In this document: piece by piece, positions 1 through 64,000 of the stretch | Numbering within the stretch: position 1 is the first letter of the stretch | How the letters are laid out: every line of letters begins with the position of its first letter | DNA from: Candidatus Woesearchaeota archaeon | GTDB lineage: Archaea; Nanobdellota; Nanobdellia; SCGC-AAA011-G17; PNOQ01 | Length of the DNA: 64,000 bases | NCBI GenBank assembly: GCA_964587005.1 | Contig: CAZPJW010000001.1 | Coordinates: 11,986 to 75,985 of the forward strand | Reading direction: 5' to 3' | Made by a program: the position numbers and the translations under genes | Notes under the pieces: model-generated | Database searches by the model: none | Told to the model about the DNA's origin: nothing | The model's input: the letters and a program-made list of their open reading frames with translations, nothing else

Positions 1-193
1 GACCATATATTCCCTCACAATCCCGAGTCTGTCTCATTTCCCATTCTTGACATTCACCAGAACCACAACCATCATCAACCCATTCAGAACAATCTCCACA
101 ACCATAAGAAAGCTGAGGATCCTGTACATCACAAGAATTAATCAACATCAAAGAAAAGATAAAAACACTCAAATAAACAAAATTTTTTATCAT
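1..193 (-). CDS. Cys-rich secreted protein, N-terminal part (partial, runs off window start)
   Basis: Minus-strand ATG at 193..191 overlaps the TGA of the upstream gene (ATGA junction). Translation MIKNFVYLSVFIFSLMLINSCDVQDPQLSYGCGDCSEWVDDGCGSGECQEW... has a signal peptide followed by a Cys-rich region. The open frame continues to position 1. Absent from the ORF track because it has no stop inside the window. Confidence 0.4.
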   Translation of the reverse strand, partial: MIKNFVYLSVFIFSLMLINSCDVQDPQLSYGCGDCSEWVDDGCGSGECQEWEMRQTRDCEGIYG

Positions 194-675
194 TGACATT
201 TTCCAACCACTCCCGTATCAGTATCCATACACAATGGCTCAAAATTACCAGCAGAAGAGTCTGGAAGAACAATATTACAATCGAACACATCTTCCCTACA
301 TAAATCTAATCTAGCACCACTAAGGAAACTTCCATAACTTACTGTTAAGGGACCATCAAAAAAACTATTTCCTTTAACAGTCAAACTAAACATATCATGA
401 ACTTGATTATTTACCCAGTTTTGGTCAGTTATCTGAAATAAATTAGTATCCACTTCGGTTCCATAATCTCTTTTTATCACAAGAGGATCATTATAACTAG
501 CGCCCCATTCAAGTTGTCCAGGAGCCATTTCATCAAAACTATGTCCCATCACACTTGGATTTCCACCCGTACCATCGGCACTATAAGCAATCGTAAAGCC
601 AGTCAACCCAATAACAGCAATAAACAAAACTAAAAAAGCCAAATGCTTTTTTTCAACATTTATTATTATTTGCAA
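190..675 (-). CDS. Secreted or membrane-anchored hypothetical protein
   Basis: 161 aa with an N-terminal hydrophobic segment (LAFLVLFIAVIGLTGFTIAYSA). No recognisable catalytic motif. Sits in an operon-like array with surface proteins. Confidence 0.5.
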   Translation of the reverse strand: MQIIINVEKKHLAFLVLFIAVIGLTGFTIAYSADGTGGNPSVMGHSFDEMAPGQLEWGASYNDPLVIKRDYGTEVDTNLFQITDQNWVNNQVHDMFSLTVKGNSFFDGPLTVSYGSFLSGARLDLCREDVFDCNIVLPDSSAGNFEPLCMDTDTGVVGKCQ

Positions 676-681
676 ATACCC

Positions 682-2169
682 TCACCTCTCCTTTAGATTT
701 TTAAGATGTTCTTTCCTTTTAAATATTTCGCTATAAAACAACATCAGTATTATCGCTAAAACAACAAAACTACTAACACTCATGAATGGAATATCTTCAA
801 CAATTAAAAAACAATCATTCCAAAACCAACTATATCCTTCTCCTCCTTCAACTGGCTGAGGATCACCATTCTCATCAATGTACCAAACTTCAACACGCCT
901 ATCCCCAATTCCATCTGAACATTCCTCTAAGGGCAACTCTTCCCCAACCTCATGAGCGGGATTACAAACACATTCTCCCGGCCTATGAAAAACCAAACCA
1001 TCATACGGGTCATCAACAGGATCGTCATCGTCATCGCCATCAGTATCCTCAACGATAAAAGAACAGCTAGCAGAATCACTTAAAAATCCACCCTTAGTTG
1101 CAGTAGCCGTTATCTCATAATTCCCATTAGGTTCAAAAAACAAATCTCCTATCTGTGCTATATCTCCACTAGACATAGTCAAAAATGGCCCCAATGTATA
1201 AAGTTCATCTCCATCAAAGTCAAAACGAACGTTCACTTCGGCCCCTTCAGAAGGATTTGCACCATTTCCATCGTTTAAATCTTCATCAACATGAACATCC
1301 ACCGTCTCACTACTTCCTGTTTGATCCTCAAAAGGACTTCCACTACACAAACTAGAATCTAGAGTAATTTCCAAATATGCACCGCCCCCGCAAGACTCCC
1401 CCTCGAAAGTACAATCATGTAAATCATTTCCGGGACCAGAAACAACTTCACAAACTTCATTACCAAAATCACACTCTAAATGAACACAATCCGCATCAAT
1501 GGTACATTCATCACTACCTGATCCGACTTCTTCAACACACTGATCATACTGATTACATTTCATATAGGTTTCTTCCTCGGCTTCGGGACAACATAATAAA
1601 TAAGGATAACTACTAGCATAATCACAATCAGCAACATGAGCATTAGTCTCATCAGATAAAGCTATAATGCAAACATCTCCAGCATCACAACTACTTCCAG
1701 CATCAGGGTAGTAACAAGCTGTATGGTGTATGGCATTTGACCAAGAGCTAGGATGCCAATTTGCCCAAAAACTCCCATCCCTGAAAAACCAAAACTCCAA
1801 ATAAGTATATTTCCCATCCACTAAAAGACCATAATTATCATAGTTACTTTCACCAGTCAGTTCAGCATGGGCATTTGTTTGAGTAGATAAAGAAAGATAT
1901 CCAGGATCGGCCCCACCATTATTGTTCAAAATATCGGGGCAACACATTTTATATCCATATTCATCAGGACATGCACTACCAACTTCACCAACACAAATGT
2001 GAGAATTCACTTCTCCAGTCAAACCCAAATAATAAACAGTATTATAGTTCCAAGCACAATCATCATTCTCAGGAATAATCTCGCAATCGGCAGCATAAAC
2101 TAAACTAATACTAAATAAAAAAACTAACAATAACACACCCTTTTTCATGTCTTTAATTATCCTTGCCAT
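682..2169 (-). CDS. Cys-rich acidic cell-surface protein (signal peptide + C-terminal TM anchor)
   Basis: 495 aa. N-terminal signal (LLLVFLFSISLVYAADC). Many Cys, Asp and Glu residues. An Asp run (DTDGDDDDDPVDDPYDG). C-terminal hydrophobic anchor (FVVLAIILMLFYSEIFKRKEH). Confidence 0.55.
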   Translation of the reverse strand: MARIIKDMKKGVLLLVFLFSISLVYAADCEIIPENDDCAWNYNTVYYLGLTGEVNSHICVGEVGSACPDEYGYKMCCPDILNNNGGADPGYLSLSTQTNAHAELTGESNYDNYGLLVDGKYTYLEFWFFRDGSFWANWHPSSWSNAIHHTACYYPDAGSSCDAGDVCIIALSDETNAHVADCDYASSYPYLLCCPEAEEETYMKCNQYDQCVEEVGSGSDECTIDADCVHLECDFGNEVCEVVSGPGNDLHDCTFEGESCGGGAYLEITLDSSLCSGSPFEDQTGSSETVDVHVDEDLNDGNGANPSEGAEVNVRFDFDGDELYTLGPFLTMSSGDIAQIGDLFFEPNGNYEITATATKGGFLSDSASCSFIVEDTDGDDDDDPVDDPYDGLVFHRPGECVCNPAHEVGEELPLEECSDGIGDRRVEVWYIDENGDPQPVEGGEGYSWFWNDCFLIVEDIPFMSVSSFVVLAIILMLFYSEIFKRKEHLKNLKER

Positions 2170-2171
2170 AT

Positions 2172-4721
2172 TTATATACTTTTTCGTTTTATTTCTTCAA
2201 AAATAAAGTTCAACTGCTTTTCACTCCATCCTTTCTTCATCAAAGCCTTCCGAATCTCCCCTTCATTAAAACCTTCTCTAAATGCTCTCATAACAAAAGT
2301 CTCCAATTGAATTTTATCCTTTTCAATTAAAAATAATTTTCTCTTAAACAACCCAAAACTAATTTTATTACTTACATCAAAGAAATTTCCAGGACCCCTA
2401 TAGAAATTAATCCAGAAAATTCCCAAAATCAAAACTACTCCCAATAAAATATACCAAAGCCAAGGAATTACTTCACCACAATCCTGCGGACAATAATTCA
2501 AATCAGTTTCATCTTTCTCATCAACCCCAAAAACAGAATCACTAAAACACTGGCCATCTCCGCAATAACTATATGAACAACTTCCACTCTCACAATCAAA
2601 CTTATAAATTACTTCCTTTCCTTCGTACGCACTTACAGGAACAATAAAACTCGGACCAACATCTAAACTAACACTTTCAACAGCATACTTTAATTGGTAG
2701 GGAGCATTTATACAATAAATCAAACCATTAACCTCGTCATAACTACAACTTAAACCAAATAGTTTAACATCTCCCAAAACTTTCTCAACTAATTCTCCAT
2801 TACTGGAAGAAAAATTCTTAACAACATAAACATAATCCTCACTCCCTTCCAAATAATCCACATTAATATTATAATAACCATAATCAGCACTAATATCCTC
2901 ATTATAAAAATAAACTTCTTCCTTAAACTCTCTCAACTGATCCGCACTAAATCCACTTGCCTCTCCAAAAGTTGGAACATCAAAAATACTACTTGCCTTA
3001 TAATTTCTATAAACAGAAACATTTCCTAAAACCAAGTCTTCAATTATCTTGCCTTTCAAGGCAATCAAATTATTATAAATCAAAACATACTGACTATCTT
3101 TATTCATATCACTTGACCCCTTAACAATATCATATTCATTTTTCAAAACATCAACTTCACTTTTACTTACACCAAATTCCATATTTGTAAAAAATTCATC
3201 TAAAACTCCTGAAAAACTCAAATTTTCATTTAAGTTATCATAAACACTCACAAATTCAGAATCTAAAGCCTCTTCCAAATTAATAACATTAACAACAACA
3301 CTATCGGTTGATTCAATTCCTTCTGAATTCTTGACAGTCAAAATAATCGTATACTCTCCTTCTTCCAAATAACTATGACTCACACTCTCTCCATTAGCAG
3401 TTACATTATCTCCAAAATCCCAAGAATAAGAAACAACATTCCCTGTAGATTTAGAACCATCAAAAGTAATAGGAATCCCTTTAGCAGTAACACTTGAACT
3501 CACTTCAATCTTTGCAGACGGAGCATTACTTACATTAAAATATTTAGAATAGTCCTCGTCTAAAAACTCAATCTCCAACTCACAATTTGTATCGTTATCT
3601 TCTGGAGTTCTCAAATCATAAAAATAACTCAAATCCAATTCCACACCACTAACATTATACTCAACTATCTCTTTAGAAATCTCATAAACATTTTCCCTAA
3701 CTCCACCAGAACTCAAATAAATAATTGGATCAAAAAACAAAGTACTCCCCAGGGTTCCAAATATCTTAAATGGAATAACACACCAGCCATTACAATTACT
3801 ACCCATATAATCCCAAATTTTCCCCCTCAACGCAGCACTACTAAATTCTCCAGAAGCAATTCCACTATACACTCCAGGATTAGAACTAATAAAATAATAT
3901 TCCGGATCCTCCGCAATAAAAGGAACTCTAAATGCATTCCCGGAATCATCCCTACTCTCTATACAAATCTCCCTCAAAATAGTACCATTATTACCTTCTT
4001 CAACATTAATACTTAAATTACAATTAACTTCCGTCCAACTTTCTAAAACCTCTCCAAAAGTACAATCACTACTTCCAGAAGTTGCCCTCAACTCTCCACC
4101 CTCTGCAACCCTCTTAGCAACACCATTAACTTTAACTGTCAACTCATCTTGCAATTCTTCAACATCAAAAACAAACTTCGAACAAACATCATCTTGTCTT
4201 GGATTGGCTGTATTTCCCGTATCATAATTACTAGAATAGTCATCATAATCTTCACTACGTACTAAATCTCCCCAACCAGATAAACTTCCAAAAAACGCCC
4301 AATCATAACCATCCATCCCAATATCAAATTTGGGAGTAGCATCACCAATCAAAGTAAAATTAAAATAACGGATACTTTCATCAGACTTCAAATAAAGACC
4401 ATATTCTTTTTCATTAACATCAAAATCGATATTTAAAAAATCAACACCGCTTCCAACTTTTTCATATTTATAATAATTCCCAGAATAAACACTTGAATTA
4501 ACTAACAATTCATATAAACTAACTTCCTTCCAACTAGAACTTCCACAATTACTATGTTTCCCTTTTATCACTTCATCCAAATCAACAAACTCATCATCTA
4601 CAACTAAATACCCTTCAAAAGTTTCATTCGGCCCATAAACTTCTTTAGTTAAATTTAGTCCGGCATAGGCACTAGCTACAAATGCAAAAATAATCACCAA
4701 AATTATGCTTTTATTTAACAT
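2172..4721 (-). CDS. Large surface protein with PKD domain and C-terminal TM anchor
   Basis: 849 aa. N-terminal signal/TM. Classic PKD-domain sequence (ITFDGSKSTGNVVSYSWDFGDNVTANGESVSHSYLEEGEYTIILTVKNSEGIESTDSVVVNV). C-terminal TM (WLWYILLGVVLILGIFWINFY) followed by a short cytoplasmic tail. Many N-X-S/T sequons. Confidence 0.6.
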   Translation of the reverse strand: MLNKSIILVIIFAFVASAYAGLNLTKEVYGPNETFEGYLVVDDEFVDLDEVIKGKHSNCGSSSWKEVSLYELLVNSSVYSGNYYKYEKVGSGVDFLNIDFDVNEKEYGLYLKSDESIRYFNFTLIGDATPKFDIGMDGYDWAFFGSLSGWGDLVRSEDYDDYSSNYDTGNTANPRQDDVCSKFVFDVEELQDELTVKVNGVAKRVAEGGELRATSGSSDCTFGEVLESWTEVNCNLSINVEEGNNGTILREICIESRDDSGNAFRVPFIAEDPEYYFISSNPGVYSGIASGEFSSAALRGKIWDYMGSNCNGWCVIPFKIFGTLGSTLFFDPIIYLSSGGVRENVYEISKEIVEYNVSGVELDLSYFYDLRTPEDNDTNCELEIEFLDEDYSKYFNVSNAPSAKIEVSSSVTAKGIPITFDGSKSTGNVVSYSWDFGDNVTANGESVSHSYLEEGEYTIILTVKNSEGIESTDSVVVNVINLEEALDSEFVSVYDNLNENLSFSGVLDEFFTNMEFGVSKSEVDVLKNEYDIVKGSSDMNKDSQYVLIYNNLIALKGKIIEDLVLGNVSVYRNYKASSIFDVPTFGEASGFSADQLREFKEEVYFYNEDISADYGYYNINVDYLEGSEDYVYVVKNFSSSNGELVEKVLGDVKLFGLSCSYDEVNGLIYCINAPYQLKYAVESVSLDVGPSFIVPVSAYEGKEVIYKFDCESGSCSYSYCGDGQCFSDSVFGVDEKDETDLNYCPQDCGEVIPWLWYILLGVVLILGIFWINFYRGPGNFFDVSNKISFGLFKRKLFLIEKDKIQLETFVMRAFREGFNEGEIRKALMKKGWSEKQLNFIFEEIKRKSI

Positions 4722-4765
4722 AACACCTCTTATATATTCTTCAAAAAAATTCTTTATAAACTTTT

Positions 4766-5278
4766 CTAACCCATTAGCTCTTCATAAACGGCCAAAAAAC
4801 CTTTCATAGCCAAAGTAGTTTCATCAGAAATAATTTCGACCCCAATTTCTCCCGCCTGAACACGTTCAACAAGAGCATCACCCACATCTTCCTCTTGGAA
4901 AATTTCAGCAACTATTAACTGGGTACTTTTAACAACTAAATCATAACTTTCTGGAATATCTTCAGTCGCATAAGCATCATCATCAACAACCAACGCAATT
5001 TTCTTATCAATATCTGTCATCTCAAAAACAATGGCAGCAGTTTCATCTCCGTAAGTATGTAATTTATATGCACCCATCTCATTAGCAAGATATTCAACAT
5101 GTTCCTCATGAATAACTTGTACAGTGGGATCTTCCAATAATAAATCCAAATTAACTTCTGGCCTCACTAAATTTTTTTTATTTGCAAAAATATTATTTAT
5201 TTGTGTAAAATAAAATATTGCTCCACCAAGAATTAACAAAACAAAAACAATTATTATTATCCACCAAATTTTTCTCAT
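4766..5278 (-). CDS. N-terminally anchored hypothetical protein
   Basis: 170 aa. N-terminal TM (IWWIIIIVFVLLILGGAIFYF) followed by an acidic soluble domain. No known motif recognised. Confidence 0.45.
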   Translation of the reverse strand: MRKIWWIIIIVFVLLILGGAIFYFTQINNIFANKKNLVRPEVNLDLLLEDPTVQVIHEEHVEYLANEMGAYKLHTYGDETAAIVFEMTDIDKKIALVVDDDAYATEDIPESYDLVVKSTQLIVAEIFQEEDVGDALVERVQAGEIGVEIISDETTLAMKGFLAVYEELMG

Positions 5279-5303
5279 ACTACAAAAATCAAAAAAATAT
5301 TAT

Positions 5304-5798
5304 TTAAACCTTTCTAAATATCTTCTTTCCTTCAACATTAGGAATAATATCTAATTTACCTTTAAATCTAGGAAATTTAAACCTATTTAGATGATTTAAA
5401 AAAACTCCCAAGGCTGCAACTTCAGAATGCGGCTGATTCCCAACCCCCAAATTATAATCTGATAATTCATAAACTTCACCAGGAACTTTTTCACCACCAA
5501 CAACAACCAAAACCTTCCCCTTTATTTTATCAACATACTTATTAAAATCTCCGCCATACATTGTCAAATGAACAACAGTTTTTCCTTTAAACAATTTCAA
5601 ATAATCCTTAACATACTCTACTTTAAATTTTCCACCAAAATTCTTAACAATTTTATTTACAGAATCTTCCATCTCCTTATCTTTTTGCCCAGAATAATAT
5701 AATTCCGTAGCCCCAAAAGTTCTAGCAACTAAAGCTACATGTGTACTTATTCTTTTGTCTCTTGAAATTCTATGTCCTAATCTCAAAACTTCGACCAT
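5304..5798 (-). CDS. trm56: tRNA (cytidine56-2'-O)-methyltransferase aTrm56 (SPOUT)
   Basis: N-terminal motif LRLGHRISRDKRISTHVALVARTFGA matches the archaeal Trm56 signature (R..RD.R.TTHV.L.ARAFGA). Length about 165 aa. Start taken at the internal Met (MVEVLRLGHR) to avoid overlap with the divergent secF. Confidence 0.7.
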   Translation of the reverse strand: MVEVLRLGHRISRDKRISTHVALVARTFGATELYYSGQKDKEMEDSVNKIVKNFGGKFKVEYVKDYLKLFKGKTVVHLTMYGGDFNKYVDKIKGKVLVVVGGEKVPGEVYELSDYNLGVGNQPHSEVAALGVFLNHLNRFKFPRFKGKLDIIPNVEGKKIFRKV

Positions 5799-5850
5799 AC
5801 AAATAAAAAATAACAAAAACTATTTAAATACACCCTTTACTCAAAAATTC

Positions 5851-6717
5851 ATGAATATTGAGAACGTAATAACCACCAAATATAAGAAACTATTAATTAT
5901 TCCATTAGTTTTATTATTAATAAGTTTAGCAATTCTAGGAATACAATATTCAAACAAAGGATACATAATAGAAAAAGATGTAACCCTCGCGGGAGGAGTA
6001 TCCGCAACACTAATTCTAGACGATTACAACAAAGAAAGTATACAACTATTACTAGAAGAAAACTTTCCCAATTCAGATATTTCACTAAGAGAATTATCTA
6101 ATCTGGGAACTGGGCAAAACACTGGCATAATAATAGACATTTCAGAAATCACAACAAAAGAATTAACACCTGTCCTCGAAGAAAATTTAGAATACTCTGA
6201 AATATCCATTCAAGAAATCGGACCATCCTTGGGAGCTTCTTTCTTCAAAGAAATGATTGGTGCAATAATATTCGCATTTATTTTAATGGGAATAACCATT
6301 TTCATAATTTTTAGAAAACTAGTTCCTTCCCTAGCCGTAATTTTTTCAGCAATTTTAGATTTAACCGTAACTCTTGCAATAATAAGTGTACTTGGTCTTA
6401 AAATATCTTCTGCCGGAATCGCAGCATTCCTTATGGTAATTGGTTACTCTGTTGATACAGATGTTTTACTCACAACAAGACTAATCCGAAGAAAAGAACT
6501 GGGCCCATTATATGAAAGGCTAAAAGGTGCATTCAAAACTGGAATGACAATGACTCTAACAACTATCGGGGCATTAACTGTCGGCCTAATAGTAACAAAC
6601 TCAATAATAATCAAACAAATGTTTGCAATTATCCTAATAGCATTAGTTGTAGACATAATTTCAACATGGATTATGAACACGTCTCTATTAATGTGGTACA
6701 TAAAGAAAAATGATTAA
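5851..6717 (+). CDS. secF: Protein-export membrane protein SecF
   Basis: TM1, then a periplasmic domain with a GG motif (KDVTLAGGVSATLILDD), then a 5-TM SecD/F core (GPSLGASFFKEMIGAIIFAFILMGITIFIIFR...). Start moved to MNIENVITTKYKK at 5851 because the track ORF (from 5755) overlaps trm56 on the other strand. Confidence 0.75.
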   Translation: MNIENVITTKYKKLLIIPLVLLLISLAILGIQYSNKGYIIEKDVTLAGGVSATLILDDYNKESIQLLLEENFPNSDISLRELSNLGTGQNTGIIIDISEITTKELTPVLEENLEYSEISIQEIGPSLGASFFKEMIGAIIFAFILMGITIFIIFRKLVPSLAVIFSAILDLTVTLAIISVLGLKISSAGIAAFLMVIGYSVDTDVLLTTRLIRRKELGPLYERLKGAFKTGMTMTLTTIGALTVGLIVTNSIIIKQMFAIILIALVVDIISTWIMNTSLLMWYIKKND

Positions 6718-8278
6718 AAAATTATTCAAAAGTGTAAGGATATGGATATTACTCTTCTTCTTACTAATTAGTTATATCGCAATAAACCCAGCACTTTCAC
6801 CAGAAGGAGTTTCAATAAAATCTGTAGATCCAAATTCCGAAGCATACTTTGCAGGAATGAGATCTCCCCAACAAGAAATCGCTCCAACAAACTATGAAGT
6901 AATTGAAAGGATAAACGGAGAAACAATTACAAATTTGGCAGACTATCTCGATATAACATCCCAAATACAAATTCAAGAATCTGTAAGAATAGAAACAGAT
7001 AATCAAATTTATTCTCTAATAAAAGAAACAGAGGACATGGGACTAATAGTTACTGATGTAGCTGGAACAAATATAAGAAAAGGTTTAGAATTACAAGGAG
7101 GAACAAGAGTTCTTCTACAACCAAAAGAAGAAATAACAAACCAACAACGTGACGATTTAATTCAAGTAATGGATAATAGACTAAACACTTACGGCCTATC
7201 CGACATTACAATAAGAAAAACAGATGACCTTCTTGGAAATAAATATATCCTTGTAGAAATTGCGGGAGCAACAAAACAAGAAGTTTCAGAATTAATTGCT
7301 TCACAAGGAAAATTCGAAGCAAAAATTGCCAATGAAACAGTTTTCTCTGGCGGAAAAGAGGACATAACATTCGTTTGTAGAGAAGATGGAAAATGTGCGG
7401 GAGTAACTCAGTGTGCTGAAGACCCATCAACCGGAACAGAGCAATGTAGATTTGAATTTGTAATTCATTTATCTCAAAAAGCAGCAGAAAATCACGCTCG
7501 AATAACATCCGAACTAGACATAATAACACTTGAGGGCGGACACCAAGTTCTCTCTGAAAAAATTGACTTTTACCTAGATGATACTTTAATAGATTCATTA
7601 AATATTGATTCAGACCTAAAAGGTTCAACAACAACACAAATACAAATAACCGGCCCAGGAATTGGAGAAACAAGACAAGAAGCAGTCTTAGCAGCACAAC
7701 AACAAATGAATCACTTACAAACTGTTTTACTAACCGGCTCATTTCCATTTGAATTAGAAATAGTAAAACTCGATACAATCTCTCCAACATTGGGAGCTTC
7801 ATTCATAAACAACGCAATAAAAGTTGGAGCACTTGCAATCCTAACCGTAGCATTAATTATTTTCATAAGATATAGAAATCTAAAAATTGCAATTCCAATG
7901 GTAATTGGTTCTTTATCAGAAGTAATTATTATTCTAGGAATCTCCGCACTAATGAATAGAAATCTAGACATGGCAGCAATAGCCGGAATAGTTGCAGCAG
8001 TAGGAACAGGAGTAGACGATCAAATCGTAATCATAGACGAAATAGTTACAAAAGCAGAAGCATTCGCCATTTCCTGGAAACAAAGATTAAAGAAAGCTTT
8101 CTTCATTATTCTAGCTGCCTTCTTCACTACTTTAGTAGCAATGCTTCCCTTATTAAGGGCGGGAGCAGGATTGCTAAAGGGATTTGCAATCATAACAATA
8201 ATAGGTATAATAATCGGAGTATTCGTAACAAGGCCAGCCTTCGCAGTAATGATTGAAACCTTAATGAAAAAAGAATAA
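6710..8278 (+). CDS. secD: Protein-export membrane protein SecD
   Basis: 522 aa. N-terminal TM, a large extracytoplasmic domain, and a C-terminal 5-TM SecD/F-type core (LGASFINNAIKVGALAILTVALIIFIRYRN...). Overlaps secF by 8 nt, consistent with an operon. Confidence 0.75.
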   Translation: MIKKLFKSVRIWILLFFLLISYIAINPALSPEGVSIKSVDPNSEAYFAGMRSPQQEIAPTNYEVIERINGETITNLADYLDITSQIQIQESVRIETDNQIYSLIKETEDMGLIVTDVAGTNIRKGLELQGGTRVLLQPKEEITNQQRDDLIQVMDNRLNTYGLSDITIRKTDDLLGNKYILVEIAGATKQEVSELIASQGKFEAKIANETVFSGGKEDITFVCREDGKCAGVTQCAEDPSTGTEQCRFEFVIHLSQKAAENHARITSELDIITLEGGHQVLSEKIDFYLDDTLIDSLNIDSDLKGSTTTQIQITGPGIGETRQEAVLAAQQQMNHLQTVLLTGSFPFELEIVKLDTISPTLGASFINNAIKVGALAILTVALIIFIRYRNLKIAIPMVIGSLSEVIIILGISALMNRNLDMAAIAGIVAAVGTGVDDQIVIIDEIVTKAEAFAISWKQRLKKAFFIILAAFFTTLVAMLPLLRAGAGLLKGFAIITIIGIIIGVFVTRPAFAVMIETLMKKE

Positions 8279-8398
8279 TTATTTTTTCTTCTTTTTCTTT
8301 AAAGACTTAGAAAAAACATAAACAATCAATATTGCAGCTAAGACAACTAAAATCCAAGTCAAATTTCTTGCTGGTGCGTATAAAGGTTGTTCTACCAT
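8279..8398 (-). CDS. Small (39 aa) single-TM protein with poly-Lys C-terminus (unannotated small ORF)
   Basis: Reverse-complement reads ATG...TAA and encodes MVEQPLYAPARNLTWILVVLAAILIVYVFSKSLKKKKKK. One clear TM helix. Lies in the SecD / DUF4013 intergenic gap. Below the ORF-track length cutoff. Confidence 0.25.
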   Translation of the reverse strand: MVEQPLYAPARNLTWILVVLAAILIVYVFSKSLKKKKKK

Positions 8399-8470
8399 AA
8401 TAAAAACTATCTAATTTTATTTAAAAAACTTTCTAAAAAACTTTTTAAATACAACAAACATAGAAAAAAC

Positions 8471-9259
8471 ATGGATTACCTAAAAAAAGCATTTTCAAGA
8501 CCCTTTCAAGATTGGAAAAAGTTTGGAATAGCAACAGTAATCTATTTAGTTTTATTATTCTCATTAACTATGATATCAGCAGCATTCTTCGACCCTTTTG
8601 ATAATGCAATAGCCGAACTAACTGTGGGAGAATCCCAAATCGGGGGAGAATTAACAGAAGAACAAGTAGCAGCCAGATATGCAGTTCTAGTCGAATATCT
8701 TCCTTCACTTGCAATAGGGACTTTACTAATATTCTTGGTTGGATTGATAATTGCCCCATTTCTTCAAGGATGGTTTTTAAGATGCATAAACTCTGCACTA
8801 AAAAACAAAAATAAACTTCCAAATTGGAATAATTTTCTAGACTTATATAAAAAGGGATTTTTCTTAGGAATAATCCAAATAATCTACGGCATAATTCTAA
8901 TAATCCCACTCTTCTTAATAGAAGTGGCGCCAATAATCGCAACAGTACTGGCTGCAATACTACTTTTCCTACTCATATACAATCTTCCAATGATAGAAGT
9001 TTTCTACGCAAGAAACTACAAATTTAAAGATGCTTTCAAAATAAAAGAAATGTACAAAAAATCTTTCACTGGAAAATATCTTGGAAACGGCATAGTAATT
9101 TTCTTAATTTTACTCGGAATAAATTTAGCAAGTTCAATAGTTGCAGAAATCCTTGCAATCACAATAATCCTACCAATACTAGTAAACACATTTATCTATG
9201 TTTATTCTGCAATATTCTTTAGCACAGTCTTCGCTAAGTTATATCTAAAGATAAAATGA
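8471..9259 (+). CDS. Multi-TM membrane protein (DUF4013-like)
   Basis: Likely start is MDYLKKAFSRPFQDWKKFGIATVIYL. Four to six predicted TM helices. The N-terminal conserved block resembles the archaeal DUF4013 family. The family call is from memory only. Confidence 0.4.
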   Translation: MDYLKKAFSRPFQDWKKFGIATVIYLVLLFSLTMISAAFFDPFDNAIAELTVGESQIGGELTEEQVAARYAVLVEYLPSLAIGTLLIFLVGLIIAPFLQGWFLRCINSALKNKNKLPNWNNFLDLYKKGFFLGIIQIIYGIILIIPLFLIEVAPIIATVLAAILLFLLIYNLPMIEVFYARNYKFKDAFKIKEMYKKSFTGKYLGNGIVIFLILLGINLASSIVAEILAITIILPILVNTFIYVYSAIFFSTVFAKLYLKIK

Positions 9260-9879
9260 AAAAGAAGCTAACAATAGCATCGTCAATAATTCTTCTCTCA
9301 GTCATCTTAACCTACATAGGAATAACCATTGACATGGGCCCAGGTTTGATTATAATCATTCTTTTAAGATTATTTATCCCCTTAACCATTTTTAGATGGC
9401 CACTTTGGGGAACGGTAGCATCAGCAACAATAGATCTACTTGATGTAGTAATAGCAGACATTCTTGGCGCAGGAGGAATAGTTTCAAAAATCCCAAAAGG
9501 AATGTACGACAAAGGAGACAAAATATTTGATATGTATTATTTAGCAATTGCCTGCATAACAAGTCTATCTTGGAAGGACTTACTAGCAAAATGGACTTCC
9601 ATAATACTTTTCGTTTACAGAATAATTGGAGTAATTCTTTTTGAAGTCACGGGGACAAGATGGTTGTTGCTTGTCTTTCCAAATTTATTCGAACACTGGT
9701 TCCTTTTCTGGGCAGCCAGAAATAAATATTTCAAAAAATTCAAATTAAACACAAAAAAACTAATCTTGATTTTACTAGCACTCTTAATTCCTAAACTAAT
9801 TCAAGAGTATTTACTACATTATGCCGTCATAACTCCTTGGACAAGAATTAAATTACTTCTAGGTTTATTTCAAAGATAA
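9256..9879 (+). CDS. Multi-TM membrane protein, function unknown
   Basis: 207 aa with several hydrophobic helices. 4-nt overlap with the upstream gene. Confidence 0.45.
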   Translation: MKKKLTIASSIILLSVILTYIGITIDMGPGLIIIILLRLFIPLTIFRWPLWGTVASATIDLLDVVIADILGAGGIVSKIPKGMYDKGDKIFDMYYLAIACITSLSWKDLLAKWTSIILFVYRIIGVILFEVTGTRWLLLVFPNLFEHWFLFWAARNKYFKKFKLNTKKLILILLALLIPKLIQEYLLHYAVITPWTRIKLLLGLFQR

Positions 9880-9912
9880 ATTTAAATATTACATTAAACT
9901 CTCTTTTTTAAG

Positions 9913-11637
9913 ATGAAACATAAAATATTAATTCTAATTTTGGCATTATTCTTAATTACTCCTGCAGTAACAGCCGAGGAATGGTGGAATACAGATTGGC
10001 AATACAGAAAAGAAGTAAATCTATCCAACATTGAAAACATAGGCAGGGTAGATGATACAATTATAATAACCGATATCCAAGAAAAATTTCCACTGGCTCA
10101 AGAAGACTTTGGAGATTTAAGAGTAGTGGAATCAGAAAATGAAATTGCTTATGAATTATTTGATAATAACACAAAATTAAGATTTGTAACGACGATGCCT
10201 GCAAATTCAGAAAAAACAATCACTATCTATTACGGAAATTCTCAAGTAGACACTCCCGACTATTCAAATTGTGATATATGGCAACCTTGTACTCCCCTAT
10301 GGGAATATACTAAATTAATAGCCTGGTATAAATTTGATGATGGAAACGCAATAGATTACTCGGGAAATTATAACGGAGAAATAACCGGAGCAGATTGTGG
10401 AATAGAAGGCATACACGGAAATGGGTGTATATTCAATGGGGATGATTTTATACACACAAATATATATCAAACAAGCAAAACTATAAACTTCTGGGTAAAA
10501 TCTGGGGAATCACACACTACTCCGCTTGGTCAGAGTGAGGGGGGAACCCACGAATTGGGGGATTGGGCATTTAGAATAGCAGCATCACAATTAAGATTAG
10601 ACTATTTCGACCCTGGAGAAATAAACGTATATGGTGGATCAAATTCCGGCCAGTGGACAATGATAACATTAGTAGCAAATCCCGACAATAATCTTGTAAG
10701 AATCTATGTAAACAATGTTCTTCATTCAGGTATGGACTACTCTGGAAACCCTTTTGGAGATGGAAACACAGAACTAACAATAGGGAAGGCAGACGAAGGA
10801 TATTTCAGTGGAGAAATCGATGAGGTAAAACTATATGATAAATTAGTTGAAGCTCACCACACAGAAGAATTGATCCAAACAATAGCCGAAGAAGAAATAT
10901 TTTATTATACAGACTTCCAGATCCTAGAAGAAGGAATTCTATTCAGTGACGACAATCCACTAGTAAATACAACAGTAACAATCACAGCATTTTTCGAAAA
11001 CTTACTTCCAGAAGACCCAAATGAAGTTTTAGTAAGATTCTACCAAGGACCTCCAGAAAATGGAATAATAATAGGAGAAGATTTAGTTCAAATAAGAGGA
11101 AAAAGTACTTTCTTCGCACAAACTGAATATATCCCAACAGAAGACGGCCAACAAGATATCTACGTCTGGATAGATCCAGATAACTTAATCATAGAAAACA
11201 ACGAAGACAACAACATAGCATCTAAAATTCTACAAGTAAGAACAAAACCCGATTTAAGAATAAGAAATGAAGACATCGGATTCAGTAACAACAACCCAGA
11301 CGGCGGCGAAGAAATACAGATATTTGCAATGATTAGAAACCTATACAACGAACCTGCGGAAAACTTCACAGTAATCTTCTACGAAGTACCTGGATTCTCA
11401 ATAATCGGAGAAACAATAATGTCAATCGGAGGATTACAAACAGAAGTAGTAATGATGCCTTGGACGGCATGGCCATATGGAGAACGAACAATACATATAA
11501 CTGTTGACAGTGGAAGGGAAATAGACGAATGGGATGAAACAAACAACCATGCAACAAAAAACATAACCGTATGGAACCCCACTCCGGGTGGAAAAATAAG
11601 ATTTTCAGAAGAAGGGCCAATGGACCCGCCACTTTAA
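9913..11637 (+). CDS. Secreted surface protein: DUF2341 + LamG-like lectin + 2x CARDB domains
   Basis: Signal peptide. EWWNTDWQYRKEVNLSN...DFGDLRVV matches the DUF2341 signature (WW..W.YR). Middle region (IAWYKFDDGNAIDYSGNYNGEITG...EIDEVKLYD) looks like a concanavalin/LamG jelly-roll. Two CARDB-like repeats each end in ...NNEDNNIASK / ...WDETNNHATK. Confidence 0.6.
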   Translation: MKHKILILILALFLITPAVTAEEWWNTDWQYRKEVNLSNIENIGRVDDTIIITDIQEKFPLAQEDFGDLRVVESENEIAYELFDNNTKLRFVTTMPANSEKTITIYYGNSQVDTPDYSNCDIWQPCTPLWEYTKLIAWYKFDDGNAIDYSGNYNGEITGADCGIEGIHGNGCIFNGDDFIHTNIYQTSKTINFWVKSGESHTTPLGQSEGGTHELGDWAFRIAASQLRLDYFDPGEINVYGGSNSGQWTMITLVANPDNNLVRIYVNNVLHSGMDYSGNPFGDGNTELTIGKADEGYFSGEIDEVKLYDKLVEAHHTEELIQTIAEEEIFYYTDFQILEEGILFSDDNPLVNTTVTITAFFENLLPEDPNEVLVRFYQGPPENGIIIGEDLVQIRGKSTFFAQTEYIPTEDGQQDIYVWIDPDNLIIENNEDNNIASKILQVRTKPDLRIRNEDIGFSNNNPDGGEEIQIFAMIRNLYNEPAENFTVIFYEVPGFSIIGETIMSIGGLQTEVVMMPWTAWPYGERTIHITVDSGREIDEWDETNNHATKNITVWNPTPGGKIRFSEEGPMDPPL

Positions 11638-11652
11638 TTTTTTTATTAAAAA
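11638..11652. terminator. Oligo-T/oligo-A tract serving as a bidirectional archaeal terminator
   Basis: aatttttttattaaaaa lies directly after the stop of the + strand gene at 11637. It also lies directly after the 3' end of the minus-strand tRNA, giving a U5 run on the minus strand. Confidence 0.4.
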
Positions 11653-11778
11653 CGCCGGGACTGGGATTTGAACCCAGATGCCCGAAGGCCCGGTTTGCTC
11701 ACAATCTGATTCGAGATTCACCGATAATACAAATCATTGTAAAATCTCCGGTGCAATACCAGATTATGCGATCCCGGC
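11653..11778 (-). tRNA. Intron-containing tRNA (126 nt), class-II-like architecture; candidate tRNA-Ser(CGA); no encoded CCA
   Basis: Reverse-complement gives acceptor GCCGGGA / UCCCGGC (7 perfect bp) and discriminator G. D arm is GCA-UAAUCUGGUAU-UGC (3-bp stem, long loop with GG). T arm is CUGGG-UUCAAAU-CCCAG. A variable-arm hairpin GCC-UUCG-GGC precedes the T stem. The gene carries about 42 nt more than a mature class-II tRNA. A candidate anticodon loop CUCGAAU sits 37-43 nt after position 26. Exon-intron boundaries were not resolved by hand. Confidence 0.6.
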
Positions 11779-12445
11779 ATACGTATTAATTTTCATTCTT
11801 TTTACGGGATGATTAAACCCAATCAACCTTGCAAACTTTATAATATTTTCTTTTTCCGAAATAACCAAAATATAATTTGTATTCCAATTCTCATTTTTCC
11901 TTACATACATATAAAGATTAGAACTCACTCCAAGAGAAGCCAACAAAAACTTTATTTCTTCAATTCCAGATTTATTTACAGATTGTACATCTATCCTATT
12001 CTTTCCAACATATCCCTCACAATCATAAAAGGCTCTAATAAATTCAATCTTACATTCTCTAGACTCAAAAATAAATTTAGGAATTTCCCAGTTCAAAGTA
12101 CCAAACGTAGAAAGCTCTTTCAAATGAGAAGCAACAACTTTAGAATTAATGTTTACACTAAAATGATTGATCTCTTCCCTAATAGTGGGTACCTTACTAT
12201 AAATTTGACTGAATGTATCAACGTAAAGTTGAGCTAGTTCCAGCACATCTGGATAAAAAGAAATTATATATCTCATAGCATTTCTACTTTTCTCCTTACC
12301 AACAATCAAGCTACCATCACCAGCTAAAAAACCACAAAGTCTAGCTAATTTAATATCATCTGCATTTATCTTACTCTTTTCAAGTTCATGAATTTTCTTC
12401 CATCTTGAAATAGCAACATTCCTATTCCTCTCACAAATATCCATA
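11764..12445 (-). CDS. Double-motif LAGLIDADG homing endonuclease family protein (free-standing; stop codon inside the tRNA)
   Basis: Two LAGLIDADG-type motifs: LARLCGFLAGDGSL and FIRAFYDCEGYVG. Start trimmed to MDICERN (ATG at 12445), which sits about 20 nt downstream of a TATATAAAC box. The track ORF extends further 5' but would overlap aglB. The last five codons plus UAA are tRNA nt 1-15 (...TYAGIA*). Confidence 0.7.
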
Positions 12446-12465
12446 ACAATTAACCTCAAATATTG

Positions 12466-12506
12466 TTTATATACACTACGCCCGTACGTGGCAAGCTGGC
12501 AACTTA
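12466..12506 (-). promoter_or_regulatory. TATA box (12466-12474) plus conserved upstream 21-bp motif (12486-12506) of the LAGLIDADG gene
   Basis: Minus strand reads AAGTTGCCAGCTTGCCACGTAC, then 11 nt, then TATATAAAC, then 20 nt, then ATG. The same arrangement and a near-identical motif (AAGTTGTCATCTTGTCACGTAC) occur at 62444-62484 upstream of the second LAGLIDADG gene. Confidence 0.45.
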
Positions 12507-12553
12507 AAAAGAGCTTCAAAACATTTATATACCTTACCGAAATCCTATTCATA

Positions 12554-15082
12554 ATGGATGAATTAGAACTAAAATATGATTCTAAAAAAGTAAAAGAGTT
12601 TACAAAGAAATACGGAACAATTCTATTAATCTTAATCCCAATTTTCTTGGCAATATTCTTCAGAGCATACCCATATTCATTACCAATAACAGACCAAACA
12701 GCAAGAGATAGTATGGAAAACAACATAAAGGCACAAATACAAAACGAAATAATCACCCAAGCCCAAGATATAGATCAAAATACTCTAAACACTTTAACAA
12801 ATCAAAGATACCAATCATATGTTTCGGAAAATAAAGAAATAATAGAAGAACAAACAAAACTCCTCTCAGATCAAATAAAACAATTCTATAAAGACGATTC
12901 CGGACAAACATACTTACTAGCAATAGATCCCTATCATTATTTAAGACAAACAGATAACATTCTAGAAAACGGACACGTTGGCGATGAACTAATAGATGGA
13001 ACGCCTCATGACAACCATATGCTAGCACCAAACGGAAGAACTATGCATAACAGCTTCCATCCATACATAACAGCACAACTTCATAAAATTTCTCAAGTAT
13101 TTGGAAATGATTCAACTCTAAAAACCATATTTATAATCCCACTAATTTTCGCAGCATTAGCAGTTATTCCAGCATTTTTCATAACTAGAAAAATAACAGG
13201 AAAACTAGGTGCAACTGTAGCAGCAGTAACAGTAGCAATCCATCAATCATTCCTCGGAAGAACGCCTGCAGGATTTGCCGATACCGATGCATACACAATC
13301 TTCTTTCCCTTAGTTATAGTTTGGCTCTTCTTAGAATCTTTCACTAGAACAAATTCAAAACAAAAATATATTTTTGGGAGTCTTGCAGGATTAGCCACAG
13401 GACTCTTCGCATTTGCTTGGGGAGGATGGTGGTATTTATTTGATATATTGGTAGCAACATTAGGAATTTACTTCATATATTTATTAATAAAATACAAAAA
13501 AAACGTATTCAAAAAAATAAAAACAAAGAATCTCATAAAAACAACAATCTCTTACTTGGCATCTTCAACTTTATTTGTAATATTATTCACAAGTGTAGCG
13601 GACTTCTTAACATTTTATAGAAGCCCAATGGGTGTAATCTTCATAAAACAAGCAGCACACTCAACCCTATGGCCAAACGTATACACCACGGTAGCAGAAT
13701 TAAACACCATAACACTACCCCAAGTAATAAACGCACTTGGAGGAAAATTATTATTCGGAATAGCAGCACTAGGCATTTTACTAGTCTTCCTAAAGAAAAA
13801 GAAACTTCAAACAGAAATAAAATATGGAATTCTACTATTAGTGTGGTTCGCAGTTACTCTCTATACTTCAACAAAAGGAGCAAGGTTTGTAATGTACGCA
13901 GTTCCAATATTCGCAATAGGCTTGGGTATATTCTATGGAAGGATATATACTCTATTAACTAATTACGGTTCAAAAGAACTTGACCTAAACAAAAAATTAC
14001 TTTCAATAAGTCTAATCGTATTAACAATTCTTTCCTTTGTACCTATGGTCAAAACTGCACATCAAACAGCATTATATGAAGTACCTTCATTTACAGATTC
14101 ATGGTACACAGCATTAACAAAAATAAAAGAAGAAACTCCAGAAAATTCAATAGTAAATTCTTGGTGGGACTTTGGACACTGGTTCAAATACTGGACAGAT
14201 CGGGCAGTAACTTTCGATGGGGCCTCACAAGACACGCCGCCAGCACATTGGATTGGAAAAACTATGTTAACTAGTAACGAAGACGAATCAATAGCAATCT
14301 TGAGAATGTTAGACTGCGGAAGTAATGATGCATATGATTTATTACTTGAAGAATCAAACGACCCATTACTAACTAAAAAAACAATAGACAAAATCATATT
14401 ACAAGAAAAAAACACAGCAAAAAACACACTATTACAATACACAGATAATCCGGACCAAATACTAGAAAAAACTCACTGTCAACCACCAGAAGACTATTTC
14501 ATAACATCTGAAGACATGGTATCAAAAGCAGGAGTATGGGCACACTTTGGATCCTGGGATTTTGAAAGAGCATACGCATATAATACAGTTAAAGAAAACA
14601 ATAAAGAAACAGCAATAGCGCAACTACAAGAAAAACTAACTTACTCACAAGAAGAAGCAGAATCAACATTCAGACAATTAAATGGGTTAACTGACCAAGA
14701 AGCAAATCAGTGGATAGCACCATATCCTTCATATTCAAACATCGGGCAATGTTACGAACAAAATACTACAATAGCCTGTTCAAATGGAATAGTAATAGAA
14801 AACAACAGAGCATATGCACAATCAGAACAAGGCGCAATAGAAATAAAACATTACAGAGATGATAAGCAAATATACACTAGTGAAGAAGGAACAGAAGAAA
14901 TAGCAGTAGCATATGTCCCAAAATACCAAACAGTGATGATAATGGACCCAGCATTACTAGGAAGCACATTTACCGAGCTTTACTTCTATGAAGGACAAAA
15001 CTTAAATAATTTCGAGTTATTCGATTTCCAACAAGGAACTGATGGTTTTAGAATCTACACTTGGAAAGTAAAATGGACATAA
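12554..15082 (+). CDS. aglB: Archaeal oligosaccharyltransferase AglB (STT3 family)
   Basis: 13 N-terminal TM helices followed by a periplasmic domain carrying the WWDYG-type motif (SWWDFGHWFKYW). Start set at MDELELKYDSKK (12554) rather than the upstream in-frame ATG at 12488. Length about 840 aa. Confidence 0.85.
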   Translation: MDELELKYDSKKVKEFTKKYGTILLILIPIFLAIFFRAYPYSLPITDQTARDSMENNIKAQIQNEIITQAQDIDQNTLNTLTNQRYQSYVSENKEIIEEQTKLLSDQIKQFYKDDSGQTYLLAIDPYHYLRQTDNILENGHVGDELIDGTPHDNHMLAPNGRTMHNSFHPYITAQLHKISQVFGNDSTLKTIFIIPLIFAALAVIPAFFITRKITGKLGATVAAVTVAIHQSFLGRTPAGFADTDAYTIFFPLVIVWLFLESFTRTNSKQKYIFGSLAGLATGLFAFAWGGWWYLFDILVATLGIYFIYLLIKYKKNVFKKIKTKNLIKTTISYLASSTLFVILFTSVADFLTFYRSPMGVIFIKQAAHSTLWPNVYTTVAELNTITLPQVINALGGKLLFGIAALGILLVFLKKKKLQTEIKYGILLLVWFAVTLYTSTKGARFVMYAVPIFAIGLGIFYGRIYTLLTNYGSKELDLNKKLLSISLIVLTILSFVPMVKTAHQTALYEVPSFTDSWYTALTKIKEETPENSIVNSWWDFGHWFKYWTDRAVTFDGASQDTPPAHWIGKTMLTSNEDESIAILRMLDCGSNDAYDLLLEESNDPLLTKKTIDKIILQEKNTAKNTLLQYTDNPDQILEKTHCQPPEDYFITSEDMVSKAGVWAHFGSWDFERAYAYNTVKENNKETAIAQLQEKLTYSQEEAESTFRQLNGLTDQEANQWIAPYPSYSNIGQCYEQNTTIACSNGIVIENNRAYAQSEQGAIEIKHYRDDKQIYTSEEGTEEIAVAYVPKYQTVMIMDPALLGSTFTELYFYEGQNLNNFELFDFQQGTDGFRIYTWKVKWT

Positions 15083-15999
15083 CAATCTTAATCCCCGTAT
15101 ACAACGAGGAACAAAATGTAGCACTATTACACACAAAACTAACTGAAGTTCTAGAAAAATTAACAAAAAAATATGAAATAATATTCATAGACGATGGTTC
15201 AAAAGACAAAACAATCTTAGAAATAAAAAATCTAACAGAAAAAGACGATAAAACAAAACTAATCCAATTCAGAGGAAATTTCGGAAAGTCAAATGCTCTT
15301 AACATTGGGTTCAAAGAAGCACAAGGAAAAGTAGTTTTTACAATGGATGGAGATTTACAAGATGATCCAAACGAAATACCTAGATTCTTAGAGGCAATAA
15401 AGAAATATGATATAGTATCTGGATGGAAATTCAAAAGACACGACCCGATCACAAAAACCATTCCTTCAAAATTAGCAAATTATGTAACTAGAAAAGCAAC
15501 CGGAGTAAAAATCCACGATATGAATTGTGGCTTCAAAGCATATAGAAACGAAGTAACAAAAAATATAGAACTCTATGGGGACATGCATCGTTATATTCCA
15601 GCATTAGCAACATCAAAAGGTTACCGGGTAGGAGAAATAAGAGTTTTACACCACCCAAGAAAATTTGGAAAAAGCAAATACGGCTTCATGAGACTTTTCA
15701 GAGGATTATTTGACTTCATGACAATCAAATTCTTAACAAATTACTCAAATAGGCCACTACACTTCTTCGGAGGGTGGGGGATATTCCTGGGAGTAATAGG
15801 TTTTCTAGCAGAACTCTACGCAGTATACTTAAAAATATTTAGAAATGAATATTTCGCAGACCACATAGGAATAATAATCCTTGGTTTCATGCTAATCACA
15901 TTAGGATTCCAACTAATCTCAACTGGATTACTTGGAGAAATGATGATAAAACGAAAAGAAAAAGATGGATACGAAGTCAGAAGAAAAATTGGATTCTAA
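15073..15999 (+). CDS. GT2 dolichyl-phosphate hexose synthase-like glycosyltransferase (DPM1/AglD/AglJ-type) with C-terminal TM helices
   Basis: ILIPVYNEE...FIDDGSKD...MDGDLQDDP (DxD motif) then two C-terminal TM helices. The track ORF starts at a TTG at 15061. An in-frame ATG (MDITIL) lies at 15073. Confidence 0.7.
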   Translation: MDITILIPVYNEEQNVALLHTKLTEVLEKLTKKYEIIFIDDGSKDKTILEIKNLTEKDDKTKLIQFRGNFGKSNALNIGFKEAQGKVVFTMDGDLQDDPNEIPRFLEAIKKYDIVSGWKFKRHDPITKTIPSKLANYVTRKATGVKIHDMNCGFKAYRNEVTKNIELYGDMHRYIPALATSKGYRVGEIRVLHHPRKFGKSKYGFMRLFRGLFDFMTIKFLTNYSNRPLHFFGGWGIFLGVIGFLAELYAVYLKIFRNEYFADHIGIIILGFMLITLGFQLISTGLLGEMMIKRKEKDGYEVRRKIGF

Positions 16000-16975
16000 A
16001 ATCTGCTACATAGCAAGATCTTATCCTCCACAATTGGGAGGAATACAGGACTACAGTAAATCATTAATGACAAACCTACATAAAAAAAACACAAAAATAC
16101 AACTAATAGCAAACAAAAAATCAAATAAAAATCTTCCATTCTACTACGCAAGAGCTTTTCTTCAAATATTATTCTCGGATGCAGACATATACCACGTTGG
16201 AGATGGGGCATCTTGTATCCTAACTCCCGTAATCAAATTAAAAAACAAACCAATAGTCACAACCGTCCATGGGCTAGACATTACACACAATTCAAAACCC
16301 TACCAAAAAATAATAGTTCCATTAATAAAAAAATCAAATAAAATAATTGCAGTCAGCTCAAATACAAAAGAAGAAATCATAAAAAAAGGATATCCGGAAG
16401 AAAAAATAGATATAATCCCAAACGCATTAACAAAAGAAAAATACTCAAATGAATTCGAAACAGAAAAAGACCCAAATATGATGATAACAGTGGGAAGACA
16501 AGTAAAAAGAAAAGGAACATCTCACTTCATACAAACCAAATTAAACACATTAATGGAAGATAATCCAGAACTAAAATTCTATATAATTGGCTCGGGTCCA
16601 GAAGAAAACATAATAAAACAAGCAATAAAACACTCAAGATACAAAAATCAGATATATTACTTAGGAAGATTAAGTGACAAAGACCTAGAAAATTACTACA
16701 AAAAAGCAAAATTCTTTGTAATGCCAAACATCAAGGTAGACGGAGACGTAGAAGGCTTCGGAATCGTTCTTTTAGAAGCAATCCACCACAAAAACATAAT
16801 TCTAGCAAACCCAATAGAAGGCATAGCAGACGCTCTAAAGTACACAAAAAACTGGATAAACCTAAACGAAGATAAGATACTTCTCAATTCTTTAACACAC
16901 GAAGAAGAATTACCTAAAATCTACTGGAATGAAGTAATTGAAGATTATTTAACAATTTATAAAAACCTTTCGTAA
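15965..16975 (+). CDS. GT4 (group 1) glycosyltransferase
   Basis: N-terminal YPPQLGGIQDY block and C-terminal EGFGIVLLEA motif typical of GT-B GT4 enzymes. Confidence 0.65.
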   Translation: MDTKSEEKLDSKICYIARSYPPQLGGIQDYSKSLMTNLHKKNTKIQLIANKKSNKNLPFYYARAFLQILFSDADIYHVGDGASCILTPVIKLKNKPIVTTVHGLDITHNSKPYQKIIVPLIKKSNKIIAVSSNTKEEIIKKGYPEEKIDIIPNALTKEKYSNEFETEKDPNMMITVGRQVKRKGTSHFIQTKLNTLMEDNPELKFYIIGSGPEENIIKQAIKHSRYKNQIYYLGRLSDKDLENYYKKAKFFVMPNIKVDGDVEGFGIVLLEAIHHKNIILANPIEGIADALKYTKNWINLNEDKILLNSLTHEEELPKIYWNEVIEDYLTIYKNLS

Positions 16976-16988
16976 CTCCCAAAATTCT

Positions 16989-18035
16989 ATGAGAATACTA
17001 TTTATTTCAAGATCCATAAATCCTCCATGGACAGAAGGGGTAAAAAACACTATAAAACTAATAGTTGAGAATATAAACAATCATAATTTCATAGTCCCAA
17101 CAAAAGAAGAATTCTCTTTCAACCTAAAAAATGTAGAAGAATTACCCATATCGAAAGAAGAAGAACCATTCAAAGTTCCATTAAAAAGTAAAATAAATCT
17201 ATTCAAAAACTTAATCTTAAACAAAGAAGTAGATACATACCACATCTTCGGGATGCCAAAGAAACATTCATCCAACCTAATAAATTACATCTCAAAAAAA
17301 AGAAACAAAAAAACAATACAAACTCTTTCAAATATAGAAGATAAAGAAAACAAAAAACTATACTTCGCAGATAAAATCGTAGTAATGAGTAAACATTCCC
17401 AAAATAAACTAAAAAAATTAGAAATAGATTCAGAAGTAATCTACCCTAGCATAGATCTAGTAGAATTTACAAACATAAAAGACTACAGAAAAGAATTAAA
17501 CATAAAAAAAGAAAAGGTAATTCTCTATGCAGGAGACTTAGACAAAGATACAACTCAAAATCTAATAAATATAATTCTAAATACTGATAAAAAAACAAAA
17601 TTCATAATAGCAATAAGAAACAAAACAAAAGAAATTACCAACAATAAACAAATTCTAAAAAACAAAGTAAAAGAACAAAATCTAAAGAATGTAATTTTTG
17701 TAAAAAAGTCAAATATGCCAAGATTAATAAACACTTCAAGTTTAGTAATCTTCCCAGTAAAAAAAATAACATCAAAGCTAGACATTCCGATGATTCTGCT
17801 TGAAGCATTGGCACTAAAAAAACCAATATTAGTTTCAAAAAATCCAATACTGCAAGAAATACTAACACACAAAGCAGGACATTCCTTAGAAATAGAAAAG
17901 TTCCCTGAGATGATAAAAAACATAACACAAAAAGAAATAAACCAACTGTCCAAAAACTGCCGGAAAGTAATCAAAGAAAATTTCAACAAGGATATTATGA
18001 TAAAAAAATACCAAGAAATCTATAACGAACTATGA
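16989..18035 (+). CDS. GT4-like glycosyltransferase (divergent)
   Basis: N-terminus MRILFISRS...PPWTEGVKN resembles a GT4 N-domain. The C-terminal half contains KLDIPMILLEALALKKPILVSK (E..A motif). Weak similarity. Confidence 0.4.
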   Translation: MRILFISRSINPPWTEGVKNTIKLIVENINNHNFIVPTKEEFSFNLKNVEELPISKEEEPFKVPLKSKINLFKNLILNKEVDTYHIFGMPKKHSSNLINYISKKRNKKTIQTLSNIEDKENKKLYFADKIVVMSKHSQNKLKKLEIDSEVIYPSIDLVEFTNIKDYRKELNIKKEKVILYAGDLDKDTTQNLINIILNTDKKTKFIIAIRNKTKEITNNKQILKNKVKEQNLKNVIFVKKSNMPRLINTSSLVIFPVKKITSKLDIPMILLEALALKKPILVSKNPILQEILTHKAGHSLEIEKFPEMIKNITQKEINQLSKNCRKVIKENFNKDIMIKKYQEIYNEL

Positions 18036-19294
18036 AAATGTTATACTCAAAAGAAAAAATAGAAGAATATAAGGTATTGAGGAAATACTTCCTAAAAAAC
18101 AATATCCCAACGCTCCCAATAAAACTCTACACCCATGACGACGATATTGACATAGTAACCATAAATAGAAACCAATACAAAAAAGCAAAAAAACTTCTAA
18201 TAAAGCTAGGCTTCAAAGACCTAAAAAACATAAGTAGATTCAGAGAACCACTAAAAAGACAATTCATTTCAAAGGACTATAAATACATAGTTCATCTACA
18301 CTCAACTATCTCTTGGAATGGGCTAAAATATTTAGACCCAAAAATAGTTTGGAAAAGAAAAATAAAAAAATATGATATCCCAATTCCCTCGCCAGAAGAT
18401 GAGTTACTAATCATTGCAGCACACTCAGTTTTCGAAAACAAAACAATAATTTCAGACGAAAAAAAGTATCTAAAATACCTCGCACAATTCAAACTAGACT
18501 GGAATTATATAAAAAATTCAGCAAAAAAATACAATTGGGAATCCGCACTAAAATATTTTTTAACAGAAACAAAAACCAAAAATGAACTATTCAAAATAAA
18601 TAAACTTTTATTAGTCTCTTTTGATAAGTTATTCAGAGATCTACTAAACTTAAAATTAATTCAAATCCCTTGGCAACTATTCTCATATACTTTTCTAGAT
18701 TATGCATGGTGTTATAGAAACGCAAAGAAAAAAGTAAACAAGAAAAGAATTCTAGTTCTAACTGGTCTAGACGGTTCAGGAAAAACAACACAGGCAAAAT
18801 TATTACATCAATACTTAACAAAAAATAACATAAAAACAACATACAAACATCTAATAAAAAAATCAACAGCACACAAACTAAGAAAACTAGACAAAAAACA
18901 AAAAAACACAGCACTAAAAAGAACTGCAAGAAAAACTTTAGCATTCTACGATCTAATCAAATTCAAAATAGCCCTAAACAAAAACAAAGAACTAATTCTA
19001 TGTGATAGATACTTCTATGATATTCTGGTTCACATAAAATATTTCAAAGAAAAAAACAAACTATTCGAAGAAATCTATAAAAAATTCATTCCGCCAGCAA
19101 CAACAATCTTCCTAGAACTTTCCCCAGAAGAATCTCTAAAAAGAAAACCTGAAGACCCATTAGAAAAATTACAAAAAAAGTACAATCTATATTCAAAATA
19201 CAAAAACAAGTTTCATATAATTGAAACAACAACAATCCAAAAAACCCACGAGAAAATAAAAGAAATCATCGAGGAAACCTTAAATGAAGAATAA
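18032..19294 (+). CDS. Two-domain protein: unknown N-terminal domain fused to a thymidylate-kinase-like P-loop kinase
   Basis: C-terminal half has ILVLTGLDGSGKTTQAKLL (a Walker A like dTMP kinase G.DG.GKTT) and DRYFYDILVH (DRY...). N-terminal about 230 aa carries HDDDIDIV, a possible nucleotidyltransferase-like acidic motif. Embedded in the glycosylation island. Confidence 0.5.
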   Translation: MKMLYSKEKIEEYKVLRKYFLKNNIPTLPIKLYTHDDDIDIVTINRNQYKKAKKLLIKLGFKDLKNISRFREPLKRQFISKDYKYIVHLHSTISWNGLKYLDPKIVWKRKIKKYDIPIPSPEDELLIIAAHSVFENKTIISDEKKYLKYLAQFKLDWNYIKNSAKKYNWESALKYFLTETKTKNELFKINKLLLVSFDKLFRDLLNLKLIQIPWQLFSYTFLDYAWCYRNAKKKVNKKRILVLTGLDGSGKTTQAKLLHQYLTKNNIKTTYKHLIKKSTAHKLRKLDKKQKNTALKRTARKTLAFYDLIKFKIALNKNKELILCDRYFYDILVHIKYFKEKNKLFEEIYKKFIPPATTIFLELSPEESLKRKPEDPLEKLQKKYNLYSKYKNKFHIIETTTIQKTHEKIKEIIEETLNEE

Positions 19295-20168
19295 AATAAT
19301 ACAAACCTTAAAAATAACCATAATGTTAATTATATTCTCAGTAATGATTTATTATTTATCAAATAACTGGGCTTCCTTAAAAGAATACAATCTAACTTTC
19401 AATCTTGCATTCTTAATAATATCATTTGTACTCTTAGGACTTTCTCATATCCTGGCCTCAATAGGTTGGAATCTAATATTAAAATTATTAAAATCAAATA
19501 TTCCGCAAAAAAACGCTTCTGGAATCTATTTCATATCCCAATTGGGACGGTACGTCCCTGGAAAGGTTTGGTACATTCTAGGAAGAGTTGGAATGACGAG
19601 AAAATTCAACATCCCAAAAAGAATCATTCTACTTTCAGGATTTCTAGAACTAATTTTAGTGATGGCTTCCGCTTCAATAATTTTTATCTTAGCATTAATT
19701 TTCTTTCCAATAATCCCAGAAATACAAAACTACCTTCCCCACCTAACAACATTAATAATCCTCATCCTAATCGGAATTCATCCAAAATCATTAAACCTAA
19801 TATTAAAATTTCTCAAAAAAACAGAAATGAAACTCAAATTAAGCTATACAAAAATACTATTAACTTTACTTTTCTTCATAGTGATCTGGATAATCAAAGG
19901 AATAGCATTCTACTATCTAATTTCATCAATAACACTCTTAGACATTTCAAATCTATTCTGGATAATCAGCGTTTTTTCAATTTCCTGGGTCATAGGATAT
20001 TTAATTTTAATAACTCCTGGAGGAATTGGAGCAAGAGAAGGATTGATCATTTATTTACTAACTCCCTTATTCCCATTGCCCTTAACAATAGCAATCTCTC
20101 TCCTAACAAGAATTTGGATGATAATAACAGAATTCACTCTAAGTATTGTTGGTATAAAATTAAGGTAA
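19284..20168 (+). CDS. Flippase-like membrane protein (lysylphosphatidylglycerol-synthase TM region / UPF0104 family)
   Basis: 8 TM helices with the conserved C-terminal block ITPGGIGAREGLIIYLL. This family often accompanies GT2 enzymes. Confidence 0.5.
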   Translation: MKNKIIQTLKITIMLIIFSVMIYYLSNNWASLKEYNLTFNLAFLIISFVLLGLSHILASIGWNLILKLLKSNIPQKNASGIYFISQLGRYVPGKVWYILGRVGMTRKFNIPKRIILLSGFLELILVMASASIIFILALIFFPIIPEIQNYLPHLTTLIILILIGIHPKSLNLILKFLKKTEMKLKLSYTKILLTLLFFIVIWIIKGIAFYYLISSITLLDISNLFWIISVFSISWVIGYLILITPGGIGAREGLIIYLLTPLFPLPLTIAISLLTRIWMIITEFTLSIVGIKLR

Positions 20169-21848
20169 ATTAAAATAACTTAATCTCTGAGTTCCTTTGG
20201 TATACTCATAATCTTTAAACATCACCGTACTTGGATCAATTTCCGCAGCCATCTCTTGAACATTAGAGGTTCCACCATATTCAAATAAGATATAAGTTGG
20301 AGAAGTTTCCTCGCCAACTTGGTAAAATCCAACCTGGGCTATTCTAAAATTATTTTGCACATATTCCATAAACGCAGAGTCTTGTAATCTAGAAAACTCC
20401 CATTGATACAAAAATATCCATTTAAAATCGTACTCATTAACACCTAACTTAATCAACTCTAAATCATTCGGTAATCCCGTTCCTTCCCTATCTGCATGCC
20501 ATAAAGCCCCATAGCTCTGATGTTCAGAATGGAAAACTCTATCAGTTTCGCCAGCATTCTTATCAATATAATTGCCAGCAACATCCAAACCAATAAATTG
20601 AGTATCAAACATTCTATCTTTTGCATCCAAAATCCCTCCCCTATCTCCAAAAACGGGAGGATAAATCAAAAGAACAAACAAAATTAAGTAAGTAACAAAT
20701 CTCAAATAATTTTTTTTCCTATCTGTCTTAAAATAATCATTAAATAAACCAACAACAAACTTAGAAATAATTGCAAAGGCATACATCATCAAAAGCAAAA
20801 CCAGAGGAACCAAGGGATACTGGTGGTAATTATGGCCACTCAATCTCTGGGACATAATAAAAAACCAAACTACTCCACCAAGCAAATAAGACATAATGAA
20901 CTTCCTTCCAAGGGTCTTATGTTTAGATATAATGACAAACAAAACTCCTAGTAAAGCAAAAGCAATCCCTAAATAAGTAAAATTATCTGCAATATATGAT
21001 TTCAAAGGAATCCACAATTCAGAAGAAAAAGCCATAGCAAAATTAATCGTTTCCCCTGCCAAGGCCTCTTTAACTACATATTCTCCTTTCAAATTGTTAT
21101 TATACATCATCCAAATAAGAATCATAATAAAAAACGCTAAAGCAACAATAACCTGTTTACTTCTTTTCTTAACTTCTCCAAAAAATTTCTTATATGGAAA
21201 TAAAGCCAGAATAGGGAAAAACAATACGAAAAAAGTATATTTTGTTATAAAAGACAATGCAGCAAACAATGTAAATATGTAAAAATCCTTTCCCCTGTCA
21301 AATTTCTTCCACTGGATAAAATGAAAAAAACTCCCAATCATAAAAAACAGTGCAGGATTAATCAATTGCACTTGCCTTCCAAAAAAGATAGTCAAAGGAT
21401 TCAATGCAAGTAATAAAGCACCCGCTAAAGCAACATCTTCCCGCTTGAATAGTGCTTTTATCAAAAAGTAAAAATATACAACTGCCCCCAATACAAATAG
21501 AATATTAACAAATCGCGCTAAAAAAAGAGATATCCCAAAAATATTAAACAAAAACCCAACAACTAAAGAAGTAGTAGGAAAAGTATCTGGGTGTATCCCT
21601 TCATTTAATAGATTTAAATCAAAACCATCTGTTTTAGGCAACAAAAAACCATTCGCAAAAAATCCATCTTCTGCAAAGTTCCTGGCCTCACTCAAATAAT
21701 GGTATTCTTTCCAATTATGATACCCAACAACAGGGTAATCTGCGTGATATACTCTTAAAGAAAAGCCCAAAATTAAAATAAGAAATAATAACAAAAGAGA
21801 GGTATTTCTCTTAAATAGATCTGAAGAAACCCCCTTTTTCTCTGCCAT
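20160..21848 (-). CDS. GT-C superfamily membrane glycosyltransferase (ArnT/PMT-like)
   Basis: Start set at MAEKKGVSS (the track ORF begins earlier). N-terminal HNWKEYHYLSEARNF loop between TM1 and TM2. About 11 TM helices plus a C-terminal soluble domain. Confidence 0.45.
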   Translation of the reverse strand: MAEKKGVSSDLFKRNTSLLLLFLILILGFSLRVYHADYPVVGYHNWKEYHYLSEARNFAEDGFFANGFLLPKTDGFDLNLLNEGIHPDTFPTTSLVVGFLFNIFGISLFLARFVNILFVLGAVVYFYFLIKALFKREDVALAGALLLALNPLTIFFGRQVQLINPALFFMIGSFFHFIQWKKFDRGKDFYIFTLFAALSFITKYTFFVLFFPILALFPYKKFFGEVKKRSKQVIVALAFFIMILIWMMYNNNLKGEYVVKEALAGETINFAMAFSSELWIPLKSYIADNFTYLGIAFALLGVLFVIISKHKTLGRKFIMSYLLGGVVWFFIMSQRLSGHNYHQYPLVPLVLLLMMYAFAIISKFVVGLFNDYFKTDRKKNYLRFVTYLILFVLLIYPPVFGDRGGILDAKDRMFDTQFIGLDVAGNYIDKNAGETDRVFHSEHQSYGALWHADREGTGLPNDLELIKLGVNEYDFKWIFLYQWEFSRLQDSAFMEYVQNNFRIAQVGFYQVGEETSPTYILFEYGGTSNVQEMAAEIDPSTVMFKDYEYTKGTQRLSYFNLP

Positions 21849-21898
21849 AGAAAAGGTTCCTTCATAATCTATATAAAGTTTACTAAATTCCCGCAAAT

Positions 21899-22582
21899 GT
21901 GAAGAACGCACATATAATTATAGCGGCTTGGAATGAGGAGAAAAATATCGGCTCCACGATACAAGGCCTAAAAAAAGAAGGATATAATAACATCATTGTA
22001 GTGGACGATGGTTCTAAAGACAAAACCTCAGAAATAGCAGAAAAAGAAGGGGCAACAGTTTTAAGGCATATGATCAACAGAGGGCAGGGTGCAGCATTAC
22101 AAACTGGAATGACTTATTCAATCTTAAATAACGCAGAATATTTGGTGCATTTTGACGCCGATGGACAACACAATTCCAAAGAAATAAAGGATATACTCTT
22201 ACCATTAAAAAATAAAGAAGCAGAAGCAACTCTGGGTTCAAGGTTTTTGGGAGAAGAAAAGGTCCCATTCAGAAGAAAATTAACACTAAAAACCGCAATA
22301 TGGGTAATCTGGATATTTTATGGATTAAAACTAACCGACGCACACAATGGTTTCCGTGGTTTCACAAAAGAGGCAGCAAGAAAGGTAGTACTAACCTCGG
22401 ACAAGATGGAGCACGCCTCAGAAGTCATAGAAAGAATAAAGAAAAGAAATATAAAATACAAAGAAATCCCCGTAAATATAATCTATGAAGATCATCATCT
22501 AAAAGAGGGTAGAAAAGGACAAGGAAAATTTGATGCGTTCAATATTGTCCTAAAAATGTTACAAAAGAAAATATGGGAGTAA
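21899..22582 (+). CDS. GT2 glycosyltransferase (Dol-P-sugar synthase-like, soluble)
   Basis: IIAAWNEEKNI...IVVDDGSKDKT...NRGQGAALQTG...HFDADGQH are characteristic GT2 motifs. Confidence 0.7.
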   Translation: MKNAHIIIAAWNEEKNIGSTIQGLKKEGYNNIIVVDDGSKDKTSEIAEKEGATVLRHMINRGQGAALQTGMTYSILNNAEYLVHFDADGQHNSKEIKDILLPLKNKEAEATLGSRFLGEEKVPFRRKLTLKTAIWVIWIFYGLKLTDAHNGFRGFTKEAARKVVLTSDKMEHASEVIERIKKRNIKYKEIPVNIIYEDHHLKEGRKGQGKFDAFNIVLKMLQKKIWE

Positions 22583-22586
22583 AAAG

Positions 22587-22928
22587 ATGGAAACTATACA
22601 AATAATAATTTTAATTTTTAGCTTATTTGCATTAAGTAGAGTAATCATAAACATCAGACAGAGAAATTTGGGAAAACTTGAGGGAATATTCTGGCCCCTA
22701 TTCTGGATAATGGCTGCCTTTGTAGCTACATTCCCAAACATAATTGTCAGTATTGCAAATTTCTTAGGAGTTGACAGGGGAGTAGATTTAATCATCTACG
22801 GAACAATAATCATTCTAGCATACTTAATCTACCGATTATACGCACAAGTAACAACTATAGAAAGAAACATAACAAAAATAGTGAGAACAATTTCAATAAA
22901 AAAACAAAATGAAAAATCCAAAAATTAG
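22587..22928 (+). CDS. Small 3-TM membrane protein (DUF2304-like GT2 partner)
   Basis: 113 aa with three hydrophobic helices. Sandwiched between two GT2 genes, as is typical of DUF2304. Confidence 0.4.
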   Translation: METIQIIILIFSLFALSRVIINIRQRNLGKLEGIFWPLFWIMAAFVATFPNIIVSIANFLGVDRGVDLIIYGTIIILAYLIYRLYAQVTTIERNITKIVRTISIKKQNEKSKN

Positions 22929-23922
22929 TGTTCTTATACCTTGCTACAACGAAGAGAAGTACATTACAAATAGTCTAGACTCTATAATAAATCAAGACTA
23001 CAAAGGAGAAATAGAAATAATTATAGCAGACGGACACTCAACAGACAAAACGAGAGAGATAATAAAACAATTACAAAAAGTAAAAATAGAAAACAGAAAA
23101 ATAATTCTTGTAGATAACCCAAAAAAAAGCACAGCAGTAGGAAGAAATATCTGCCTTTTCAAAGCAACCGGAAAATACTCTCAAAATTTCTCAGCACACA
23201 TGTTCTTGGCACAAAAAGACATCCTATCAAAATTCGTAAATGAACTAGAAAAGGCTCCAGAAAAAGTAATCTGTGTAGGAACAAACCCAACAAGTCCAAA
23301 AAAACAAAACTTCATCCAAAAAATATCATCGGTTCTATTCCAAACTTATCTTGCAGGTGCAAAAAACCTCTACCAAAATAAAAAAGTAAGAAGTAAAACA
23401 TTTGTAAACGGTCTAACAATCGGAATGTATAGAACGGAAGCACTAAAAAAAGAAGGAGGGTTCGACCCAAAATTCTGGGTAAATCAGGATGGAGAACTCC
23501 ACTACAGATTAACAAAACTAAAAGGATACAAGCTTCTACTAATCCCAAATATCACAATTACTCAAGCAAAAAGAAGCTCACTAAAAAAACTACTAAAACA
23601 AATGTTCAGATACGGCAGAGGAGCAATGCTAAGAGTATACAAATACCCAAAATCATTCCACTTATTCCAACTAGGTCCGGCATCATTAACAATCTACTTA
23701 CTTTTCACACTAATCTCATTAATAACAATAAATCTCTTTACAAAAATTCTATTATCTGGATTAATAATTTACGCAATAATCGCAATATTTTCAACATTAC
23801 TTGCCACAAGAAACCTTTTATACATCCTACTAAGTCCAATATTCTTCCTAATTATGCACATAGCATACGGAACGGGAACAATTGTAGGATTATTCAAACC
23901 TCAAATAACGAAAAGTGAGTGA
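22909..23922 (+). CDS. GT2 glycosyltransferase with C-terminal TM helices
   Basis: ISVLIPCYNEEKYITNSLDSIINQDY...IIADGHSTDKT N-terminal GT2 fold. Three to four C-terminal TM helices. Confidence 0.65.
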   Translation: MKNPKISVLIPCYNEEKYITNSLDSIINQDYKGEIEIIIADGHSTDKTREIIKQLQKVKIENRKIILVDNPKKSTAVGRNICLFKATGKYSQNFSAHMFLAQKDILSKFVNELEKAPEKVICVGTNPTSPKKQNFIQKISSVLFQTYLAGAKNLYQNKKVRSKTFVNGLTIGMYRTEALKKEGGFDPKFWVNQDGELHYRLTKLKGYKLLLIPNITITQAKRSSLKKLLKQMFRYGRGAMLRVYKYPKSFHLFQLGPASLTIYLLFTLISLITINLFTKILLSGLIIYAIIAIFSTLLATRNLLYILLSPIFFLIMHIAYGTGTIVGLFKPQITKSE

Positions 23923-26077
23923 AATGGAAAAAATAAGATTCGGATTAGTTGGATGCGGGATGATTTCCCCAAAGCATTTCAAAGCAATAGCAGATTTGCC
24001 AGAAGCAGAATTAGTTGCAGTATGTGACACAGACAAAGAAAAGTTAAAGAACGCTTCAAACGAACAAAACTGCAAAGCATATTCAAATTATGAAGACATG
24101 GTAAACAATCCAGACATAGATGTTATTTCTATCTGCACACCAAATGGATTACACGCAGATATGTCAGTAGCCGCATTAAATGCAGGAAAACATGTTCTTT
24201 GTGAAAAACCAATGTCACTAAACATAACAGACACAAAAAGAATAATAAAAGCAGAACAAGAATCTGGAAAAAAATTCATACTCGTAAAACAAAACAGATA
24301 CAATCCGCCAGTAGCCGCCCTAAAAGACGCAGTTTACAACAACAAACTAGGAAACATCGTAATGATTGGTTCCAATGTCTATTGGAATAGAAATGATCAA
24401 TATTATGAAAACTCAAAATGGAGAGGAACAAAAGACCTAGATGGGGGAACACTATTCACTCAAGCAAGCCACTTTCTAGATTTAATGCTTTGGATAGGCG
24501 GACCGGTAGAAAGCGTACAAAGCTACATGAACAACTTCAGTCATCCACAAATTGAAATCGAAGATACTGGAGTAGTTTTAGTCAAATTCAAAAATGGAAC
24601 ACTTGGAAAAATAATATTCACAACCTGCGTATATGATCATAATCTAGAAGGAAGTATTTTTGTTTTAGGTTCAAAAGGAACAATAAAGGTAGGCGGAAAA
24701 TACCTAAACGAATTAGATCACTGGGATGTAGAAAACACAGAAAGGCCAGTATTAGAAAGCTCTGCCCCGCCAAATGAATACGGAACATACCAAGGGACAA
24801 TGTCAAATCACGACAAAGTATACAAAAACGTTCTAGAAGTTGTATTAAATAATGAAAACATAAAAGCAAACAGCATACAGGGACACGAATCTGTAGAAGT
24901 TATGCAAGCGGCTTACGAGTCTGCAAAAACAGGAAAAGAAATATTCCTTCCATTAAAAGAAGAAAATGAAATAACAGCAATCCTTCCAGCAGCAGGAAAA
25001 GGAACACGAATGTATCCCATAACAAACTCTCTACACAAATCATTAATCCACGTTAACGGAGAAACATTATTGCAAAGATCAATCTCAACATTAAAAAAAG
25101 CAGGAATAAACAAATTCATATTGGTAACTGGGCATCAAGAAGAGCAAGTAAAAAATTACATAAAAAACAATCTTTCTGAAGAAAATATTCAAACAGTAAC
25201 TCAGGAAGAAGTGCTTGGACTCCCTCACGTAATAAAAACCGCCTCACACTTAATAGATTCAGATTTCATGATTTTCTGTCCGGATAATATTTACGAAGAT
25301 CCAAAAGACATACTCAACCTAAAAGAAAATTTCCAAAAACACAAACCAATCCTTTTGCAATCTGTGACAGTAACTCCCAACTCTCAAAAAAACAGGGGAA
25401 ATCACTTCGTAAACGATCTAGAGAATATTGAAAACAATTTATTCTTAACAAAAAAACAAGAACAGACAAAAGAGGGACTTCCATTATTTACAACTGGAAT
25501 AACCTTTTTTTCAAAAAAAGTGCTAGACCTACTTCCAGATTTAAGTACTTTAACTGAAGAATATCCCTTGGCTACATTTGTTTCAAAATTAGAAGAACCA
25601 TATATGATTCAAATATTAAAAAATCTAAGACACGACATAACACAGCCTGAAGACATTGAAAAGTACACTAGACATCTCGCAATTCCAAAAACACACAAAC
25701 AAGGAATAAGCATAATCTTACTAAATAAAAATCAAGAAATCTTAATGCAGCAACGAGATAACATACCAACAATAACTTATCCTGGCTATTGGGGACTTTT
25801 CGGAGGCTCAATGGAAGACAATGAAACCCCAGAAGAAGCAATAATCCGAGAAGTAAAAGAGGAAATAAATTTCGATCTAAAAAATTTCGGACTGTTCAGA
25901 GTTTTCACACAAAACGGAAAAAAAGAATATGCATTCGTAGGTGAGATTGACAAAGAAATAGAGCAATTAAATCTAACAGAAGGCCAAAACATGAAGTTTT
26001 TTAAACCCGGGAGAATTCTCTCTCTAGACGTTAGACCAGATGATTTAGCAACAATAAAAAAATACATAGGAAAATAA
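23915..26077 (+). CDS. Tri-domain fusion: Gfo/Idh/MocA oxidoreductase + sugar-phosphate nucleotidyltransferase + NUDIX hydrolase
   Basis: Residues 1-330 have IRFGLVGCGMISPKHFKAI (a Rossmann fold) and an EKP motif (CEKPMSL). Residues 345-600 have AILPAAGKGTRMYPITNSLHKSLIHV (a G.G.R nucleotidyltransferase loop). Residues 600-720 have GYWGLFGGSMEDNETPEEAIIREVKEEINFDL (a Nudix box). Confidence 0.65.
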   Translation: MSEMEKIRFGLVGCGMISPKHFKAIADLPEAELVAVCDTDKEKLKNASNEQNCKAYSNYEDMVNNPDIDVISICTPNGLHADMSVAALNAGKHVLCEKPMSLNITDTKRIIKAEQESGKKFILVKQNRYNPPVAALKDAVYNNKLGNIVMIGSNVYWNRNDQYYENSKWRGTKDLDGGTLFTQASHFLDLMLWIGGPVESVQSYMNNFSHPQIEIEDTGVVLVKFKNGTLGKIIFTTCVYDHNLEGSIFVLGSKGTIKVGGKYLNELDHWDVENTERPVLESSAPPNEYGTYQGTMSNHDKVYKNVLEVVLNNENIKANSIQGHESVEVMQAAYESAKTGKEIFLPLKEENEITAILPAAGKGTRMYPITNSLHKSLIHVNGETLLQRSISTLKKAGINKFILVTGHQEEQVKNYIKNNLSEENIQTVTQEEVLGLPHVIKTASHLIDSDFMIFCPDNIYEDPKDILNLKENFQKHKPILLQSVTVTPNSQKNRGNHFVNDLENIENNLFLTKKQEQTKEGLPLFTTGITFFSKKVLDLLPDLSTLTEEYPLATFVSKLEEPYMIQILKNLRHDITQPEDIEKYTRHLAIPKTHKQGISIILLNKNQEILMQQRDNIPTITYPGYWGLFGGSMEDNETPEEAIIREVKEEINFDLKNFGLFRVFTQNGKKEYAFVGEIDKEIEQLNLTEGQNMKFFKPGRILSLDVRPDDLATIKKYIGK

Positions 26078-26078
26078 T

Positions 26079-26945
26079 ATGGCAACAAAATTTGAAGAAG
26101 GAGTAAGGACTCGTTTCGAAAAAAGAAAAAGAGAAGACTGGGACGGAAGAGGGAAATCCGTAACAGAAGATAGATACGGTTCTAGAAGAGGTGCTTTAGA
26201 AGATGAATTTGAAAAAGATGCTCTAAAGGCTGTCTTAAGAGGAAGAAGCTATGACTACGCTTTAGATGTCGGAATCGGAGACGGAAGATTAGCAAGAGTA
26301 TACGGCCCCCATATAAAAAGACTTCTTGGAATTGATGTATCGCCAGAACAATTAAATTATGTTGAACAAAATATAGATGGATTAGATCTTAGAGTAAGTA
26401 CAGAAGTTTGTGGTGACGCTTCAAAATTAGAAATCTTACTATATCCTGGAAAAGATGGAGCAATAGAAGGCAGGGAAGATGGAAATATAGAAATATCTTT
26501 CTACGAAAACTGGGATAATGCAGAAAGAACTCCTATTGAAAGTGAACAATTTGACTTAGTAATGTGCTCAAGAGTTCTACAACATGTATCTAGATGGAAA
26601 GATGCAATTGCAGAGCAAGCTAGAGTTCTAAAACCTGGCGGAGATTTATTACTACTATTATACAATAGATTTTCTCCATATGGCATGAAAAAACTTGTAG
26701 ATAATATTAAAGATCCAAAAAAAGGAAATTTTAGAAATCCTATAGATATAAGAATGCAATTAAGAAAAAATGGCCTAAACCCTCTCTACCACTCGGGCGC
26801 CATATTGAGTCCATTAGACCTTTTCCCAAAAGACCTTTCAGAAGGCCAAGAAAAATTTGCAAGAAGAGTAGAACAACTTGCCGGCATATCTCCATTTAAG
26901 TTCTTCGGAGCAAGACAAGTTATCCTAGCTAGAAAAGAATCATAA
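26079..26945 (+). CDS. Class I SAM-dependent methyltransferase
   Basis: Motif I LDVGIGDGRLARVY and post-I acidic residue LGIDVS. Motif II region CSRVLQHV. Confidence 0.55.
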   Translation: MATKFEEGVRTRFEKRKREDWDGRGKSVTEDRYGSRRGALEDEFEKDALKAVLRGRSYDYALDVGIGDGRLARVYGPHIKRLLGIDVSPEQLNYVEQNIDGLDLRVSTEVCGDASKLEILLYPGKDGAIEGREDGNIEISFYENWDNAERTPIESEQFDLVMCSRVLQHVSRWKDAIAEQARVLKPGGDLLLLLYNRFSPYGMKKLVDNIKDPKKGNFRNPIDIRMQLRKNGLNPLYHSGAILSPLDLFPKDLSEGQEKFARRVEQLAGISPFKFFGARQVILARKES

Positions 26946-28042
26946 TGAAAATTCCATTAGTTGATCTAAAAGCAAACTACGATTCAATAAAAGAGGAGAT
27001 AGACGAAACAATAAAACAAACGATAGATAATTCTACTTTTATTATGGGACAACCAGTAAAAGAGTTTGATAAAAACTGGGCAGAATATTGTAATTCACAA
27101 TTTTCATTTGGAGTAGCAAATGGAACAGAAGCAATAAGACTTTCACTAATAGCCTTAGGGATAAAACAAGGCGATGAAGTAATAACTTCTCCAAACACAT
27201 TCATAGCAACAACAGAAGCAATCTCATCACTGGGAGCAACTCCTGTTTTTGTAGATATAGACGAAACAACTTTCACAATAAATCCCGATTTAATAGAAGA
27301 AAAAATAACTCCAAGAACAAAAGCAATAATTCCTGTTCATTTATACGGACATCCATGCGATATGGAAAAAATAATAGAAATCGCAAGAAAAAGAGATATA
27401 AAAATCCTTGAAGACTGCGCACAATCTCACGGAGCAACATTCAAAGGCAAAAAAACAGGAACCCTTGGAAACATAGCTGGCTTCTCAATGTTCCCTGCAA
27501 AAATTTTGGGTGCTTTCGGAGACGCAGGAGCAATAATAACAGATGACGAAAGACTTGCTGAAAAAATAAATCTACTAAGAAATCACGGAAGATTTTCAAA
27601 ATATGAACATCTACAAGAAGGATTTAATTCAAGAATAGATGCACTTCAAGCAAACATTCTAAATGTAAAATTAAAACATCTTGATATTTGGATTGAAAAA
27701 AGAAGACAACTTGCAAGCAAATACAAAGAAGAACTATTAGAAGTTGTAACCTGTCCAAGAGAAAAAGACTGGGCAAAACATTCCTACTACATGTATGTCA
27801 TAAGAACAGAAAAAAGAGATGAATTAAAAGAATTTTTAGAACAAAATGAAATCTCTTGTCAAATCCATTACCCAATTCCTTTACATTTACAACCCGCATA
27901 CAAACATCTTAATTACAAAGAAGGAGATTTCCCAATAACAGAAAAAGTAGCAAAAGAAATTTTATCTATTCCTTTATACCCTGAATTAACAGAAGAACAA
28001 CAGAATTACATAATTTCTAAGATAAAGGACTTCTTTTCATAG
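26945..28042 (+). CDS. DegT/DnrJ/EryC1/StrS family PLP-dependent sugar aminotransferase
   Basis: Full-length family fold with MKIPLVDLKANY, the GDEVITSPNTFIAT block, and the FSMFPAKILGAFGDAGAI block containing the Schiff-base Lys region. Confidence 0.75.
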   Translation: MKIPLVDLKANYDSIKEEIDETIKQTIDNSTFIMGQPVKEFDKNWAEYCNSQFSFGVANGTEAIRLSLIALGIKQGDEVITSPNTFIATTEAISSLGATPVFVDIDETTFTINPDLIEEKITPRTKAIIPVHLYGHPCDMEKIIEIARKRDIKILEDCAQSHGATFKGKKTGTLGNIAGFSMFPAKILGAFGDAGAIITDDERLAEKINLLRNHGRFSKYEHLQEGFNSRIDALQANILNVKLKHLDIWIEKRRQLASKYKEELLEVVTCPREKDWAKHSYYMYVIRTEKRDELKEFLEQNEISCQIHYPIPLHLQPAYKHLNYKEGDFPITEKVAKEILSIPLYPELTEEQQNYIISKIKDFFS

Positions 28043-28048
28043 CCCACC

Positions 28049-29017
28049 TCACACGGCACCCAATGGAAAATAGTTGAATTTATGTTGTTTTGTTATTATT
28101 ACATCTTCAAAATCCCTTAAAATATCGTTAAATTGTTTCCTAATCTCATCCATTAAACTGTTTAACTCTTCTGTATTCTTCACCTCAACCTCAAAGTCAA
28201 CATCATGATTGCCAATACATCTAGGTATAAATAAAATATTTTTATTTAGTTTACAGAAAGTAATTATTTTATTCCAATTTAATTTATTTAAGTTATTGAA
28301 TGTTAAAGAAATTAAGTGAGATTCGTATCCAATTTTTTTTAAGTTTAAAACAAGTCCATAATGTTGGATAATTCCTGTTTTTTCCAGTTTTTTTAATTTA
28401 ATTCTTATCGCTTCTGAAGTTAAATCTAGTTTCTTAGCTATTTCTAATAAAGATACCCTAGAATCCTGGCATAGTAATGAAAGAATTTTTGTTTCATCTT
28501 CATTTAATTTAATTATTTCTGGCTCCCCACCATACATAAACTCTTTTTTTTCTTTTTCTTTATTTAGATATCCTCTGGAAAAGCTTGGAGCTTCTTCAAT
28601 AGCTACAACATTTCTTTCAAGAATATATTTATCATATTTATTAAGGATTTCTCGAAATAATTTGCCAAACTTTTTAGCACTTTTGGCAAAAAAAGAAACT
28701 ATAATGTCCCATCTTCCTCTAGATGATACAACCCAAAAACTATATGGATTACTATTTAAATCTTGAATAAATCTATTTTCTATTGTTGGTGAAACATTCT
28801 GCAATCTTAAATAGACCTTAAAATGAGTATACCCTAAAATTGCTGGATTAAGCAATGTAAGGGTTCTTTCAATTATTCCTTCTTCCATCAATCTATTTAT
28901 ACGATATCCTACTACTTGTTCCGATAAACCAACTTTCTTAGCTATCTTTGAATTGGGCTGTCTTGAATTAAGATCTAATTCATACAATATTTTCTGATCC
29001 TTTATATTTAAATTCAT
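28049..29017 (-). CDS. Tandem Lrp/AsnC-type transcriptional regulator (two HTH_AsnC modules)
   Basis: KILYELDLNSRQPNSKIAKKVGLSEQVVGYRINRLMEEGII. A second copy follows: TKILSLLCQDSRVSLLEIAKKLDLTSEAIRIKLKKLEKTGII. Each copy is followed by an AsnC-C-like region. Confidence 0.55.
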   Translation of the reverse strand: MNLNIKDQKILYELDLNSRQPNSKIAKKVGLSEQVVGYRINRLMEEGIIERTLTLLNPAILGYTHFKVYLRLQNVSPTIENRFIQDLNSNPYSFWVVSSRGRWDIIVSFFAKSAKKFGKLFREILNKYDKYILERNVVAIEEAPSFSRGYLNKEKEKKEFMYGGEPEIIKLNEDETKILSLLCQDSRVSLLEIAKKLDLTSEAIRIKLKKLEKTGIIQHYGLVLNLKKIGYESHLISLTFNNLNKLNWNKIITFCKLNKNILFIPRCIGNHDVDFEVEVKNTEELNSLMDEIRKQFNDILRDFEDVIITKQHKFNYFPLGAV

Positions 29018-29135
29018 ATCTTTAATAAATCAATCAATCTTTATAAATCTTTTGATTTTATAAGAAAAAATGATGATAAGTTTTATATATCTTTATTTCC
29101 ATATTACTACTACTTCATAGTAAGTAAGGAGGTTA

Positions 29136-29840
29136 ATGAAAATGGATAATAAAAAATATGAACCAATAGCCAAATGGTACTGTAGAAATATGCCTTTGTT
29201 GGGAGAAATCGCAACGCAGAATGGTTTTTCTACAATGACCTGGCTCCATGGATCAGGCATAAAATGCCCGGAACCAAACATGGATTCATCACTAGAATGG
29301 CGAGCTTTAATCCCCTCTCTCCTAGAAGATCCTTACTCTACTCCGGATCCAGAAGCGAGTTTTTCAGGAAAAGATGTTTATTTTCGTCTTCCTTGCGCAT
29401 GTAAGACGGATGGAGAAGAACCTGTTGGTTTTGGAAGAACAACAAATATAGAAATTATGGGTCTTGGATCGGAAGCAACAATTGAAGAAAGGGCAGATCA
29501 ATTACGAAGACTATCCCCTTATGAGAAATTGTTTGAAAGGCAAGGCATTCGAGGAGAATTTAAAACAATTCAACTAAGAGAAATTGGAGATAGAAGTTGG
29601 GTTTACTCTCAAAAAGATGGATCTACAAAAACTACTATTGGGATTGAGCAGGCAGACTCTTTATCTGAACTATGCAACCAGCTTAATGATCTAGTTCCTC
29701 TTGAAAGAAGGGTGCTAAAATCATTTAATTTAGAAAGGGGACCCTATAGCCTGGTTGAATCAACATATCAAGTACCAATTCAATCGCTAAATGATATAAT
29801 AGCAATCCTTCTCAATTTGGGTACAATACAAAATGCTTAA
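29136..29840 (+). CDS. Orphan hypothetical protein, compositionally atypical
   Basis: 234 aa with no recognisable motif. Visibly higher G+C and lower Lys/Asn/Ile content than all neighbours. Followed by an oligo-T tract. Confidence 0.4.
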   Translation: MKMDNKKYEPIAKWYCRNMPLLGEIATQNGFSTMTWLHGSGIKCPEPNMDSSLEWRALIPSLLEDPYSTPDPEASFSGKDVYFRLPCACKTDGEEPVGFGRTTNIEIMGLGSEATIEERADQLRRLSPYEKLFERQGIRGEFKTIQLREIGDRSWVYSQKDGSTKTTIGIEQADSLSELCNQLNDLVPLERRVLKSFNLERGPYSLVESTYQVPIQSLNDIIAILLNLGTIQNA

Positions 29841-29994
29841 TGGGAGGCTATAACTTAAAATTCTTTTTTCTTTTTTATTTCCTTTAGATTTGTATTACAT
29901 CTTAAATTTAATTTTTCAGACACCGAAGAACTAACAACGGAGCGAAAAAAACTCTTTTCACAATCCTTATAAAACAACCTTCTCTCCAAATTTT

Positions 29995-31824
29995 ATGTGT
30001 GGAATTGTCGGTTTTAACTGGAAAGATGAACCCTTACTAAAAAATATGCTAAAAGTAACAAGACATAGAGGTCCAGATGATCAAGGAACTTTCCAAAGCA
30101 AAAACATCTCATTAGGACACAACAGACTAAGCATAATAGATCTTTCAAAAAAAGGAAAAAATCCAATTTGGAATGAAAATAAAACAATCTGCGTTCTACA
30201 CAATGGAGAAATATACAACTTCAAAGAACTAAAAAAAGAATTAATAAAAAAAGGACACAAATTCAAAACAAAAACAGATACAGAAGTAATTCTAAAAGGA
30301 TATGAAGAATACAAAGAAAAAATCCTAGAAAAATTAAACGGAATGTTTGCTTTCGTAATCTACAATAAAAAAACAAACGAATTATTCATAGCAAGAGACA
30401 GACTTGGAATAAAACCATTGTACTACCACTATGAAAACAAAAAACTAATCTTTGCTTCAGAAATAAAAGCAATACTCCAAAATAAAGAAATAAAAAGAAT
30501 ACCAAACCCAGAAGCAATAACAGAATACTTATCTTTCCAAAATATTCTAGATGAAAAAACATTCTTCAAAGGAATAAATATCCTCCTACCTGGAAACTAC
30601 TTAACTCTAAAAAACAACAAATTAGAAATAAAAGAATACTGGAAACCCGAATTCAAATACAAAAAAAGAACATACAAAGAGTTAATAAAAGAATTCCAAA
30701 AAACATTCAACGACAGCGTAAAAAGACATATGATTTCAGACGTTCCCGTAGGAACCTACCTAAGCGGAGGATTCGACTCAGGATCAGTAACTACAATAGC
30801 ATCAAAAGAAACAAAAAAGAAACTAAACACATTTACATGTAAATTTGATATAAAAGGAGAATTCGATGAAACTCCTTGCGCAAGAGCAGTTGCAAAACAA
30901 GTTCAAGCAAACAATTACGAAGTTGAAGTAAACAAAGAAGACTTCCTAAAAAACATAGAAACAACATTATACCATTTAGACGAACCAAGAGTAGGAATTC
31001 CAATAATCTCACAATACCATTTATCACAATTAGTTTCACAACACGTAAAAGTAGTTTTAACCGGACATTCCGGAGATGAACTATTCGCGGGCTATCCTGT
31101 TTTCCAATCAAAACTATACAAAAGAGAATTAAAAAACCCATTTAACATTTTCAAGGTATTTTTCAAAGTTCTAAAAGATAAAAAAAGACTAAACCTAGCT
31201 TACTACTTACTTCTACCACTAATCTACCCAGAAATACAACACGGAATAGCAATAATCTTCCCAGAAAAAGAAAAAAACAAATTATTAACAAACTCTTTCA
31301 AAAACAAAACAAAGCATTATTCCCCAAATAAATCAGTAAACAAAGTTCTAAGGGGAAACAAATTAAACGAAATAGAAAAACTACAATACCTCTACCTAAA
31401 AACATATTTGCCAGGATTATTCATTGCAGAAGACAAAATGGGAATGGCACATTCAATAGAAGCAAGAATTCCACTATGTGATAAAGAAATGATAGATTTC
31501 GCATTATCTATCCCAATAAGACAAAAATTAAGAAATAACGAACTAAAAGCAACAATAAAAAACGGAATGAGAAACATAATTCCAAATATTCTTTACAAAC
31601 AAGAAAAAAGAGGATTCCCAACGCCGCTAGGACCATGGCTAAACCAAGGATTAAAAAGATATTTCGCAAAAATCCTACTAAGTAGACAAGCACTAGAGAG
31701 AAATATCTACAAAAAAGAATATGTAAAAAAACTTCTCAAAAAAACAGACTTTTGGTCAGCAAACAAACTTTGGTCATTACTAAACATAGAGCTCTGGCAT
31801 AGAATTTTCATAGATAATCAATAA
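29995..31824 (+). CDS. Asparagine synthetase (glutamine-hydrolysing)-like amidotransferase (AsnB/PseA-type)
   Basis: N-terminal MCGIVG (Cys2 Ntn nucleophile). Synthetase-domain PP-loop motif YLSGGFDSGSV. Length 609 aa. Confidence 0.75.
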   Translation: MCGIVGFNWKDEPLLKNMLKVTRHRGPDDQGTFQSKNISLGHNRLSIIDLSKKGKNPIWNENKTICVLHNGEIYNFKELKKELIKKGHKFKTKTDTEVILKGYEEYKEKILEKLNGMFAFVIYNKKTNELFIARDRLGIKPLYYHYENKKLIFASEIKAILQNKEIKRIPNPEAITEYLSFQNILDEKTFFKGINILLPGNYLTLKNNKLEIKEYWKPEFKYKKRTYKELIKEFQKTFNDSVKRHMISDVPVGTYLSGGFDSGSVTTIASKETKKKLNTFTCKFDIKGEFDETPCARAVAKQVQANNYEVEVNKEDFLKNIETTLYHLDEPRVGIPIISQYHLSQLVSQHVKVVLTGHSGDELFAGYPVFQSKLYKRELKNPFNIFKVFFKVLKDKKRLNLAYYLLLPLIYPEIQHGIAIIFPEKEKNKLLTNSFKNKTKHYSPNKSVNKVLRGNKLNEIEKLQYLYLKTYLPGLFIAEDKMGMAHSIEARIPLCDKEMIDFALSIPIRQKLRNNELKATIKNGMRNIIPNILYKQEKRGFPTPLGPWLNQGLKRYFAKILLSRQALERNIYKKEYVKKLLKKTDFWSANKLWSLLNIELWHRIFIDNQ

Positions 31825-31854
31825 TCTTATAAATTTCCCTAAAATTCCAAAAAA

Positions 31855-33780
31855 ATGGACAAGATAATCTCAATAGTAGAAAAAAAAGAAGATTTAAACA
31901 AAATCCTACCAGAATCAAACTTCATAATAACTCCTTTTGAAGAAATAAAAGACATTCTAGATAAAAAAAACATAAAATGTGAACTAATAAGCAATTACAT
32001 AACAAAAGACTCAAACAAAAAATCTTTATGGTGGCTAAAAGACTGGTCAGATAAAAAACTTCTAAATAAAAAAAACTTCAAAGAATTAATCACGTACAGA
32101 GGAATCTCATTATGGTGGTTTTCAGATTTCTGGTTTTATTATCACGTTGTACACAAAAACATCGTACAAAACATAATACACCATTGTGAAACAATTCAAA
32201 ATATTCTAGAAAAAGAAAAACCTAAGAAAATAATTATTCTAGGAAAAGAATCTCTAATAAACAAAGTAACAATCTTAGCAGCAAAAGAAAGAAATATCAA
32301 AACAAAAATAATAAACTCCCCAATCCAAGAAAGAATAAAATCAACAATTGACCACAAAAAACCATATTTCTTAGAATCATTAAAAGAAACAAAATTCATA
32401 ATCAGAAATATTCTCTCAAAAACAATCCACAAAAACTACGAACCAAATCATTCAAACAAAAAAATACTTTTCTCTACATACACTTCTTCAAAACAAAACT
32501 CAACAGATCCATTAACTGGAGAATCAAAAAAGCAAGATATCATATTCGGTCAAATTATAGATGAACTAAAAGACAAAGCAGACATAAAATTAACAGACAT
32601 AGATTACACTCCCGCCCTAGGATTAAGAACTATAAAAGAAAATAAAGAAAATTATATTCCTTTTGAACATTACTATAATAAAGAAGCAAAAAAGAGAGTA
32701 AGGCAACACAAAAAAATATTAAAAAAACAATGGAAGATTCTAAAAAATAATAAAAAATTCCAAGATTCACTAAACTACAACGGAATTCCACTCTGGCCAT
32801 TACTAAAAAATAAATTCAAGTTTTTCTTCTTAAACAGATCTCCAGAAGCAATCAAATGCATAGAAACAAGTTTAAATTTAATAAAAAAAGAATCTCCAAA
32901 AGTAGTTTTCTCAGTAGATGAAACAAGCATGTATTCAAGAGCAATAATAGTTGCAGCAAAAGCAAATAAAATCCCAACACTCGGAATACAACACGGAATG
33001 ATTTTCGATGAATCCTTTGAATACCTACATCTAAAAAATGAAGTTCATCCAAAGCTTTCAGCCAAAGCACCATTCTGCCCAATAGCAGACACAACATTTG
33101 TATATGGAAAATACACACACGACATCCTAACAAATATAGGAAACTATCCAAAGAAAAATGTAAAAATTACTGGACAACCAAGATATGACTTCCTTCCCAG
33201 AATAAACCAACTATTCAAAAAAGAAGACGTCTACAAAGACTTCAATCTAGATCCAAATAAAAAATTAGTAGTATTCACAACAGAGGCATTAGAAAAAGAA
33301 GAATGTGGAGATTTTTCAAACGCGGTCTTCAAGGGAGTAGAAGAATTAGGAGATGTAAACTTCATAGTAAAACTGCATCCAAGAGAACATGAAGACTTCC
33401 ATACCCTATCAAAAAACTATAAAATTCCATCAAAAGTAGTAAAAGACTACAATACATTCAAAATTCTGCATGCATGCGACACAGTAATAGTAATGCACTC
33501 CACAATTGGATTAGAGGCTGCAATGATTGACAAACCGGTTGTAGTTGTTAATGTAACAGGAAATCCGGACGTAATTTCTTACACAGATGAGGGCATAGCA
33601 ATAGCAGCATACAAACATTCAGACGTCGCAAAAACAATTCACAAAACACTGCATGATAAAGAAACTCTAAATAAATTGGAGAAAGGGAGAAAGGAATTCG
33701 TAAAAAGACACGTACACAGCACAGATGGAAAAGCAACACAAAGAATCTCAGAAGAAATACTCAAACTGATTAAACAATAA
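31855..33780 (+). CDS. GT-B-like glycosyl/glycerophosphotransferase-like protein (TagF/KpsS-like C-terminal domain)
   Basis: The C-terminal half has FIVKLHPREHEDF (a K.HP motif) and STIGLEAAMIDKPVVVVN, resembling CDP-glycerol glycerophosphotransferase or capsule-synthesis families. The N-terminal about 300 aa is unassigned. Confidence 0.4.
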   Translation: MDKIISIVEKKEDLNKILPESNFIITPFEEIKDILDKKNIKCELISNYITKDSNKKSLWWLKDWSDKKLLNKKNFKELITYRGISLWWFSDFWFYYHVVHKNIVQNIIHHCETIQNILEKEKPKKIIILGKESLINKVTILAAKERNIKTKIINSPIQERIKSTIDHKKPYFLESLKETKFIIRNILSKTIHKNYEPNHSNKKILFSTYTSSKQNSTDPLTGESKKQDIIFGQIIDELKDKADIKLTDIDYTPALGLRTIKENKENYIPFEHYYNKEAKKRVRQHKKILKKQWKILKNNKKFQDSLNYNGIPLWPLLKNKFKFFFLNRSPEAIKCIETSLNLIKKESPKVVFSVDETSMYSRAIIVAAKANKIPTLGIQHGMIFDESFEYLHLKNEVHPKLSAKAPFCPIADTTFVYGKYTHDILTNIGNYPKKNVKITGQPRYDFLPRINQLFKKEDVYKDFNLDPNKKLVVFTTEALEKEECGDFSNAVFKGVEELGDVNFIVKLHPREHEDFHTLSKNYKIPSKVVKDYNTFKILHACDTVIVMHSTIGLEAAMIDKPVVVVNVTGNPDVISYTDEGIAIAAYKHSDVAKTIHKTLHDKETLNKLEKGRKEFVKRHVHSTDGKATQRISEEILKLIKQ

Positions 33781-33816
33781 CAAGGTTTATAAATTACATA
33801 AAATTTCTCAAATTAC

Positions 33817-34560
33817 ATGGAAAAAAAGAGAACTTTGGCTGTAATTCCTGCTAGAGGGGGCTCAAAAGGAATTCCACGAAAAAACATAAAACCATTTCTA
33901 GGAAAACCCCTAATCCACTACACGATAAACTTAGCTCTATCCTGCCCAGAAATAGACAAAGTAATTGTTTCAACTGATGATGATGAAATAGCTCAAATCT
34001 GCAAAGAAGCAGGAGCAGATGTACCCTTCAAAAGACCGGAAGAACTAGCAACAGACACATGTCCAAGTATCCCGGTAATACAACACGCAGTCAAATTCTT
34101 AGAAGATCAAGGAGAACACTATGACAATGTATTAATGCTAGAACCCACTGCACCACTAAGAACAAAAAAGATAGTTCAAGATGCAATCTTAGCACTAGAC
34201 GATGCAGAATCAGAAACTGTAGTTAGTGTTAGAGAATATGATATTGATTTCTCAGATGTTCTAGAAGGAGATCAAAATAATTTCCTACATGTTTTCTTAG
34301 AAACAAAAACTACAACAAGAAGGCAAGACACAAAAAACATCTACATAATGGACGCAGCAGTCTACGGAGCAAAAAGAGCTGCATTAATGAACAAAGACTT
34401 AATCATGTTCAACCCATACAAAGAAATGGCAGATCTAAAAACAAAAATGGTGGTTTCAGACCCAAGAGTATCTGTAGAAATAGATGCAAATGAACATTGG
34501 GATTACGCAGAATATTTATACAAAAAATATCAAAAATTAATTGAGGGGGAAGAAGAATGA
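33817..34560 (+). CDS. CMP-nonulosonate (N-acylneuraminate-type) cytidylyltransferase, NeuA/LegF/PseF family
   Basis: LAVIPARGGSKGIPRKNIKPFLGKPLIHYTI matches the acylneuraminate cytidylyltransferase signature. Length 247 aa. Confidence 0.75.
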   Translation: MEKKRTLAVIPARGGSKGIPRKNIKPFLGKPLIHYTINLALSCPEIDKVIVSTDDDEIAQICKEAGADVPFKRPEELATDTCPSIPVIQHAVKFLEDQGEHYDNVLMLEPTAPLRTKKIVQDAILALDDAESETVVSVREYDIDFSDVLEGDQNNFLHVFLETKTTTRRQDTKNIYIMDAAVYGAKRAALMNKDLIMFNPYKEMADLKTKMVVSDPRVSVEIDANEHWDYAEYLYKKYQKLIEGEEE

Positions 34561-35864
34561 TAAAACCTAAAAAACTAAGCTTTCCAAGATCGGAAGATTA
34601 TTGGAGAAGAGCACAAAAATACATACCAAACGGTTCAATGACAATTAGCATGGGACCAATAAGTTACATAACAAAGGTATCTCCAAAATACAATTGGAAA
34701 GGAAAAGGTTGTCATGTATGGGATGTAGATGGAAATAAATTCTTAGATCTTGCCCCCGGAGGATATTTAAAACTTTTAGGTTACAATTACAAACCATTAA
34801 CAAAAACAATAATCAAACAAGTAAAAGAAGGAAGCATATTCCAAATGCCACACGCTCTAGAAGTAGAAGCGGCAGAAGCAGTAATAGATGCAATCCCTTG
34901 TGGAGAAATGGTAAAATTTGCAAGAAACGGAGCAGACGTTTTAACAATGGGAGTAAGAGCAGCAAGGGCACACACCGGAAGAGACATGGTCCTATCTCAA
35001 GGATACCATGGAATTCATGATTGGTTCATTGGAACAACAGAACTAAACAAGGGTGTTCCAAAAAAAGTCACGGATATGACCAAAACTTTTGAATATAATG
35101 AGTTAGAAACTGTAAAAAAAACTTTTGAAAAATATCCAGATAAAATAGCAACAGTAGTTTTAGAACCAATGCAGTTAACAACTCCAAAGGATAATTACTT
35201 ACACAAATTAAAAAAAATAACTCATGACAACGGAGCAATTCTAATCTTCGATGAAATAATCTCCGGATTTAGATTCGCATTAGGCGGAGCAGGAGAATAC
35301 TTCGGAGTAAAACCAGATTTAGCATGCTTCGGAAAAGCAATGTCAAATGGATATTCATGTTCTGCATTGACAGGAAAAGCAGAAATCATGGATGAATTCA
35401 ACAAAGGAGCATTTTTCTCAACAACATATGGTGGAGAAACAATTGGTCTGGCAGCAACTAAAAAAACAATAGAAATCATGAAAGAAAAGAAAGTGCAAAG
35501 ACACAATTGGAAAGTCGGAACCTTGCTAAAAAAAGGTGTAGACAAAATAATCAAAGATAAAGGATTAGAAGAACATTATTCTTGCGATGGTCTCCCAGTA
35601 TGGACAGTAATCCAACCAAAAGAAGACAAAACTGGAACAGTGAACGAAAAGAACGGAATTCTTCAACAAGAAGCAATGCAACGAGGAATGTTAGCAGGTT
35701 TATTCCACGGACCTTCCTTTGCGCACCAAAAAGAGGATATAAGAAAGGGGCTAGAAATCTACAATGAATCTTTCAAAAAAGTAAAAAGATACATTGATTC
35801 TGGTAATGTAGAAAAACATATGCTCGGTAGTTTTGGTGGCAAGGTTTTTAGGAAAGTTGGTTAA
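34557..35864 (+). CDS. Class-III PLP aminotransferase (glutamate-1-semialdehyde aminomutase-like)
   Basis: FDEIISGFRFALGGAGEYFGVKPDLACFGKAMSNGYSCSA contains the FGK PLP-lysine motif of class III aminotransferases. Confidence 0.7.
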   Translation: MIKPKKLSFPRSEDYWRRAQKYIPNGSMTISMGPISYITKVSPKYNWKGKGCHVWDVDGNKFLDLAPGGYLKLLGYNYKPLTKTIIKQVKEGSIFQMPHALEVEAAEAVIDAIPCGEMVKFARNGADVLTMGVRAARAHTGRDMVLSQGYHGIHDWFIGTTELNKGVPKKVTDMTKTFEYNELETVKKTFEKYPDKIATVVLEPMQLTTPKDNYLHKLKKITHDNGAILIFDEIISGFRFALGGAGEYFGVKPDLACFGKAMSNGYSCSALTGKAEIMDEFNKGAFFSTTYGGETIGLAATKKTIEIMKEKKVQRHNWKVGTLLKKGVDKIIKDKGLEEHYSCDGLPVWTVIQPKEDKTGTVNEKNGILQQEAMQRGMLAGLFHGPSFAHQKEDIRKGLEIYNESFKKVKRYIDSGNVEKHMLGSFGGKVFRKVG

Positions 35865-36326
35865 ATGGTTAAGTTAGATCTTGGATGTGGGAGAACAAAA
35901 CGAAGAGGACATATAGGAATAGATATCTTTGATTACTCAAGAATTTATCCTCCCGGGGAATTTATTCAACAAAATCTCTCAGAGGGAATCCCCTTCAAAG
36001 ACAATGAAGTAGAAAGACTTCACTCCTCACACCTAATAGAACACCTGCCAGATCATTTCAACAAAGAAAAGCAAATAATAGAAAATGGTGTAGATTGGTT
36101 TATGGAAGAAATCCACAGAGTCTGTAAGCCGGGAGCAATAGTAGAATTAGAAGTTCCAATCATGAACTTTTGGGAATATCACAAAACAGTCTTCAGAAAA
36201 TCAGCATTTAAATGTCACGTTGCTCAAGGAATGTTTGACGAGCTCTCAAGAAAAAAGGTTTGGAATCGTTCCTTTCATTGGTACTCCTTATTTAATGTAA
36301 AAGTAATATTAAGGGTAAAAAAATGA
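35865..36326 (+). CDS. Small class I SAM methyltransferase (Methyltransf_11-like)
   Basis: VKLDLGCGRTKRRGHIGID (motif I) and HLIEHLPD (motif II/III region). Length 153 aa. Confidence 0.45.
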   Translation: MVKLDLGCGRTKRRGHIGIDIFDYSRIYPPGEFIQQNLSEGIPFKDNEVERLHSSHLIEHLPDHFNKEKQIIENGVDWFMEEIHRVCKPGAIVELEVPIMNFWEYHKTVFRKSAFKCHVAQGMFDELSRKKVWNRSFHWYSLFNVKVILRVKK

Positions 36327-37126
36327 AATCACTGAAAGAAATGCAAGATTTAACCGGAAAAGTTGCAATAATAACTGGGGCAGCTGGAGAGCTAGGAAAA
36401 GTTCACGCAGAAACTCTAGCTGAATTCAACTGCAATATTGTTCTAACTGATATTCAAGAAGAAAAACTGAAAGAATTAATTGAAGAACTTTCCTCAAAAT
36501 ATTCTTCAAGAATAATTGGAATAAAAACAGATTTATTCAAAAAAGAATCAATAGAAGAAACATTTCAAAAAGTCTTCGAAGAATTTGGAAGATTAGATAT
36601 TCTAATTAACAACGCACAATTTACTTGTGATGAAGACATAGAACCATTAGAAACTTTTGACAAAGAAGTATGGGAAAAAGTAATGGAAGTAAACGTAACT
36701 GGAACATTCCTATGTTGCCAACAGGCACTAAAATACATGAAAGAAAACTCCTCAATTATAAACATGAGTTCAATAATGGGAGTAATTATCCCAAATAACA
36801 AAATCTACGAAGGAATGGAACACAAGGGAAGAAAAATGAATTCTCCTTTAGTTTACACAACAAGCAAAGCAGCAATCATTGGAATGACAAAGTATCTTGG
36901 AGCAGAACTAGCAAAGAAAAAAATTAGAGTAAATTGTGTTTCTCCGGGGGGATTTGAAGCAGGACAGCAAGAATTCTTCAAAGAAAGATATGGAAATAAA
37001 GTTCCTTTAGGAAGAATGGCAAAAAAAGAAGAACTAAAGGGAGCAATTTTATATTTAGCATCAGATGCATCTTCATATTTAACCGGACACAACTTAATTC
37101 TTGACGGCGGAATGTCTCTTTGGTAA
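36323..37126 (+). CDS. Short-chain dehydrogenase/reductase (SDR)
   Basis: KVAIITGAAGELG (a TGxxxGxG cofactor site). YTTSKAAIIGMTKYL (YxxxK catalytic dyad). Downstream VNCVSPGGF. Confidence 0.75.
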   Translation: MKSLKEMQDLTGKVAIITGAAGELGKVHAETLAEFNCNIVLTDIQEEKLKELIEELSSKYSSRIIGIKTDLFKKESIEETFQKVFEEFGRLDILINNAQFTCDEDIEPLETFDKEVWEKVMEVNVTGTFLCCQQALKYMKENSSIINMSSIMGVIIPNNKIYEGMEHKGRKMNSPLVYTTSKAAIIGMTKYLGAELAKKKIRVNCVSPGGFEAGQQEFFKERYGNKVPLGRMAKKEELKGAILYLASDASSYLTGHNLILDGGMSLW

Positions 37127-37157
37127 AACTTATAAACCAAATATCTTTCCCCAAAAT

Positions 37158-38216
37158 ATGGCAGGAAGTGTTTTTGACAGCTTATCATACGCAGCCCTAT
37201 ATGAATTAGATAATCTTCTATTTGATAATGGATATGGAAAAATAGCAAGAGATTCTATAAATCTAGCCGATATAGCCAAGGGTAGTAGGGGCCTAGATAT
37301 TGGTTGCGGAACCGGAATCTCTACTTGTAAACTAGTGGATATGGTTCCGGGGATTAAAGTAAAAGGAATAGAAAAATCTGGAGCATTCCTAAATCTGGCA
37401 AAAGTCAAATTTGGATATGGCGATCTAAAAAGAACTCTTGAAAATATTGGAGAAGACCGACACCTTCCTGAAATACTTAAAAAACATAGGAGAAATTTAC
37501 CCGGCTTAGCATACCATCTATTAGTGCATGAAAGAAAATATGGGCCACATTCCAAAGACGGGGTTGTTGAACTGGAATCAGGCCACGCAGCAGAAGTGGC
37601 ACTCAAGGAAGGAGAAGAACCTTTCGATTTTGCATTACTAAATCAAGTAATACATTGGTTCATAAATTCTCCGCCAGAAGGAGAATCACATCCAGAATAT
37701 CAAAGAAAGGCATTAACCGCAATAAATAACACACTAAGGCCCGGAGGAAAATTAATTTTCAATACGTCCGGAGCAGACTTCAGATTCCATGATGAAAGAA
37801 TAAACAGAGGACATTTCATGTTCCACCCATACTACCAAATCTTCAACCAAGAGGTAGCAAGAAGGTTGGGCGGAGAAATAGTTGATGCTGAAAGATTTGA
37901 AGACAGAACTTATACATTCGATGATTCAAAAATAAGAGAAATGTTAGATAATACTGGTTTTAGAGTAACCGGAACTGCAATGATTGGAAAAGACTATGAA
38001 GATTTCAGCTTAATGAGGGAGCTTTGTATTGTTGGAGCACATATGACCCTTTTCGAAACAAACTGGGAAAGATCTGGAACAGACAAACCAATGCTTTCAG
38101 AAGAAGATAGAAATCTAATCTTAGAAGAAGCATTAGAAGTGGCAGAAAGAGAAAGTTCTGTAGATGCACAACCAGTAAGAGAAGGAATAGCACACTACGT
38201 TGCTATAAAAGAATGA
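37158..38216 (+). CDS. Class I SAM-dependent methyltransferase
   Basis: GLDIGCGTGISTCKL is motif I. Start taken at the internal Met (MAGSVFDSL) to remove the 26-nt overlap with the SDR gene. An alternative start is 37101. Confidence 0.55.
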   Translation: MAGSVFDSLSYAALYELDNLLFDNGYGKIARDSINLADIAKGSRGLDIGCGTGISTCKLVDMVPGIKVKGIEKSGAFLNLAKVKFGYGDLKRTLENIGEDRHLPEILKKHRRNLPGLAYHLLVHERKYGPHSKDGVVELESGHAAEVALKEGEEPFDFALLNQVIHWFINSPPEGESHPEYQRKALTAINNTLRPGGKLIFNTSGADFRFHDERINRGHFMFHPYYQIFNQEVARRLGGEIVDAERFEDRTYTFDDSKIREMLDNTGFRVTGTAMIGKDYEDFSLMRELCIVGAHMTLFETNWERSGTDKPMLSEEDRNLILEEALEVAERESSVDAQPVREGIAHYVAIKE

Positions 38217-39193
38217 AAAAACAAGATATTCTAGATATTTTTAACAATAAGGATTTTATAGAGATATATTTAGAAGATGAGGCAACAACCAGAGCATACG
38301 AACATCATTTCGGAAGACTCGCAGAGATTATGCCCATTCAAGAAGGAAATCGAATTTTAGATGTTGGATCTGCACACGGAGTCCCATCTTTATCTTTATT
38401 TGAAAAGCAACCAAAAATAGAAGTGGTAGCTTTGGATCCGGCAACAAATTTATTAGCCATTTCAAGAGCACTATTTAAAGGAACGAACATAGAAAAATTG
38501 TTGGCTGGTTTTGCCCATAACGGAGCTGTCCTGACATATTTAGCAAATCAACATCAAAGATGTTCCCCCCATGGAGAAAGAATCTCTTATGAAGAGGGAT
38601 TTGCAGAAGACATAGCGGGCGGACGCCTTGAAGAGGGATTAAATTACATATTCCCTGGCGGATTTAATCATATAATGGGAAGTTTAGCATTACATTGGCT
38701 AATCAATCCAGAAAAAGCATTTCAAAATTTTCATGAATTACTAGCAAAAAATGGAACTGTTGGAATTTCAAGTGCCTCATGGAGATATCGGGCATCCAAT
38801 CCAGGATTAGATAACGAAAGAAGGATCGAAAACGCTCCATTTATGACAGCATTCTACGAAAACCTCGAATCTGCCTTAGACAGAGGAAAAAGCGAAAGTT
38901 CCGAAGAACCAAGAATATGGGATAAAAGCAAAGTAGAAAAATTACTCACTGAAACCGGATTTGAATTAATAGGATATTCAGAAGAAAAAGTTCCTTTCTT
39001 ATTTGGAGATATGCTAATGGCATGTAAGGGCGGGGCTTTCTATTCTAGTGACCGAATGAGCAGCACCGATAGCAAAGAATTAACCCAAATAGTAGAAGAA
39101 ACACTCGCAAAAACATTGAGAGAGGAAGACCCTTTCGAATCAATAAATCATTACTATGAAATCTGCCCATATATCTTGGCAAAAAAAGTATAA
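38213..39193 (+). CDS. Class I SAM-dependent methyltransferase
   Basis: RILDVGSAHGVPS is a motif-I-like sequence. Same size and architecture as the neighbouring methyltransferase. Confidence 0.5.
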   Translation: MKKQDILDIFNNKDFIEIYLEDEATTRAYEHHFGRLAEIMPIQEGNRILDVGSAHGVPSLSLFEKQPKIEVVALDPATNLLAISRALFKGTNIEKLLAGFAHNGAVLTYLANQHQRCSPHGERISYEEGFAEDIAGGRLEEGLNYIFPGGFNHIMGSLALHWLINPEKAFQNFHELLAKNGTVGISSASWRYRASNPGLDNERRIENAPFMTAFYENLESALDRGKSESSEEPRIWDKSKVEKLLTETGFELIGYSEEKVPFLFGDMLMACKGGAFYSSDRMSSTDSKELTQIVEETLAKTLREEDPFESINHYYEICPYILAKKV

Positions 39194-39235
39194 AGATTCA
39201 TTAAACTTATAAATCTCATTTAATTCTAAAAATTA

Positions 39236-39976
39236 ATGAAAAAGTTAGACGTGATAATTCCTTGTTTAAATGAGGAAAAAATTCTGGAACAATCCATCAC
39301 AACATTAAGAGGTTTCTTAAAAGAAAATATGTCAGATTATGATTATTCCATAACTATAGCAGATAATGGTTCAAAAGACTCAACTTTAGAAATTGCAAAA
39401 AGACTTTCGGAAGAGCATCCCGAAGTCGGATACAATAGATTAGAACAAAGGGGCAGAGGAAGAGCACTAAAAAAATCTTGGTCAGAATCAGATGCAGACA
39501 TAATAAGTTATATGGATGTGGACTTATCAACAGATCTGAAAGCATTCCGTCCAATGGTAGATGCAATAGCAAACGACAATTACCATTTAGCCACAGGAAC
39601 TAGATTAACAAAAGATTCAGAAACAAAAAGATGTTTCAAAAGAGAACTTACTTCAAGAGTCTACAACATCTTAATCAAATTAATCCTAAATACAAAATAC
39701 TCGGATGCCCAATGTGGATTTAAGGCTGTTGACAAAAAAACATTTCAAAAACTTCTTCCACATTTAAGAGACAACGAATGGTTCTTAGACACTGAATTAA
39801 TGACGATCGCAGAAAAAACAGATCATAACATATACGAAATACCTGTACTTTGGATAGAAGACATGGACTCAAGAGTAAATGTCTTAGACACCGCAGTAAA
39901 ATACATAAGAGATTTAATAAAAATAAGGTTTAGGCTAAAAAACATAAAAAATGAACTACAAAAAACTTCTGAATAA
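39236..39976 (+). CDS. GT2 glycosyltransferase
   Basis: LDVIIPCLNEEKILEQSITTL...IADNGSKDST...YMDVDLSTD (DxD motif). Confidence 0.7.
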   Translation: MKKLDVIIPCLNEEKILEQSITTLRGFLKENMSDYDYSITIADNGSKDSTLEIAKRLSEEHPEVGYNRLEQRGRGRALKKSWSESDADIISYMDVDLSTDLKAFRPMVDAIANDNYHLATGTRLTKDSETKRCFKRELTSRVYNILIKLILNTKYSDAQCGFKAVDKKTFQKLLPHLRDNEWFLDTELMTIAEKTDHNIYEIPVLWIEDMDSRVNVLDTAVKYIRDLIKIRFRLKNIKNELQKTSE

Positions 39977-41456
39977 TCCAAAATTCATAATAATCGCATT
40001 ATTTTTGTTCACCCTTCTAATTAGAATAATTTTCAAAAATGGGGGGTTATTCCATTTTGACAGTTATGCAGATGCAAAAACCGTAGAAGATATGTTGGAT
40101 ATGGGGAAAATGCAATATTCATACGCATATGGTTCTCCAACTACAATGATACTAGTATTTTTATTCTTTGTAATAGATCACTTACTAACCGGAGCAAGTC
40201 AAGCAGAAGCAGCATATTTTTTAGTAACTTTTCTAACTGCGGCATTATCAGTAGTCTTACTATACCTAATCACAAAAAAAATAACAAAAAACAATTTCAT
40301 TAGCACAAGCGCAGCGTTACTATTTTCATTAAGCCCAATCTTTCTCGCAGTAACAACTTACCCCAAAACACATGCCATATCGGTATTCTTCGGTCTACTC
40401 GGGGGATATTTGCTCTTGATCTCTTCAGAAAAATACTCATTAAAGTACTTAATTTTATCTGGCCTATCTTTCGGATTAGCAATTGGAACAAGACCATTCG
40501 CAGCACTGTATGTTTTGCCATTCGCACTGCTATACTTCGGTCCAAAAATAAAAAACAAAGCACTAATTCTAGATAAGAAAAAATTCAATCTAAAAAATAT
40601 AATAACTTTTTGCATTTCAACAGCAATAATCCCAATATTATTATTCCTACCATGGTGGCTAGAACAAGGGTTTTCAGATTTCCTTAGCAAAATAAATCCC
40701 GAAGTAGAAACGCGTGGAGGCTGGCTAGGGTTATTCTCAGAAAATACAATGCCATCATTCCTAAGTATAAAAGATTCATTTACCTGGTTTGGGATGGCAT
40801 TAGCGGGCTTAGGAAGTATCTACTTATACCTAAAAAAGAAAAAATATTTACTTTTCGTATTATTATTTTGGTTTGCAATAAATTTCTTCTTAATTGGGAA
40901 TCTAGCAAGGGTGCATGCGAGATTCCTCATACCAACATTCATCCCATTAGTAATCTTAATCGCTTTGGGACTAAGAATGATTCATCTAAAAAATAAAATG
41001 GCAGCAATAGTCATACTCATAATTTTACTTGGAAGCATGTTCTCTATTGCTTACCCAATAATCAACTACCGACATAATTACTCTGGAACAAAAGAATTCG
41101 CTTTATTCGTACAAGAAAATACTCCGGCAAATTCAGTAATAATGTCAAACGACCTAGGTTTTTTCATAGAATACTATGGAGATAGAACAAAGATAGCCCA
41201 TCCAAGAAATGGAAATGATGAAGATATCGCCACATTTGTACAAGAACTAAAGAATTATCTAAATTCTGGAACCGAAGTTTATGCAACTGAAGAAGGGTTT
41301 GGAATAGATCCCGGACAAAAAGTATTGGCATCACTTCAAGAAAATTTTGAAATAGAGTTCATCGGAGAAAAAGAATCTGAATGGTATGGCGGGAGTTCAA
41401 TAGAGTTAAAACCATATAACGAAAAGTTATTTAAACTAGTCCTAAAAAACCAATAA
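39951..41456 (+). CDS. GT-C-like multi-TM membrane glycosyltransferase (ArnT/PMT_2-like)
   Basis: 501 aa with about 11 TM helices. Has an early extracytoplasmic loop carrying acidic residues (HFDSYADAKTVEDMLDMG). Has a C-terminal soluble domain. Confidence 0.4.
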   Translation: MNYKKLLNNPKFIIIALFLFTLLIRIIFKNGGLFHFDSYADAKTVEDMLDMGKMQYSYAYGSPTTMILVFLFFVIDHLLTGASQAEAAYFLVTFLTAALSVVLLYLITKKITKNNFISTSAALLFSLSPIFLAVTTYPKTHAISVFFGLLGGYLLLISSEKYSLKYLILSGLSFGLAIGTRPFAALYVLPFALLYFGPKIKNKALILDKKKFNLKNIITFCISTAIIPILLFLPWWLEQGFSDFLSKINPEVETRGGWLGLFSENTMPSFLSIKDSFTWFGMALAGLGSIYLYLKKKKYLLFVLLFWFAINFFLIGNLARVHARFLIPTFIPLVILIALGLRMIHLKNKMAAIVILIILLGSMFSIAYPIINYRHNYSGTKEFALFVQENTPANSVIMSNDLGFFIEYYGDRTKIAHPRNGNDEDIATFVQELKNYLNSGTEVYATEEGFGIDPGQKVLASLQENFEIEFIGEKESEWYGGSSIELKPYNEKLFKLVLKNQ

Positions 41457-41459
41457 TAC

Positions 41460-42617
41460 ATGAAAATCTGCCTCTGTATAACCCGATTAAAAAGTGATTT
41501 AAGCGAAGCAATAAGCAAAAATTTCTTTAGGTTAGCCGAAGAATTGACAGACCAAGGACATGACGTAACAATGTATTCTCCGGTAAGCATTGAAACCCCA
41601 TCAAAAACAAAATTAGTAGTATACTCAAAAGAACATTCATATCAATCCAAATTCTCGGTTTTAAAAAATATGAAAGAACTCTCAAAAAGAATAAATAAAG
41701 ATCATTCCGATTTTGATGTTGTACACATCCACGCAGGATTCCTATTAGAAGCATATTTACTAAGCAAAAAGATAAACAAATTCAAAACTCCTCTTTATAT
41801 CACATTATGGCAACCATATTTTGGGTTTAAAGAGTTTAGTAAAATACCTCATTTTATATTCATAAAACCAAAGGATTATCTTTACCACTTTATACTAAAT
41901 TCATTTCTAGTGACTCATTTTATGGGAGGCAAAGTAAAAAATAAATACGATAAAATAATAGTCTCATCAAATTACCAAAAAGAGCAACTAACAAAAATTC
42001 TGCCAGAAAAAATCATAAAAACAATACCAAATGGTTTAATTGACTCAGAAATAAAAAAAGAATCTTTCAACGAACAACCAAATATACTATATATAGGACA
42101 TTTTACTTCTTACAAAGGGACAGATACACTAATAAAATCCCTATATTTTATAAAAAAAGAATACCCCGAAACAAAACTAACTCTCGCATACAGCGGATAT
42201 GGTTCAAAACAAGAAATAGTAGAATTAATAAAAAAATTAAAATTACAAAACAATGTAATTCTAAAAAACAAAATAGATGTCTATCCAGAATTAGCAAAAA
42301 ATGACTTCCTAATCATCCCATACAAAGCAACAATAGGAACAAGTCATTATCACAATGTACTTTTAGAAGCAATGTCCGTTGGTATTCCCATTCTCGCAAG
42401 CAAAATTGGTTCAATCCCCGAGCTAATTACTGATGAAGAAACAGGTATATTTATTAATCCAAAAAAACCCCACCTTATAGCAAAAAAAGTTATAAGCACA
42501 TTTTCAAATAAAGAACTAATAAAAAAATTATCTGAAAACGAAAGAAAACTATTTCGGGAAAGATTTATAATTAAAAGAGTCGCACAACAACATCTAGATA
42601 TGTACGGTGAGCAATAA
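41460..42617 (+). CDS. GT4 (group 1) glycosyltransferase
   Basis: C-terminal EAMSVGIPILASKIGSIPELITDEETGIFINP is the E..E GT4 signature. Confidence 0.65.
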   Translation: MKICLCITRLKSDLSEAISKNFFRLAEELTDQGHDVTMYSPVSIETPSKTKLVVYSKEHSYQSKFSVLKNMKELSKRINKDHSDFDVVHIHAGFLLEAYLLSKKINKFKTPLYITLWQPYFGFKEFSKIPHFIFIKPKDYLYHFILNSFLVTHFMGGKVKNKYDKIIVSSNYQKEQLTKILPEKIIKTIPNGLIDSEIKKESFNEQPNILYIGHFTSYKGTDTLIKSLYFIKKEYPETKLTLAYSGYGSKQEIVELIKKLKLQNNVILKNKIDVYPELAKNDFLIIPYKATIGTSHYHNVLLEAMSVGIPILASKIGSIPELITDEETGIFINPKKPHLIAKKVISTFSNKELIKKLSENERKLFRERFIIKRVAQQHLDMYGEQ

Positions 42618-43336
42618 TGAAGGAAGAGGGAATTAGAAAACACTATCAAAAAGAATACGTAGTAAATAAATACGAAAAAAAAAGAATTCTTTCGTACGGT
42701 GGAAAAATAGTAGATTCTAATGAAAAAGAAATAATTCTAAATTTACTAAGGGGCCCAGAAACAAAAAGGGTATTGGATTTGGGTGCAGGAACTGGGAGAA
42801 TATCACTATTAATGGCAAAAGAAGGATATGATGTAACAAGTTTTGATCAATCTGATGTAATGTTAAAAACTATAGCGGAAAAAAGTAAAGAAGAAAATTT
42901 AGATTTAACCTTAATCAAAGGAGATGCATTCAATCTACCTTTCCAAGACAACACTTTTGATGCTTGTGTAAGTCTAAGAGTATTATGGCATCTGCCACAT
43001 CCAGAAAAAGTAATAAGTGAGGTTCAAAGGGTTCTAAAAAAAGATGGAATATTTATCTTTGATCTATTAAACAAAAAAAGTCTAAGATATCCTTACACTC
43101 CATTAGCTAACTTATTTGTATACACAAAACTAATGAACATAACTGAAATGAAAGGATTGATTGCTTCACAAAATTTAGGAATAGAATCACAAAGACAACA
43201 TTTCATATTCCCATATTTACTCTACAGACATTCTCCTAAATTCATTGCAGAACCACTAAACAAATTAGAAAATAAGCTACAAAACACAAAAATGAAGAAA
43301 TACTCTTCAGTAATATACTTCAAAGCGAAAAAATGA
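42617..43336 (+). CDS. Class I SAM-dependent methyltransferase
   Basis: RVLDLGAGTGRISLLMAKEGYDVTSFDQS (motifs I and post-I). Motif II region ACVSLRVLWHL. Confidence 0.6.
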   Translation: MKEEGIRKHYQKEYVVNKYEKKRILSYGGKIVDSNEKEIILNLLRGPETKRVLDLGAGTGRISLLMAKEGYDVTSFDQSDVMLKTIAEKSKEENLDLTLIKGDAFNLPFQDNTFDACVSLRVLWHLPHPEKVISEVQRVLKKDGIFIFDLLNKKSLRYPYTPLANLFVYTKLMNITEMKGLIASQNLGIESQRQHFIFPYLLYRHSPKFIAEPLNKLENKLQNTKMKKYSSVIYFKAKK

Positions 43337-44280
43337 ACAATCCATTAACAAATAAAATGGTTTTAAGAGCAATCGGAATAATCATATTTATTTTAATAGT
43401 AATTGAATTAGACCTCACAAAAACAACCGAAATATTGAGTGAAACTAAACTAGCTTATTTTTTAGCTGGTCTGGCTTTATTCATTCCACATTTATTCTTA
43501 AAGGTATATAGGTGGAGCAGAATATTATACTTTCAAAGAATCAGAATAAAATTCAAACAACTTATCCACCCGTACGTAGGATCATATGGTCTGGGAATTA
43601 TTACTCCTTGGAAAGTTGGAGAGACCACAAGAATTTTCTATCTAAGAAGTAAAAAAGTTCCATTGGGGACCGCTTCATTTAGTGCATTAATTGATAGACT
43701 GGTAGATGTTTCATTCTTTATGTTAATTGGGGTACTCAGTATGTTTTTCTTATTTTCATATTTCAAAAGCTATTTGGTGGGCGTAACTTTAGCAATTGTC
43801 TTGATAATTGCAGGAGCAATGCTAATCATAAAATTCAGACACAAATTATTCAAATTTGCAACCAAATTTATAATCCATAAAAAAATAAGAGATAAAACAG
43901 ACATAACCATACGAGAAATTTGGGCAGAATTTAAGAAATTCAGATTCATGGCATACGTTGAATTGTTCTTGATAACTGCCTTGTCCTGGTTATTTTTCTA
44001 TTTTGAAGTATACCTATTCTCAATGGCCCTAAGTATTCCATTAACTCTCTGGCACGTAATAATCTTGGTCTCGATTGCAAGTATTGTCAACATGCTCCCA
44101 ATAACCGTATCCGGAATTGGAACAAGAGATGCAACCTTCGCATTCCTATTTGGCATATTTGGGTTTGCAACAGAACAAGCAATAGCACTGTCATTATTAA
44201 TTCTATTTATGTGGGTAGTAAATGCCCTATTCTGCCTGGTTTTCTGGTGGGAAAGACCCATACAAATTAAAAATGCATAA
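43333..44280 (+). CDS. Flippase-like membrane protein (LPG-synthase TM region / UPF0104 family), paralog of 19284..20168
   Basis: 8 TM helices with the conserved block LPITVSGIGTRDATFAFLFG. Confidence 0.5.
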   Translation: MNNPLTNKMVLRAIGIIIFILIVIELDLTKTTEILSETKLAYFLAGLALFIPHLFLKVYRWSRILYFQRIRIKFKQLIHPYVGSYGLGIITPWKVGETTRIFYLRSKKVPLGTASFSALIDRLVDVSFFMLIGVLSMFFLFSYFKSYLVGVTLAIVLIIAGAMLIIKFRHKLFKFATKFIIHKKIRDKTDITIREIWAEFKKFRFMAYVELFLITALSWLFFYFEVYLFSMALSIPLTLWHVIILVSIASIVNMLPITVSGIGTRDATFAFLFGIFGFATEQAIALSLLILFMWVVNALFCLVFWWERPIQIKNA

Positions 44281-44315
44281 ATTTTATAAAGCAAATATTT
44301 GTTCCTTTTGTATAA

Positions 44316-45431
44316 ATGGAGATAGAGGTAGCTAATAAAAAAATTGGTGAAAATCATCCAGTTCTAATTATAGCTGAGGCCGGAGTATGCCATGATGGAG
44401 ACATAGAAAAAGCTAAAGAATTAGTAGACATTGCAAAAGATTGTGGGGTAGATATAGTAAAATTCCAAACTTGGAAAACCGAAGAATTATGTCTAGAGGA
44501 CTCAGAAAAAGCAGAATATCAAAAAGAACAAACTGGCACAGATGAGAATCAATTTGATATGATAAAAAAGTTAGAACTAAGCTATGAAGATTTCATAGAA
44601 TTAAGAAGTTATTGTGATAAAAAAGGAATTATTTTCATGTCTACACCTGACGAAGAAAAAAGTGCCAAATTTTTAATAGAGTCAGTAAATATTCCTGCAA
44701 TAAAAATAGGTTCTGGAGAAATAACAAACCACCATTATCAAAAATATCTGGCAGCTTTCAAAAGACCACTGATCATTTCTACAGGAATGGGGACAATGGA
44801 AGATGTAAAAACAATTAAAGAAATAACGGATGGCCAAAACAACGATAAAGTTATTTTCTTACATTGTACAACAGATTACCCTGCAAAGTATGAAGATTCA
44901 AACATCAATGCAATGGTAACCATGAAGAAAGAACTTGGAACCATAATTGGTTATTCTGATCACACAATGGGGATATATGTTCCACTAGTTGCAGTTGCAT
45001 TAGGAGCAGAAGTAATAGAAAAACATTTCACCTACAGTAGGCTAGCTGAAGGTCCAGATCACAAAGCATCCTTAACTCCCGACCAATTAAAAGAGATGGT
45101 AGAAGAAATAAGAGAATTAGAAAAAATACCCCCAGAAGAAAGAAAAAAACATGTAAGAAATGCAATTGGAAACAAAATGTTTGATCTAATAGCCGGATCA
45201 CATGAAAAGAAAGCAACAGAAAGAGAAGAGAAAAATAAATCTTACATGCAAAAGTCAATAGTGATAAAAGAAGACACACCAGCTGGAACAAAATTAGAAG
45301 AAGGCCACTTATTGATGAAAAGAGCAGACAAGAGGGGTATCGCAGCAAACAAATACACAGAACTACTCGGAAAAGAAACCCTGAGGAACATGAAAAAAGA
45401 CGAAATAATTACATTCGACGATATAAAATAG
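44316..45431 (+). CDS. neuB: Nonulosonic acid synthase (NeuB family: N-acetylneuraminate/legionaminate/pseudaminate synthase) with C-terminal SAF domain
   Basis: ENHPVLIIAEAGVCHDGDIEKAKELVDIAKDCGVDIVKFQTWKTEEL is the NeuB TIM-barrel signature. A SAF-like domain occupies about 100 C-terminal residues. Confidence 0.8.
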   Translation: MEIEVANKKIGENHPVLIIAEAGVCHDGDIEKAKELVDIAKDCGVDIVKFQTWKTEELCLEDSEKAEYQKEQTGTDENQFDMIKKLELSYEDFIELRSYCDKKGIIFMSTPDEEKSAKFLIESVNIPAIKIGSGEITNHHYQKYLAAFKRPLIISTGMGTMEDVKTIKEITDGQNNDKVIFLHCTTDYPAKYEDSNINAMVTMKKELGTIIGYSDHTMGIYVPLVAVALGAEVIEKHFTYSRLAEGPDHKASLTPDQLKEMVEEIRELEKIPPEERKKHVRNAIGNKMFDLIAGSHEKKATEREEKNKSYMQKSIVIKEDTPAGTKLEEGHLLMKRADKRGIAANKYTELLGKETLRNMKKDEIITFDDIK

Positions 45432-45444
45432 CCATCTAAATAAA

Positions 45445-46230
45445 ATGGGAAAATTAAAAGTAAATAAATTAATTGTAAGAAGCAAAAATCTTCCAGAGAA
45501 ACTAGACGGAATAAGAATACTTCACCTTTCTGATTTCCATTTTGTGAAGGGAGATAAAATTGTAAACAAATTAATAACCAACTTAAAAAATCAAAACTAT
45601 GATCTAACTTGTCTTACAGGAGATTATGCAGATAGTGAAAAGGGATTAAAAATATTAAAACAAGTTTTTAGGGCAATAAAAACAAAAAACATCTTCGCAA
45701 TTTTGGGGAACCATGATTATAGATATTTAGATAAATTAAAAGAAATTCTAAACAATTCAAAAATCAAATTACTTGTAAACGAAGGAACAAATCTAACATT
45801 AAACAATGAAAATCTATTCATAGGTGGAACTGACGTAACTGTATATGATGATGTTCAAGCGGGGCTATCTGGCAGAGCAGACGTAGAAAAAACCATGAAA
45901 AACAGTCAAGACGGCTTCAAACTCTTACTAACTCATTCTCCAGATACAATAGAAGATGCAGTAAAAAACAATGCCGATCTGGTTTTAGCAGGCCATACTC
46001 ACGGAGGACAAATAAGACTTCCACTAATTGGAGCAATTTACGCTTCTTCAAAATATGGAACAAAATACGCATCCGGGCTATTCAAGATAAACAATACAAA
46101 AATGTATGTCACAAAAGGCATTGGAAAAGTAAAAGTCAACTTAGGGAAAAAGAGACTAAAAATCCCTTTAACAAATATAAGATTAAATTGCCCATCAGAA
46201 ATATCTATAATCACATTGAGAGGTGCTTAA
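45445..46230 (+). CDS. Calcineurin-like metallophosphoesterase
   Basis: ILHLSDFHF (motif I), GNHDY (motif III) and LAGHTHGGQ (motif V). Confidence 0.65.
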   Translation: MGKLKVNKLIVRSKNLPEKLDGIRILHLSDFHFVKGDKIVNKLITNLKNQNYDLTCLTGDYADSEKGLKILKQVFRAIKTKNIFAILGNHDYRYLDKLKEILNNSKIKLLVNEGTNLTLNNENLFIGGTDVTVYDDVQAGLSGRADVEKTMKNSQDGFKLLLTHSPDTIEDAVKNNADLVLAGHTHGGQIRLPLIGAIYASSKYGTKYASGLFKINNTKMYVTKGIGKVKVNLGKKRLKIPLTNIRLNCPSEISIITLRGA

Positions 46231-47353
46231 AATTTTACCAAAATACTCACATGACTATACAATAACAGATTTCTTCTATTGTATATCCGGACTATTCAAA
46301 GATTATTCAAAAGAACTTAACAAAGAACTATCAAAATTGTTCCCAAATAACTACTTCATATTTTTAGACAGTGGAAGATCTGCATTATCATTACTTCTAA
46401 AAACCATGCATCTACCTAAAAAAAGTGAAATAGCGATTCCAGTAAATGTATGCAGTGTAGTAGTTGAAGCAATTTTAAGAAACAATTTAACCCCACTAAT
46501 AATTGACATAGACAAAAATCTAACAATGTCTCCAAAAGATTTAACCAAAAAAATAACAAAAAAAACAAAAGTAATAATTCTAGTATATTCCTACGGGAAC
46601 ATTCCAGAAATAGAGAAGTTATCAAATATAGCAAGGGAGAATAATTGCACCATAATCGAAGACATGGCACAAACATTCAATCCAAAACACAAAAACCTAA
46701 AACTAGGAAGTTTGGGTGAAGGCAGCTTCATAAGTTTAGACGTGACAAAACATATTTCTTCTTTTAATGGAGGAATATTCATAACAAAAAATAAAGAAAC
46801 ATATAATAAAATAAAAGGAGAAATTACAAAAAAAGAAAGTATATTGAAAGATTTAGAAAGAATCTCTAAACTAAAGGCATTTTGGTTCCTGACAACTAAA
46901 TCTATCTACAATCTAATAACAAGAAAATTGATAAAAAATCTAAAGGACGCATCCTTCTACGAACCAAGTTACAAAAGACTATCAAACGTAGGAAAGGCAC
47001 TAGCATACAGTCAATTAAGAAAACTAAATAAAATAAATCACACAAGAAAGAAAAATGCCTTAACGTTCCTACATTATTTAAATAACAAAACAAAAGTATT
47101 CATCCGAAGCAAAACCAATCCTACATTTTTATTCCTTCCAATAGGAGTAAAAAACAAAAAAAGAATCCTAAACTCAGAATTAATTGATTTTCCTAGACCC
47201 TCACCATTACTAACTAACCTAAACAAATATAAAAAATATTGGACAGATTGTCCCAATGCAGAATCACTATATGAAAAACTCCTATTAATCCCCACTTATA
47301 AAAAAATAGGAACAGAAACAAAAAAAATAAGCAACATGATAACAAATGGATAA
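46223..47353 (+). CDS. DegT/DnrJ-like PLP-fold protein (divergent)
   Basis: LDSGRSALSLLL...IPVNVCSVVVEAI...IEDMAQTF...DVTKHISSFNGGIFIT parallels the order of the DegT family blocks, but is weakly conserved. Confidence 0.35.
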   Translation: MLKILPKYSHDYTITDFFYCISGLFKDYSKELNKELSKLFPNNYFIFLDSGRSALSLLLKTMHLPKKSEIAIPVNVCSVVVEAILRNNLTPLIIDIDKNLTMSPKDLTKKITKKTKVIILVYSYGNIPEIEKLSNIARENNCTIIEDMAQTFNPKHKNLKLGSLGEGSFISLDVTKHISSFNGGIFITKNKETYNKIKGEITKKESILKDLERISKLKAFWFLTTKSIYNLITRKLIKNLKDASFYEPSYKRLSNVGKALAYSQLRKLNKINHTRKKNALTFLHYLNNKTKVFIRSKTNPTFLFLPIGVKNKKRILNSELIDFPRPSPLLTNLNKYKKYWTDCPNAESLYEKLLLIPTYKKIGTETKKISNMITNG

Positions 47354-48422
47354 AATATTAAATCTAACAAAGGAAAATGAAAAATTGTGGAATAGTTTCC
47401 TTGATGAAAAAGAATCAAGTACATTTTTTCATACCCTAGAATGGAAAGAAATAGTAGAAAAAGTATATGGATTTAAACCATTATATTTCATAAATTTAAA
47501 TGAGGGCAACAAAGTATCTGCAATTTCCCCCAGCTTTTTTACAAAAAGTATCTTATTCGGGAAAAAAATAATTTCCACTCCATTCAACTTTTACAATGGC
47601 CCGATATTCAATGACGAAAACTCCGGAAAAGAAATAATACTCCGCACAATAAATGAAGCAAAAAAAAGAAATTCAAAGTATGTAGAATTTAAGTTTATGA
47701 ACGAAATCGATGAAAGTTTAGTAAGGGAGTTTGAACTAAAGAAAAACGACCATTATTTTATTTCAAACTTAAAACTTTCAAAATCATACGAAGAAATAAA
47801 AAACAACTATAATCCAAGACTTAGGAAAAATCTTAGAACATTAAGAAAAAATGCTGAGAGAGACAACATATTCACAAAAGACTTAGAAAATCTAAACGAA
47901 TTAAAACAATTGCACAATATAATGGTAAAAACTCTTAGAAATAAGCATCATATGATTTCCCAACCATTCGACTTGTTCTCAACAATGTACACTAAATTAA
48001 GAGAAAAGAATATGATAAAAATATTATTGTCAAAAAAAGACAAAAAAATCATAGCTGGCATGATAATCTTATTTTTCAAAGATAAAGCAGTCTATGCGTG
48101 GGGAGTTTCAGACTTGAATTATAAAAATTATAGCCCAAGCTCATTGCTTATAGATGACGCAATCAAATATTGTTGTGAAAACAATTGCAGGGAACTAGAT
48201 TTTGGGGTTAGCAGCCCCCAACACCCAAGTTTGATTGAATTCAAAGAAAAATGGGGATGTACTAAAAAAAAGCTTCCGTACTACATAAAATTAATAAACA
48301 CAAAAGAGGTTCCGGAAATGGATTATCACACTACATTTAAGGAATTAAGGAAACCTTTTAGATATGTTCCATTATGGCTTATAAAAAAATCATCAAAAAT
48401 AATAACAAAAAACTTGGGATAA
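47346..48422 (+). CDS. FemAB-family / GNAT-fold transferase
   Basis: N-terminal FHTLEWKEIVEKVYGFKPLYF and overall 358-aa two-lobed layout resemble FemX/FemAB-type transferases (Acetyltransf_6 / DUF482 families). Confidence 0.45.
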   Translation: MDKILNLTKENEKLWNSFLDEKESSTFFHTLEWKEIVEKVYGFKPLYFINLNEGNKVSAISPSFFTKSILFGKKIISTPFNFYNGPIFNDENSGKEIILRTINEAKKRNSKYVEFKFMNEIDESLVREFELKKNDHYFISNLKLSKSYEEIKNNYNPRLRKNLRTLRKNAERDNIFTKDLENLNELKQLHNIMVKTLRNKHHMISQPFDLFSTMYTKLREKNMIKILLSKKDKKIIAGMIILFFKDKAVYAWGVSDLNYKNYSPSSLLIDDAIKYCCENNCRELDFGVSSPQHPSLIEFKEKWGCTKKKLPYYIKLINTKEVPEMDYHTTFKELRKPFRYVPLWLIKKSSKIITKNLG

Positions 48423-48425
48423 AAA

Positions 48426-49787
48426 ATGACAGAAAAAGAGAGCCTAACAATTGAAAAAAATAGTAATTTAAAAGACGCACTATTAAATATCGAAGAAAAC
48501 GGAAAGGGAATCGTTCTAGTAAAAGAAAAGCAGAGATTTGTTGGACTATTAACAGATGGAGACATCAGAAGAGCCGTTCTTGACGGAGCAAATCTAAAAA
48601 CCCCGATAGATAGTATAGTCAACCACCATCCAAAAGTTGCAAAAGAAGAAGATTCTTTTGAAGAAATATTATCTCAAATAAATGAAACAGTAAAACACAT
48701 TCCAGTACTAAATAATAAAGGAGAACTAAAAAAATTAATTTCTGTTCCGGTGGTAAAGAGAAATCTAATCTCATTCAACCCAGACAATCTTCTAATTGGG
48801 ATAAATGACACCCTAAAAGACGCAATGCTTGTAAATGAAGAGGGGGGAATGGGAATGGTATTCATAATTGGTCCTCAAAAAAAATTCTTAGGTCTACTTA
48901 CGGACGGAGATATTAGAAGAGCAATACTAAAAGGAAATTCCTTAACTGTCCCCGTAAAAAAATTCTTAACTAAAAACATAACAATCAATGAAAAGTCAAC
49001 ATTCAAAGAAATAAACGATCTAATAAGTGATGAAATAAAAATGCTTCCAGTGTTAGATGACTCCGGCAGACTAGTAAAAATACTCACCGCCCCGGTAGCC
49101 GTAATTCTGCCAACTTATAATGAAAAGGGGAATATAAACAGACTGATAAGTAAAATATCTGAAAAACTATCTGAGAATAAAATAGGGTTTGATATAACTG
49201 TAATAGACGATGATAGTGAAGATGGCACAGCGGAAGAAGTAAAGAAGTCAAATAACAACAATACAGTCAACCTAATAGTAAGAAAAAATGAAAAGGGCCT
49301 AGCATCTGCAATAAAAACCGGAATAAAAAACTCTTTTGGAGATGTGTTAATTTTCATGGATACCGATTTCAATCACAATCCAAAAGACATTCCAAGATTA
49401 CTAGAACACTGTGATCAATATGATATTGTAAACGGCTCAAGATTCATAAAGGGCGGAGGAATGGAAGGAGCAAAACTAAGATGGGTAGCAAGTTTATTTT
49501 TCAACAAATTCTGTAGTCTATTTTTAGGGCTAAAAACAAAAGACAATCAAAGTGGATTTATAGCAATAAAAAAGTCAACTCTAGACAAATTTAATTATGA
49601 CGAAATCTTCTCAGGATATGGAGATTACGCAATAAGGTTATTTTATCTAGCTAAGAAGAAAAACTTAAAAATAAAAGAAATACCCGTTATTTATAGCAAA
49701 AGAACAAGTGGTGAAAGTAAAACGAGATTTGTCAAACACACTATTCAATATCTTAAAACAATTCTAAATCTAAAGGGAGGAATCTAA
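48426..49787 (+). CDS. Fusion: two CBS-pair modules + GT2 Dol-P-sugar synthase-like glycosyltransferase
   Basis: N-terminal repeated blocks LLTDGDIRRAVLDG and LLTDGDIRRAILKG (CBS pairs). C-terminal GT2 region VILPTYNEKGNI...VIDDDSEDGT...FMDTDFNHNP. Confidence 0.65.
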   Translation: MTEKESLTIEKNSNLKDALLNIEENGKGIVLVKEKQRFVGLLTDGDIRRAVLDGANLKTPIDSIVNHHPKVAKEEDSFEEILSQINETVKHIPVLNNKGELKKLISVPVVKRNLISFNPDNLLIGINDTLKDAMLVNEEGGMGMVFIIGPQKKFLGLLTDGDIRRAILKGNSLTVPVKKFLTKNITINEKSTFKEINDLISDEIKMLPVLDDSGRLVKILTAPVAVILPTYNEKGNINRLISKISEKLSENKIGFDITVIDDDSEDGTAEEVKKSNNNNTVNLIVRKNEKGLASAIKTGIKNSFGDVLIFMDTDFNHNPKDIPRLLEHCDQYDIVNGSRFIKGGGMEGAKLRWVASLFFNKFCSLFLGLKTKDNQSGFIAIKKSTLDKFNYDEIFSGYGDYAIRLFYLAKKKNLKIKEIPVIYSKRTSGESKTRFVKHTIQYLKTILNLKGGI

Positions 49788-49788
49788 A

Positions 49789-50832
49789 GTGAAAAGAGCA
49801 TTAATCACTGGAATAACTGGACAAGATGGAGCATACTTGTCAAAATTTTTATTGGAAAAGGGATACCAAGTATTTGGAACCTATAGAAGAATCTCAAGTC
49901 CCAATTTTTGGAGACTCCAGTCAATGGGAGTATTAAACAAAGTAACATTAATACCCGCAGATATGGCAGATAAATCCTCATTATTAGAAGCAATAAAACT
50001 ATCTAATCCTGAAGAAGTATATAATCTAGCAGCACAAAGCTATGTAGAGGCATCTTTTGATCAACCACTATTAACAACAGAAATAGATGGAAGTGGAGCA
50101 ACAAGAGTACTAGAAATAATAAGACATCTAGACAGAAACATAAAATTTTATCAGGCTTCAACAAGCGAGCTATACGGACAAGTAGTAGAAAGCCCTCAAA
50201 GCGAGAGAACTACATTTAACCCAAATTCTCCCTATGCAACGGCAAAATTGCTTTCATTCCATAACACAAAAATCTACAGAAAGGCATATGGAATTTTTGC
50301 ATGTAATGGAATATTGTTCAACCATGAATCCCCATTAAGAGGATTAGAATTTGTAACAAGAAAGATCACAAATGCCGTGGCTAGAATAAAATTAGGACTC
50401 CAAAAAGATCTTGTTTTAGGAAATCTAGAAGCAAAAAGGGATTGGGGTTACGCAAAAGAGTATGTGGAAGCAATGTGGAGAATGCTACAATCTGAAAAAC
50501 CTGAAGATTATGTTGTAGCAACTGGAGAAACTCACTCGGTCAGAGAATTTGTAGAAAAAGCATTCGGCCATGCAAATCTAAACTACGAAGATTATGTAAA
50601 AACCAATAGTGTATTCAAGCGACCCCATGATGTAGAGTTATTATGCGGAAACCCAAGAAAAATAAACGAAGAACTTGGCTGGAAATGCAATGTTAAATTC
50701 GAAGAGTTAGTAAAAATAATGCTAGACGAAGATCTAAACAGGTGGAAAAAATTCCAAAATGGGGAAATGTTCGCTTGGGATGCACCAAACCATCCCCATG
50801 AAATAAACCTGATGCGGAGAGGATCAAAATGA
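49789..50832 (+). CDS. gmd: GDP-mannose 4,6-dehydratase
   Basis: ALITGITGQDGAYLSKFLLEKGYQVFGTYRR with a catalytic YxxxK region. GTG start at 49789, preceded by GGAGG 9 nt upstream. Confidence 0.85.
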   Translation: MKRALITGITGQDGAYLSKFLLEKGYQVFGTYRRISSPNFWRLQSMGVLNKVTLIPADMADKSSLLEAIKLSNPEEVYNLAAQSYVEASFDQPLLTTEIDGSGATRVLEIIRHLDRNIKFYQASTSELYGQVVESPQSERTTFNPNSPYATAKLLSFHNTKIYRKAYGIFACNGILFNHESPLRGLEFVTRKITNAVARIKLGLQKDLVLGNLEAKRDWGYAKEYVEAMWRMLQSEKPEDYVVATGETHSVREFVEKAFGHANLNYEDYVKTNSVFKRPHDVELLCGNPRKINEELGWKCNVKFEELVKIMLDEDLNRWKKFQNGEMFAWDAPNHPHEINLMRRGSK

Positions 50833-51290
50833 ATGGATGGGTTTCGGAGGAAGAATACAAAACAATAGTAAAAAACGTACCTATTTGTTGTGTAGATTTA
50901 GTTATTAGAAATAATGAAGGAAAAGTCCTTTTAGTAAAAAGAAAAAACCACCCCTTAAAAGGCGAATGGTGTGTTCCTGGTGGAAGAATTCTTAGGGGAG
51001 AAAAGATAAAAGATGCTGCCAAAAGAAAAGCAAAAGATGAGTTAGGATTAGATCTAGAAGTAAAAGATAAAATAGGTACATATGAGTTATTCTTCGAAAA
51101 ATCCGCACACGGACCAGAAATTGGCGCACACTCAATTTGCATCGCGGTAGAAACAACACCCACAAACTCAGAAGAAATAACTCTAGATGGAGATCACTCA
51201 GAATATGAGTTCTTCGATAAAATAGAAGAAGACTGGCACCCATATGTAAAGGAAATCATAAAAAAAAGTGGAAACGATACGAATAGCTGA
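50829..51290 (+). CDS. NUDIX hydrolase (GDP-mannose mannosyl hydrolase-like)
   Basis: GEWCVPGGRILRGEKIKDAAKRKAKDELGL is a Nudix box. Length 153 aa. Directly downstream of gmd. Confidence 0.65.
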   Translation: MNGWVSEEEYKTIVKNVPICCVDLVIRNNEGKVLLVKRKNHPLKGEWCVPGGRILRGEKIKDAAKRKAKDELGLDLEVKDKIGTYELFFEKSAHGPEIGAHSICIAVETTPTNSEEITLDGDHSEYEFFDKIEEDWHPYVKEIIKKSGNDTNS

Positions 51291-52374
51291 ACCGGACATA
51301 AGTGGAAATGAACTAAAATATTTAACAGAATGTATAGAAACTAATTGGATCTCCTCTTCAGGAAGTTTTGTAAAAAAGTTTGAAGAAAAGTTTGCAGAAT
51401 ATTGTGGAACAAAATACGCAACAAGCTGTAGCAATGGAACAGCGGCACTCCAATTATCATTACTAGCACTAGGAGTAAAGAAAGGCGATGAAGTAATAAC
51501 CCCAAATTTAACATTTGGAGCAACTGTGAGTGTAATAAAACATTGTAATGCCACTCCAATTCTAGCAGACATTGACAAAAAAACATGGAACATTTCTGGG
51601 AGGGAAATAGAGAGAAATATCACACCAAAAACAAAGGCAATAATGCCAGTACATTTATATGGAAATTCTTGTAATATGAAAGAAATCCAAGAAATCGCAC
51701 AAAAATATGATCTAAAAGTAATTGAAGATGCAGCAGAAGCTCACGGAGCGGAGTATGACTCAAAAAAAGTAGGGAGTATTGGAGATGTAGGATGCTTTAG
51801 TTTCTTTGGAAATAAAATCATAACAACTGGAGAAGGCGGAATCTGTACATCAAATGACAAAGAATTAATCAAAAAAATAGATCTTCTAAAAAATCATGGC
51901 ATGACTAAAGAAAAAAGATATTGGCATGACGTAATCGGTCACAATTTCAGACTAACAAATATCCAAGCAGCAATCGGATTAGCACAAATAGAAAAGATAG
52001 AAGAATTCAACAAAAAAAGAGATTCATTAGCAAAGTTATACAAAGAAAACCTAAAAAATTTAAGTGAGATAGAATTCCAAGAGATTACAGAAAATTCAAA
52101 ACCCGTTTATTGGATGTTTCCAATATCATTAACTGAAGATGCAAATATCAACGTAGATCAATTAGCAGAAAAATTAAGAGAAAATGGAATAGAAACAAGA
52201 AAAATATTCCACCCATTGCACAAAATGCCAGTATATCTTGACTTATCAGAATACCCCCATTCAGAACTAGTCTACAAAAAAGGGCTAATCCTGCCCATGC
52301 ATAACCTACTAAAAGAAGAACAAGTAAATTATATTTGCGAAACTCTAAAGAAAATAATCACCGGGTTCCACTAA
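51268..52374 (+). CDS. DegT-family aminotransferase, probable GDP-perosamine synthase
   Basis: Full DegT fold (GDEVITPNLTFGATVSVI...DAAEAHGAEY...FSFFGNKIITTGEGG). Position after gmd and the NUDIX gene fits GDP-4-keto-6-deoxymannose 4-aminotransferase. Confidence 0.7.
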   Translation: METIRIAEPDISGNELKYLTECIETNWISSSGSFVKKFEEKFAEYCGTKYATSCSNGTAALQLSLLALGVKKGDEVITPNLTFGATVSVIKHCNATPILADIDKKTWNISGREIERNITPKTKAIMPVHLYGNSCNMKEIQEIAQKYDLKVIEDAAEAHGAEYDSKKVGSIGDVGCFSFFGNKIITTGEGGICTSNDKELIKKIDLLKNHGMTKEKRYWHDVIGHNFRLTNIQAAIGLAQIEKIEEFNKKRDSLAKLYKENLKNLSEIEFQEITENSKPVYWMFPISLTEDANINVDQLAEKLRENGIETRKIFHPLHKMPVYLDLSEYPHSELVYKKGLILPMHNLLKEEQVNYICETLKKIITGFH

Positions 52375-53830
52375 CTAATTCCTTTATTTCTCCAAAACTA
52401 ACCACTTTTAAAATTAATATAAACATTAAATAAACAATCCCTCCCAAGAACAAAATAAAAGCAAACTCGAAGATATTATTTACCTCAATCAAATTTCTCA
52501 GATAAAAAACAACCCAAACAAAAATTATTCCACTAATGAAGGTCTTTACCCAATCAAAAAAAGGCAAACTCACATTAACAAATTTTCCAACCCTTTTGGA
52601 AGACATTATCAAAACAGTAAGATATGCCAGACTAGTAGCAATCGCAGCACCATTTATCCCAAAAGAAGGTATCAAAACCAAATTCAAAAATATATTAAGA
52701 ACGGCAGCAATCAAAACAAATTTAGTAACTAATCTTGGCCTACCAACTGCAGAAATAATGCTATTATTTATTGTAGCTACAGAAAATAAAATCATTCCAA
52801 TAGAAAGAATTTGTAGAGACAAAGAACCAACAACAAATGCTTCTCCAAATAAATATCTTAAAATAGAATCCGAAAAAGTAAAAACAATCAAACTTAATGG
52901 AACGACTACTACAAATATATTTTTATAAATAGTTTTTATTATCCGACTTAACTCTTCAAATTTCTTGCTTGCCCAATATTCCGAAACAAAAGGCAACATA
53001 ACTAAAGCTAAAGAACTTCCTAAACTAATTAACAACATTGCAGTTGGCAAAACAACATTATAAATTCCAACTTCTTCTAATGTTCTAAAACTAGTCAACA
53101 TCAAAGTATCAATCTGAGCAATAACAGTAAACCCAATAGCAGCAAGTAACAAAGGAAACCCATAATTAAGTAGCTTTTTCTTTAATTTGCCAGAAAAATC
53201 ATCTTTATATTTAAAATAGCTAAATATCTTCAAAAACATAAATATCCCAAAAATCAAACAAATAGTCACAGAAATCAAATAAGCAACAGCAGGAGCTAAA
53301 ACCCCATACTTAGAAAAAATAAACACTCCAAACAAAACAAAAAGATTAACTAAAAACATATCTAATGAATACAATTTACTCTTCTGAAAACCAAAAAATA
53401 TAGATACTATGGTCCCATACAAAGAATAAATAATAAAGAAAACAGAAAGAATATATAGCATTGGCTTTGCATCCGCAATTCCAAAATAATTCTTAACTAG
53501 AAAGTCAGAAAATAAAATAAAAAATAATGAAATAATCAAAGTGACAACAAAATTAATTAACAAAACAAATTTAATAGAGGATTTTATCCTCCCATATTGC
53601 TTATTAACTAAAAACTCTGGAATAAATTTTCTCAAAGAATAATCCGTTCCAAAGTCTCTAATAACTAAAAAGAAAGAAACAAATGTAAAAACTGCATAAA
53701 ATAAACCAAATTCTTCTAAACTCAACTGTCTAGACAATACCATCCTAATAAAATATCCTAAGAAATAAGCTATAAACCCGACAAAGAAAACAAGAACTGC
53801 ATCCAATACCAGTTTTTTACCTCTAGCCAT
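52358..53830 (-). CDS. Oligosaccharide flippase (Wzx / MOP superfamily polysaccharide biosynthesis protein)
   Basis: 490 aa with 12-14 TM helices. Polysaccharide-biosynthesis-protein family topology. Confidence 0.6.
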   Translation of the reverse strand: MARGKKLVLDAVLVFFVGFIAYFLGYFIRMVLSRQLSLEEFGLFYAVFTFVSFFLVIRDFGTDYSLRKFIPEFLVNKQYGRIKSSIKFVLLINFVVTLIISLFFILFSDFLVKNYFGIADAKPMLYILSVFFIIYSLYGTIVSIFFGFQKSKLYSLDMFLVNLFVLFGVFIFSKYGVLAPAVAYLISVTICLIFGIFMFLKIFSYFKYKDDFSGKLKKKLLNYGFPLLLAAIGFTVIAQIDTLMLTSFRTLEEVGIYNVVLPTAMLLISLGSSLALVMLPFVSEYWASKKFEELSRIIKTIYKNIFVVVVPLSLIVFTFSDSILRYLFGEAFVVGSLSLQILSIGMILFSVATINNSIISAVGRPRLVTKFVLIAAVLNIFLNLVLIPSFGINGAAIATSLAYLTVLIMSSKRVGKFVNVSLPFFDWVKTFISGIIFVWVVFYLRNLIEVNNIFEFAFILFLGGIVYLMFILILKVVSFGEIKELVSGTR

Positions 53831-53870
53831 ACAAAATTGGACTTAGAAGCGGTTTAAAAATCTTATGAAA

Positions 53871-54722
53871 TTAGAAAAATAAGGGTGTTAGATAAACTTC
53901 AATAAACGCAGCAATAATCAAAATAGCAACAGCAATTAAGCTCAAATCTAGAGCATCCTTCAAAATCCCTTTAAATTTTGCTCCCTCCAAATCTCTATTA
54001 ATCATAGCAACAGAGATTATCCCTCCTGCCAAACCTGCAATAAAATATGCCGCAATCTCCGGAATACCATGTAGGGCGTATCTAAACAGCCCGAGTGACA
54101 AAAATTGAAAATAATGAAATATATTAGTGGCTCCCGCCGCTAAAGCAACCTCTGCCAGTTTATCTTTAACAAATGTACCAATTGCTGCACCAATAACAGA
54201 AGCATTCCAAGTCAGAATAAATATTGCCCCGGCACCATAAAAGAAAGAAAAAAACAAACAAAACAACATAACTTTAAAATTATTAAAAAATATTTGTAAA
54301 AAAACTCCTCCCGAACTAATTGCTGCTCCCGAAATCTGATTATTTATCGCCTCTATTGTTTGAAGTTGTGAAGAAAACAAATTCTGAACCATAGAACCAG
54401 GCAAAACTATAAACCACAAAGAATACGCCAAAACATAACCCATAAACAAAGCCAACAAGTATTTTATAACATGGGCATGTTCTTTTAAAATTTCCCCCTC
54501 ATTTTTTAACTCAATATCAACTTTCTCTTCCCTCTTAATAGATTTATACATAAAAGGAATAGAAGCAATTACAGTAAGAAAAACCATAATCATACTTGGA
54601 GAGCTTCTAAAAATCCAGGTAGCTAAAAACAAAGCTATGCTAGCATATAAAAACCCCACAAAAAACATCCTACTGGGATGTTGAGCAGCCTTACTTGGGT
54701 TAATAATTGACTCCAAAGCCAT
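53871..54722 (-). CDS. Membrane protein, DUF95/SpoIIM-like
   Basis: 283 aa with 6 TM helices. Layout resembles the SpoIIM (DUF95) family. Confidence 0.4.
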   Translation of the reverse strand: MALESIINPSKAAQHPSRMFFVGFLYASIALFLATWIFRSSPSMIMVFLTVIASIPFMYKSIKREEKVDIELKNEGEILKEHAHVIKYLLALFMGYVLAYSLWFIVLPGSMVQNLFSSQLQTIEAINNQISGAAISSGGVFLQIFFNNFKVMLFCLFFSFFYGAGAIFILTWNASVIGAAIGTFVKDKLAEVALAAGATNIFHYFQFLSLGLFRYALHGIPEIAAYFIAGLAGGIISVAMINRDLEGAKFKGILKDALDLSLIAVAILIIAAFIEVYLTPLFF

Positions 54723-54887
54723 ATTCTTGTAATTTACTAAATCAATTTATATAACTTTTGGTAATGCTAAATCAAAACAGTTATAAGTATATTCTTTCTA
54801 AAAAAATAGTAAATGCTAGTTAATTCTAGTAAAAAAGAGGTGTGAAAAGATTATAAAAAAACAAGTTTTTTAATAATTGCGACGTTA

Positions 54888-56426
54888 GTGATCGCAGCAT
54901 ATTTAGTTTACGCTGCAGCAGGAGTATCTTCGACAACACCATTTGAACCAGTAAACAAAACAGTATCTACTACAGGAAACATAACTTTTAATTGTACAGC
55001 AACAGCAAATGCAACAGGATTCATTCACAACATTACGTTATTCATATGGAATGAAAGTGAAACCCCTGTACTGTACAATGTAACAAGTAACACAACTAAT
55101 GGAAGTGTTGGTGGAACGGTAACTGCAATCTGGGAAGCATCCGCAGTACCAGATATGCATGAAGAAGTAGACGGCCAATTTGGAGCTGGTGCCAATTACT
55201 CATATACATGGGGCTGTTATGCTCTTTCAAACGAAAGTGCAACGGGAGATTGGTCCGCAAACAGATCGTTCCAAGTTGATTGGGACCCAGTAAATCTTAT
55301 CTACCCACCAAACAAGACCTGGTTTACAACTGATTCAATAAGTGTATTTGCTTGTAATGCAACAACATATTTGACATCAACATTGATAAACACAACACTA
55401 TATGTATGGAACAATAGTGCAGATTACGATGTATTTAATGTGTCAAGTAATACAACAAATGGAACAGACGATACAGCTGAAACACTATTAAGAAACTACA
55501 CGGTATACAACTTCTCTGAAAAGAGAGGTTTAAACTACACATGGACATGTTTAGCAGAAGATAACCATTCGGCTAACAGATCTATCGACCACCTAAATAT
55601 GACATGGGGATACCAAAACTACACATTTGGTGTGGATTTGACAAATCCAAACGTATCTATATGGGCACCAAATAATGGAAGCTCCTACAGTGGACCAGTA
55701 AACTTTATCTTCAATGTAAGTGACTTAAACAACGTATCAAATTGTAGTTTATACATTGACGGAACCGAACAAGTATTCAAAGGAAACTCCACAAAAGGAT
55801 TCAATATAACAGTTTCTGCAGAGCCAGCCCAGTCTAGTTTAAATAGCTGGCATATTGGTTGTTATGACGAATCTGGAAGACAAGGTAACTCAACTACATG
55901 GACCCTATACTACGCACAAAGTAGTGGTGGAAGTGACAATGGCGGATCAAGTGGTACGAATCATGACGTGGAAATTTCAACAAGTGGAATAACTAAAACA
56001 ATGCAAAGAAGAGACTCACTGACTTTCGACTCCAACGGAGATTCACATAAACTAACTATAGACACAATCTACACAGATAGTGTAAAGGTAAAAATAGAAT
56101 CAAACCCAGTTTATGTAATCCTAGATGACGGAGAAACAATAAACTACGACTTAGATGGAGATGCAAACCACGACATAACTGTAACTTCAAATCGAATAAG
56201 CAGTAGCAAGGTAAGCATAACTCTAAAGAAATATGTAGAACCTTCCGGAACAGATACAACAGAAGAAACTGAAGAAGACGAGATAACTGGAGAAGTAATT
56301 TCAGATTCGCCTGAAGAAGACGCAGAGGAAGGGGAAACAACAAGTTATACATTCGTTTGGTGGATTATTGGAGCAATAGTTATTCTTGCAATAGTATACA
56401 CACTAAGGAAGAAGAAACGTCGTTAA
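54888..56426 (+). CDS. Heavily N-glycosylatable surface protein with C-terminal TM anchor and basic tail
   Basis: About 35 N-X-S/T sequons in 512 aa (NKTVSTTGNITFNCTATANATGFIHNITLFIWNESETPVLYNVTSNTTNGS...). C-terminus has an acidic linker, then TM (FVWWIIGAIVILAIVYTL), then RKKKRR. The track start is a GTG. The in-frame upstream codons KDYKKTSFLIIATLV would give a better signal peptide but lack ATG/GTG/TTG. Confidence 0.55.
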   Translation: MIAAYLVYAAAGVSSTTPFEPVNKTVSTTGNITFNCTATANATGFIHNITLFIWNESETPVLYNVTSNTTNGSVGGTVTAIWEASAVPDMHEEVDGQFGAGANYSYTWGCYALSNESATGDWSANRSFQVDWDPVNLIYPPNKTWFTTDSISVFACNATTYLTSTLINTTLYVWNNSADYDVFNVSSNTTNGTDDTAETLLRNYTVYNFSEKRGLNYTWTCLAEDNHSANRSIDHLNMTWGYQNYTFGVDLTNPNVSIWAPNNGSSYSGPVNFIFNVSDLNNVSNCSLYIDGTEQVFKGNSTKGFNITVSAEPAQSSLNSWHIGCYDESGRQGNSTTWTLYYAQSSGGSDNGGSSGTNHDVEISTSGITKTMQRRDSLTFDSNGDSHKLTIDTIYTDSVKVKIESNPVYVILDDGETINYDLDGDANHDITVTSNRISSSKVSITLKKYVEPSGTDTTEETEEDEITGEVISDSPEEDAEEGETTSYTFVWWIIGAIVILAIVYTLRKKKRR

Positions 56427-56429
56427 AAT

Positions 56430-56455
56430 TTCTTTTTTCTTTTTTTTTCTAAGAA
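56430..56455 (+). terminator. Oligo-T archaeal terminator
   Basis: tttcttttttctttttttttct lies immediately after the surface-protein stop. Confidence 0.45.
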
Positions 56456-56487
56456 ACTTTTTTAAACCCAAAAAATAAAATTTACTT

Positions 56488-57291
56488 ATGAATAAATTCA
56501 ATAAAATTTACAAAGACATAAAATCTCTAAAAACACAGGGGGCCAACAATATAGCACTGGCCGGGTTAAGTGCATTAGAATTAAATCCTTCTAAAAAATC
56601 AATAAAGAAGATATTATCCACGAGACCAACAGAACCCACTCTAAAAAATGCAATAACTTTTGCTAGATTAACTGATATAGAAACTGCGAAAAATTATTTA
56701 TTAGATTCAAAAAAAAGGACAATTGAACTAACATCATCACTCATAAAAAATAATCAAAAAATATTCACCCACTGCCATTCATCTACTATAGTGGATGCTC
56801 TAAAAGAAGCCAAAAAACAAGGAAAGAAGTTTGAAGTACTAAACACAGAAACAAGACCAATATACCAAGGTAGAAAAACTTCTTTAGAATTAGCAAAAGC
56901 AAAAATAAAGAATACTCATTTCGTAGACTCTGGGGCAGAAGAAGCGATTTCCCGGTCAGACATAATCCTTCTTGGGGCAGATATGATTGCTCCTACGGGA
57001 GAAATTGCAAATAAAATAGGCTCGGAATTAATAGCGAAGCTAGCAAAACAACATAAAGTCCCAGTGTACATAGTAACAAGTGCATGGAAATACTCTCCAA
57101 AAAAACTAAAAATAGAAGAAAGAGACCCAAAAGAAGTATGGAACAAAAAAAATAAATTCATAAACATACGAAATCCAGCATTCGAACTAATAAATCCAAA
57201 AGACATAACTGCGATAATCTCAGGATTAGGAATTCTAAAACCAAAAAAACTAACAAAAAAAATCAAAAAAACATATTCTTGGATAAAATGA
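56488..57291 (+). CDS. eIF-2B alpha/beta/delta-family protein, probable ribose-1,5-bisphosphate isomerase
   Basis: N-terminal GANNIALAGLSALEL and C-terminal LGADMIAPTGEIANKIGSELIAKLAKQHKVPVYIVTSAWKY match the IF-2B / MtnA family. Confidence 0.55.
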   Translation: MNKFNKIYKDIKSLKTQGANNIALAGLSALELNPSKKSIKKILSTRPTEPTLKNAITFARLTDIETAKNYLLDSKKRTIELTSSLIKNNQKIFTHCHSSTIVDALKEAKKQGKKFEVLNTETRPIYQGRKTSLELAKAKIKNTHFVDSGAEEAISRSDIILLGADMIAPTGEIANKIGSELIAKLAKQHKVPVYIVTSAWKYSPKKLKIEERDPKEVWNKKNKFINIRNPAFELINPKDITAIISGLGILKPKKLTKKIKKTYSWIK

Positions 57292-57923
57292 TAATTTGCT
57301 TCGATTTAGATGGAACTTTAGTAAATACAGAAAAATGGATAGTTGACGCAACAATAGCCGCCCTAAAAAAACATAATCTAAAAATAAAAAAAGAAGATTT
57401 ATACAAACAATGGGGGGAGGTCTTACATACTGCATTAAAGAAATCATATCCAAAACTAACAAAAGCAGAGATAGAAGAAATAATTATAGATTTCGAAATA
57501 GAACGAAAAAACACAATACATAAAATAAAACCTTTCAAAAATACAAAAAAAATTCTAAAAGAATTATCAAAAAAGTATACGCTATGTATACTAAGTAACA
57601 ATCCTCACCCAGTTATAACCAAAATATTAAAAATTGCAAAGATAGATAAAAATTTATTTTCAATAATCATAGGGGATGATGAAGTAAAACGACCAAAACC
57701 ATTTCCAGATGAGATATATAAAGCAGAGAGAAAATTCAAAAAAAAGATACAGTTCATGGTTGGAGACTCAAAACAAGATATAAAAACTGCAAAAGCAGCA
57801 AGAGTAAAATCTATAATTATCTTAACCACTCCAAAACCATACTGGAAAAATTTAAAAGAAGCAGACTACAAAATTAAAGATATAAAAGAAATTCCCAAAC
57901 TAATAAAAGAGGTAATCAGATGA
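57279..57923 (+). CDS. HAD-superfamily phosphatase
   Basis: MIICFDLDGTLVNT is HAD motif I (DxDGT). Downstream LSNN and GD motifs. Confidence 0.7.
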   Translation: MDKMIICFDLDGTLVNTEKWIVDATIAALKKHNLKIKKEDLYKQWGEVLHTALKKSYPKLTKAEIEEIIIDFEIERKNTIHKIKPFKNTKKILKELSKKYTLCILSNNPHPVITKILKIAKIDKNLFSIIIGDDEVKRPKPFPDEIYKAERKFKKKIQFMVGDSKQDIKTAKAARVKSIIILTTPKPYWKNLKEADYKIKDIKEIPKLIKEVIR

Positions 57924-59212
57924 GTCAATATTTAGATTTCGTAGATTTAAAATACAAACCAAGAAAAACAGATCTAATTTGCACATTTAGATTTGAACAA
58001 GCCAAGGGTATTTCAAAGAAAGAAGCAATTGGTAGAATAGCAGCAGAATCTTCGAATGGTACTTGGACAACCTTATCCACATTAAGACCCCATATAAGAA
58101 GAATAAGGGCAAGAGCATATAATGTGCAATCAAACTATGTAAAAATAGCATACCCCTTAGAACTATTCGAACTTGGAAACATGCCTCAATTGTTGAGCTC
58201 AATCGCTGGAAATATATTTGGTATGAAAGCAATAACTAATTTAAGACTAGAAGACATCTCATTCCCAAAAAAATATATAAATTCTTTCAGGGGTCCACAA
58301 TATGGAATAAAAGGCATCAGAAAATACATGAAAATAAAAAAGAGGCCAATGACTGCAACCGTTCCAAAGCCAAAAGTGGGCATGACAACAAAAGAACACA
58401 CCAAGGTGGCTTACGACGCATGGTCGGGGGGAATAGACTTTTTGAAAGACGATGAAAACTTAACTTCTCAAAACTTCAACAAATTCGAGAAAAGAGTAAA
58501 AACATGTTCAAGAGCAAGAGACAAAGCAGAAAAAGAAACAGGTGAAAAGAAAGACTATTTCATAAATGTTTCCGCAGAAACAAAAGAAATGCTAAAAAGA
58601 ACAGAACTAGCAAAAATTCATGGATTCAAGTATGTGATGTGTGATATTCTAACAGTTGGCTGGTCTGGACTCCAAACATTAAGAGACGAAACCAAAAAAT
58701 TAAAAATGGCAATTCATGCCCACAGAGCATTCCATGCGGCATTTGATAGAAACCCAAAACACGGAATGTCAATGTTAGCAATAGCAAAATTATCAAGATT
58801 AATTGGCGTAGACAATATCCACATAGGAACCGTTATTGGAAAGTTAGTTGGAACAAAAGACGAAGTTTTACAAATCGAAGATGAGATAACACAACAGGTA
58901 GAAAAACCACTAAAATCAGAAAAGAGCATACTCAACCAGTCTTGGTATGGACTAAAAGATACAATTCCAGTTTCATCAGGAGGTCTACATCCTGGATTAA
59001 TTCCCCAAATAACAAAAATGTTGGGAAATGATATCGTACTCCAATTAGGTGGAGGAATTCATGGGCATCCAAATGGGACTTACGAAGGGTCAAAAGCAAC
59101 TAGACAAGCAATAACTGCTACAATAAATAAAATTTCTTTAAAAAATTACTCACAAAAAAACAAAGAATTAAAATTTGCCCTAAACAAATGGGGATACACA
59201 AAACCAATATAA
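57920..59212 (+). CDS. rbcL: Ribulose-1,5-bisphosphate carboxylase/oxygenase large subunit, archaeal form III-like
   Basis: AAESSNGTWTT. TVPKPKVG (KPK). GGIDFLKDDENLTSQNF carries the carbamylated Lys and the Mg-ligand Asp/Glu. IHAHRAFHAA. GGGIHGHPNG. Length 430 aa. Confidence 0.85.
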   Translation: MSQYLDFVDLKYKPRKTDLICTFRFEQAKGISKKEAIGRIAAESSNGTWTTLSTLRPHIRRIRARAYNVQSNYVKIAYPLELFELGNMPQLLSSIAGNIFGMKAITNLRLEDISFPKKYINSFRGPQYGIKGIRKYMKIKKRPMTATVPKPKVGMTTKEHTKVAYDAWSGGIDFLKDDENLTSQNFNKFEKRVKTCSRARDKAEKETGEKKDYFINVSAETKEMLKRTELAKIHGFKYVMCDILTVGWSGLQTLRDETKKLKMAIHAHRAFHAAFDRNPKHGMSMLAIAKLSRLIGVDNIHIGTVIGKLVGTKDEVLQIEDEITQQVEKPLKSEKSILNQSWYGLKDTIPVSSGGLHPGLIPQITKMLGNDIVLQLGGGIHGHPNGTYEGSKATRQAITATINKISLKNYSQKNKELKFALNKWGYTKPI

Positions 59213-59249
59213 CAAAAAGGTTTATAAATTTACCAACCAAACTCTAATC

Positions 59250-60272
59250 ATGAAACTACTAAAATTTGCAGATTATGGAAGATTCTTATTCTTCGCAGCA
59301 CTAATAGTATTTCTGTATGGGACATACAAAATAATCGCCCCATTCATTGCAGCAATAATGGCAGCAATTGTATTATCCATAGTATGTTATCCAGTATATA
59401 CAAAAATAAACAACAAACTAAAGAAAAAAAACATTTCCGCAATAATAGTAGTTGTATTGCTTCTCTTATTAATAACCATCCCCGGAATATTCTTTGCAAA
59501 TACTCTTTTACATGAAGCAATAAATATCTACAACTCGGTAGGAAGTCTGGATCTCCCGGTTTACTCAGAAAAACTAAAAGAAATAACTGGGCTAAACATA
59601 GAATTCGATAGATACCTCTCTGAAACAATAAAAGATTTCTCCAATATCTTTATCCAGTCTAGTACAAATATGATAAGATTTCTCGCAACGGGCTTCATTC
59701 ACATATTCATAGCGTTCTTCACAATGTTCTTCTTGCTAAGGGATGGAAAAAAACTATCAGAATCACTAAAAAAAGGAATCCCTCTTTCTGCCTACCAAAA
59801 AATAAGATTCTTCAAGGGAACAGTAGATAGAATAAATGGTATCTTTCTCGGCTTCTTAGGAATAGGTATAGCAGAATTTCTTGCAGCGTTGATAGGGTTT
59901 ACAATCTTTAAGGTGCCAAATCCCCTATTGTGGGCACTGATGATAGCAATTTTTGCATATATCCCATTACTCGGGCCCGCAGCAATATGGCTCCCCTCAG
60001 CAATATATCTTTTCATACAAGGAGAAACAACCAGTGCAATATTACTAGCTGTATACTTCGGAGCAATACTTAGTTTTTACATGGACAATATACTAAGGGC
60101 CCAATTAATAGGAAAGACTGCCAAAATCCATCCAGCCGTATCAATAATAGGTATTTTTGGAGGACTAAAATTATTCGGAATAGTTGGGCTTGTTGTAGGT
60201 CCATTAATACTTTCTTTATTTGTACTTTTGTATACTCTCTACCTCGAAGAAAATGATAACACTAAAAGCTAA
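59250..60272 (+). CDS. AI-2E family transporter (UPF0118/PerM-like permease)
   Basis: 340 aa, 7-8 TM helices. Family-typical layout with a long central helix pair and the C-terminal LFGIVGLVVGPLIL. Confidence 0.6.
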   Translation: MKLLKFADYGRFLFFAALIVFLYGTYKIIAPFIAAIMAAIVLSIVCYPVYTKINNKLKKKNISAIIVVVLLLLLITIPGIFFANTLLHEAINIYNSVGSLDLPVYSEKLKEITGLNIEFDRYLSETIKDFSNIFIQSSTNMIRFLATGFIHIFIAFFTMFFLLRDGKKLSESLKKGIPLSAYQKIRFFKGTVDRINGIFLGFLGIGIAEFLAALIGFTIFKVPNPLLWALMIAIFAYIPLLGPAAIWLPSAIYLFIQGETTSAILLAVYFGAILSFYMDNILRAQLIGKTAKIHPAVSIIGIFGGLKLFGIVGLVVGPLILSLFVLLYTLYLEENDNTKS

Positions 60273-61725
60273 AGATGTAAAGTTGTCTACGGGTGGCCCC
60301 TTAATTGCAATACTCAACCAAAAGGACGCACAAAGGCTAAATCTACAAGCACTAGATAGGATAAAAATAACTCGTGGTAAAAAAGAAGTAGTCGCAGCAG
60401 TAGACATATCAGAATCAACAGGAATAAAAAAGGGCCAAATAGGTTTATTCAAAGAACTTATAGAAGAACTTGAATTAAAGAAACCCATTCTATTAAAGAT
60501 TTCAACATCTCAAGTACCAGAATCAATTGAAATAATAAAAAAGAAATTAGACAAAAAAGAATTATCAAAGAAAGAAATTTTTATGGTAATTGATAATCTC
60601 ACAAAAAATGAACTAACAGAAATAGAAATAACTTATTTTGTATCATCCTGTTACCTAAATGGGTTAACCGATGATGAAACTAGATATTTAACTCAAGCAA
60701 TAGTAAAATATGGAGATAAATTAGACCTCAATAAAAAAATAATCGCAGATAAACATTGTATTGGGGGAATTCCTAATAACAGAACAACGATGCTTGTCGT
60801 ACCAATTGTAGCGGCCGCAGGAATCACTATGGTAAAAACAAGCTCTAGGTCAATAACTTCCCCTGCAGGAACAGCAGACACAATGGAGTCGCTAGCAAAA
60901 GTAGAATTCACAACCCCGGAAATAAAAAAAATAATAAAAAAAATAAACAGCTGCATAGTATGGGGCGGAGCAATAGATTTAGCAAATGCTGATGAGAAAC
61001 TAATCAAAGTTCGACACCCATTAAGAATAGATCCAAAAGGTTTAATGTTGGCCTCAATTTTGGCAAAAAAAGCTGCCGTAAATTCAACGCACTTATTAAT
61101 TGACATACCGATAGGAAAAACAGCAAAAATCCAAACAAAAAAGCAAGCAAAGTCATTAAAAAAACACTTTGAAAAACTGGGAAAACAACTAAAGATAAAA
61201 ACAAAGGTCATAATCACAAATGGATCCCAACCTATAGGAAATGGAATTGGTCCAAATCTAGAAGCAAGAGATGTTTTATACATATTAAGAAAAGATTCCC
61301 AAGCACCAAAAGACCTAGAAAATAAATCTATTACTATGGCAGATGAAATATTTAAAATCACAAAAACAAAAGCATCCGCTAAAGATATTTTAAATTCTGG
61401 AAAAGCATATCAAAAATTCATAGAAATAATAGGTGCGCAAAGAGGAAACTCAAAAATTAAGCCAACCGACCTAAAATTGGGAAAACTTCAATCCACTATT
61501 AAATCACCTAGGGCAGGAAAAGTAGTAGAAATAGATAACAGAAAAATATCTAAGATAGCAAGACTTGCTGGATCACCTTATGATAAAGAAGCAGGAGTAT
61601 ATTTAAATATAAAATTAAAAGATAAAATTAAAAAAAATCAACCACTAATGACAATCTACTCAAATTCTAAAGCAAAATTAAATTCTGCAAAATCTGAAGT
61701 TAAAGGCGCAATAAAAATAAAATAA
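60253..61725 (+). CDS. deoA: AMP phosphorylase (thymidine-phosphorylase family with N-terminal extension)
   Basis: N-terminal MITLKAKDVKLSTGGPLIAILNQKDAQ. Pyrimidine-nucleoside-phosphorylase core HCIGGIPNNRTTMLVVPIVAAAG...SSRSITSPAGTADTME. Start moved to the internal Met at 60253 to remove overlap with the permease. Confidence 0.75.
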   Translation: MITLKAKDVKLSTGGPLIAILNQKDAQRLNLQALDRIKITRGKKEVVAAVDISESTGIKKGQIGLFKELIEELELKKPILLKISTSQVPESIEIIKKKLDKKELSKKEIFMVIDNLTKNELTEIEITYFVSSCYLNGLTDDETRYLTQAIVKYGDKLDLNKKIIADKHCIGGIPNNRTTMLVVPIVAAAGITMVKTSSRSITSPAGTADTMESLAKVEFTTPEIKKIIKKINSCIVWGGAIDLANADEKLIKVRHPLRIDPKGLMLASILAKKAAVNSTHLLIDIPIGKTAKIQTKKQAKSLKKHFEKLGKQLKIKTKVIITNGSQPIGNGIGPNLEARDVLYILRKDSQAPKDLENKSITMADEIFKITKTKASAKDILNSGKAYQKFIEIIGAQRGNSKIKPTDLKLGKLQSTIKSPRAGKVVEIDNRKISKIARLAGSPYDKEAGVYLNIKLKDKIKKNQPLMTIYSNSKAKLNSAKSEVKGAIKIK

Positions 61726-61726
61726 A

Positions 61727-61854
61727 CGCCGGGACTGGGATTTGAACCCAGATGCCCTTTCGGGCCTGGCTAACCTGTGTATTATTTCAAGGCTTACACT
61801 TCAGAGAGACTAACTCAGCTGAATCAGTGCAATACCAGATTATGCGATCCCGGC
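61727..61854 (-). tRNA. Intron-containing tRNA (128 nt), paralog of 11653..11778; candidate tRNA-Ser(UGA); no encoded CCA
   Basis: First 27 nt (acceptor GCCGGGA, D arm) and last 31 nt (GGGCAU + T arm CUGGG-UUCAAAU-CCCAG + UCCCGGC + G73) are identical to the first tRNA. Variable-arm hairpin GCCC-GAAA-GGGC differs compensatorily from GCC-UUCG-GGC. Candidate anticodon loop CUUGAAA sits at the same offset (37-43 nt after position 26) as CUCGAAU in the paralog. Confidence 0.6.
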
Positions 61855-62422
61855 ATAAGTTTTGTAATACAACGCTACTTTCATCTATATTTAAATTTAA
61901 CTGATAAGAGAAATATTTATTTTTTTGTATAACATTTTTAACTTCCTTGTTAAATCCCCAAATCTCTTCAATCATATGACTCAATCCCAATAATAACTCC
62001 TTACTAGCCATATGGAAATGGAGATTTCCTCGCTTATTTAATCCTCCATCTGTTAAAAACAAACCAAGAAAAAAAGATTTCTTAATGTCCTTATTTGCTT
62101 TAAGTATCAACTCCGGAACCTTTACTATTGCAGCTTTTTTGCCGAATGGAATTCCAATATTATAAACAAGATAATCAAAGATAGGTTTGGAGTAAATACG
62201 AAATTCATAAAGTATTTTTTTATTTGGCCTATGTCTTGAGTTTATCTTACCCTTTGACCCAAATAACTCAGAGTTAAGGTTTGAGAATAAATCTACATAT
62301 TCCCTCCGGGTATTCCAAAAAGCAATTGAATAAGTAGGATATCCAAAACCATTTTTTCTGTTTGATATAGAACCATCTCCAACAAGCATACCTAAAAATA
62401 AAGCCAGTTTATTCAAATCCAT
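61787..62422 (-). CDS. Double-motif LAGLIDADG homing endonuclease family protein; C-terminal 22 codons read through the tRNA
   Basis: Motifs LALFLGMLVGDGSI and FFLGLFLTDGGL. ATG at 62422 is 21 nt downstream of TTTATAAAC. The ORF terminates at a UGA formed by tRNA nt 66-68, in a different frame from the first cassette. Confidence 0.65.
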   Translation of the reverse strand: MDLNKLALFLGMLVGDGSISNRKNGFGYPTYSIAFWNTRREYVDLFSNLNSELFGSKGKINSRHRPNKKILYEFRIYSKPIFDYLVYNIGIPFGKKAAIVKVPELILKANKDIKKSFFLGLFLTDGGLNKRGNLHFHMASKELLLGLSHMIEEIWGFNKEVKNVIQKNKYFSYQLNLNIDESSVVLQNLCRDRIIWYCTDSAELVSLKCKP

Positions 62423-62443
62423 ATAAGAAAAAAACTAGAAATA

Positions 62444-62484
62444 GTTTATAAATTATTTCTCTGTACGTGACAAGATGACAACTT
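62444..62484 (-). promoter_or_regulatory. TATA box (62444-62452) plus conserved upstream 22-bp motif (62463-62484), copy 2
   Basis: Minus strand reads AAGTTGTCATCTTGTCACGTAC, then 10 nt, then TTTATAAAC, then 21 nt, then ATG. Same spacing as at 12466-12506. Contains a direct hexamer repeat TTGTCA-TC-TTGTCA (TTGCCA-GC-TTGCCA in copy 1). Confidence 0.45.
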
Positions 62485-63136
62485 ACAAAACGCCCATAAT
62501 GTGATATGTCAAAGCAGTTCCAATTTTTATAGGATTATCTCCACTTTCAAATTCGGCAACAACACAATAATCATTCCCCTTATAAATTTGATTTGCACTT
62601 CCTTCTTTAAACCAAATAACAAACCTATTCTCATTAGCATTATTACATGTAAGAACAGGTAACTTTAATTCTCTAGTCCGTTCATTATCCTCAATAGAAG
62701 CCAATAAAGTAGGTATATTAAACGGAGCAGGTTCCAACATCTTCTGTCCAACAACCCTTTCAACAGTTAAAAGAGCAACAATCATTTTATTTTCATTTTC
62801 CAAGTCCAAATAAACATCCCTTGTAATATAAATGCTCTTAGCATTCTGAATATCATATCTAACCTTCTCAATAGGAATATCTTCCAACTCTTCAGGACCA
62901 TATTCAAAAGGAATTAAATATTTCTGCCAAAAATACCCAAATAATTTTTCATATTGCAAAATATGTACTTCATTCCCAGTGTGTTTGTCTAAAATAAAAT
63001 CAAAATCTGCAGTGACTCCTCCATAAATATATTCTGAATTTGTTCTGGAGTATATAGTATAGGTAACAGCAAAAGCAACAATAAATACAAGAACTATAAG
63101 GACTGCTGCTATAGATTTTTCTTGTTTTTTATCCAT
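62483..63136 (-). CDS. Small N-terminally anchored secreted protein (paralog pair, member 1)
   Basis: 217 aa. K/E-rich N-terminus then TM (IAAVLIVLVFIVAFAVTYTIY). C-terminus ...ALTYHIMGVL resembles the neighbour's ...GLFYKILGVI. Confidence 0.45.
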   Translation of the reverse strand: MDKKQEKSIAAVLIVLVFIVAFAVTYTIYSRTNSEYIYGGVTADFDFILDKHTGNEVHILQYEKLFGYFWQKYLIPFEYGPEELEDIPIEKVRYDIQNAKSIYITRDVYLDLENENKMIVALLTVERVVGQKMLEPAPFNIPTLLASIEDNERTRELKLPVLTCNNANENRFVIWFKEGSANQIYKGNDYCVVAEFESGDNPIKIGTALTYHIMGVL

Positions 63137-63631
63137 TTAAATCACACCAAGTATTTTATAAAATAATCCATCCATTAATTTTATTTCATTATTTCCTTCT
63201 AAATAGACACAATTCTCTTCTTTATAAATTTTATTATACCCTTCTCCAGAAAACACAAAATTAATAGATTCAGAAGAACAATCCAAATCCCCCTCATCAA
63301 GCCTAGTCACCAAAACTCCCAATAAAGCAAACCTATTGCTAAACTCATAGTAATACAAATCGCTCATATCCCCCACTAAATAAACAACTCCACCAATCTC
63401 TCCACCCACATTAACATCAAAATCAATCTCACTAGGTAAATAATTAAATAAAAAATCCTGGTTTAATTCCTTTATATAAACGGACCAACCATTGCCGGTA
63501 TTCTTAAACTTATAATCATTAATTGTCTTAGTTTCACCAGAACCACCATACATAAAACCCACTGTACTAGAAATCATTAAAAAAGCCACAAAAATGCCCA
63601 TATAAACTTTTTTCTTATCTTCCTTTTTCAT
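63137..63631 (-). CDS. Small N-terminally anchored secreted protein (paralog pair, member 2)
   Basis: 164 aa. MKKEDKKK N-terminus then TM (VYMGIFVAFLMISSTVGFMY). Shared C-terminal motif with 62483..63136. Confidence 0.45.
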   Translation of the reverse strand: MKKEDKKKVYMGIFVAFLMISSTVGFMYGGSGETKTINDYKFKNTGNGWSVYIKELNQDFLFNYLPSEIDFDVNVGGEIGGVVYLVGDMSDLYYYEFSNRFALLGVLVTRLDEGDLDCSSESINFVFSGEGYNKIYKEENCVYLEGNNEIKLMDGLFYKILGVI

Positions 63632-63708
63632 AATAGAATAATGAATAAATCTCTATTTAAAAATCTTTTCAAAAATCAAACAAAAAAAGAAAGAAAAAGT
63701 GTAGAGTT

Positions 63709-64000
63709 TTACTCTACAATTACTTCTGTACCAGTTAGGCCACCTGCGGCTAATTTCTCTGCTGCTTTCTTGGTATCTTCTATTTCCCATCCAGCAACAA
63801 TCAGAGCAGTTTTACCTGCATCTTCAATTAACTTTAGCAATCCTTTGTTCTCTGTTATCGTTGAAGCAGCTTCACATGCAGGGTATGTTAGTCCCATGTA
63901 ATCAGCTGTTAAGCTATTTACACATGGCCCACCTACAAGGATTAAGTTATCGTATCCTGCAGCACCACTTTCAGTAGTCAACATTGCTTCTACAGTAGAT
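63709..64000 (-). CDS. Cell-surface (possibly S-layer-related) protein, C-terminal fragment (gene continues past window end)
   Basis: Open minus-strand frame from the window end to a stop at 63709. C-terminal sequence ...NLILVGGPCVNSLTADYMGLTYP...LAAGGLTGTEVIVE. The VGGP-x-VN pattern is reminiscent of archaeal surface-layer proteins, recalled only loosely. Confidence 0.3.
   Translation of the reverse strand, partial: STVEAMLTTESGAAGYDNLILVGGPCVNSLTADYMGLTYPACEAASTITENKGLLKLIEDAGKTALIVAGWEIEDTKKAAEKLAAGGLTGTEVIVE

Follow-up and report, generated by a model that had tools for sequence, protein, structure and literature searches.

A free-standing LAGLIDADG endonuclease gene that ends inside a tRNA-Ser gene in a DPANN archaeon

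How does an endonuclease gene come to end inside a tRNA gene that it does not interrupt? The question is raised by a 64,000-nucleotide stretch of a Candidatus Woesearchaeota contig (CAZPJW010000001.1; referred to here as the window), in which the first-pass annotation, made from the sequence alone, had placed a double-motif LAGLIDADG gene directly before a tRNA gene on the same strand. The described anatomy proved to be real: the endonuclease gene is free-standing and has its own TATA box, and the tRNA is uninterrupted by it. No description of this endonuclease-tRNA-Ser arrangement was found in the literature searched. The features of the locus, referred to as copy 1, are the following.

11648..11652, minus strand: T5 run directly after tRNA-Ser(CGA), resembling an archaeal terminator
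11653..11778, minus strand: tRNA-Ser(CGA) gene, 126 nt (exons 11778-11748, 11716-11710, and 11695-11653; mature tRNA, 81 nt)
11696..11709, minus strand: bulge-helix-bulge (BHB) intron 2, 14 nt, canonical position 37/38, CUCG[AA/U]...UGAG[CA/A]
11717..11747, minus strand: BHB intron 1, 31 nt, position 30/31, CACC[GG/A]...GGUG[AA/U] (central helix 4/4, inner helix 3 bp)
11764..12444, minus strand: LAGLIDADG homing-endonuclease gene ORF1, 226 amino acids (from translation, Pfam, and a structure model)
11781..12500, minus strand: 720-bp inserted element (left-end motif, own promoter, and stop-less LAGLIDADG ORF), absent from a related locus (L107)
12465..12474, minus strand: the element's own TATA box, GTATATAAAC (TATATAAAC box)
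12479..12500, minus strand: conserved left-end motif GCCAGCTTGCCACGTACGGGCG, tandem TTGNCA-N2-TTGNCA, 22 nt
12522..12533, minus strand: native tRNA-Ser(CGA) TATA box GGTATATAAATG, identical in L107

Anatomy of the two endonuclease-tRNA units

ORF1 is an I-DmoI-like double-motif LAGLIDADG endonuclease. Its motifs read LAGDGS (D43) and FYDCEGYV (E143), and both acidic residues were invariant among 23 homologs with 35 to 63% identity, a range over which the ORFs were intact. The protein matched LAGLIDADG_3 (PF14528) at 4e-19, above the cut-off, and a sequence search of the PDB gave PI-PfuI (2e-12), followed by I-DmoI, as the nearest solved structures. The same two structures were the best Foldseek matches in the PDB (E = 4e-13 for PI-PfuI) to an AlphaFold model with a pLDDT of 94 and a pTM of 0.90, and the model superposed on I-DmoI with TM scores of 0.72 to 0.82, normalised by the I-DmoI chain. 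The modelled fold is the tandem alpha-beta-beta-alpha-beta-beta-alpha of LAGLIDADG enzymes, and the fold homology claimed at the outset holds. ORF1 is predicted to cleave DNA site specifically, the candidate targets being the insertion junction 3 nt before the tRNA and the intronless anticodon arm. It is not an intron-encoded enzyme: tRNA +1 comes 666 nt after the start of the ORF, and neither intron (31 and 14 nt) holds an ORF. A group I intron with an endonuclease gene was rejected, since no Rfam family of any kind reached its gathering score anywhere in the window, and local E-value searches of the tRNA regions and ORF 3' ends gave no intron-family match.

The tRNA genes were difficult to call. 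Default ARAGORN and Rfam searches of the whole window at gathering thresholds missed both the gene at 11653..11778 and that of a second unit (copy 2, below), whereas RF00005 matched the unspliced copy 1 tRNA at 39.2 bits (gathering score, 29) when that region was searched alone, and ARAGORN in intron mode found both genes but typed them wrongly as Lys(ttt) and Cys(aca). The enumeration of BHB-like intron pairs combined with ARAGORN was too permissive, with dozens of "tRNAs" called, and the splice sites were fixed from intronless orthologs. By this comparison, the "extra sequence" that the first-pass annotation had seen in the 126-nt gene consists of two BHB introns. Their removal in silico gave an 81-nt tRNA-Ser(CGA) equal to the intronless genes of L107 and L102, and the spliced copy 2 tRNA equals the intronless genes of L086 and L100. 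On the spliced sequences, ARAGORN called Ser(cga) (81 nt) and Ser(tga) (83 nt), and both tRNAs have a serine anticodon, a long variable arm (hairpins closed by UUCG and GAAA, respectively), a 3-bp D stem, and a G73 discriminator. All four introns have a 4/4 central helix, with relaxed outer and inner helices of 0 to 5 bp, and the copy 1 D arm is complementary to intron 2 and adjoining exon 2 bases (about 11709-11697). Because the double introns defeat default ARAGORN and whole-window Rfam, tRNA-Ser would be scored as absent in such genomes.

The borders of the copy 1 element were given by L107, the flanks of which align up to 12501 and again from 11781. The element has a GC content of 31%, its edges are ambiguous by 1 to 3 nt (GTT/GT), and it is inserted at the tRNA-Ser(CGA) transcription start, 3 nt before tRNA +1. 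The native TATA box is common to the tRNA and the divergent STT3/AglB gene (ATG at 12554, plus strand) and lies at a distance of 22 to 23 nt from the STT3 ATG and likewise from the insertion junction; in L107 it stands 23 nt plus "AT" upstream of tRNA +1. The ATG of ORF1 comes 21 nt after the end of the TATA box that belongs to the element; the spacing is the same in copy 2 and is what would be expected of a leaderless mRNA. The sequence at the head of the element, which had been taken for a promoter motif, was reassigned as its left end. A shared 20-nt upstream motif had two sites in the window, both at the elements, compared with 0.02 expected by chance; the mismatch-free tandem TTGNCA likewise occurred only at the two elements, while total matches were at the level of chance, and a general promoter element was rejected on these counts. 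The same motif heads the elements in L001, L003, L111, L132, and L133. Its pairing with the right end or the tRNA gave duplex energies no better than those of shuffled sequences (seven elements; z scores of -0.65 to +1.66), and on these energies the idea was rejected that the motif forms a processing stem or a BHB through which the mRNA would be cut out or made circular.

ORF1 has no stop codon of its own. Its final codons, GCC GGG ATC GCA TAA, are tRNA nucleotides 1 to 15, with the frame closing at the UAA in the D-loop, and the tRNA is followed by the T5 run, both as the first-pass annotation had stated. It had also reported that the whole unit recurs at 61727-62490, and a second unit was indeed found there.

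61727..61854, minus strand: tRNA-Ser(UGA) gene, copy 2, 128 nt (exons 61854-61825, 61793-61786, and 61771-61727)
61772..61785, minus strand: copy 2 intron, 14 nt, position 37/38
61794..61824, minus strand: copy 2 intron, 31 nt, position 29/30
61787..62422, minus strand: LAGLIDADG gene ORF2, copy 2, 211 amino acids (motifs LVGDGS and LTDGG)
62444..62452, minus strand: copy 2 element TATA box TTTATAAAC
62459..62482, minus strand: copy 2 left-end motif GTTGTCATCTTGTCACGTACAGAG, beginning right after the upstream gene's stop codon

This unit (62482-61727) lies before tRNA-Ser(UGA), which its ORF enters in another frame than that of copy 1, and the overlap described for copy 1 does not extend to it: ORF2 runs 68 nt into the tRNA and stops at a TGA (61789-61787) that is the tRNA anticodon. 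Both proteins have two motifs, each ending in a catalytic acidic residue, as in monomeric double-motif enzymes, and D125 of ORF2 was invariant among its homologs; in Pfam, ORF2 had a weak WhiA-type LAGLIDADG match (E = 0.006, below the cut-off). The two proteins share about 35% identity over 62 amino acids only, and the anticodons and overlap frames differ. The two units therefore are not duplicates; copy 2 is a distant family member at the equivalent place of another tRNA-Ser isoacceptor.

The insertion changes the transcription context of the tRNA. The native tRNA promoter lies 720 bp upstream of the tRNA in copy 1 and is missing in copy 2, which favours read-through transcription, and the endonuclease gene and the tRNA would then be co-transcribed. 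The last 60 nt upstream of the copy 1 tRNA contain no TATA-like 8-mer. In copy 2, a perfect TTTAAATA stands 41 nt upstream of the tRNA, which by sequence may have an internal promoter of its own. Sense-strand runs of five or more T residues, four in the copy 1 element and five in copy 2, could attenuate read-through, but some host ORFs have more.

Empty and occupied alleles in related genomes

The related genome with L107 is syntenic with the window over 5 kb at 88% nucleotide identity, and its STT3 protein is 90% identical. At the empty site of L107, the TATA box is shared with the window and the 60 nt of left flank are identical; the tRNA follows directly, with neither the endonuclease gene nor introns. 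The copy 1 site was empty, and intron 1 was missing, in L107, L102, L098, and L092, and the site was occupied in the window, L001, and L003. The copy 2 site was empty in L086, L100, and L079 and occupied in the window, L111 (the ortholog), L132, and L133. One contig had both sites empty (L098 and L100), while both are occupied in the window. One further allele, L089, is a two-intron UGA allele, and its locus sequence reaches 48 nt upstream of the tRNA 5' end, inside the ORF overlap. Occupied and empty alleles of the same conserved site are found in related genomes, as is characteristic of a homing element. The empty allele of L107 and the independent presence and absence at both loci support the mobility of the module, in agreement with the behaviour proposed by the first-pass annotation.

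The copy 1 flank beside the junction is identical at 97 of 100 nt, compared with about 82% elsewhere, and the shared bidirectional promoter explains this equally as well as a conversion tract. Endonuclease identity to the window's protein was 63% in L001 and 56% in L003, and STT3 identity was 63% and 50%, respectively; the endonuclease has diverged in step with its host, and vertical descent over long periods, with the gene lost now and then, accounts for the data no less well than active homing does. The left junction has no homology to other loci, and movement between different tRNA-Ser loci needs further explanation.

Linkage with tRNA-Ser across DPANN archaea

LAGLIDADG ORFs preceding tRNA-Ser genes, which the first-pass annotation had suggested looking for elsewhere, were found in several DPANN phyla. 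Of 42 related DPANN loci with an intact ORF, 41 have a tRNA on the same strand that either overlaps the ORF or begins within 51 nt of its end. With ARAGORN, 24 of these tRNAs were called as tRNA-Ser, and the intron-bearing ones were mis-typed; the tRNA was tRNA-Ser wherever it could be typed. Such linkage was absent from all 18 loci at which the LAGLIDADG relatives are exclusively remote ones, with 25 to 32% identity (L057-L075 without L061). Family-2 homologs have C-terminal tails that are translated from tRNA sequence, while some relatives have their own stop codon 1 to 51 nt before the tRNA, and the ORF-tRNA overlap therefore is not essential to the family. Some relatives are frameshifted (L050, L052, L054, and L061). 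No near-identical copy turned up in another genomic setting, the nearest relatives being 73% and 88% identical. A viral origin of the family was rejected, as viral contigs hold only generic LAGLIDADG genes with 22 to 28% identity and one match of 47% over a 56-residue stretch.

Introns accompany the gene in the window's clade, where at least one anticodon-arm intron was present in 8 of 8 occupied alleles versus 9 of 21 empty ones (Fisher p = 0.009, with counts that are not phylogenetically independent). At about 15 more distant occupied loci, the tRNA-Ser is intronless, and immunity based on introns therefore cannot be general.

Proposed homing at tRNA-Ser genes and its significance

We consider it probable that these genes form a free-standing, DPANN-wide homing-endonuclease lineage specialised on tRNA-Ser genes, the unit in the window being a selfish element at the tRNA-Ser start. 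The enzyme would cut tRNA-Ser alleles lacking the gene, and the broken allele would acquire the gene, along with the adjacent anticodon-arm introns, through double-strand-break repair, by intronless or collaborative homing; the occupied allele would escape cutting with its recognition site split by the insertion, by the introns, or by both. More tentatively, the lineage could recognise the intronless tRNA-Ser anticodon arm, with the BHB introns (at 29/30, 30/31, and 37/38) acting as immunity and being co-converted with the gene. Collaborative homing of this kind, in which the target is the intron site and the intron confers immunity, would fit the association of introns with occupancy in the window's clade, but the distant intronless loci contradict it as a general rule. 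The copy 1 tRNA would most simply be made by read-through from the native and element promoters across the endonuclease gene, be freed by 5' cleavage (RNase P) and 3' cleavage, and be spliced twice by the tRNA-splicing endonuclease. Since the stop codon lies inside the tRNA and is freed with it by 5' cleavage, one transcript would give a stop-bearing mRNA or a mature tRNA but not both. The first-pass annotation had the geometry of this arrangement right, and a coupling of RNase P cleavage to loss of the stop codon may follow from it.

A possible but doubtful alternative is that the mobile unit is the endonuclease gene together with its own cleavage-resistant tRNA-Ser, which would land in a resident tRNA-Ser, destroy it, and replace it, with the tRNA serving as cargo and antidote instead of being a target that the gene had only approached from its upstream side. 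An nhmmer profile (BLAST was insensitive here) found a tRNA-Ser 5' fragment just before the endonuclease TATA box in 6 of 45 upstream regions and in none of the control segments. In L011, L009, and L036, the acceptor strand of the fragment is a perfect complement of a tRNA 3' half located after the complete inner tRNA-Ser, and in L015 the D arm of the inner tRNA differs from that of the fragment. The two introns that distinguish the window's tRNAs from the empty alleles possibly arrived with the gene as well. However, the window's exons are 100% identical to the empty allele, the left junction lies upstream of tRNA +1, and neither a recognisable tRNA 5' fragment nor an outer 3' half was found at the two copy sites, where the left-end motif could at most be such a fragment in an advanced state of decay.

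The similar divergences of endonuclease and host, the frameshifted relatives, and the lack of near-identical copies elsewhere are also what a stranded relic would leave, one no longer mobile or active and inherited vertically since precise loss is rare, with an overlap of no regulatory meaning. We regard this as unlikely: the catalytic residues are invariant in ORFs that are intact over 35 to 63% identity, presence and absence differ between genomes with 90% identical STT3 proteins, and the empty state, if it arose by loss, would have required the gene and each of the two introns to be removed precisely, in three separate deletions. Very improbable, in our judgement, is a domesticated protein, a maturase-like or WhiA-like regulator of tRNA-Ser expression or maturation. 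Such a role would explain the strict linkage with tRNA-Ser over several DPANN phyla, and the conserved left-end motif upstream of the gene's promoter and the weak WhiA-type match of ORF2 are in its favour; yet close relatives manage without the gene, their empty sites encoding the same mature tRNAs, and the catalytic residues, being retained, speak for an enzyme that cuts DNA. The empty alleles and the occupied loci with intronless tRNAs argue against the maturase reading in particular, and splicing of BHB introns is carried out by the tRNA-splicing endonuclease, with no maturase required.

Several known systems share parts of the arrangement. I-DmoI, archaeal intron-encoded LAGLIDADG enzymes, and the PI-PfuI intein domain have the same monomeric double-motif fold with the D/E pair and are also found in Archaea, but enzymes of the I-DmoI and PI-PfuI type lie inside rRNA BHB introns or inteins, whereas the gene in the window is free-standing in a tRNA 5' leader, with its own promoter and no stop codon of its own. 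Fungal mitogenomes contain free-standing LAGLIDADG ORFs. Mitochondria also have tRNA punctuation, in which, as in the window, an mRNA abuts or overlaps a tRNA on one transcript and excision of the tRNA sets or destroys the mRNA 3' end; that system is organellar, and its incomplete stop codons are repaired by polyadenylation, which to our knowledge is not known for archaea.

Closer in behaviour is SegB of phage T4, a free-standing GIY-YIG endonuclease in the T4 tRNA gene cluster that undergoes intronless homing (PMC2330249). It resembles the window's gene in lying beside or among tRNA genes and in spreading with the flanking tRNA region, but it is a phage GIY-YIG enzyme whose gene neither overlaps a tRNA nor is accompanied by introns, and it is not confined to a single amino acid family. 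In collaborative (trans) homing, described for F-CphI/psbA and phage PhiI, a free-standing endonuclease beside an ORF-less intron has its target at the intron insertion site (PMC3984707; PMC6083498). A free-standing gene upstream of intron-bearing occupied alleles, with intronless empty alleles, matches this pattern, although the introns in the window are protein-spliced BHB introns in a tRNA rather than group I introns and the association fails in distant relatives. At a tRNA-Thr locus of Caldiarchaeum subterraneum, a 5' tRNA fragment is followed by a 1.8-kb mobile element and then a two-intron tRNA (PMC3293823). L011, L015, L028, and L035 likewise have a tRNA 5' fragment upstream of the inserted element, and the loci further agree in the heterogeneity of the population at the tRNA locus and in the gain of introns by the allele on the element side. 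The C. subterraneum element has a recombinase gene and resembles an integrating plasmid, whereas the sole gene here is the LAGLIDADG endonuclease.

How archaeal tRNA genes gain introns and become fragmented and split is a long-standing question, for which intron transposition or integrating plasmids have been proposed (PMC3293823; Fujishima 2010, as cited in PMC10714607). In the present case, one tRNA family has a homing-endonuclease gene tied to it physically and evolutionarily, and among genomes that are otherwise close relatives the occupied alleles bear introns and the empty ones are intron free. The arrangement also may be a natural case of a transcript that can become either a mature tRNA or an mRNA with its stop codon intact. 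If the enzyme does target the anticodon arm and the introns do confer immunity, the system would be an archaeal counterpart of collaborative homing and a DNA-level route for the gain and spread of protein-spliced tRNA introns, and it would explain tRNA fragments and nested or split tRNA genes such as those in L011, L009, and L036.

The inserted endonuclease gene and its empty site

A scan of metagenome contigs with the shared 3' end of the tRNA yielded 39 loci. One of them, L107, corresponds to the window's locus on the chromosome of a related organism, with 5.1 kb aligned to the window at 88% nucleotide identity and a neighboring STT3/AglB gene whose protein is 90% identical. To the left of the junction, 60 nt match without a difference, and the TATA box GGTATATAAATG at window positions 12533-12522 is among them. 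In L107, this flank continues directly into AT-GCCGGG... and an intronless tRNA without an endonuclease gene; therefore, the window has a 720-bp insertion (boundaries ambiguous by 1 to 3 nt), which starts with GCCAGCTTGCCACGTACGGGCG and ends with ...AATACGT, 3 nt before tRNA +1. The L107 alignment makes GCCAGCTTGCCACGTACGGGCG, which the first-pass annotation took for a promoter motif, the left end of the insertion. Other empty, intronless alleles of this locus are L102, L098, and L092, while the occupied alleles L001 and L003 (endonuclease gene before the tRNA) share this motif and both introns with the window. The earlier proposal of a mobile module agrees with these occupied and empty alleles at one conserved site.

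Features at the two loci (window coordinates)
12500-11781, minus strand: inserted element of copy 1, 720 bp, absent from L107
12444-11764, minus strand: ORF1, 226 aa, Pfam LAGLIDADG_3 (4e-19)
11747-11717, minus strand: copy 1 intron 1, 31 nt, position 30/31, CACC[GG|A]...GGUG[AA|U]
11709-11696, minus strand: copy 1 intron 2, 14 nt, canonical position 37/38, CUCG[AA|U]...UGAG[CA|A]
62422-61787, minus strand: ORF2, 211 aa, LAGLIDADG protein
61854-61727, minus strand: copy 2 tRNA, introns of 31 nt at 29/30 and 14 nt at 37/38

The native TATA core lies 22 to 23 nt from the junction and, on its other side, 22 to 23 nt from the STT3 ATG at 12554, from which we infer that the copy 1 element inserted at the transcription start of the tRNA. 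The element's own TATA (12474-12465) is 21 nt from the endonuclease ATG, a spacing that suggests a leaderless mRNA from this promoter. A single quasi-symmetric TATA (core 12531-12524) is thus equally spaced from the STT3/AglB (+) and tRNA (-) sides, and 12501-12554 looks like a 53-nt bidirectional promoter; of the 100 nt adjacent to the junction, 97 are identical in L107. A mechanical STT3/AglB ORF call starts at GTG 12488, within the inserted element (12488-12553, + strand), and alignment with L107 places the true start at ATG 12554 (MDELELKY...).

Its motifs, catalytic residues, fold, and occupied and empty alleles place the ORF1 protein among the LAGLIDADG homing endonucleases, with a predicted cleavage activity. 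Its catalytic acidic residues, D43 (LAGDGS) and E143 (FYDCEG), are invariant across 23 homologs with 35 to 63% identity. Among solved structures, the PI-PfuI intein endonuclease (2e-12) and I-DmoI are nearest by sequence, and both were also the top structural matches of the AlphaFold model (23 homologs as input; pLDDT, 94; pTM, 0.90), with TM scores of 0.72 to 0.82 on the I-DmoI chain. The Pfam match, fold, and D43/E143 thus bear out, on the minus strand of 11653-12510, the double-motif ORF first described there. ORF1 is not intron encoded, and the Rfam scans showed no group I intron around it.

The tRNA-Ser genes and their expression

The 3' end of ORF1, GCC GGG ATC GCA TAA, is nucleotides 1 to 15 of the tRNA gene at 11778-11653, so that the endonuclease gene terminates inside the tRNA, as first proposed, and the oligo-U run noted after the tRNA is present as a T5 run directly 3' of it. 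Default ARAGORN and a whole-window Rfam scan missed this tRNA; searched by itself, the region scored 39.2 bits with RF00005 (gathering score, 29), confirming the call. The gene has a standard acceptor arm, D arm, and T arm but a nonstandard central 72 nt. Introns were called by a bulge-helix-bulge motif search guided by the intronless tRNA-Ser(CGA) beside the homolog L004. Their removal in silico generated an 81-nt tRNA-Ser(CGA) from copy 1 and an 83-nt tRNA-Ser(UGA) from copy 2, and the splice sites were accepted because the products are letter-for-letter identical to intronless genes on metagenomic contigs (L107 and L102 for CGA; L086 and L100 for UGA). The 126-nt gene of the first-pass annotation is therefore real, and the intronless orthologs identify its extra sequence as two such introns.

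Together with adjoining exon 2 bases, the 37/38 intron is complementary to the D arm over 9 to 12 bp (11769-11759 with about 11709-11697), as also at 61854-61727, L001, and L003, with compensatory changes between loci (AAUCUG:CAGAUU, AACCUG:CAGGUU, and AAUUCG:CGAAUU). The predicted precursor fold is a rod that would sequester the D arm, including the UAA of the ORF, until splicing; the pairing is absent in the single-intron allele L111.

The 60 nt preceding the copy 1 tRNA lack any TATA-like 8-mer, and the native promoter of this tRNA is now 720 bp away; thus, read-through transcription is the simplest reading of this arrangement. As geometry, it holds that cleavage at tRNA +1 would strip the UAA from the mRNA, from which a designed coupling of tRNA maturation and endonuclease expression had been proposed. 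Three things speak against such coupling: some relatives have their own stop codon before the tRNA, the tRNA-encoded tails range from a few to about 30 residues among homologs, and the elements contain 4 to 5 oligo-T runs that may attenuate read-through. On the sense strand, there are four T5+ runs in 12500-11779 and five in 62482-61855, a density of about 6 to 8 per kb (6.3 per kb within ORF2). The median for the window's 49 long ORFs is 1.05 per kb, with as many as 11 per kb in a few host ORFs. TTTAAATA lies 41 nt upstream of the copy 2 tRNA, which may have an internal promoter.

The second unit and a candidate target

A related unit is indeed present 50 kb away, but it is not a duplicate of copy 1 as had been claimed: ORF2 is about 35% identical to ORF1 over 62 aa, and it extends 68 nt into a different tRNA, tRNA-Ser(UGA), in a different frame. 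Its TGA stop (61789-61787) is the anticodon triplet of that tRNA, and 6 of 13 aligned family-2 homologs end as ORF2 does (...KCKP*). The left end carries the same motif as copy 1 (20/23 nt identical), which here abuts the upstream gene's stop codon, and the approximately 41-nt promoter region of the empty alleles L086, L100, and L079 is missing. Occupied orthologs are L111, L132, and L133. Both sites are empty on one contig (L098 and L100) and both are occupied in the window; occupancy of the two loci varies independently.

All eight occupied alleles of the window's clade (the window twice, L001, L003, L111, L132, L133, and L110) have at least one anticodon-arm intron, compared with 9 of the 21 empty alleles having enough upstream sequence (Fisher p = 0.009, for alleles that are not phylogenetically independent). 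Exons are identical between occupied and empty alleles, and occupied and cleavable sites can therefore differ only at the -3 junction or the two intron sites. The first 27 nt and the last 35 nt or so are identical in all four tRNA-Ser isoacceptors of this clade (CGA, UGA, GGA, and GCU; L107, L086, L085, and L081), which suggests concerted evolution or gene conversion among these genes. If an occupied locus coexists with empty intronless isoacceptor genes, the target must include isoacceptor-specific sequence, for which the anticodon and variable arms are candidates, or a locus-specific leader. Such coexistence is likely, as one metagenome yielded both L107 and L111, which have similar identity to the window. 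On these grounds, we favor the anticodon arm as the candidate target, with introns as putative immunity. This rule is not general, since tRNA-Ser genes without introns occur at about 15 occupied loci that are more distant.

A family linked to tRNA-Ser and its movement between loci

ORF1 homologs came from Woese-, Nano-, Micr-, and Iainarchaeota genomes; viral contigs held remote relatives only. Of 42 loci with an intact ORF, 41 have a same-strand tRNA that overlaps the ORF or begins no more than 51 nt beyond its end (by ARAGORN, an overlap of 10 to 75 nt in 22 loci and a start 1 to 51 nt downstream in 16, plus three multi-intron genes recognized by eye); the remaining locus is cut off by a contig edge. 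Among the 41 tRNAs, 24 were typed by ARAGORN as Ser, with anticodon CGA or GGA; the other ARAGORN calls fall on intron-bearing genes with the anticodon misassigned, as in the window, and several of these read GGA or CGA by eye. The arrangement was found at none of 18 loci with only remote LAGLIDADG relatives (25 to 32% identity; L057 to L075 without L061). The homologs' C-terminal tails AGIA, AGVPERLMG..., and CRDRIIWYCT... (family 2) are translated tRNA 5' ends.

L110 has a third LAGLIDADG gene before tRNA-Ser(GGA), with a left end of similar architecture and different sequence (tandem CATCCGACA/CATCCGCCA, followed by TACCCCCG and next by a TATA box). GGA-type genes (L035, L019, L091/L106, and L110) carry a second GCCGGG 13 to 17 nt upstream of the tRNA's own GCCGGGA, and the L019 gene seems to contain four introns, one of them in the T loop. 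On two unrelated contigs, the unit is followed directly by PemK/MazE-type toxin-antitoxin genes (L005, 2359-2894; L132, 2153-2500).

With a tRNA-Ser 5'-end profile, a tRNA 5' fragment was detected in 6 of 45 upstream regions, each time directly before the endonuclease promoter, but in no control segments. At L011, L009, and L036 (= L005), the acceptor strand of this fragment is perfectly complementary to a tRNA 3' half downstream of the complete inner tRNA-Ser, so that promoter, endonuclease gene, and tRNA-Ser sit within another, disrupted tRNA gene. The outer 3' part opens with a hairpin in L011 and L036, with the loop TATAACT in both. Homing into any tRNA-Ser gene could use such a fragment as its left homology arm, and the motif at the left end in the window might be a decayed form of one.

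A Caldiarchaeum tRNA-Thr locus has a similar order of fragment, mobile element, and two-intron tRNA, although its element encodes a recombinase (PMC3293823). Closest in mechanism to copy 1 are the free-standing phage endonuclease SegB in the T4 tRNA cluster (PMC2330249) and collaborative homing (PMC3984707, PMC6083498). In full-text literature searches, no account of archaeal LAGLIDADG genes with a linkage to tRNA genes was found. The linkage of endonuclease and tRNA-Ser genes suggests a testable way in which archaeal tRNA introns and fragmented tRNA genes could arise and spread.

Follow-up and report, generated by a model that had tools for sequence, protein, structure and literature searches.

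Twice-interrupted tRNA-Ser genes and a putatively mobile LAGLIDADG endonuclease cassette in a Woesearchaeota archaeon

tRNA genes carrying multiple introns, or introns at non-canonical positions, are reportedly the subject of earlier work by Marck and Grosjean in 2003 and by Sugahara in 2007/2008. Such tRNAs occur together with broad-specificity variants of the EndA endonuclease. Woesearchaeota and Pacearchaeota have been named among the lineages in which tRNA genes are heavily disrupted, and the DPANN lineages with disrupted tRNAs feature L3-loop alpha4 EndAs (Kaneta 2018, PMC5829648). [quoted passage not shown] The mechanism by which archaeal tRNA introns transpose “is still unknown” (Yoshihisa 2014 review, PMC4090602). 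Intron gain at the DNA level has been proposed for the tRNA-Thr(GGU) gene of Caldiarchaeum subterraneum (Sugahara 2012, PMC3293823).

We analysed a stretch of 64,000 nucleotides (hereafter, the window) from a Candidatus Woesearchaeota archaeon, in which two tRNA-Ser genes, each interrupted twice, are preceded by LAGLIDADG endonuclease genes. DPANN and TACK archaea are known for tRNAs with multiple introns, and the tRNA part of the system adds further examples to these. The initial annotation had regarded the arrangement as a notable case, but it is not exceptional among DPANN archaea (Kaneta 2018, PMC5829648). Taken as a whole, the two loci are probably explained by split tRNA-Ser genes associated with a mobile endonuclease cassette.

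Two tRNA-Ser genes with three exons

Both genes map to the minus strand, at the positions where the initial annotation had placed them (11778→11653 and 61854→61727). Gene 1, a tRNA-Ser(CGA) gene (11653..11778), spans 126 nt and gene 2, a tRNA-Ser(UGA) gene (61727..61854), spans 128 nt. Each consists of three exons and two introns, and they match the Rfam tRNA family RF00005 with scores of 39.2 and 35.1 bits, respectively. The two genes have the same acceptor stem (GCCGGGA/UCCCGGC), the same D arm (GCA-UAAUCUGGUAU-UGC), the same T arm (CUGGG-UUCAAAU-CCCAG) and G73 in common, as had been noted before and as can be read directly from the sequence. The variable arms differ, with compensating hairpins that can likewise be read from the sequence, GCC-UUCG-GGC in gene 1 and GCCC-GAAA-GGGC in gene 2. 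The variable regions are 12 nt (gene 1) and 14 nt (gene 2) long and contain a hairpin of 3–4 bp. Variable arms of this size are at the short end for class II tRNAs.

In gene 1, exon 1 (11748..11778, minus strand) corresponds to RNA index 1–31 and tRNA positions 1–30, as established by a unique solution of the solver described below. Exon 2 (11710..11716, minus strand; positions 31–37, U CUCGAA) holds the anticodon CGA, and exon 3 (11653..11695, minus strand; positions 38–73) comprises the variable arm, the T arm and G73. In gene 2, exon 1 (61825..61854, minus strand) corresponds to RNA index 1–30 and positions 1–29, exon 2 (61786..61793, minus strand; positions 30–37, GC CUUGAA) holds the anticodon UGA, and exon 3 (61727..61771, minus strand; positions 38–73) includes the variable arm. 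A run of five Ts (11648..11652, minus strand) directly 3′ of gene 1 and a T-rich tract, TTTATTTTATTTTTATT (61710..61726, minus strand), directly 3′ of gene 2 likely act as transcription stops.

Splicing in silico yields RNAs of 81 nt (gene 1) and 83 nt (gene 2). ARAGORN identifies them as Ser(CGA) and Ser(UGA), respectively, and draws clean cloverleaves. The identities guessed there are corroborated by intronless twins found in related Woesearchaeota MAGs. The spliced gene 1 RNA is base-for-base identical to the intronless gene L084:2641-2721, and the spliced gene 2 RNA is identical to intronless genes in L057 and L152–L161. For instance, exon 1 of gene 1 matches L084 2639-2671, and exon 3 matches L084 2678-2725, in both cases at 100%. 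After splicing, both genes show the 7-bp acceptor stem, the D arm GG and the T arm UUCRAAU of archaeal class II tRNA-Ser, and an anticodon arm featuring a 5-bp stem, a 7-nt loop, U33 and R37. A serine anticodon (NGA or GCU), a variable hairpin and G73 are all present in both. Judged by their sequences, the two loci are genuine archaeal tRNA-Ser genes, functional-looking members of class II of the Woesearchaeota type (DPANN).

Neither gene was found by ARAGORN at default settings or by whole-window Rfam scans with default filters. Rfam tRNA matches to both split genes exceed the gathering score (29 bits) only in permissive searches of the local region, and the intronless counterparts score 56.1 bits (L084) and 58.1 bits (L057) on RF00005, compared with 35–39 bits for the split genes. 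Since default ARAGORN and Rfam runs miss such genes, the genomes that carry them appear to be devoid of Ser(CGA) and Ser(UGA) decoders.

Intron architecture and predicted splicing

Each gene exceeds its mature tRNA by 45 nt (31 + 14), in agreement with the excess of about 42–45 nt estimated earlier. In gene 1, intron A (11717..11747, minus strand; 31 nt) is located at the non-canonical position 30/31 and forms a relaxed BHB (HBh′). Its central helix pairs CACC (11753-11750) with GGUG (11722-11719), the bulges are GGA and AAU, and the inner helix is GAU/AUC. The same intron position and helix are found in L172, L027 and L169. [quoted passage not shown] Its boundary is ambiguous by 1 nt when the product alone is considered, and the BHB register sets it at 37/38.

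In gene 2, intron A (61794..61824, minus strand; 31 nt) is located at the non-canonical position 29/30 and likewise forms a relaxed BHB (HBh′), with a central helix of GCAC (61830-61827) and GUGU (61799-61796), bulges UGA and AAG, and an inner helix UUCAG/CUGAA. Intron B (61772..61785, minus strand; 14 nt), at the canonical position 37/38, forms a BHB with a central helix of CUUG (61791-61788) and CAGG (61777-61774) and bulges AAA and UUA. The CUUG/CAGG pairing is found in 8 homologues. A position 31/32 for intron A of gene 2, proposed by ARAGORN once intron B had been removed, was rejected, as it entails an A·C mismatch and no BHB.

Both introns are ORF-less in both genes. The BHB core, consisting of a 4-bp central helix and two 3-nt bulges on opposite strands, is present in 4/4 introns, and in each of them all four central pairs form in the register that is set independently by the exon product. 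Homologues of intron A (21) and of intron B (20) likewise show central pairing in the correct register. In intron A, the central helix is formed by the 3′ side of the D stem and positions 26–28, which pair with the 3′ end of the intron. The inner helix, of 3–5 bp, covaries, and a regular outer helix is missing, with 51% of cells paired. A BHB scan that demands two or more outer-helix pairs accordingly misses intron A. In intron B, the anticodon stem serves as the outer helix, and the inner helix is only 1–2 bp long.

Across 17 genes, the covariation score of intron A is 0.423, compared with 0.156 in shuffles, 0/500 of which reached 0.423, and with at most 0.144 when partners are slid. Column 6-22 of the central helix is GC in 10, AU in 5 and GU in 2 of these genes, and all five pairs of the inner helix change on both sides in the 17 homologues. 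The two-intron layout is also featured by L040, L061, L083, L125, L131, L133–L139, L142, L169, L172 and others. In total, more than 20 related genes share the architecture, and their intron helices show compensatory changes.

An exhaustive BHB/cloverleaf solver was run allowing for 0–2 introns. Accepted solutions had to feature U33 and R37 in a 7-nt loop closed by a 5-bp stem and, for every intron, a central BHB helix with 4/4 pairs in the proper register. Exactly one solution was obtained per real gene, namely two introns flanking the anticodon loop. When the 62-nt middle region was shuffled, any acceptable solution was found in 7% (gene 1) and 4% (gene 2) of the shuffles, and a solution with a serine anticodon in 0.7% and 0.4%, respectively. 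The initial annotation had offered two introns around the loop and an intron at a non-canonical position as alternatives. The two-intron alternative is supported, with the refinement that one of the two introns, intron B, occupies the canonical position 37/38. The covariation reported there (CCG/CGG versus CUG/CAG) is real and corresponds to the anticodon-stem pairs 27–29/41–43, and the loops CUCGAAU and CUUGAAA do lie at the same offset (RNA index 64–70 in both genes). The anticodon read from CUCGAAU is right, but position 38 of the mature loop is not U70 or A70. It is the A located 3′ of intron B, and the mature loop of gene 1 is CUCGAAA.

A clean single intron at 37/38 with a different anticodon, which had been named as an outcome that would overturn the serine assignment, was not returned. 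Run with the -i option on the unspliced sequences, ARAGORN yields a Lys(UUU) model with a 51-nt intron for gene 1 and a Cys(ACA) model with a 39-nt intron for gene 2, according to which each gene would have a single long intron and another identity. The two models disagree despite the identical backbones of the genes, and the introns that they propose, at 38/39 and 34/35, are not accompanied by a BHB. In the Lys model, the variable arm is used as a strand of the anticodon stem, and irregular spacing is needed after position 26. No intronless homologue matches either model, whereas the two-intron products equal L084 and L057 exactly. The single-intron models, being mutually inconsistent, BHB-less and destructive of the variable arm, were rejected, and the probability that they are correct is negligible. 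The architecture predicted here, with three exons and introns at 30/31 or 29/30 and at 37/38, is very probably the right one.

In the RNAfold ensembles of both precursors, the central helix of intron A has a probability of 0.94–0.98 (0.97 in gene 1). After removal of intron A, the probability of the intron B BHB is 0.01 in gene 1 and 0.21 in gene 2. In our view, these low values probably reflect how far thermodynamic prediction can be trusted with tRNA precursors, and do not amount to a refutation. Formation of the intron A BHB must melt part of the D stem, which, together with the lack of a regular outer helix, calls for a permissive EndA. The two BHBs share bases and cannot form together, so that splicing is expected to be sequential. 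Pairing between the D loop and intron B has a combined p of 9e-6 across all lineages, a value that is confounded for UGA and GGA genes because the YCUGG of the D loop resembles the anticodon loop that is paired by the 3′ part of intron B. The pairing was retained for the CGA lineage only, in which three compensatory changes are found.

According to the splicing route that we propose, the precursor would be transcribed and EndA would cleave all four bulges, in each case 3′ of the second base. Intron A would be removed first, an order favoured by thermodynamic folding. A broad-specificity EndA of the DPANN type is presumably required, and an RtcB-type ligase would join the three exons into the 81- and 83-nt tRNAs.

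A relaxed BHB in competition with the D stem (intron A), a BHB that is thermodynamically disfavoured in silico (intron B) and the overlap of endonuclease ORFs with the tRNA genes might also be seen in dead or dying genes, whose anticodon arm had been broken by endonuclease-linked insertions and whose RNAs never matured, while the cell relied on other tRNA-Ser copies. Exon sequences, however, show 100% identity to intronless orthologues, whereas intron sequences have diverged, their compensatory changes preserving the BHB helices. All four junctions are in exact BHB register, for which the chance is about (6/16)^4 per junction, and the architecture is kept in more than 20 diverged lineages. Moreover, the split gene takes the place of the intronless one at the syntenic locus instead of lying beside it, and T-runs are present 3′ of both genes. 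Gene decay is therefore very unlikely, and we continue to regard both genes as putatively functional split genes.

Endonuclease genes and the cassette

HEG1 (11764..12444, minus strand; 226 aa) and HEG2 (61787..62422, minus strand; 211 aa) are free-standing LAGLIDADG genes. They directly precede genes 1 and 2, respectively, their ORFs are intact, and each reads into the tRNA gene. HEG1 matches Pfam PF14528 (E = 8.5e-19), and HEG2 matches PF14528 (E = 2e-12) and PF03161. In both proteins, the PF14528 match is above the cut-off and two motifs with acidic residues are present. The motifs of HEG1 are LCGFLAGDGS and FIRAFYDCEG, and its PDB matches are PI-PfuI (1dq3) and I-DmoI. Those of HEG2 are LGMLVGDGS and LGLFLTDGG, and its PDB matches are intein endonuclease domains (7qsu, 2cw7). 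The acidic catalytic residues are kept in both motifs of either protein (GDGS/CEG in HEG1, GDGS/TDGG in HEG2).

The stop codon of HEG1, TAA, is located 15 nt inside gene 1, in the D loop. The last 22 codons of HEG2 extend over exon 1 and intron A into the beginning of exon 2, and its stop codon, UGA (61787-61789), is the anticodon of gene 2. A protein identical to HEG1 (P0015, 226 aa) was called on 7 contigs. HEG1 homologues adjoin intron-bearing tRNA-Ser genes in L061, L016, L169 and L172, and a HEG1 relative also adjoins a tRNA-Ser gene, in this case intronless, in L173. Tails of HEG1-family proteins read into other tRNAs as well, possibly tRNA-Leu, their back-translation being too ambiguous to use. 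The HEG2 family comprises 14 proteins, most of which share the tRNA-encoded tail. In 23/24 metagenomic cases, a tRNA-Ser gene adjoins the HEG2 relative, starting at an offset of -65 to +5 nt relative to the point where the tblastn match to HEG2 ends.

Some LAGLIDADG proteins serve as maturases of group I introns. HEG1 and HEG2 might thus be maturase-like RNA chaperones that aid BHB folding, instead of or besides cleaving DNA, as they are perhaps encoded on the same transcript as the tRNA and as the mutually exclusive BHBs need refolding. Both proteins, however, retain the acidic catalytic residues in both motifs, and the same introns persist next to decayed endonuclease genes or without any such gene (L145, L164/L165, L083). 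EndA-spliced introns are not known to have a maturase, and a chaperone role is most improbable.

Each tRNA gene forms the 3′ end of a cassette of about 0.75 kb, which consists of a promoter-like spacer, the LAGLIDADG gene and the split tRNA gene. At the same chromosomal site, relatives carry either the cassette or a bare intronless tRNA gene with identical exons. The spacer upstream of HEG2 (62423..62482, minus strand; 60 nt, cassette-specific, TATA-like AATTTATAAA) forms the left end of the exchanged block, 61727-62482. It is conserved in the endonuclease-carrying alleles of the window, L147 and L123, and is unrelated to the 41–44-nt spacer of the alleles without endonuclease. Between the window and L123, identity is 50–70% in the flank, 72–80% over the final ~140 nt of the gene upstream (62619-62485) and 88–99% from ~62480 to the 3′ end of the tRNA gene, and falls to 30–40% just beyond this end, at 61727. 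Between the window and L147, the flanks are 88–96% identical, whereas the body of the endonuclease gene is only 58–79% identical. Syntenic loci with and without the endonuclease, these flank-discordant profiles and a protein, P0016, that is a recombinant of two endonuclease alleles indicate that the endonuclease is an optional gene at a fixed site, and the cassette appears to have a history that differs from that of its flanks. The signal of horizontal transfer, with its sharp boundaries, pertains to the gene 2 cassette only. Comparison of the gene 1 cassette with L169 revealed no discordance, as divergence is neither above nor below that of the flanks.

At the syntenic UGA locus, introns are present in 4/4 lineages with the endonuclease versus 0/6 without (Fisher p = 0.0048), and among the distinct DPANN genes taken together, intron A occurs in 20/26 of those with the endonuclease versus 4/17 of those without (p = 0.0013), both p-values being indicative only, since the sets were sampled differently and include related lineages. 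Each of the four syntenic endonuclease-carrying lineages features intron A and/or B. Excluded from the counts were the syntenic lineages P0050 and P0052, whose genes are spaced 126 nt apart, a distance which implies that the endonuclease gene is absent and leaves hardly any space for introns. Decayed endonuclease genes lie beside retained introns in L145, L164 and L165. On these data, the endonuclease gene and the intron-bearing tRNA gene probably move together between genomes.

The adjacency and co-occurrence typical of collaborative homing are thus both observed, with exceptions in both directions. Endonuclease ORFs in which both motifs are readable lie beside intronless tRNA-Ser genes in L132, L137 and L173, and intron-bearing genes without an endonuclease are found in L083, L073, L092 and L027. 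Such exceptions would be expected if introns and endonucleases were functionally unrelated neighbours. The endonuclease would land at the 5′ edge of tRNA-Ser genes and break its own target by insertion, and the introns would be ordinary DPANN tRNA introns, merely accompanying the endonuclease through co-conversion or common descent. The occurrence of such introns without an endonuclease in the Nitrososphaerales loci L060 and L082 fits this explanation too. [quoted passage not shown] In contrast, the syntenic alleles with and without the endonuclease share their exons and differ only in introns, which are found in 4/4 lineages of the first kind and 0/6 of the second. Furthermore, the intron sites lie 8 bp apart in the inverted repeat of the anticodon arm, which could be a plausible 20–22-bp LAGLIDADG target. 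Functionally unrelated neighbours are, on balance, somewhat less likely than not, and joint mobility of endonuclease and introns is the reading that we pursue below.

Homing model and comparison with known systems

In the model that we propose, the endonuclease would cut alleles that do not carry its gene, and double-strand-break repair would copy the endonuclease gene and the introns jointly, so that the cassette would act as a vehicle spreading BHB introns. By analogy with collaborative homing, the introns might also shield the host allele by interrupting the endonuclease target, a step that we put forward as possible but doubtful. The exons are identical in alleles with and without the endonuclease, and a target located wholly within the tRNA gene must therefore span an intron site. 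Immunity seems at least not to be universal, judging from the ORFs of L132 and L137, which have both motifs readable and adjoin intronless genes. A broader generalization, in which free-standing LAGLIDADG endonucleases mobilise BHB tRNA introns in DPANN by cutting intronless tRNA-Ser genes in the anticodon arm while the stem intron (29/30 or 30/31), the 37/38 intron or both protect their carrier, is offered tentatively. The question can now be tested at the bench, with two proteins of ~220 aa and natural targets that differ only by introns.

The multi-intron tRNAs of Thermoproteales, Thaumarchaeota and DPANN also feature ORF-less BHB or HBh′ introns in the anticodon stem together with a canonical intron at 37/38 (Kaneta 2018, PMC5829648; PMC4090602), and are similarly invisible to standard tRNA finders. 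Nothing essential differs in the tRNA part, the stem introns of the two paralogues being one base apart (29/30 and 30/31). The difference resides in the fixed upstream homing-endonuclease neighbour, a link to multi-intron tRNAs that is not part of the published picture within the literature searched. New here are homing-endonuclease genes that form a family specialised on the 5′ edge of tRNA-Ser genes, and the finding that intron presence tracks endonuclease presence at one chromosomal site.

In the tRNA-Thr(GGU) gene of Caldiarchaeum subterraneum, the presence or absence of introns at the population level is likewise correlated with an adjoining mobile element (Sugahara 2012, PMC3293823). That element is 1.8 kb long, encodes a recombinase and is transposable or plasmid-like, and a tRNA fragment is duplicated, whereas the neighbour described here is a single homing-endonuclease gene, with no duplication of a tRNA fragment. 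LAGLIDADG enzymes are also linked to the BHB introns of archaeal rRNA genes (I-DmoI, I-PorI; Thermoproteales 16S, PMC4496867). They too show a patchy distribution consistent with homing, and HEG1 is detectably homologous to I-DmoI. In the rRNA case, the ORF is contained within a long intron; here, the introns, of 12–37 nt, are too short, and the ORF is located at the 5′ edge of the gene.

The SegB endonuclease of phage T4 (GIY-YIG, PMC2330249) is similarly free-standing and located among tRNA genes, and promotes the preferential inheritance of its own gene along with the adjacent tRNA region, as is proposed for the present system. It differs in belonging to another enzyme family, in residing in a phage and not in an archaeal chromosome, and in having no introns. 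Phage collaborative homing (related: mobE/I-TevIII of phage T4, PMC2790892) resembles the present case in that a free-standing endonuclease lies beside a gene with an ORF-less intron, alleles without the endonuclease are without the intron, and endonuclease and intron are inherited as a block. Interruption of the enzyme's target by the intron has been demonstrated in the phage cases and is proposed here. In the phage systems, the intron is of the self-splicing group I kind and resides in a protein gene of the phage, and the enzyme belongs to the Endo VII or HNH type. In contrast, the cassettes described here combine protein-spliced BHB introns, a chromosomal archaeal tRNA gene and a LAGLIDADG enzyme, and would, if the model is correct, represent an archaeal form of collaborative homing based on protein-spliced introns.

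Two disrupted tRNA-Ser genes

Two minus-strand genes, tRNA-Ser(CGA) (gene 1; 11778→11653, 126 nt) and tRNA-Ser(UGA) (gene 2; 61854→61727, 128 nt), have the same acceptor stem (GCCGGGA/UCCCGGC) and G73, as read from the sequence, the same D arm (GCA-UAAUCUGGUAU-UGC) and the same T arm (CUGGG-UUCAAAU-CCCAG). The variable hairpins differ (GCC-UUCG-GGC vs. GCCC-GAAA-GGGC), CCG…CGG in gene 1 covaries with CUG…CAG in gene 2, and an anticodon-like loop occupies RNA index 64-70 in both. All of these features had been listed in the initial annotation and were read again in the window. Standard annotation overlooks both genes. ARAGORN called no tRNAs over the 64-kb window, and Rfam gave no match on the whole window at the gathering threshold or at E ≤ 0.01. 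A local search with laxer filters aligned the tRNA model RF00005 (gathering score, 29 bits) end to end with gene 1 (39.2 bits) and gene 2 (35.1 bits), the anticodon arm containing 58-60 inserted nucleotides. The genes around the tRNAs (AglB/STT3, an AMP-phosphorylase-like gene, and CARDB and PKD surface proteins) point to an archaeon with ~32% G+C, and the closest named relatives are MAGs labelled Candidatus Woesearchaeota.

Intron architecture was obtained using an exhaustive solver allowing zero to two introns anywhere from position 26 to the variable arm. A 5-bp anticodon stem, a 7-nt loop, U33 and R37 were demanded. Each intron also had to have a 4-bp central helix with all pairs formed, placed exactly in the register of the bulge-helix-bulge (BHB) splice motif, in which either strand has a 3-nt bulge that is cut after its second base. 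Exactly one solution was found for each gene, and it features two introns, one on either side of the anticodon loop, which is one of the arrangements initially suggested. In gene 1, intron A (RNA index 32-62, 31 nt) is located at positions 30/31, with central helix CACC/GGUG and bulges GGA and AAU, and intron B (RNA index 70-83, 14 nt) at 37/38, with central helix CUCG/UGAG. In gene 2, intron A (RNA index 31-61, 31 nt) is located at 29/30, with central helix GCAC/GUGU, bulges UGA and AAG and inner helix UUCAG/CUGAA, and intron B (RNA index 70-83, 14 nt) at 37/38, with central helix CUUG/CAGG. The boundaries of intron A are uniquely set by the exon product, which leaves a 1-nt slack for intron B; these boundaries are set exactly by the BHB register. 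The mature anticodon arms are CCGGU-CUCGAAA-ACCGG and CUGGC-CUUGAAA-GCCAG. The loops had been read as CU-CGA-AU and CU-UGA-AA; their position holds, but the mature loop of gene 1 is CUCGAAA rather than CUCGAAU, because position 38 is the A found after intron B. When the 62-nt middle region was shuffled, any acceptable solution was obtained in 7% (gene 1) and 4% (gene 2) of trials, and one with a serine anticodon in 0.7% and 0.4%, respectively. RNAs spliced in silico were recognized by ARAGORN as tRNA-Ser(cga) (81 nt) and tRNA-Ser(tga) (83 nt), with regular cloverleaves.

Intronless twins, covariation and splicing

Scanning the shared 3' 23-mer across one genome per species yielded 120 loci. 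The intronless genes L084:2641-2721 (RF00005, 56.1 bits) and L057:1362-1444 (58.1 bits) match spliced genes 1 and 2, respectively, base for base, and agree with the ARAGORN calls in confirming the serine identities originally guessed. Further intronless copies identical to spliced gene 2 are found in loci L152-L161. L084 lies ~50 kb from L040 on one Woesearchaeota contig (JABIBT010000021.1), in the same order and spacing as in the window; on that contig, the Ser(UGA) gene (L040) carries both introns, with one base different within them, and the Ser(CGA) gene is intronless.

More than 20 distinct tRNA-Ser genes, from Woesearchaeota, Pacearchaeota and Nitrososphaerales, combine a stem intron (29/30 or 30/31) with a 37/38 intron, and a third intron interrupts the T loop in three relatives. 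The latter (L129, L144 and L145) are tRNA-Ser genes located downstream of relatives of HEG2, the endonuclease ORF preceding gene 2. L129 and L144 are three-intron genes, the T-loop intron of L144 (59/60, 31 nt) having a perfect central helix UUCA/UGAA; in L145, the endonuclease gene is reduced to a 90-aa remnant. Outside DPANN, an unclassified archaeon MAG (L060) and a Nitrososphaerales MAG (L082) carry tRNA-Ser(GGA) genes with 29/30 and 37/38 introns and central helix GCGC/GCGC; these genes follow a Cbf5-like gene, with no endonuclease gene present. The intron site at 29/30 is thus ancient or else capable of wide transfer.

Junction windows of 17 genes with a 29/30 intron were aligned. The central helix of intron A is paired in all 17, one column being G-C in 10, A-U in 5 and G-U in 2, and all five inner-helix pairs have changes on both sides. 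The covariation score was 0.423, compared with 0.156 ± 0.026 in shuffled sets (reached in 0/500) and ≤0.144 with partners slid. The putative outer helix is 51% paired and not conserved; intron A is therefore classed as an HBh' motif, a relaxed BHB lacking the regular outer helix.

From established archaeal tRNA biology, an EndA-type splicing endonuclease would cut the precursor at the four bulges, and an RtcB-type ligase would join the exons. Because of its relaxed motif and non-canonical position, intron A would call for a broad-specificity enzyme. L3-loop alpha4 EndAs occur together with heavy tRNA gene disruption in DPANN lineages, including Woese- and Pacearchaeota (Kaneta et al., PMC5829648). 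The two BHBs of one precursor overlap: stem positions 27-30 are taken up by intron A, for its central helix and 5' bulge. Sharing nucleotides, the BHBs cannot coexist, so that splicing would have to be stepwise. In full precursors, RNAfold assigned the intron A central helix a probability of 0.94-0.98 in both genes and intron B one near 0; after removal of intron A, the predicted intron B BHB reached only 0.01 (gene 1) and 0.21 (gene 2), which is a genuine weak point of this computational model.

In the Ser(CGA) lineage, the D loop is complementary to the 5' part of intron B (AAUCUG/CAGAUU in gene 1, AACCUG/CAGGUU in L169 and AAUUCG/CGAAUU in L172), with three compensatory changes. In the minimum-free-energy fold, this helix (in gene 1, 11760-11765 with 11703-11708; RNA index 14-19 with 71-76) is stacked under the intron A central helix and may serve as the missing outer helix of intron A. 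If so, excision of intron A would depend on intron B. For UGA and GGA genes, the D loop resembles the anticodon loop, which confounds the signal.

Endonuclease genes upstream of the tRNAs

The LAGLIDADG ORFs HEG1 (11764..12444, 226 aa) and HEG2 (61787..62422, 211 aa) lie on the minus strand directly 5' of genes 1 and 2, respectively. Each has two motifs with acidic residues kept. Both match intein endonuclease domains in PDB, and HEG1 also matches I-DmoI; they are only distantly akin (35% identity over 62 aa). The HEG1 stop codon (TAA, 11764-11766) falls within the gene 1 D loop. The last 22 codons of HEG2 correspond to exon 1, intron A and the beginning of exon 2 of gene 2, and its stop codon (61787-61789) is the anticodon UGA. 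This tRNA-encoded tail is shared by most of the 14 database relatives of HEG2. Cleavage of a co-transcript by RNase P at the 5' end of the tRNA would deprive each endonuclease mRNA of its stop codon. The extent of overlap varies among relatives, the stop being 4-37 nt upstream in L061 and L016, and a stop codon inside the tRNA is therefore probably incidental.

The adjacency of endonuclease and tRNA is not coincidental. At 23/24 metagenomic loci, a tRNA-Ser gene, nearly always UGA, adjoins a HEG2 relative, its start lying at -65 to +5 nt relative to where the tblastn alignment with HEG2 ends. HEG1 relatives precede tRNA-Ser(CGA) in L169 and L172, both with 30/31 and 37/38 introns, and tRNA-Ser(GGA) in L061 and L016 (with introns) and L173 (without). 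Among HEG1-family proteins P0020, P0023, P0024, P0027 and P0032, several ORFs run into sequence translating like other class II tRNA genes, e.g., a CCGGUCUCAAAAACCGG-type arm, possibly tRNA-Leu(CAA); the family may thus target tRNA-Leu in addition to tRNA-Ser.

The syntenic Ser(UGA) locus was sampled via homologues of the upstream 217-aa gene. Introns are present in 4/4 lineages with the endonuclease, namely the window and L040/L123 (A and B), L147-L149 (B only; the truncated contig L150 is of the same lineage) and L164/L165 (A only), vs. 0/6 lineages without it (L057, L035, L152-L156, L157-L161, L162 and L166; Fisher p = 0.0048). The latter genes have identical exons and start 41-44 nt past the upstream gene. 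Likewise, the upstream endonuclease gene is absent from the intronless gene 1 orthologues L024 and L084, and in L024 the tRNA lies ~20 nt from AglB. Among all distinct DPANN-type genes collected, intron A occurs in 20/26 with the endonuclease vs. 4/17 without (p = 0.0013), and any intron in 23/26 vs. 8/17 (p = 0.005); all these p-values are indicative only, as sets were sampled differently and lineages are related. Exceptions are the intronless genes of L132, L137 and L173, found beside endonuclease ORFs with both LAGLIDADG motifs readable, and the intron-bearing L083, L073, L092 and L027, which have no endonuclease. Introns are kept beside truncated or frameshifted endonuclease genes in L145, L164 and L165, a pattern that fits the usual invade, fix and decay cycle of homing endonuclease genes.

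Probable mobility of the cassette and known systems

Compared with L123, from a distant genome, the window shows 50-70% identity in flanking genes, 72-80% across the last ~140 nt of the upstream gene (62619-62485) and 88-99% from about 62480, just past the stop of this gene, to the tRNA 3' end at 61727, where identity drops to 30-40%. The close relative L147 shares 88-96% identity with the window in the flanks but only 58-79% in the endonuclease gene body, and its tRNA has a different intron set. Endonuclease-bearing alleles share a 60-nt spacer with its own TATA-like box, unrelated to the endonuclease-free spacer. P0016 joins the N-terminal ~160 residues of P0017 to ~66 C-terminal residues identical to HEG1 (represented by P0015), and is therefore a recombinant of two HEG1-family alleles. 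The spacer–endonuclease–split tRNA unit thus has its own history. Between gene 1 and L169, no discordance of cassette and flanks was detected.

The nearly invariant C-terminal motif of the HEG2 family, SYQLNLN, is encoded by TATCAGTTAAATTTAAATA (61888-61900, minus strand), 34-46 nt before the start of gene 2. This stretch is preserved at the DNA level in diverged relatives, and it holds a TATA-like box whose spacing from the tRNA is plausible. The original tRNA promoter, TTTTTAAATA, at -31..-22 in endonuclease-free alleles, is missing from endonuclease-bearing ones, and the HEG2 ORF may therefore carry a replacement. The site directly 3' of tRNA-Ser(UGA) also varies (window 61725-61727 vs. L147:3878-4440 and L040:438-3048): the AMP-phosphorylase-like gene ends 1 nt from the tRNA in the window, and an extra 166-aa ORF and a 2.6-kb insertion are found in L147 and L040, respectively. 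In Nanohaloarchaea-type MAGs (L012, 2237-2333; L094; L076), at least the last 23 nt of an intact tRNA-Ser (part of the T arm and the acceptor 3' strand) recur 50-100 nt downstream of it; this second copy looks like either an attachment-site repeat of an integrated element or a tRNA fragment.

As tRNA genes, genes 1 and 2 fall in the described class of multi-intron and non-canonical-intron tRNA genes (PMC4090602, PMC4033280, PMC5829648). Our literature search, of incomplete coverage and hence absence of evidence only, retrieved no report of homing-endonuclease genes attached to BHB-intron archaeal tRNA genes. The endonuclease neighbour recalls phage T4 SegB, sited in the T4 tRNA cluster (PMC2330249), LAGLIDADG genes inside archaeal rRNA BHB introns (PMC4496867), the Caldiarchaeum intron gain tied to a mobile element (PMC3293823) and collaborative homing, in which an ORF-less psbA group I intron is paired with the free-standing F-CphI (PMC6083498). 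That the introns interrupt the endonuclease target, which would make the cassette a case of collaborative homing, is conceivable but rather unlikely. The cassette of endonuclease gene and split tRNA probably represents a novel form of free-standing homing, through which the spread of archaeal tRNA introns devoid of ORFs can be put to the test.

Follow-up and report, generated by a model that had tools for sequence, protein, structure and literature searches.

A tandem direct repeat upstream of two LAGLIDADG endonuclease promoters in a woesearchaeote as a likely regulator site, with counterparts at recombination and repair genes of related archaea

Two LAGLIDADG endonuclease genes on a 64-kb stretch of DNA from a Candidatus Woesearchaeota archaeon (the window, meaning the whole stretch that was analysed) are preceded by nearly the same short sequence, and the locus therefore raises the question of what that sequence is for. 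An earlier note on this DNA had described a 21-22 bp direct-repeat motif upstream of both genes and had offered three readings of it, namely an operator, the boundary of a cassette, or the endonucleases' own recognition or cleavage site. We confirmed the repeat, at the positions where the note had placed it, as two 22-nt copies that are identical at 19 of 22 positions (Table 1). Copy 1 consists of two 8-bp direct repeats followed by YGNAC, and the mismatches between the copies fall at hexamer position 4 in both repeats and at one spacer base. When the 22-mer was searched with up to three mismatches, the two copies were the sole matches in the window, and no match was found in 100 dinucleotide-preserving shuffles of it. 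The hexamer core TTGYCA-NN-TTGYCA, searched with up to one mismatch, was found twice in the window against 1.5 occurrences expected, which is not significant alone; the significance is thus carried by the full 22-mer and its context.

The context is that of a promoter. For both copies the distance between motif and TATA box is exactly 10 nt, the interval being a purine-rich spacer in the position of a BRE, and the ATG follows the TATA box at 21 or 22 nt, as the note had it, so that the motif occupies positions -61 to -40 relative to the endonuclease ATG. Since a TATA-to-ATG distance of 21-22 nt conforms to standard archaeal promoter geometry, the two endonuclease mRNAs are probably leaderless or near-leaderless. 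Copy 1 also lies 49 nt from the divergent aglB start (ATG at 12554), where about 50 nt had been estimated, and copy 2 does overlap the TAA stop codon of the ORF at 62483-63136. Comparison with the Rfam models gave no match over the motif, the downstream tRNA model alone matching, and an RNA element or group I intron was rejected as the identity of the motif on these grounds. All group I introns that have been reported from archaea interrupt rRNA genes (PMC6125680).

Table 1. Positions of the motif copies, promoter elements, endonuclease genes and tRNA-Ser genes in the window
Feature	Sequence	Position	Strand	Remarks
Motif copy 1	AAGTTGCCAGCTTGCCACGTAC	12484-12505	minus	AAG-TTGCCA-GC-TTGCCA-CGTAC; kept in orthologous loci L087, L090, L093
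Spacer, 10 nt, purine-rich, in BRE position (copy 1)	GGGCGTAGTG	12474-12483	minus	
TATA box of LAGLIDADG gene 1	TATATAAA	12466-12473	minus	21 nt before ATG at 12444
LAGLIDADG gene 1		11764-12444	minus	226 aa; PF14528; last 15 nt overlap tRNA-Ser(CGA) gene
tRNA-Ser(CGA)		11653-11778	minus	Rfam RF00005, 39.2 bits with a 60-nt insertion; ARAGORN call after intron removal
tRNA-Ser(CGA), intron		11717-11747	minus	31 nt, position 30/31
tRNA-Ser(CGA), intron		11696-11709	minus	14 nt, position 37/38
TATA box of divergent aglB		12524-12531	plus	18 nt from other end of copy 1; non-canonical spacing, context only
Motif copy 2	AAGTTGTCATCTTGTCACGTAC	62463-62484	minus	AAG-TTGTCA-TC-TTGTCA-CGTAC; kept in orthologous loci L095, L097, L099
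Spacer, 10 nt, purine-rich, in BRE position (copy 2)	AGAGAAATAA	62453-62462	minus	
TATA box of LAGLIDADG gene 2	TTTATAAA	62445-62452	minus	22 nt before ATG at 62422
LAGLIDADG gene 2		61787-62422	minus	211 aa; PF14528/PF03161; last 68 nt within tRNA-Ser(TGA) gene
tRNA-Ser(TGA)		61727-61854	minus	ARAGORN call after intron removal
tRNA-Ser(TGA), intron		61794-61824	minus	31 nt, position 29/30
tRNA-Ser(TGA), intron		61771-61784	minus	14 nt, position 37/38 or 38/39

The two endonucleases themselves are quite dissimilar, being alignable over 62 residues only with 35% identity. Among 32 homologues, residues G42-D43-G44 and E143 of the gene 1 product do not vary; they include, for each of the two LAGLIDADG motifs, the catalytic acidic residue (Asp and Glu). 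Profile matches of the gene 1 product include PI-PfuI (2e-21) and I-DmoI as the closest solved structures. From these invariant catalytic residues and profile matches, both proteins look like active two-domain homing endonucleases. The exact gene 1 protein is present on metagenomic contigs, and homologues were found in Woesearchaeota, Pacearchaeota, Micrarchaeota, Iainarchaeum and other DPANN MAGs.

Orthologous loci provided a phylogenetic footprint of the motif. Those of gene 1 retain the divergent aglB neighbour and the downstream tRNA-Ser, and carry the motif 10 nt before TWTATAA at amino acid identities of 63% (L087, CTTGTCAGCTTGTCATGTAC), 62% (L090, GCTTGTCAGCTTGCCATGCGC) and 56% (L093, ATTGTTGCTTGCCATGTAC); those of gene 2 carry it 10 nt before TTTATAA at identities of 69% (L097, AACTTGACAACTTGTCACGCAC), 63% (L095, GGTGTCAGCTTGTCATTGAC) and 61% (L099, TTTGACAAGTTGACATGGAC). 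The footprint TTGNCA-NN-TTGNCA-YG-NAC is kept in seven orthologous loci of the two genes while spacer and leader diverge, which bears out the earlier suggestion that the motif is under separate constraint, and the three positions that differ between the window copies are exactly the degenerate positions of the footprint. The accompanying statement that the flanks are not conserved was wrong, as two near-identical blocks (95% and 100%) lie directly downstream of both ORFs. The closest relative of gene 1 (L094, 73% amino acid identity) has a different upstream neighbour and no motif, from which it follows that the motif is dispensable for keeping the endonuclease gene.

Further copies were sought by scanning public metagenome contigs with the pattern TTGNCANNTTGNCANNNAC-N10-TWTATAA. 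The scan returned 94 matches, 68 of them unique, about 40 of which score as high-confidence; we estimate that 10-25 of the 68 unique sites may be due to chance, the remainder beyond the 40 being close to the chance expectation. The sites occur at about one per 30-60 kb on long contigs, and the contigs stem from marine oxygen-minimum samples. Positions left unconstrained by the pattern depart strongly from background, with C in 47/69 at -1 and in 46/69 at +7 and G in 37/69 at +15, and the repeat unit is therefore CTTGNCA, present twice with an 8-bp period. In the same family matrix, two BRE-like positions, 4 and 6 nt upstream of the TATA box, have A in 44/69 each. Many of the sites have an ATG 22-24 nt past the TATA box, which fits genuine leaderless promoters. 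As the pattern imposed the TATA context, the scan tests the fixed spacing only partly independently. Among 1.1 Mb of DNA from retrieved loci, every real-looking core match had a TATA box at the same offset and three chance-like matches had none, and the 10-nt spacing was also seen at extra sites that had not been chosen for spacing (L090 and L183 +5311).

The high-confidence sites precede at least eight gene families. LAGLIDADG genes of several subfamilies account for 14-16 of them, many followed by a tRNA, and at least four of these subfamilies are further to those of the window genes. An operon of an 83-aa PUR-like protein and RadA (Pfam Rad51 PF08423, E 1.6e-92, plus HHH_5) is preceded by the site in seven distinct versions from seven genomes. 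Three sites lie before Hef-like helicases (DEAD, RNA_helicase_helical and Helicase_C), at least five before small KxYxEWE proteins, with a ~195-aa calcineurin-like phosphoesterase next where enough sequence remains, two before PIN proteins (toxins) and one before a C5 DNA methylase; the sites at HicA, GIY-YIG, CYTH and Lhr-like genes are of low confidence. Upstream of 26 unique ordinary tRNA genes from these contigs the motif was absent throughout, and a general tRNA promoter element captured by the endonuclease was rejected on that count. A viral or plasmid promoter was likewise rejected, given that the same pattern had no match in 2.9 million viral contigs and that the sites lie on 100-kb chromosomal-looking contigs.

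Three radA operons were retrieved by identity to homologues of the 83-aa protein, a route in which the motif was not used. Two of the three, both from close lineages, carry the motif (tTTGTCATATTGTCATAGGC and gcTTGCCAGCTTGCCAAACAC) 10 nt before TTTATAAA. In the most distant of them (46% identity) a similar position is taken by another tandem repeat, CTTCTCAcaTTTCTCAcc, at 13 instead of 10 nt from the TATA box (L197/L198, ~1400-1440), which looks like a co-evolving pair of site and regulator. Recombinase and repair genes thus carry the site in seven scan-derived and two independently retrieved lineages for the PUR-like protein with radA, and in three cases for Hef-like helicases.

Conservation in orthologues, a constant position and orientation with respect to the TATA box, and recurrence at several unlinked promoters are what is expected of a transcription-factor site, and the operator reading of the earlier note is supported by a footprint of fixed TATA spacing that is found in relatives at many unlinked promoters of unrelated genes as well. 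We consider it rather more probable than an even chance that the motif is a cis-regulatory site, either a UAS or an operator, of both LAGLIDADG promoters and belongs to a repair-type promoter set of the relatives. The set is documented in the relatives' contigs; the window itself contributes the two endonuclease promoters only. Mechanistically, two head-to-tail 8-bp units, (C/G)TTGNCA(N) and then YGNAC, end 10 bp upstream of the TATA box, just above the BRE, where a single trans-acting factor could bind the repeats as tandem protomers and control the recruitment of TBP and TFB. In this Woesearchaeota-like lineage the core of the promoter set is recombination and repair, in the form of the PUR-like protein and RadA operon, the Hef-like helicase and the metallophosphoesterase operon, and the set also takes in many selfish nuclease and toxin genes. 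Homing endonucleases would in this way be produced alongside RadA, the recombinase by which the breaks they make are repaired; alternatively, a damage or stress response may be exploited by selfish genes. Archaeal activators usually bind just above the BRE, and the place of the motif suits an activator better than a repressor, although occlusion by a repressor is possible. A candidate for the regulator is a motif-preceded protein of 151 aa (L183), in which a winged-helix-like pattern was seen by eye in the C-terminal part and which has no Pfam match. Further candidates are the PUR-like 83-aa protein, paralogues of Orc1/Cdc6, and proteins of the WYL or wHTH type.

A regulator site has to be weighed against a variant core-promoter element, in which the repeats would be read by a basal factor, such as a second TFB or TBP paralogue or a TFE-like factor, and would define an alternative promoter class. 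The strictly fixed TATA distance and the fixed orientation agree with this, and a density of about one site per 30-60 kb would suit a small class of alternative promoters. TFB contacts the BRE directly adjacent to the TATA box, as is established for archaeal promoter architecture, whereas the motif spans the interval from 10 to 31 bp upstream of the TATA box, out of reach of that contact. Moreover, the motif is not the BRE itself, as it ends 10 nt upstream of the TATA box and a separate A-rich signal in BRE position lies in between, and a tandem direct repeat is typical of regulator sites. We regard a core-promoter class as unlikely.

In function the proposed regulator site comes closest to archaeal UAS elements and to operators of DNA-damage regulons, and in sequence the motif differs from all of them. 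Archaeal UAS elements just upstream of the BRE and TATA box include the GvpE-responsive element of haloarchaeal gas-vesicle promoters and the Ptr2 sites of Methanocaldococcus. Shared with these are short repeated units at a fixed spacing above BRE and TATA, in a single orientation to the gene; the sequence is unrelated, the motif occurs in uncultivated DPANN archaea, and the regulon comprises recombination, repair and selfish nucleases rather than metabolism or gas vesicles. An ORB/Orc1-like resemblance of CCACTGGACA was also considered, and the core of the mycobacterial RecA-NDp promoter motif, tTGTCRgtg, is superficially like TTGTCAG of the present motif. In Sulfolobales, a DNA-damage-responsive element with the sequence 5'-ANTTTC-3' is bound by Orc1-2 and sits -23 to -55 from the ATG of a regulon that includes ups, ced and tfb3, with radA and homing endonucleases not reported there (PMC6061795). 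It is likewise a short non-palindromic promoter element common to damage and repair genes, with an activator near the core promoter, but it is a hexamer of other sequence and position as opposed to the tandem 8-mer described here, and ANTTTC is absent from the motif sequence. The RecA-NDp motif, used by PafBC in mycobacteria (PMC6789036), is also non-palindromic and promoter-embedded, and shares with the LexA SOS box a recombinase gene as hallmark member (recA there, radA here) together with the common co-regulation of mobile-element and toxin genes. Both belong to bacterial sigma-factor promoters and not to archaeal TATA/BRE promoters, and the likeness in sequence may serve as a lead.

The blocks downstream of both ORFs led to a second feature of these loci. 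The block at 11751-11787 and 61827-61863 (95% identical) and the block at 11650-11683 and 61724-61757 (100% identical), which make up repeat families D16 and D20, are the 5' (~35 nt) and 3' (~34 nt) parts of two tRNA-Ser genes with identical acceptor, D and T arms. A default ARAGORN run and an Rfam gathering scan of the whole window both missed these genes; their introns were parsed by hand, and the spliced sequences, re-scanned with ARAGORN, gave perfect cloverleaves. The 14-nt introns, which adjoin the anticodon, can be drawn by eye as a bulge-helix-bulge, with, at locus 1, the helix CTCG/TGAG and 3-nt bulges AA|T and CA|A. In the L094 locus, the tRNA-Ser(CGA) gene is without the first intron (CCGGTCTCGAA being contiguous).

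The arrangement is not confined to the window. In 55 of about 70 usable genome loci (L007-L086) from DPANN phyla, a LAGLIDADG gene is followed by a tRNA-Ser gene (CGA, GGA or TGA) within -75 to +48 nt, and 35 of 53 adjacent tRNA genes are longer than 92 nt, a length that implies an intron. At no fewer than 14 loci, among them L042 (2418-2460), L044, L009, L016 and L031, an orphan 5' tRNA fragment comprising acceptor and D-arm lies just upstream of the endonuclease promoter. In the loci with tRNA-Ser(GGA) (L029, L038, L041, L057, L058, L062 and others) the ORF ends with GGTTTATAA and the tRNA starts 24-28 nt later, so that the stop codon is the TAA within the TATA box of the downstream tRNA. 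The arrangement suggests that free-standing endonucleases may insert into tRNA genes, supplying a new 5' part, and that the short introns may protect the resident copy. A parallel is the collaborative (trans) homing of phages (PMC3984707), in which a free-standing endonuclease likewise lies beside a host gene whose ORF-less introns split the probable target. The hosts here differ in being archaeal tRNA-Ser genes with archaeal tRNA (BHB)-type introns, and the orphan tRNA 5' stubs suggest that the cassette brings a replacement 5' part; the comparison concerns the regulated genes and not the function of the motif. Our literature searches found neither this motif nor a LAGLIDADG-tRNA linkage in DPANN archaea described.

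The orphan stubs bear on the possibility that the motif is a relic or border of a mobile cassette, that is, a displaced 5' remnant of tRNA-Ser or a junction scar kept by descent or gene conversion. They lie at -70 to -43 from the ATG in other DPANN loci, which matches the place of the motif in the window, and copy 1 contains GCCAGCTTGCCA, resembling GCCAGCGTGCCA at the 5' end of some tRNA-Ser genes. True stubs align with scores of 26-48 against shuffle maxima of 26 or less, whereas the motif, aligned locally with 55 tRNA-Ser 5' ends, scores 20 at best and its shuffles reach 24. The conserved pattern is a repeated TTG.CA, unlike that of a decaying tRNA, and the same element stands before radA, helicase and phosphoesterase genes with no tRNA nearby; it is these non-endonuclease sites that largely refute the relic reading. 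A tRNA-stub origin was accordingly rejected as the cause of conservation, the likeness in position remaining, and we give a relic only a small chance.

Other DPANN lineages allow stub and element to be told apart. Upstream of 80 genome-derived homologues of gene 1 the hexamers of the window are absent, and these lineages carry other elements instead (CACTGGACA and CACAAGACAA), many in the form of a single or double CC-AC(T/A)(G/A)GACA-(A/T) located 13-15 nt before the TATA box. An orphan tRNA stub directly adjoins the analogous element in L042 and L009, and in L042 the two are adjacent yet distinct, a further point against a relic, which makes the element the first part of the endonuclease expression unit. 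The cassette-boundary reading of the earlier note is therefore supported weakly or in part: such an element can abut a tRNA stub, yet it is a promoter element and not a junction scar. The single-copy element CCAC(T/A)(G/A)GACAA, located 13-14 nt before the TATA box, was also found before an orthologous Cas4/Dna2-like PD-(D/E)XK nuclease (PF12705, E 7e-29) in two genomes (L038, minus strand, 394; L029, minus strand, 567), and before the codons for residues 1-28 of a Y-family polymerase (L011, 5567-5720; PF00817, 26 bits, above the cut-off). These few cases, obtained with an 8-mer query, are suggestive of a lineage-drifting element that may be common to endonuclease and repair genes. An origin of the element in the anticodon loop (CTGGAAA or CTTGAAA compared with CTGGACA or CTTGACA) is attractive in L042 and was rejected, as the element does not track which anticodon the neighbouring tRNA has, a CGA tRNA standing beside CACAAGACAA in L037, and the element also occurs at the nuclease and polymerase genes without a tRNA.

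It is very improbable that the motif is a site, or half-site, which the encoded endonucleases recognise or cleave, possibly for autoregulation: its ~22 bp equal the length of a LAGLIDADG site, it adjoins the endonuclease genes, and LAGLIDADG-derived regulators such as WhiA exist, to which gene 2 has a faint match (E 0.0057), but so dissimilar a pair of enzymes shares a nearly identical motif, the same motif stands before the further LAGLIDADG subfamilies and many non-endonuclease genes, insertion should have split a homing site that is here intact and more than 40 bp from the ORF, and real nucleases, as the conserved catalytic residues imply, would cut their own promoter.

Returning to the motif as a regulator site, it can be combined with the tRNA linkage into a wider proposal, which we put forward tentatively and consider possible at well under an even chance: in these genome-reduced archaea the endonuclease genes would be wired into the RadA regulon, and free-standing LAGLIDADG endonucleases would have a new lifestyle, colonising tRNA genes with a replacement 5' part and travelling with ORF-less introns that shield the resident gene. 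If this is true, selfish genes that cut DNA are switched on together with a recombinase through which their breaks are both healed and copied, and the spread of archaeal tRNA introns acquires a concrete mechanism. How these introns spread is an old question, which becomes directly testable through the systematic association of LAGLIDADG genes with tRNA genes that have introns and orphan stubs. As a promoter-proximal regulator site the element is of a known kind, and its regulon is an unusually interesting one. To our knowledge, there is no information on how DPANN archaea regulate transcription or respond to DNA damage, and we know of no LexA-like system in archaea outside the Orc1-2 pathway of Sulfolobales. 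The element, present at radA, at the gene of the Hef-like helicase and at dozens of genes for homing endonucleases and toxins, would, if confirmed, constitute a candidate repair and recombination regulon for the DPANN superphylum; it would show selfish nucleases borrowing a control circuit of host recombination, which bears on the timing and tolerance of homing. A defined element also offers a handle, by DNA affinity capture, for finding the regulator.

Several observations on the motif-driven units and on the window were made in passing. The first gene of the radA operon (L112, L124, L126, L128, L173, L199 and L201) always encodes a Woesearchaeota-restricted protein of 79-90 aa, for which a PUR/Whirly/PC4-like fold is predicted, and in the operon leader of 64-104 nt a hairpin around GAAATAAG is conserved; in three loci the operon is directly preceded by RPA and YdjM genes. 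In another unit (L166, L168, L174, L196, L109, L145 and L183 +5311), a 35-47 aa protein of the pattern KxYxEWE...AQFW is followed by the ~195-aa metallophosphoesterase, and sometimes a tiny second ORF lies between the small protein and the calcineurin-like enzyme. Within the window, a long same-strand cluster of glycosyltransferase and sugar-modifying genes adjoins aglB (~15000-60000) and contains the paralogous segments 27119-27435 and 51433-51749, with 74-76% DNA identity (repeat families D1 and D4). Finally, on the plus strand of L171 (~1940-2450), a tRNA-Gln(CTG)-like gene comes after the motif and a TATA box, a second TATA-like box lying 25 nt before the tRNA. An intron of ~390 nt with a 115-aa HNH-like ORF splits the anticodon arm of this gene, and it seems unusual for an archaeal tRNA gene to have an intron that bears an ORF.
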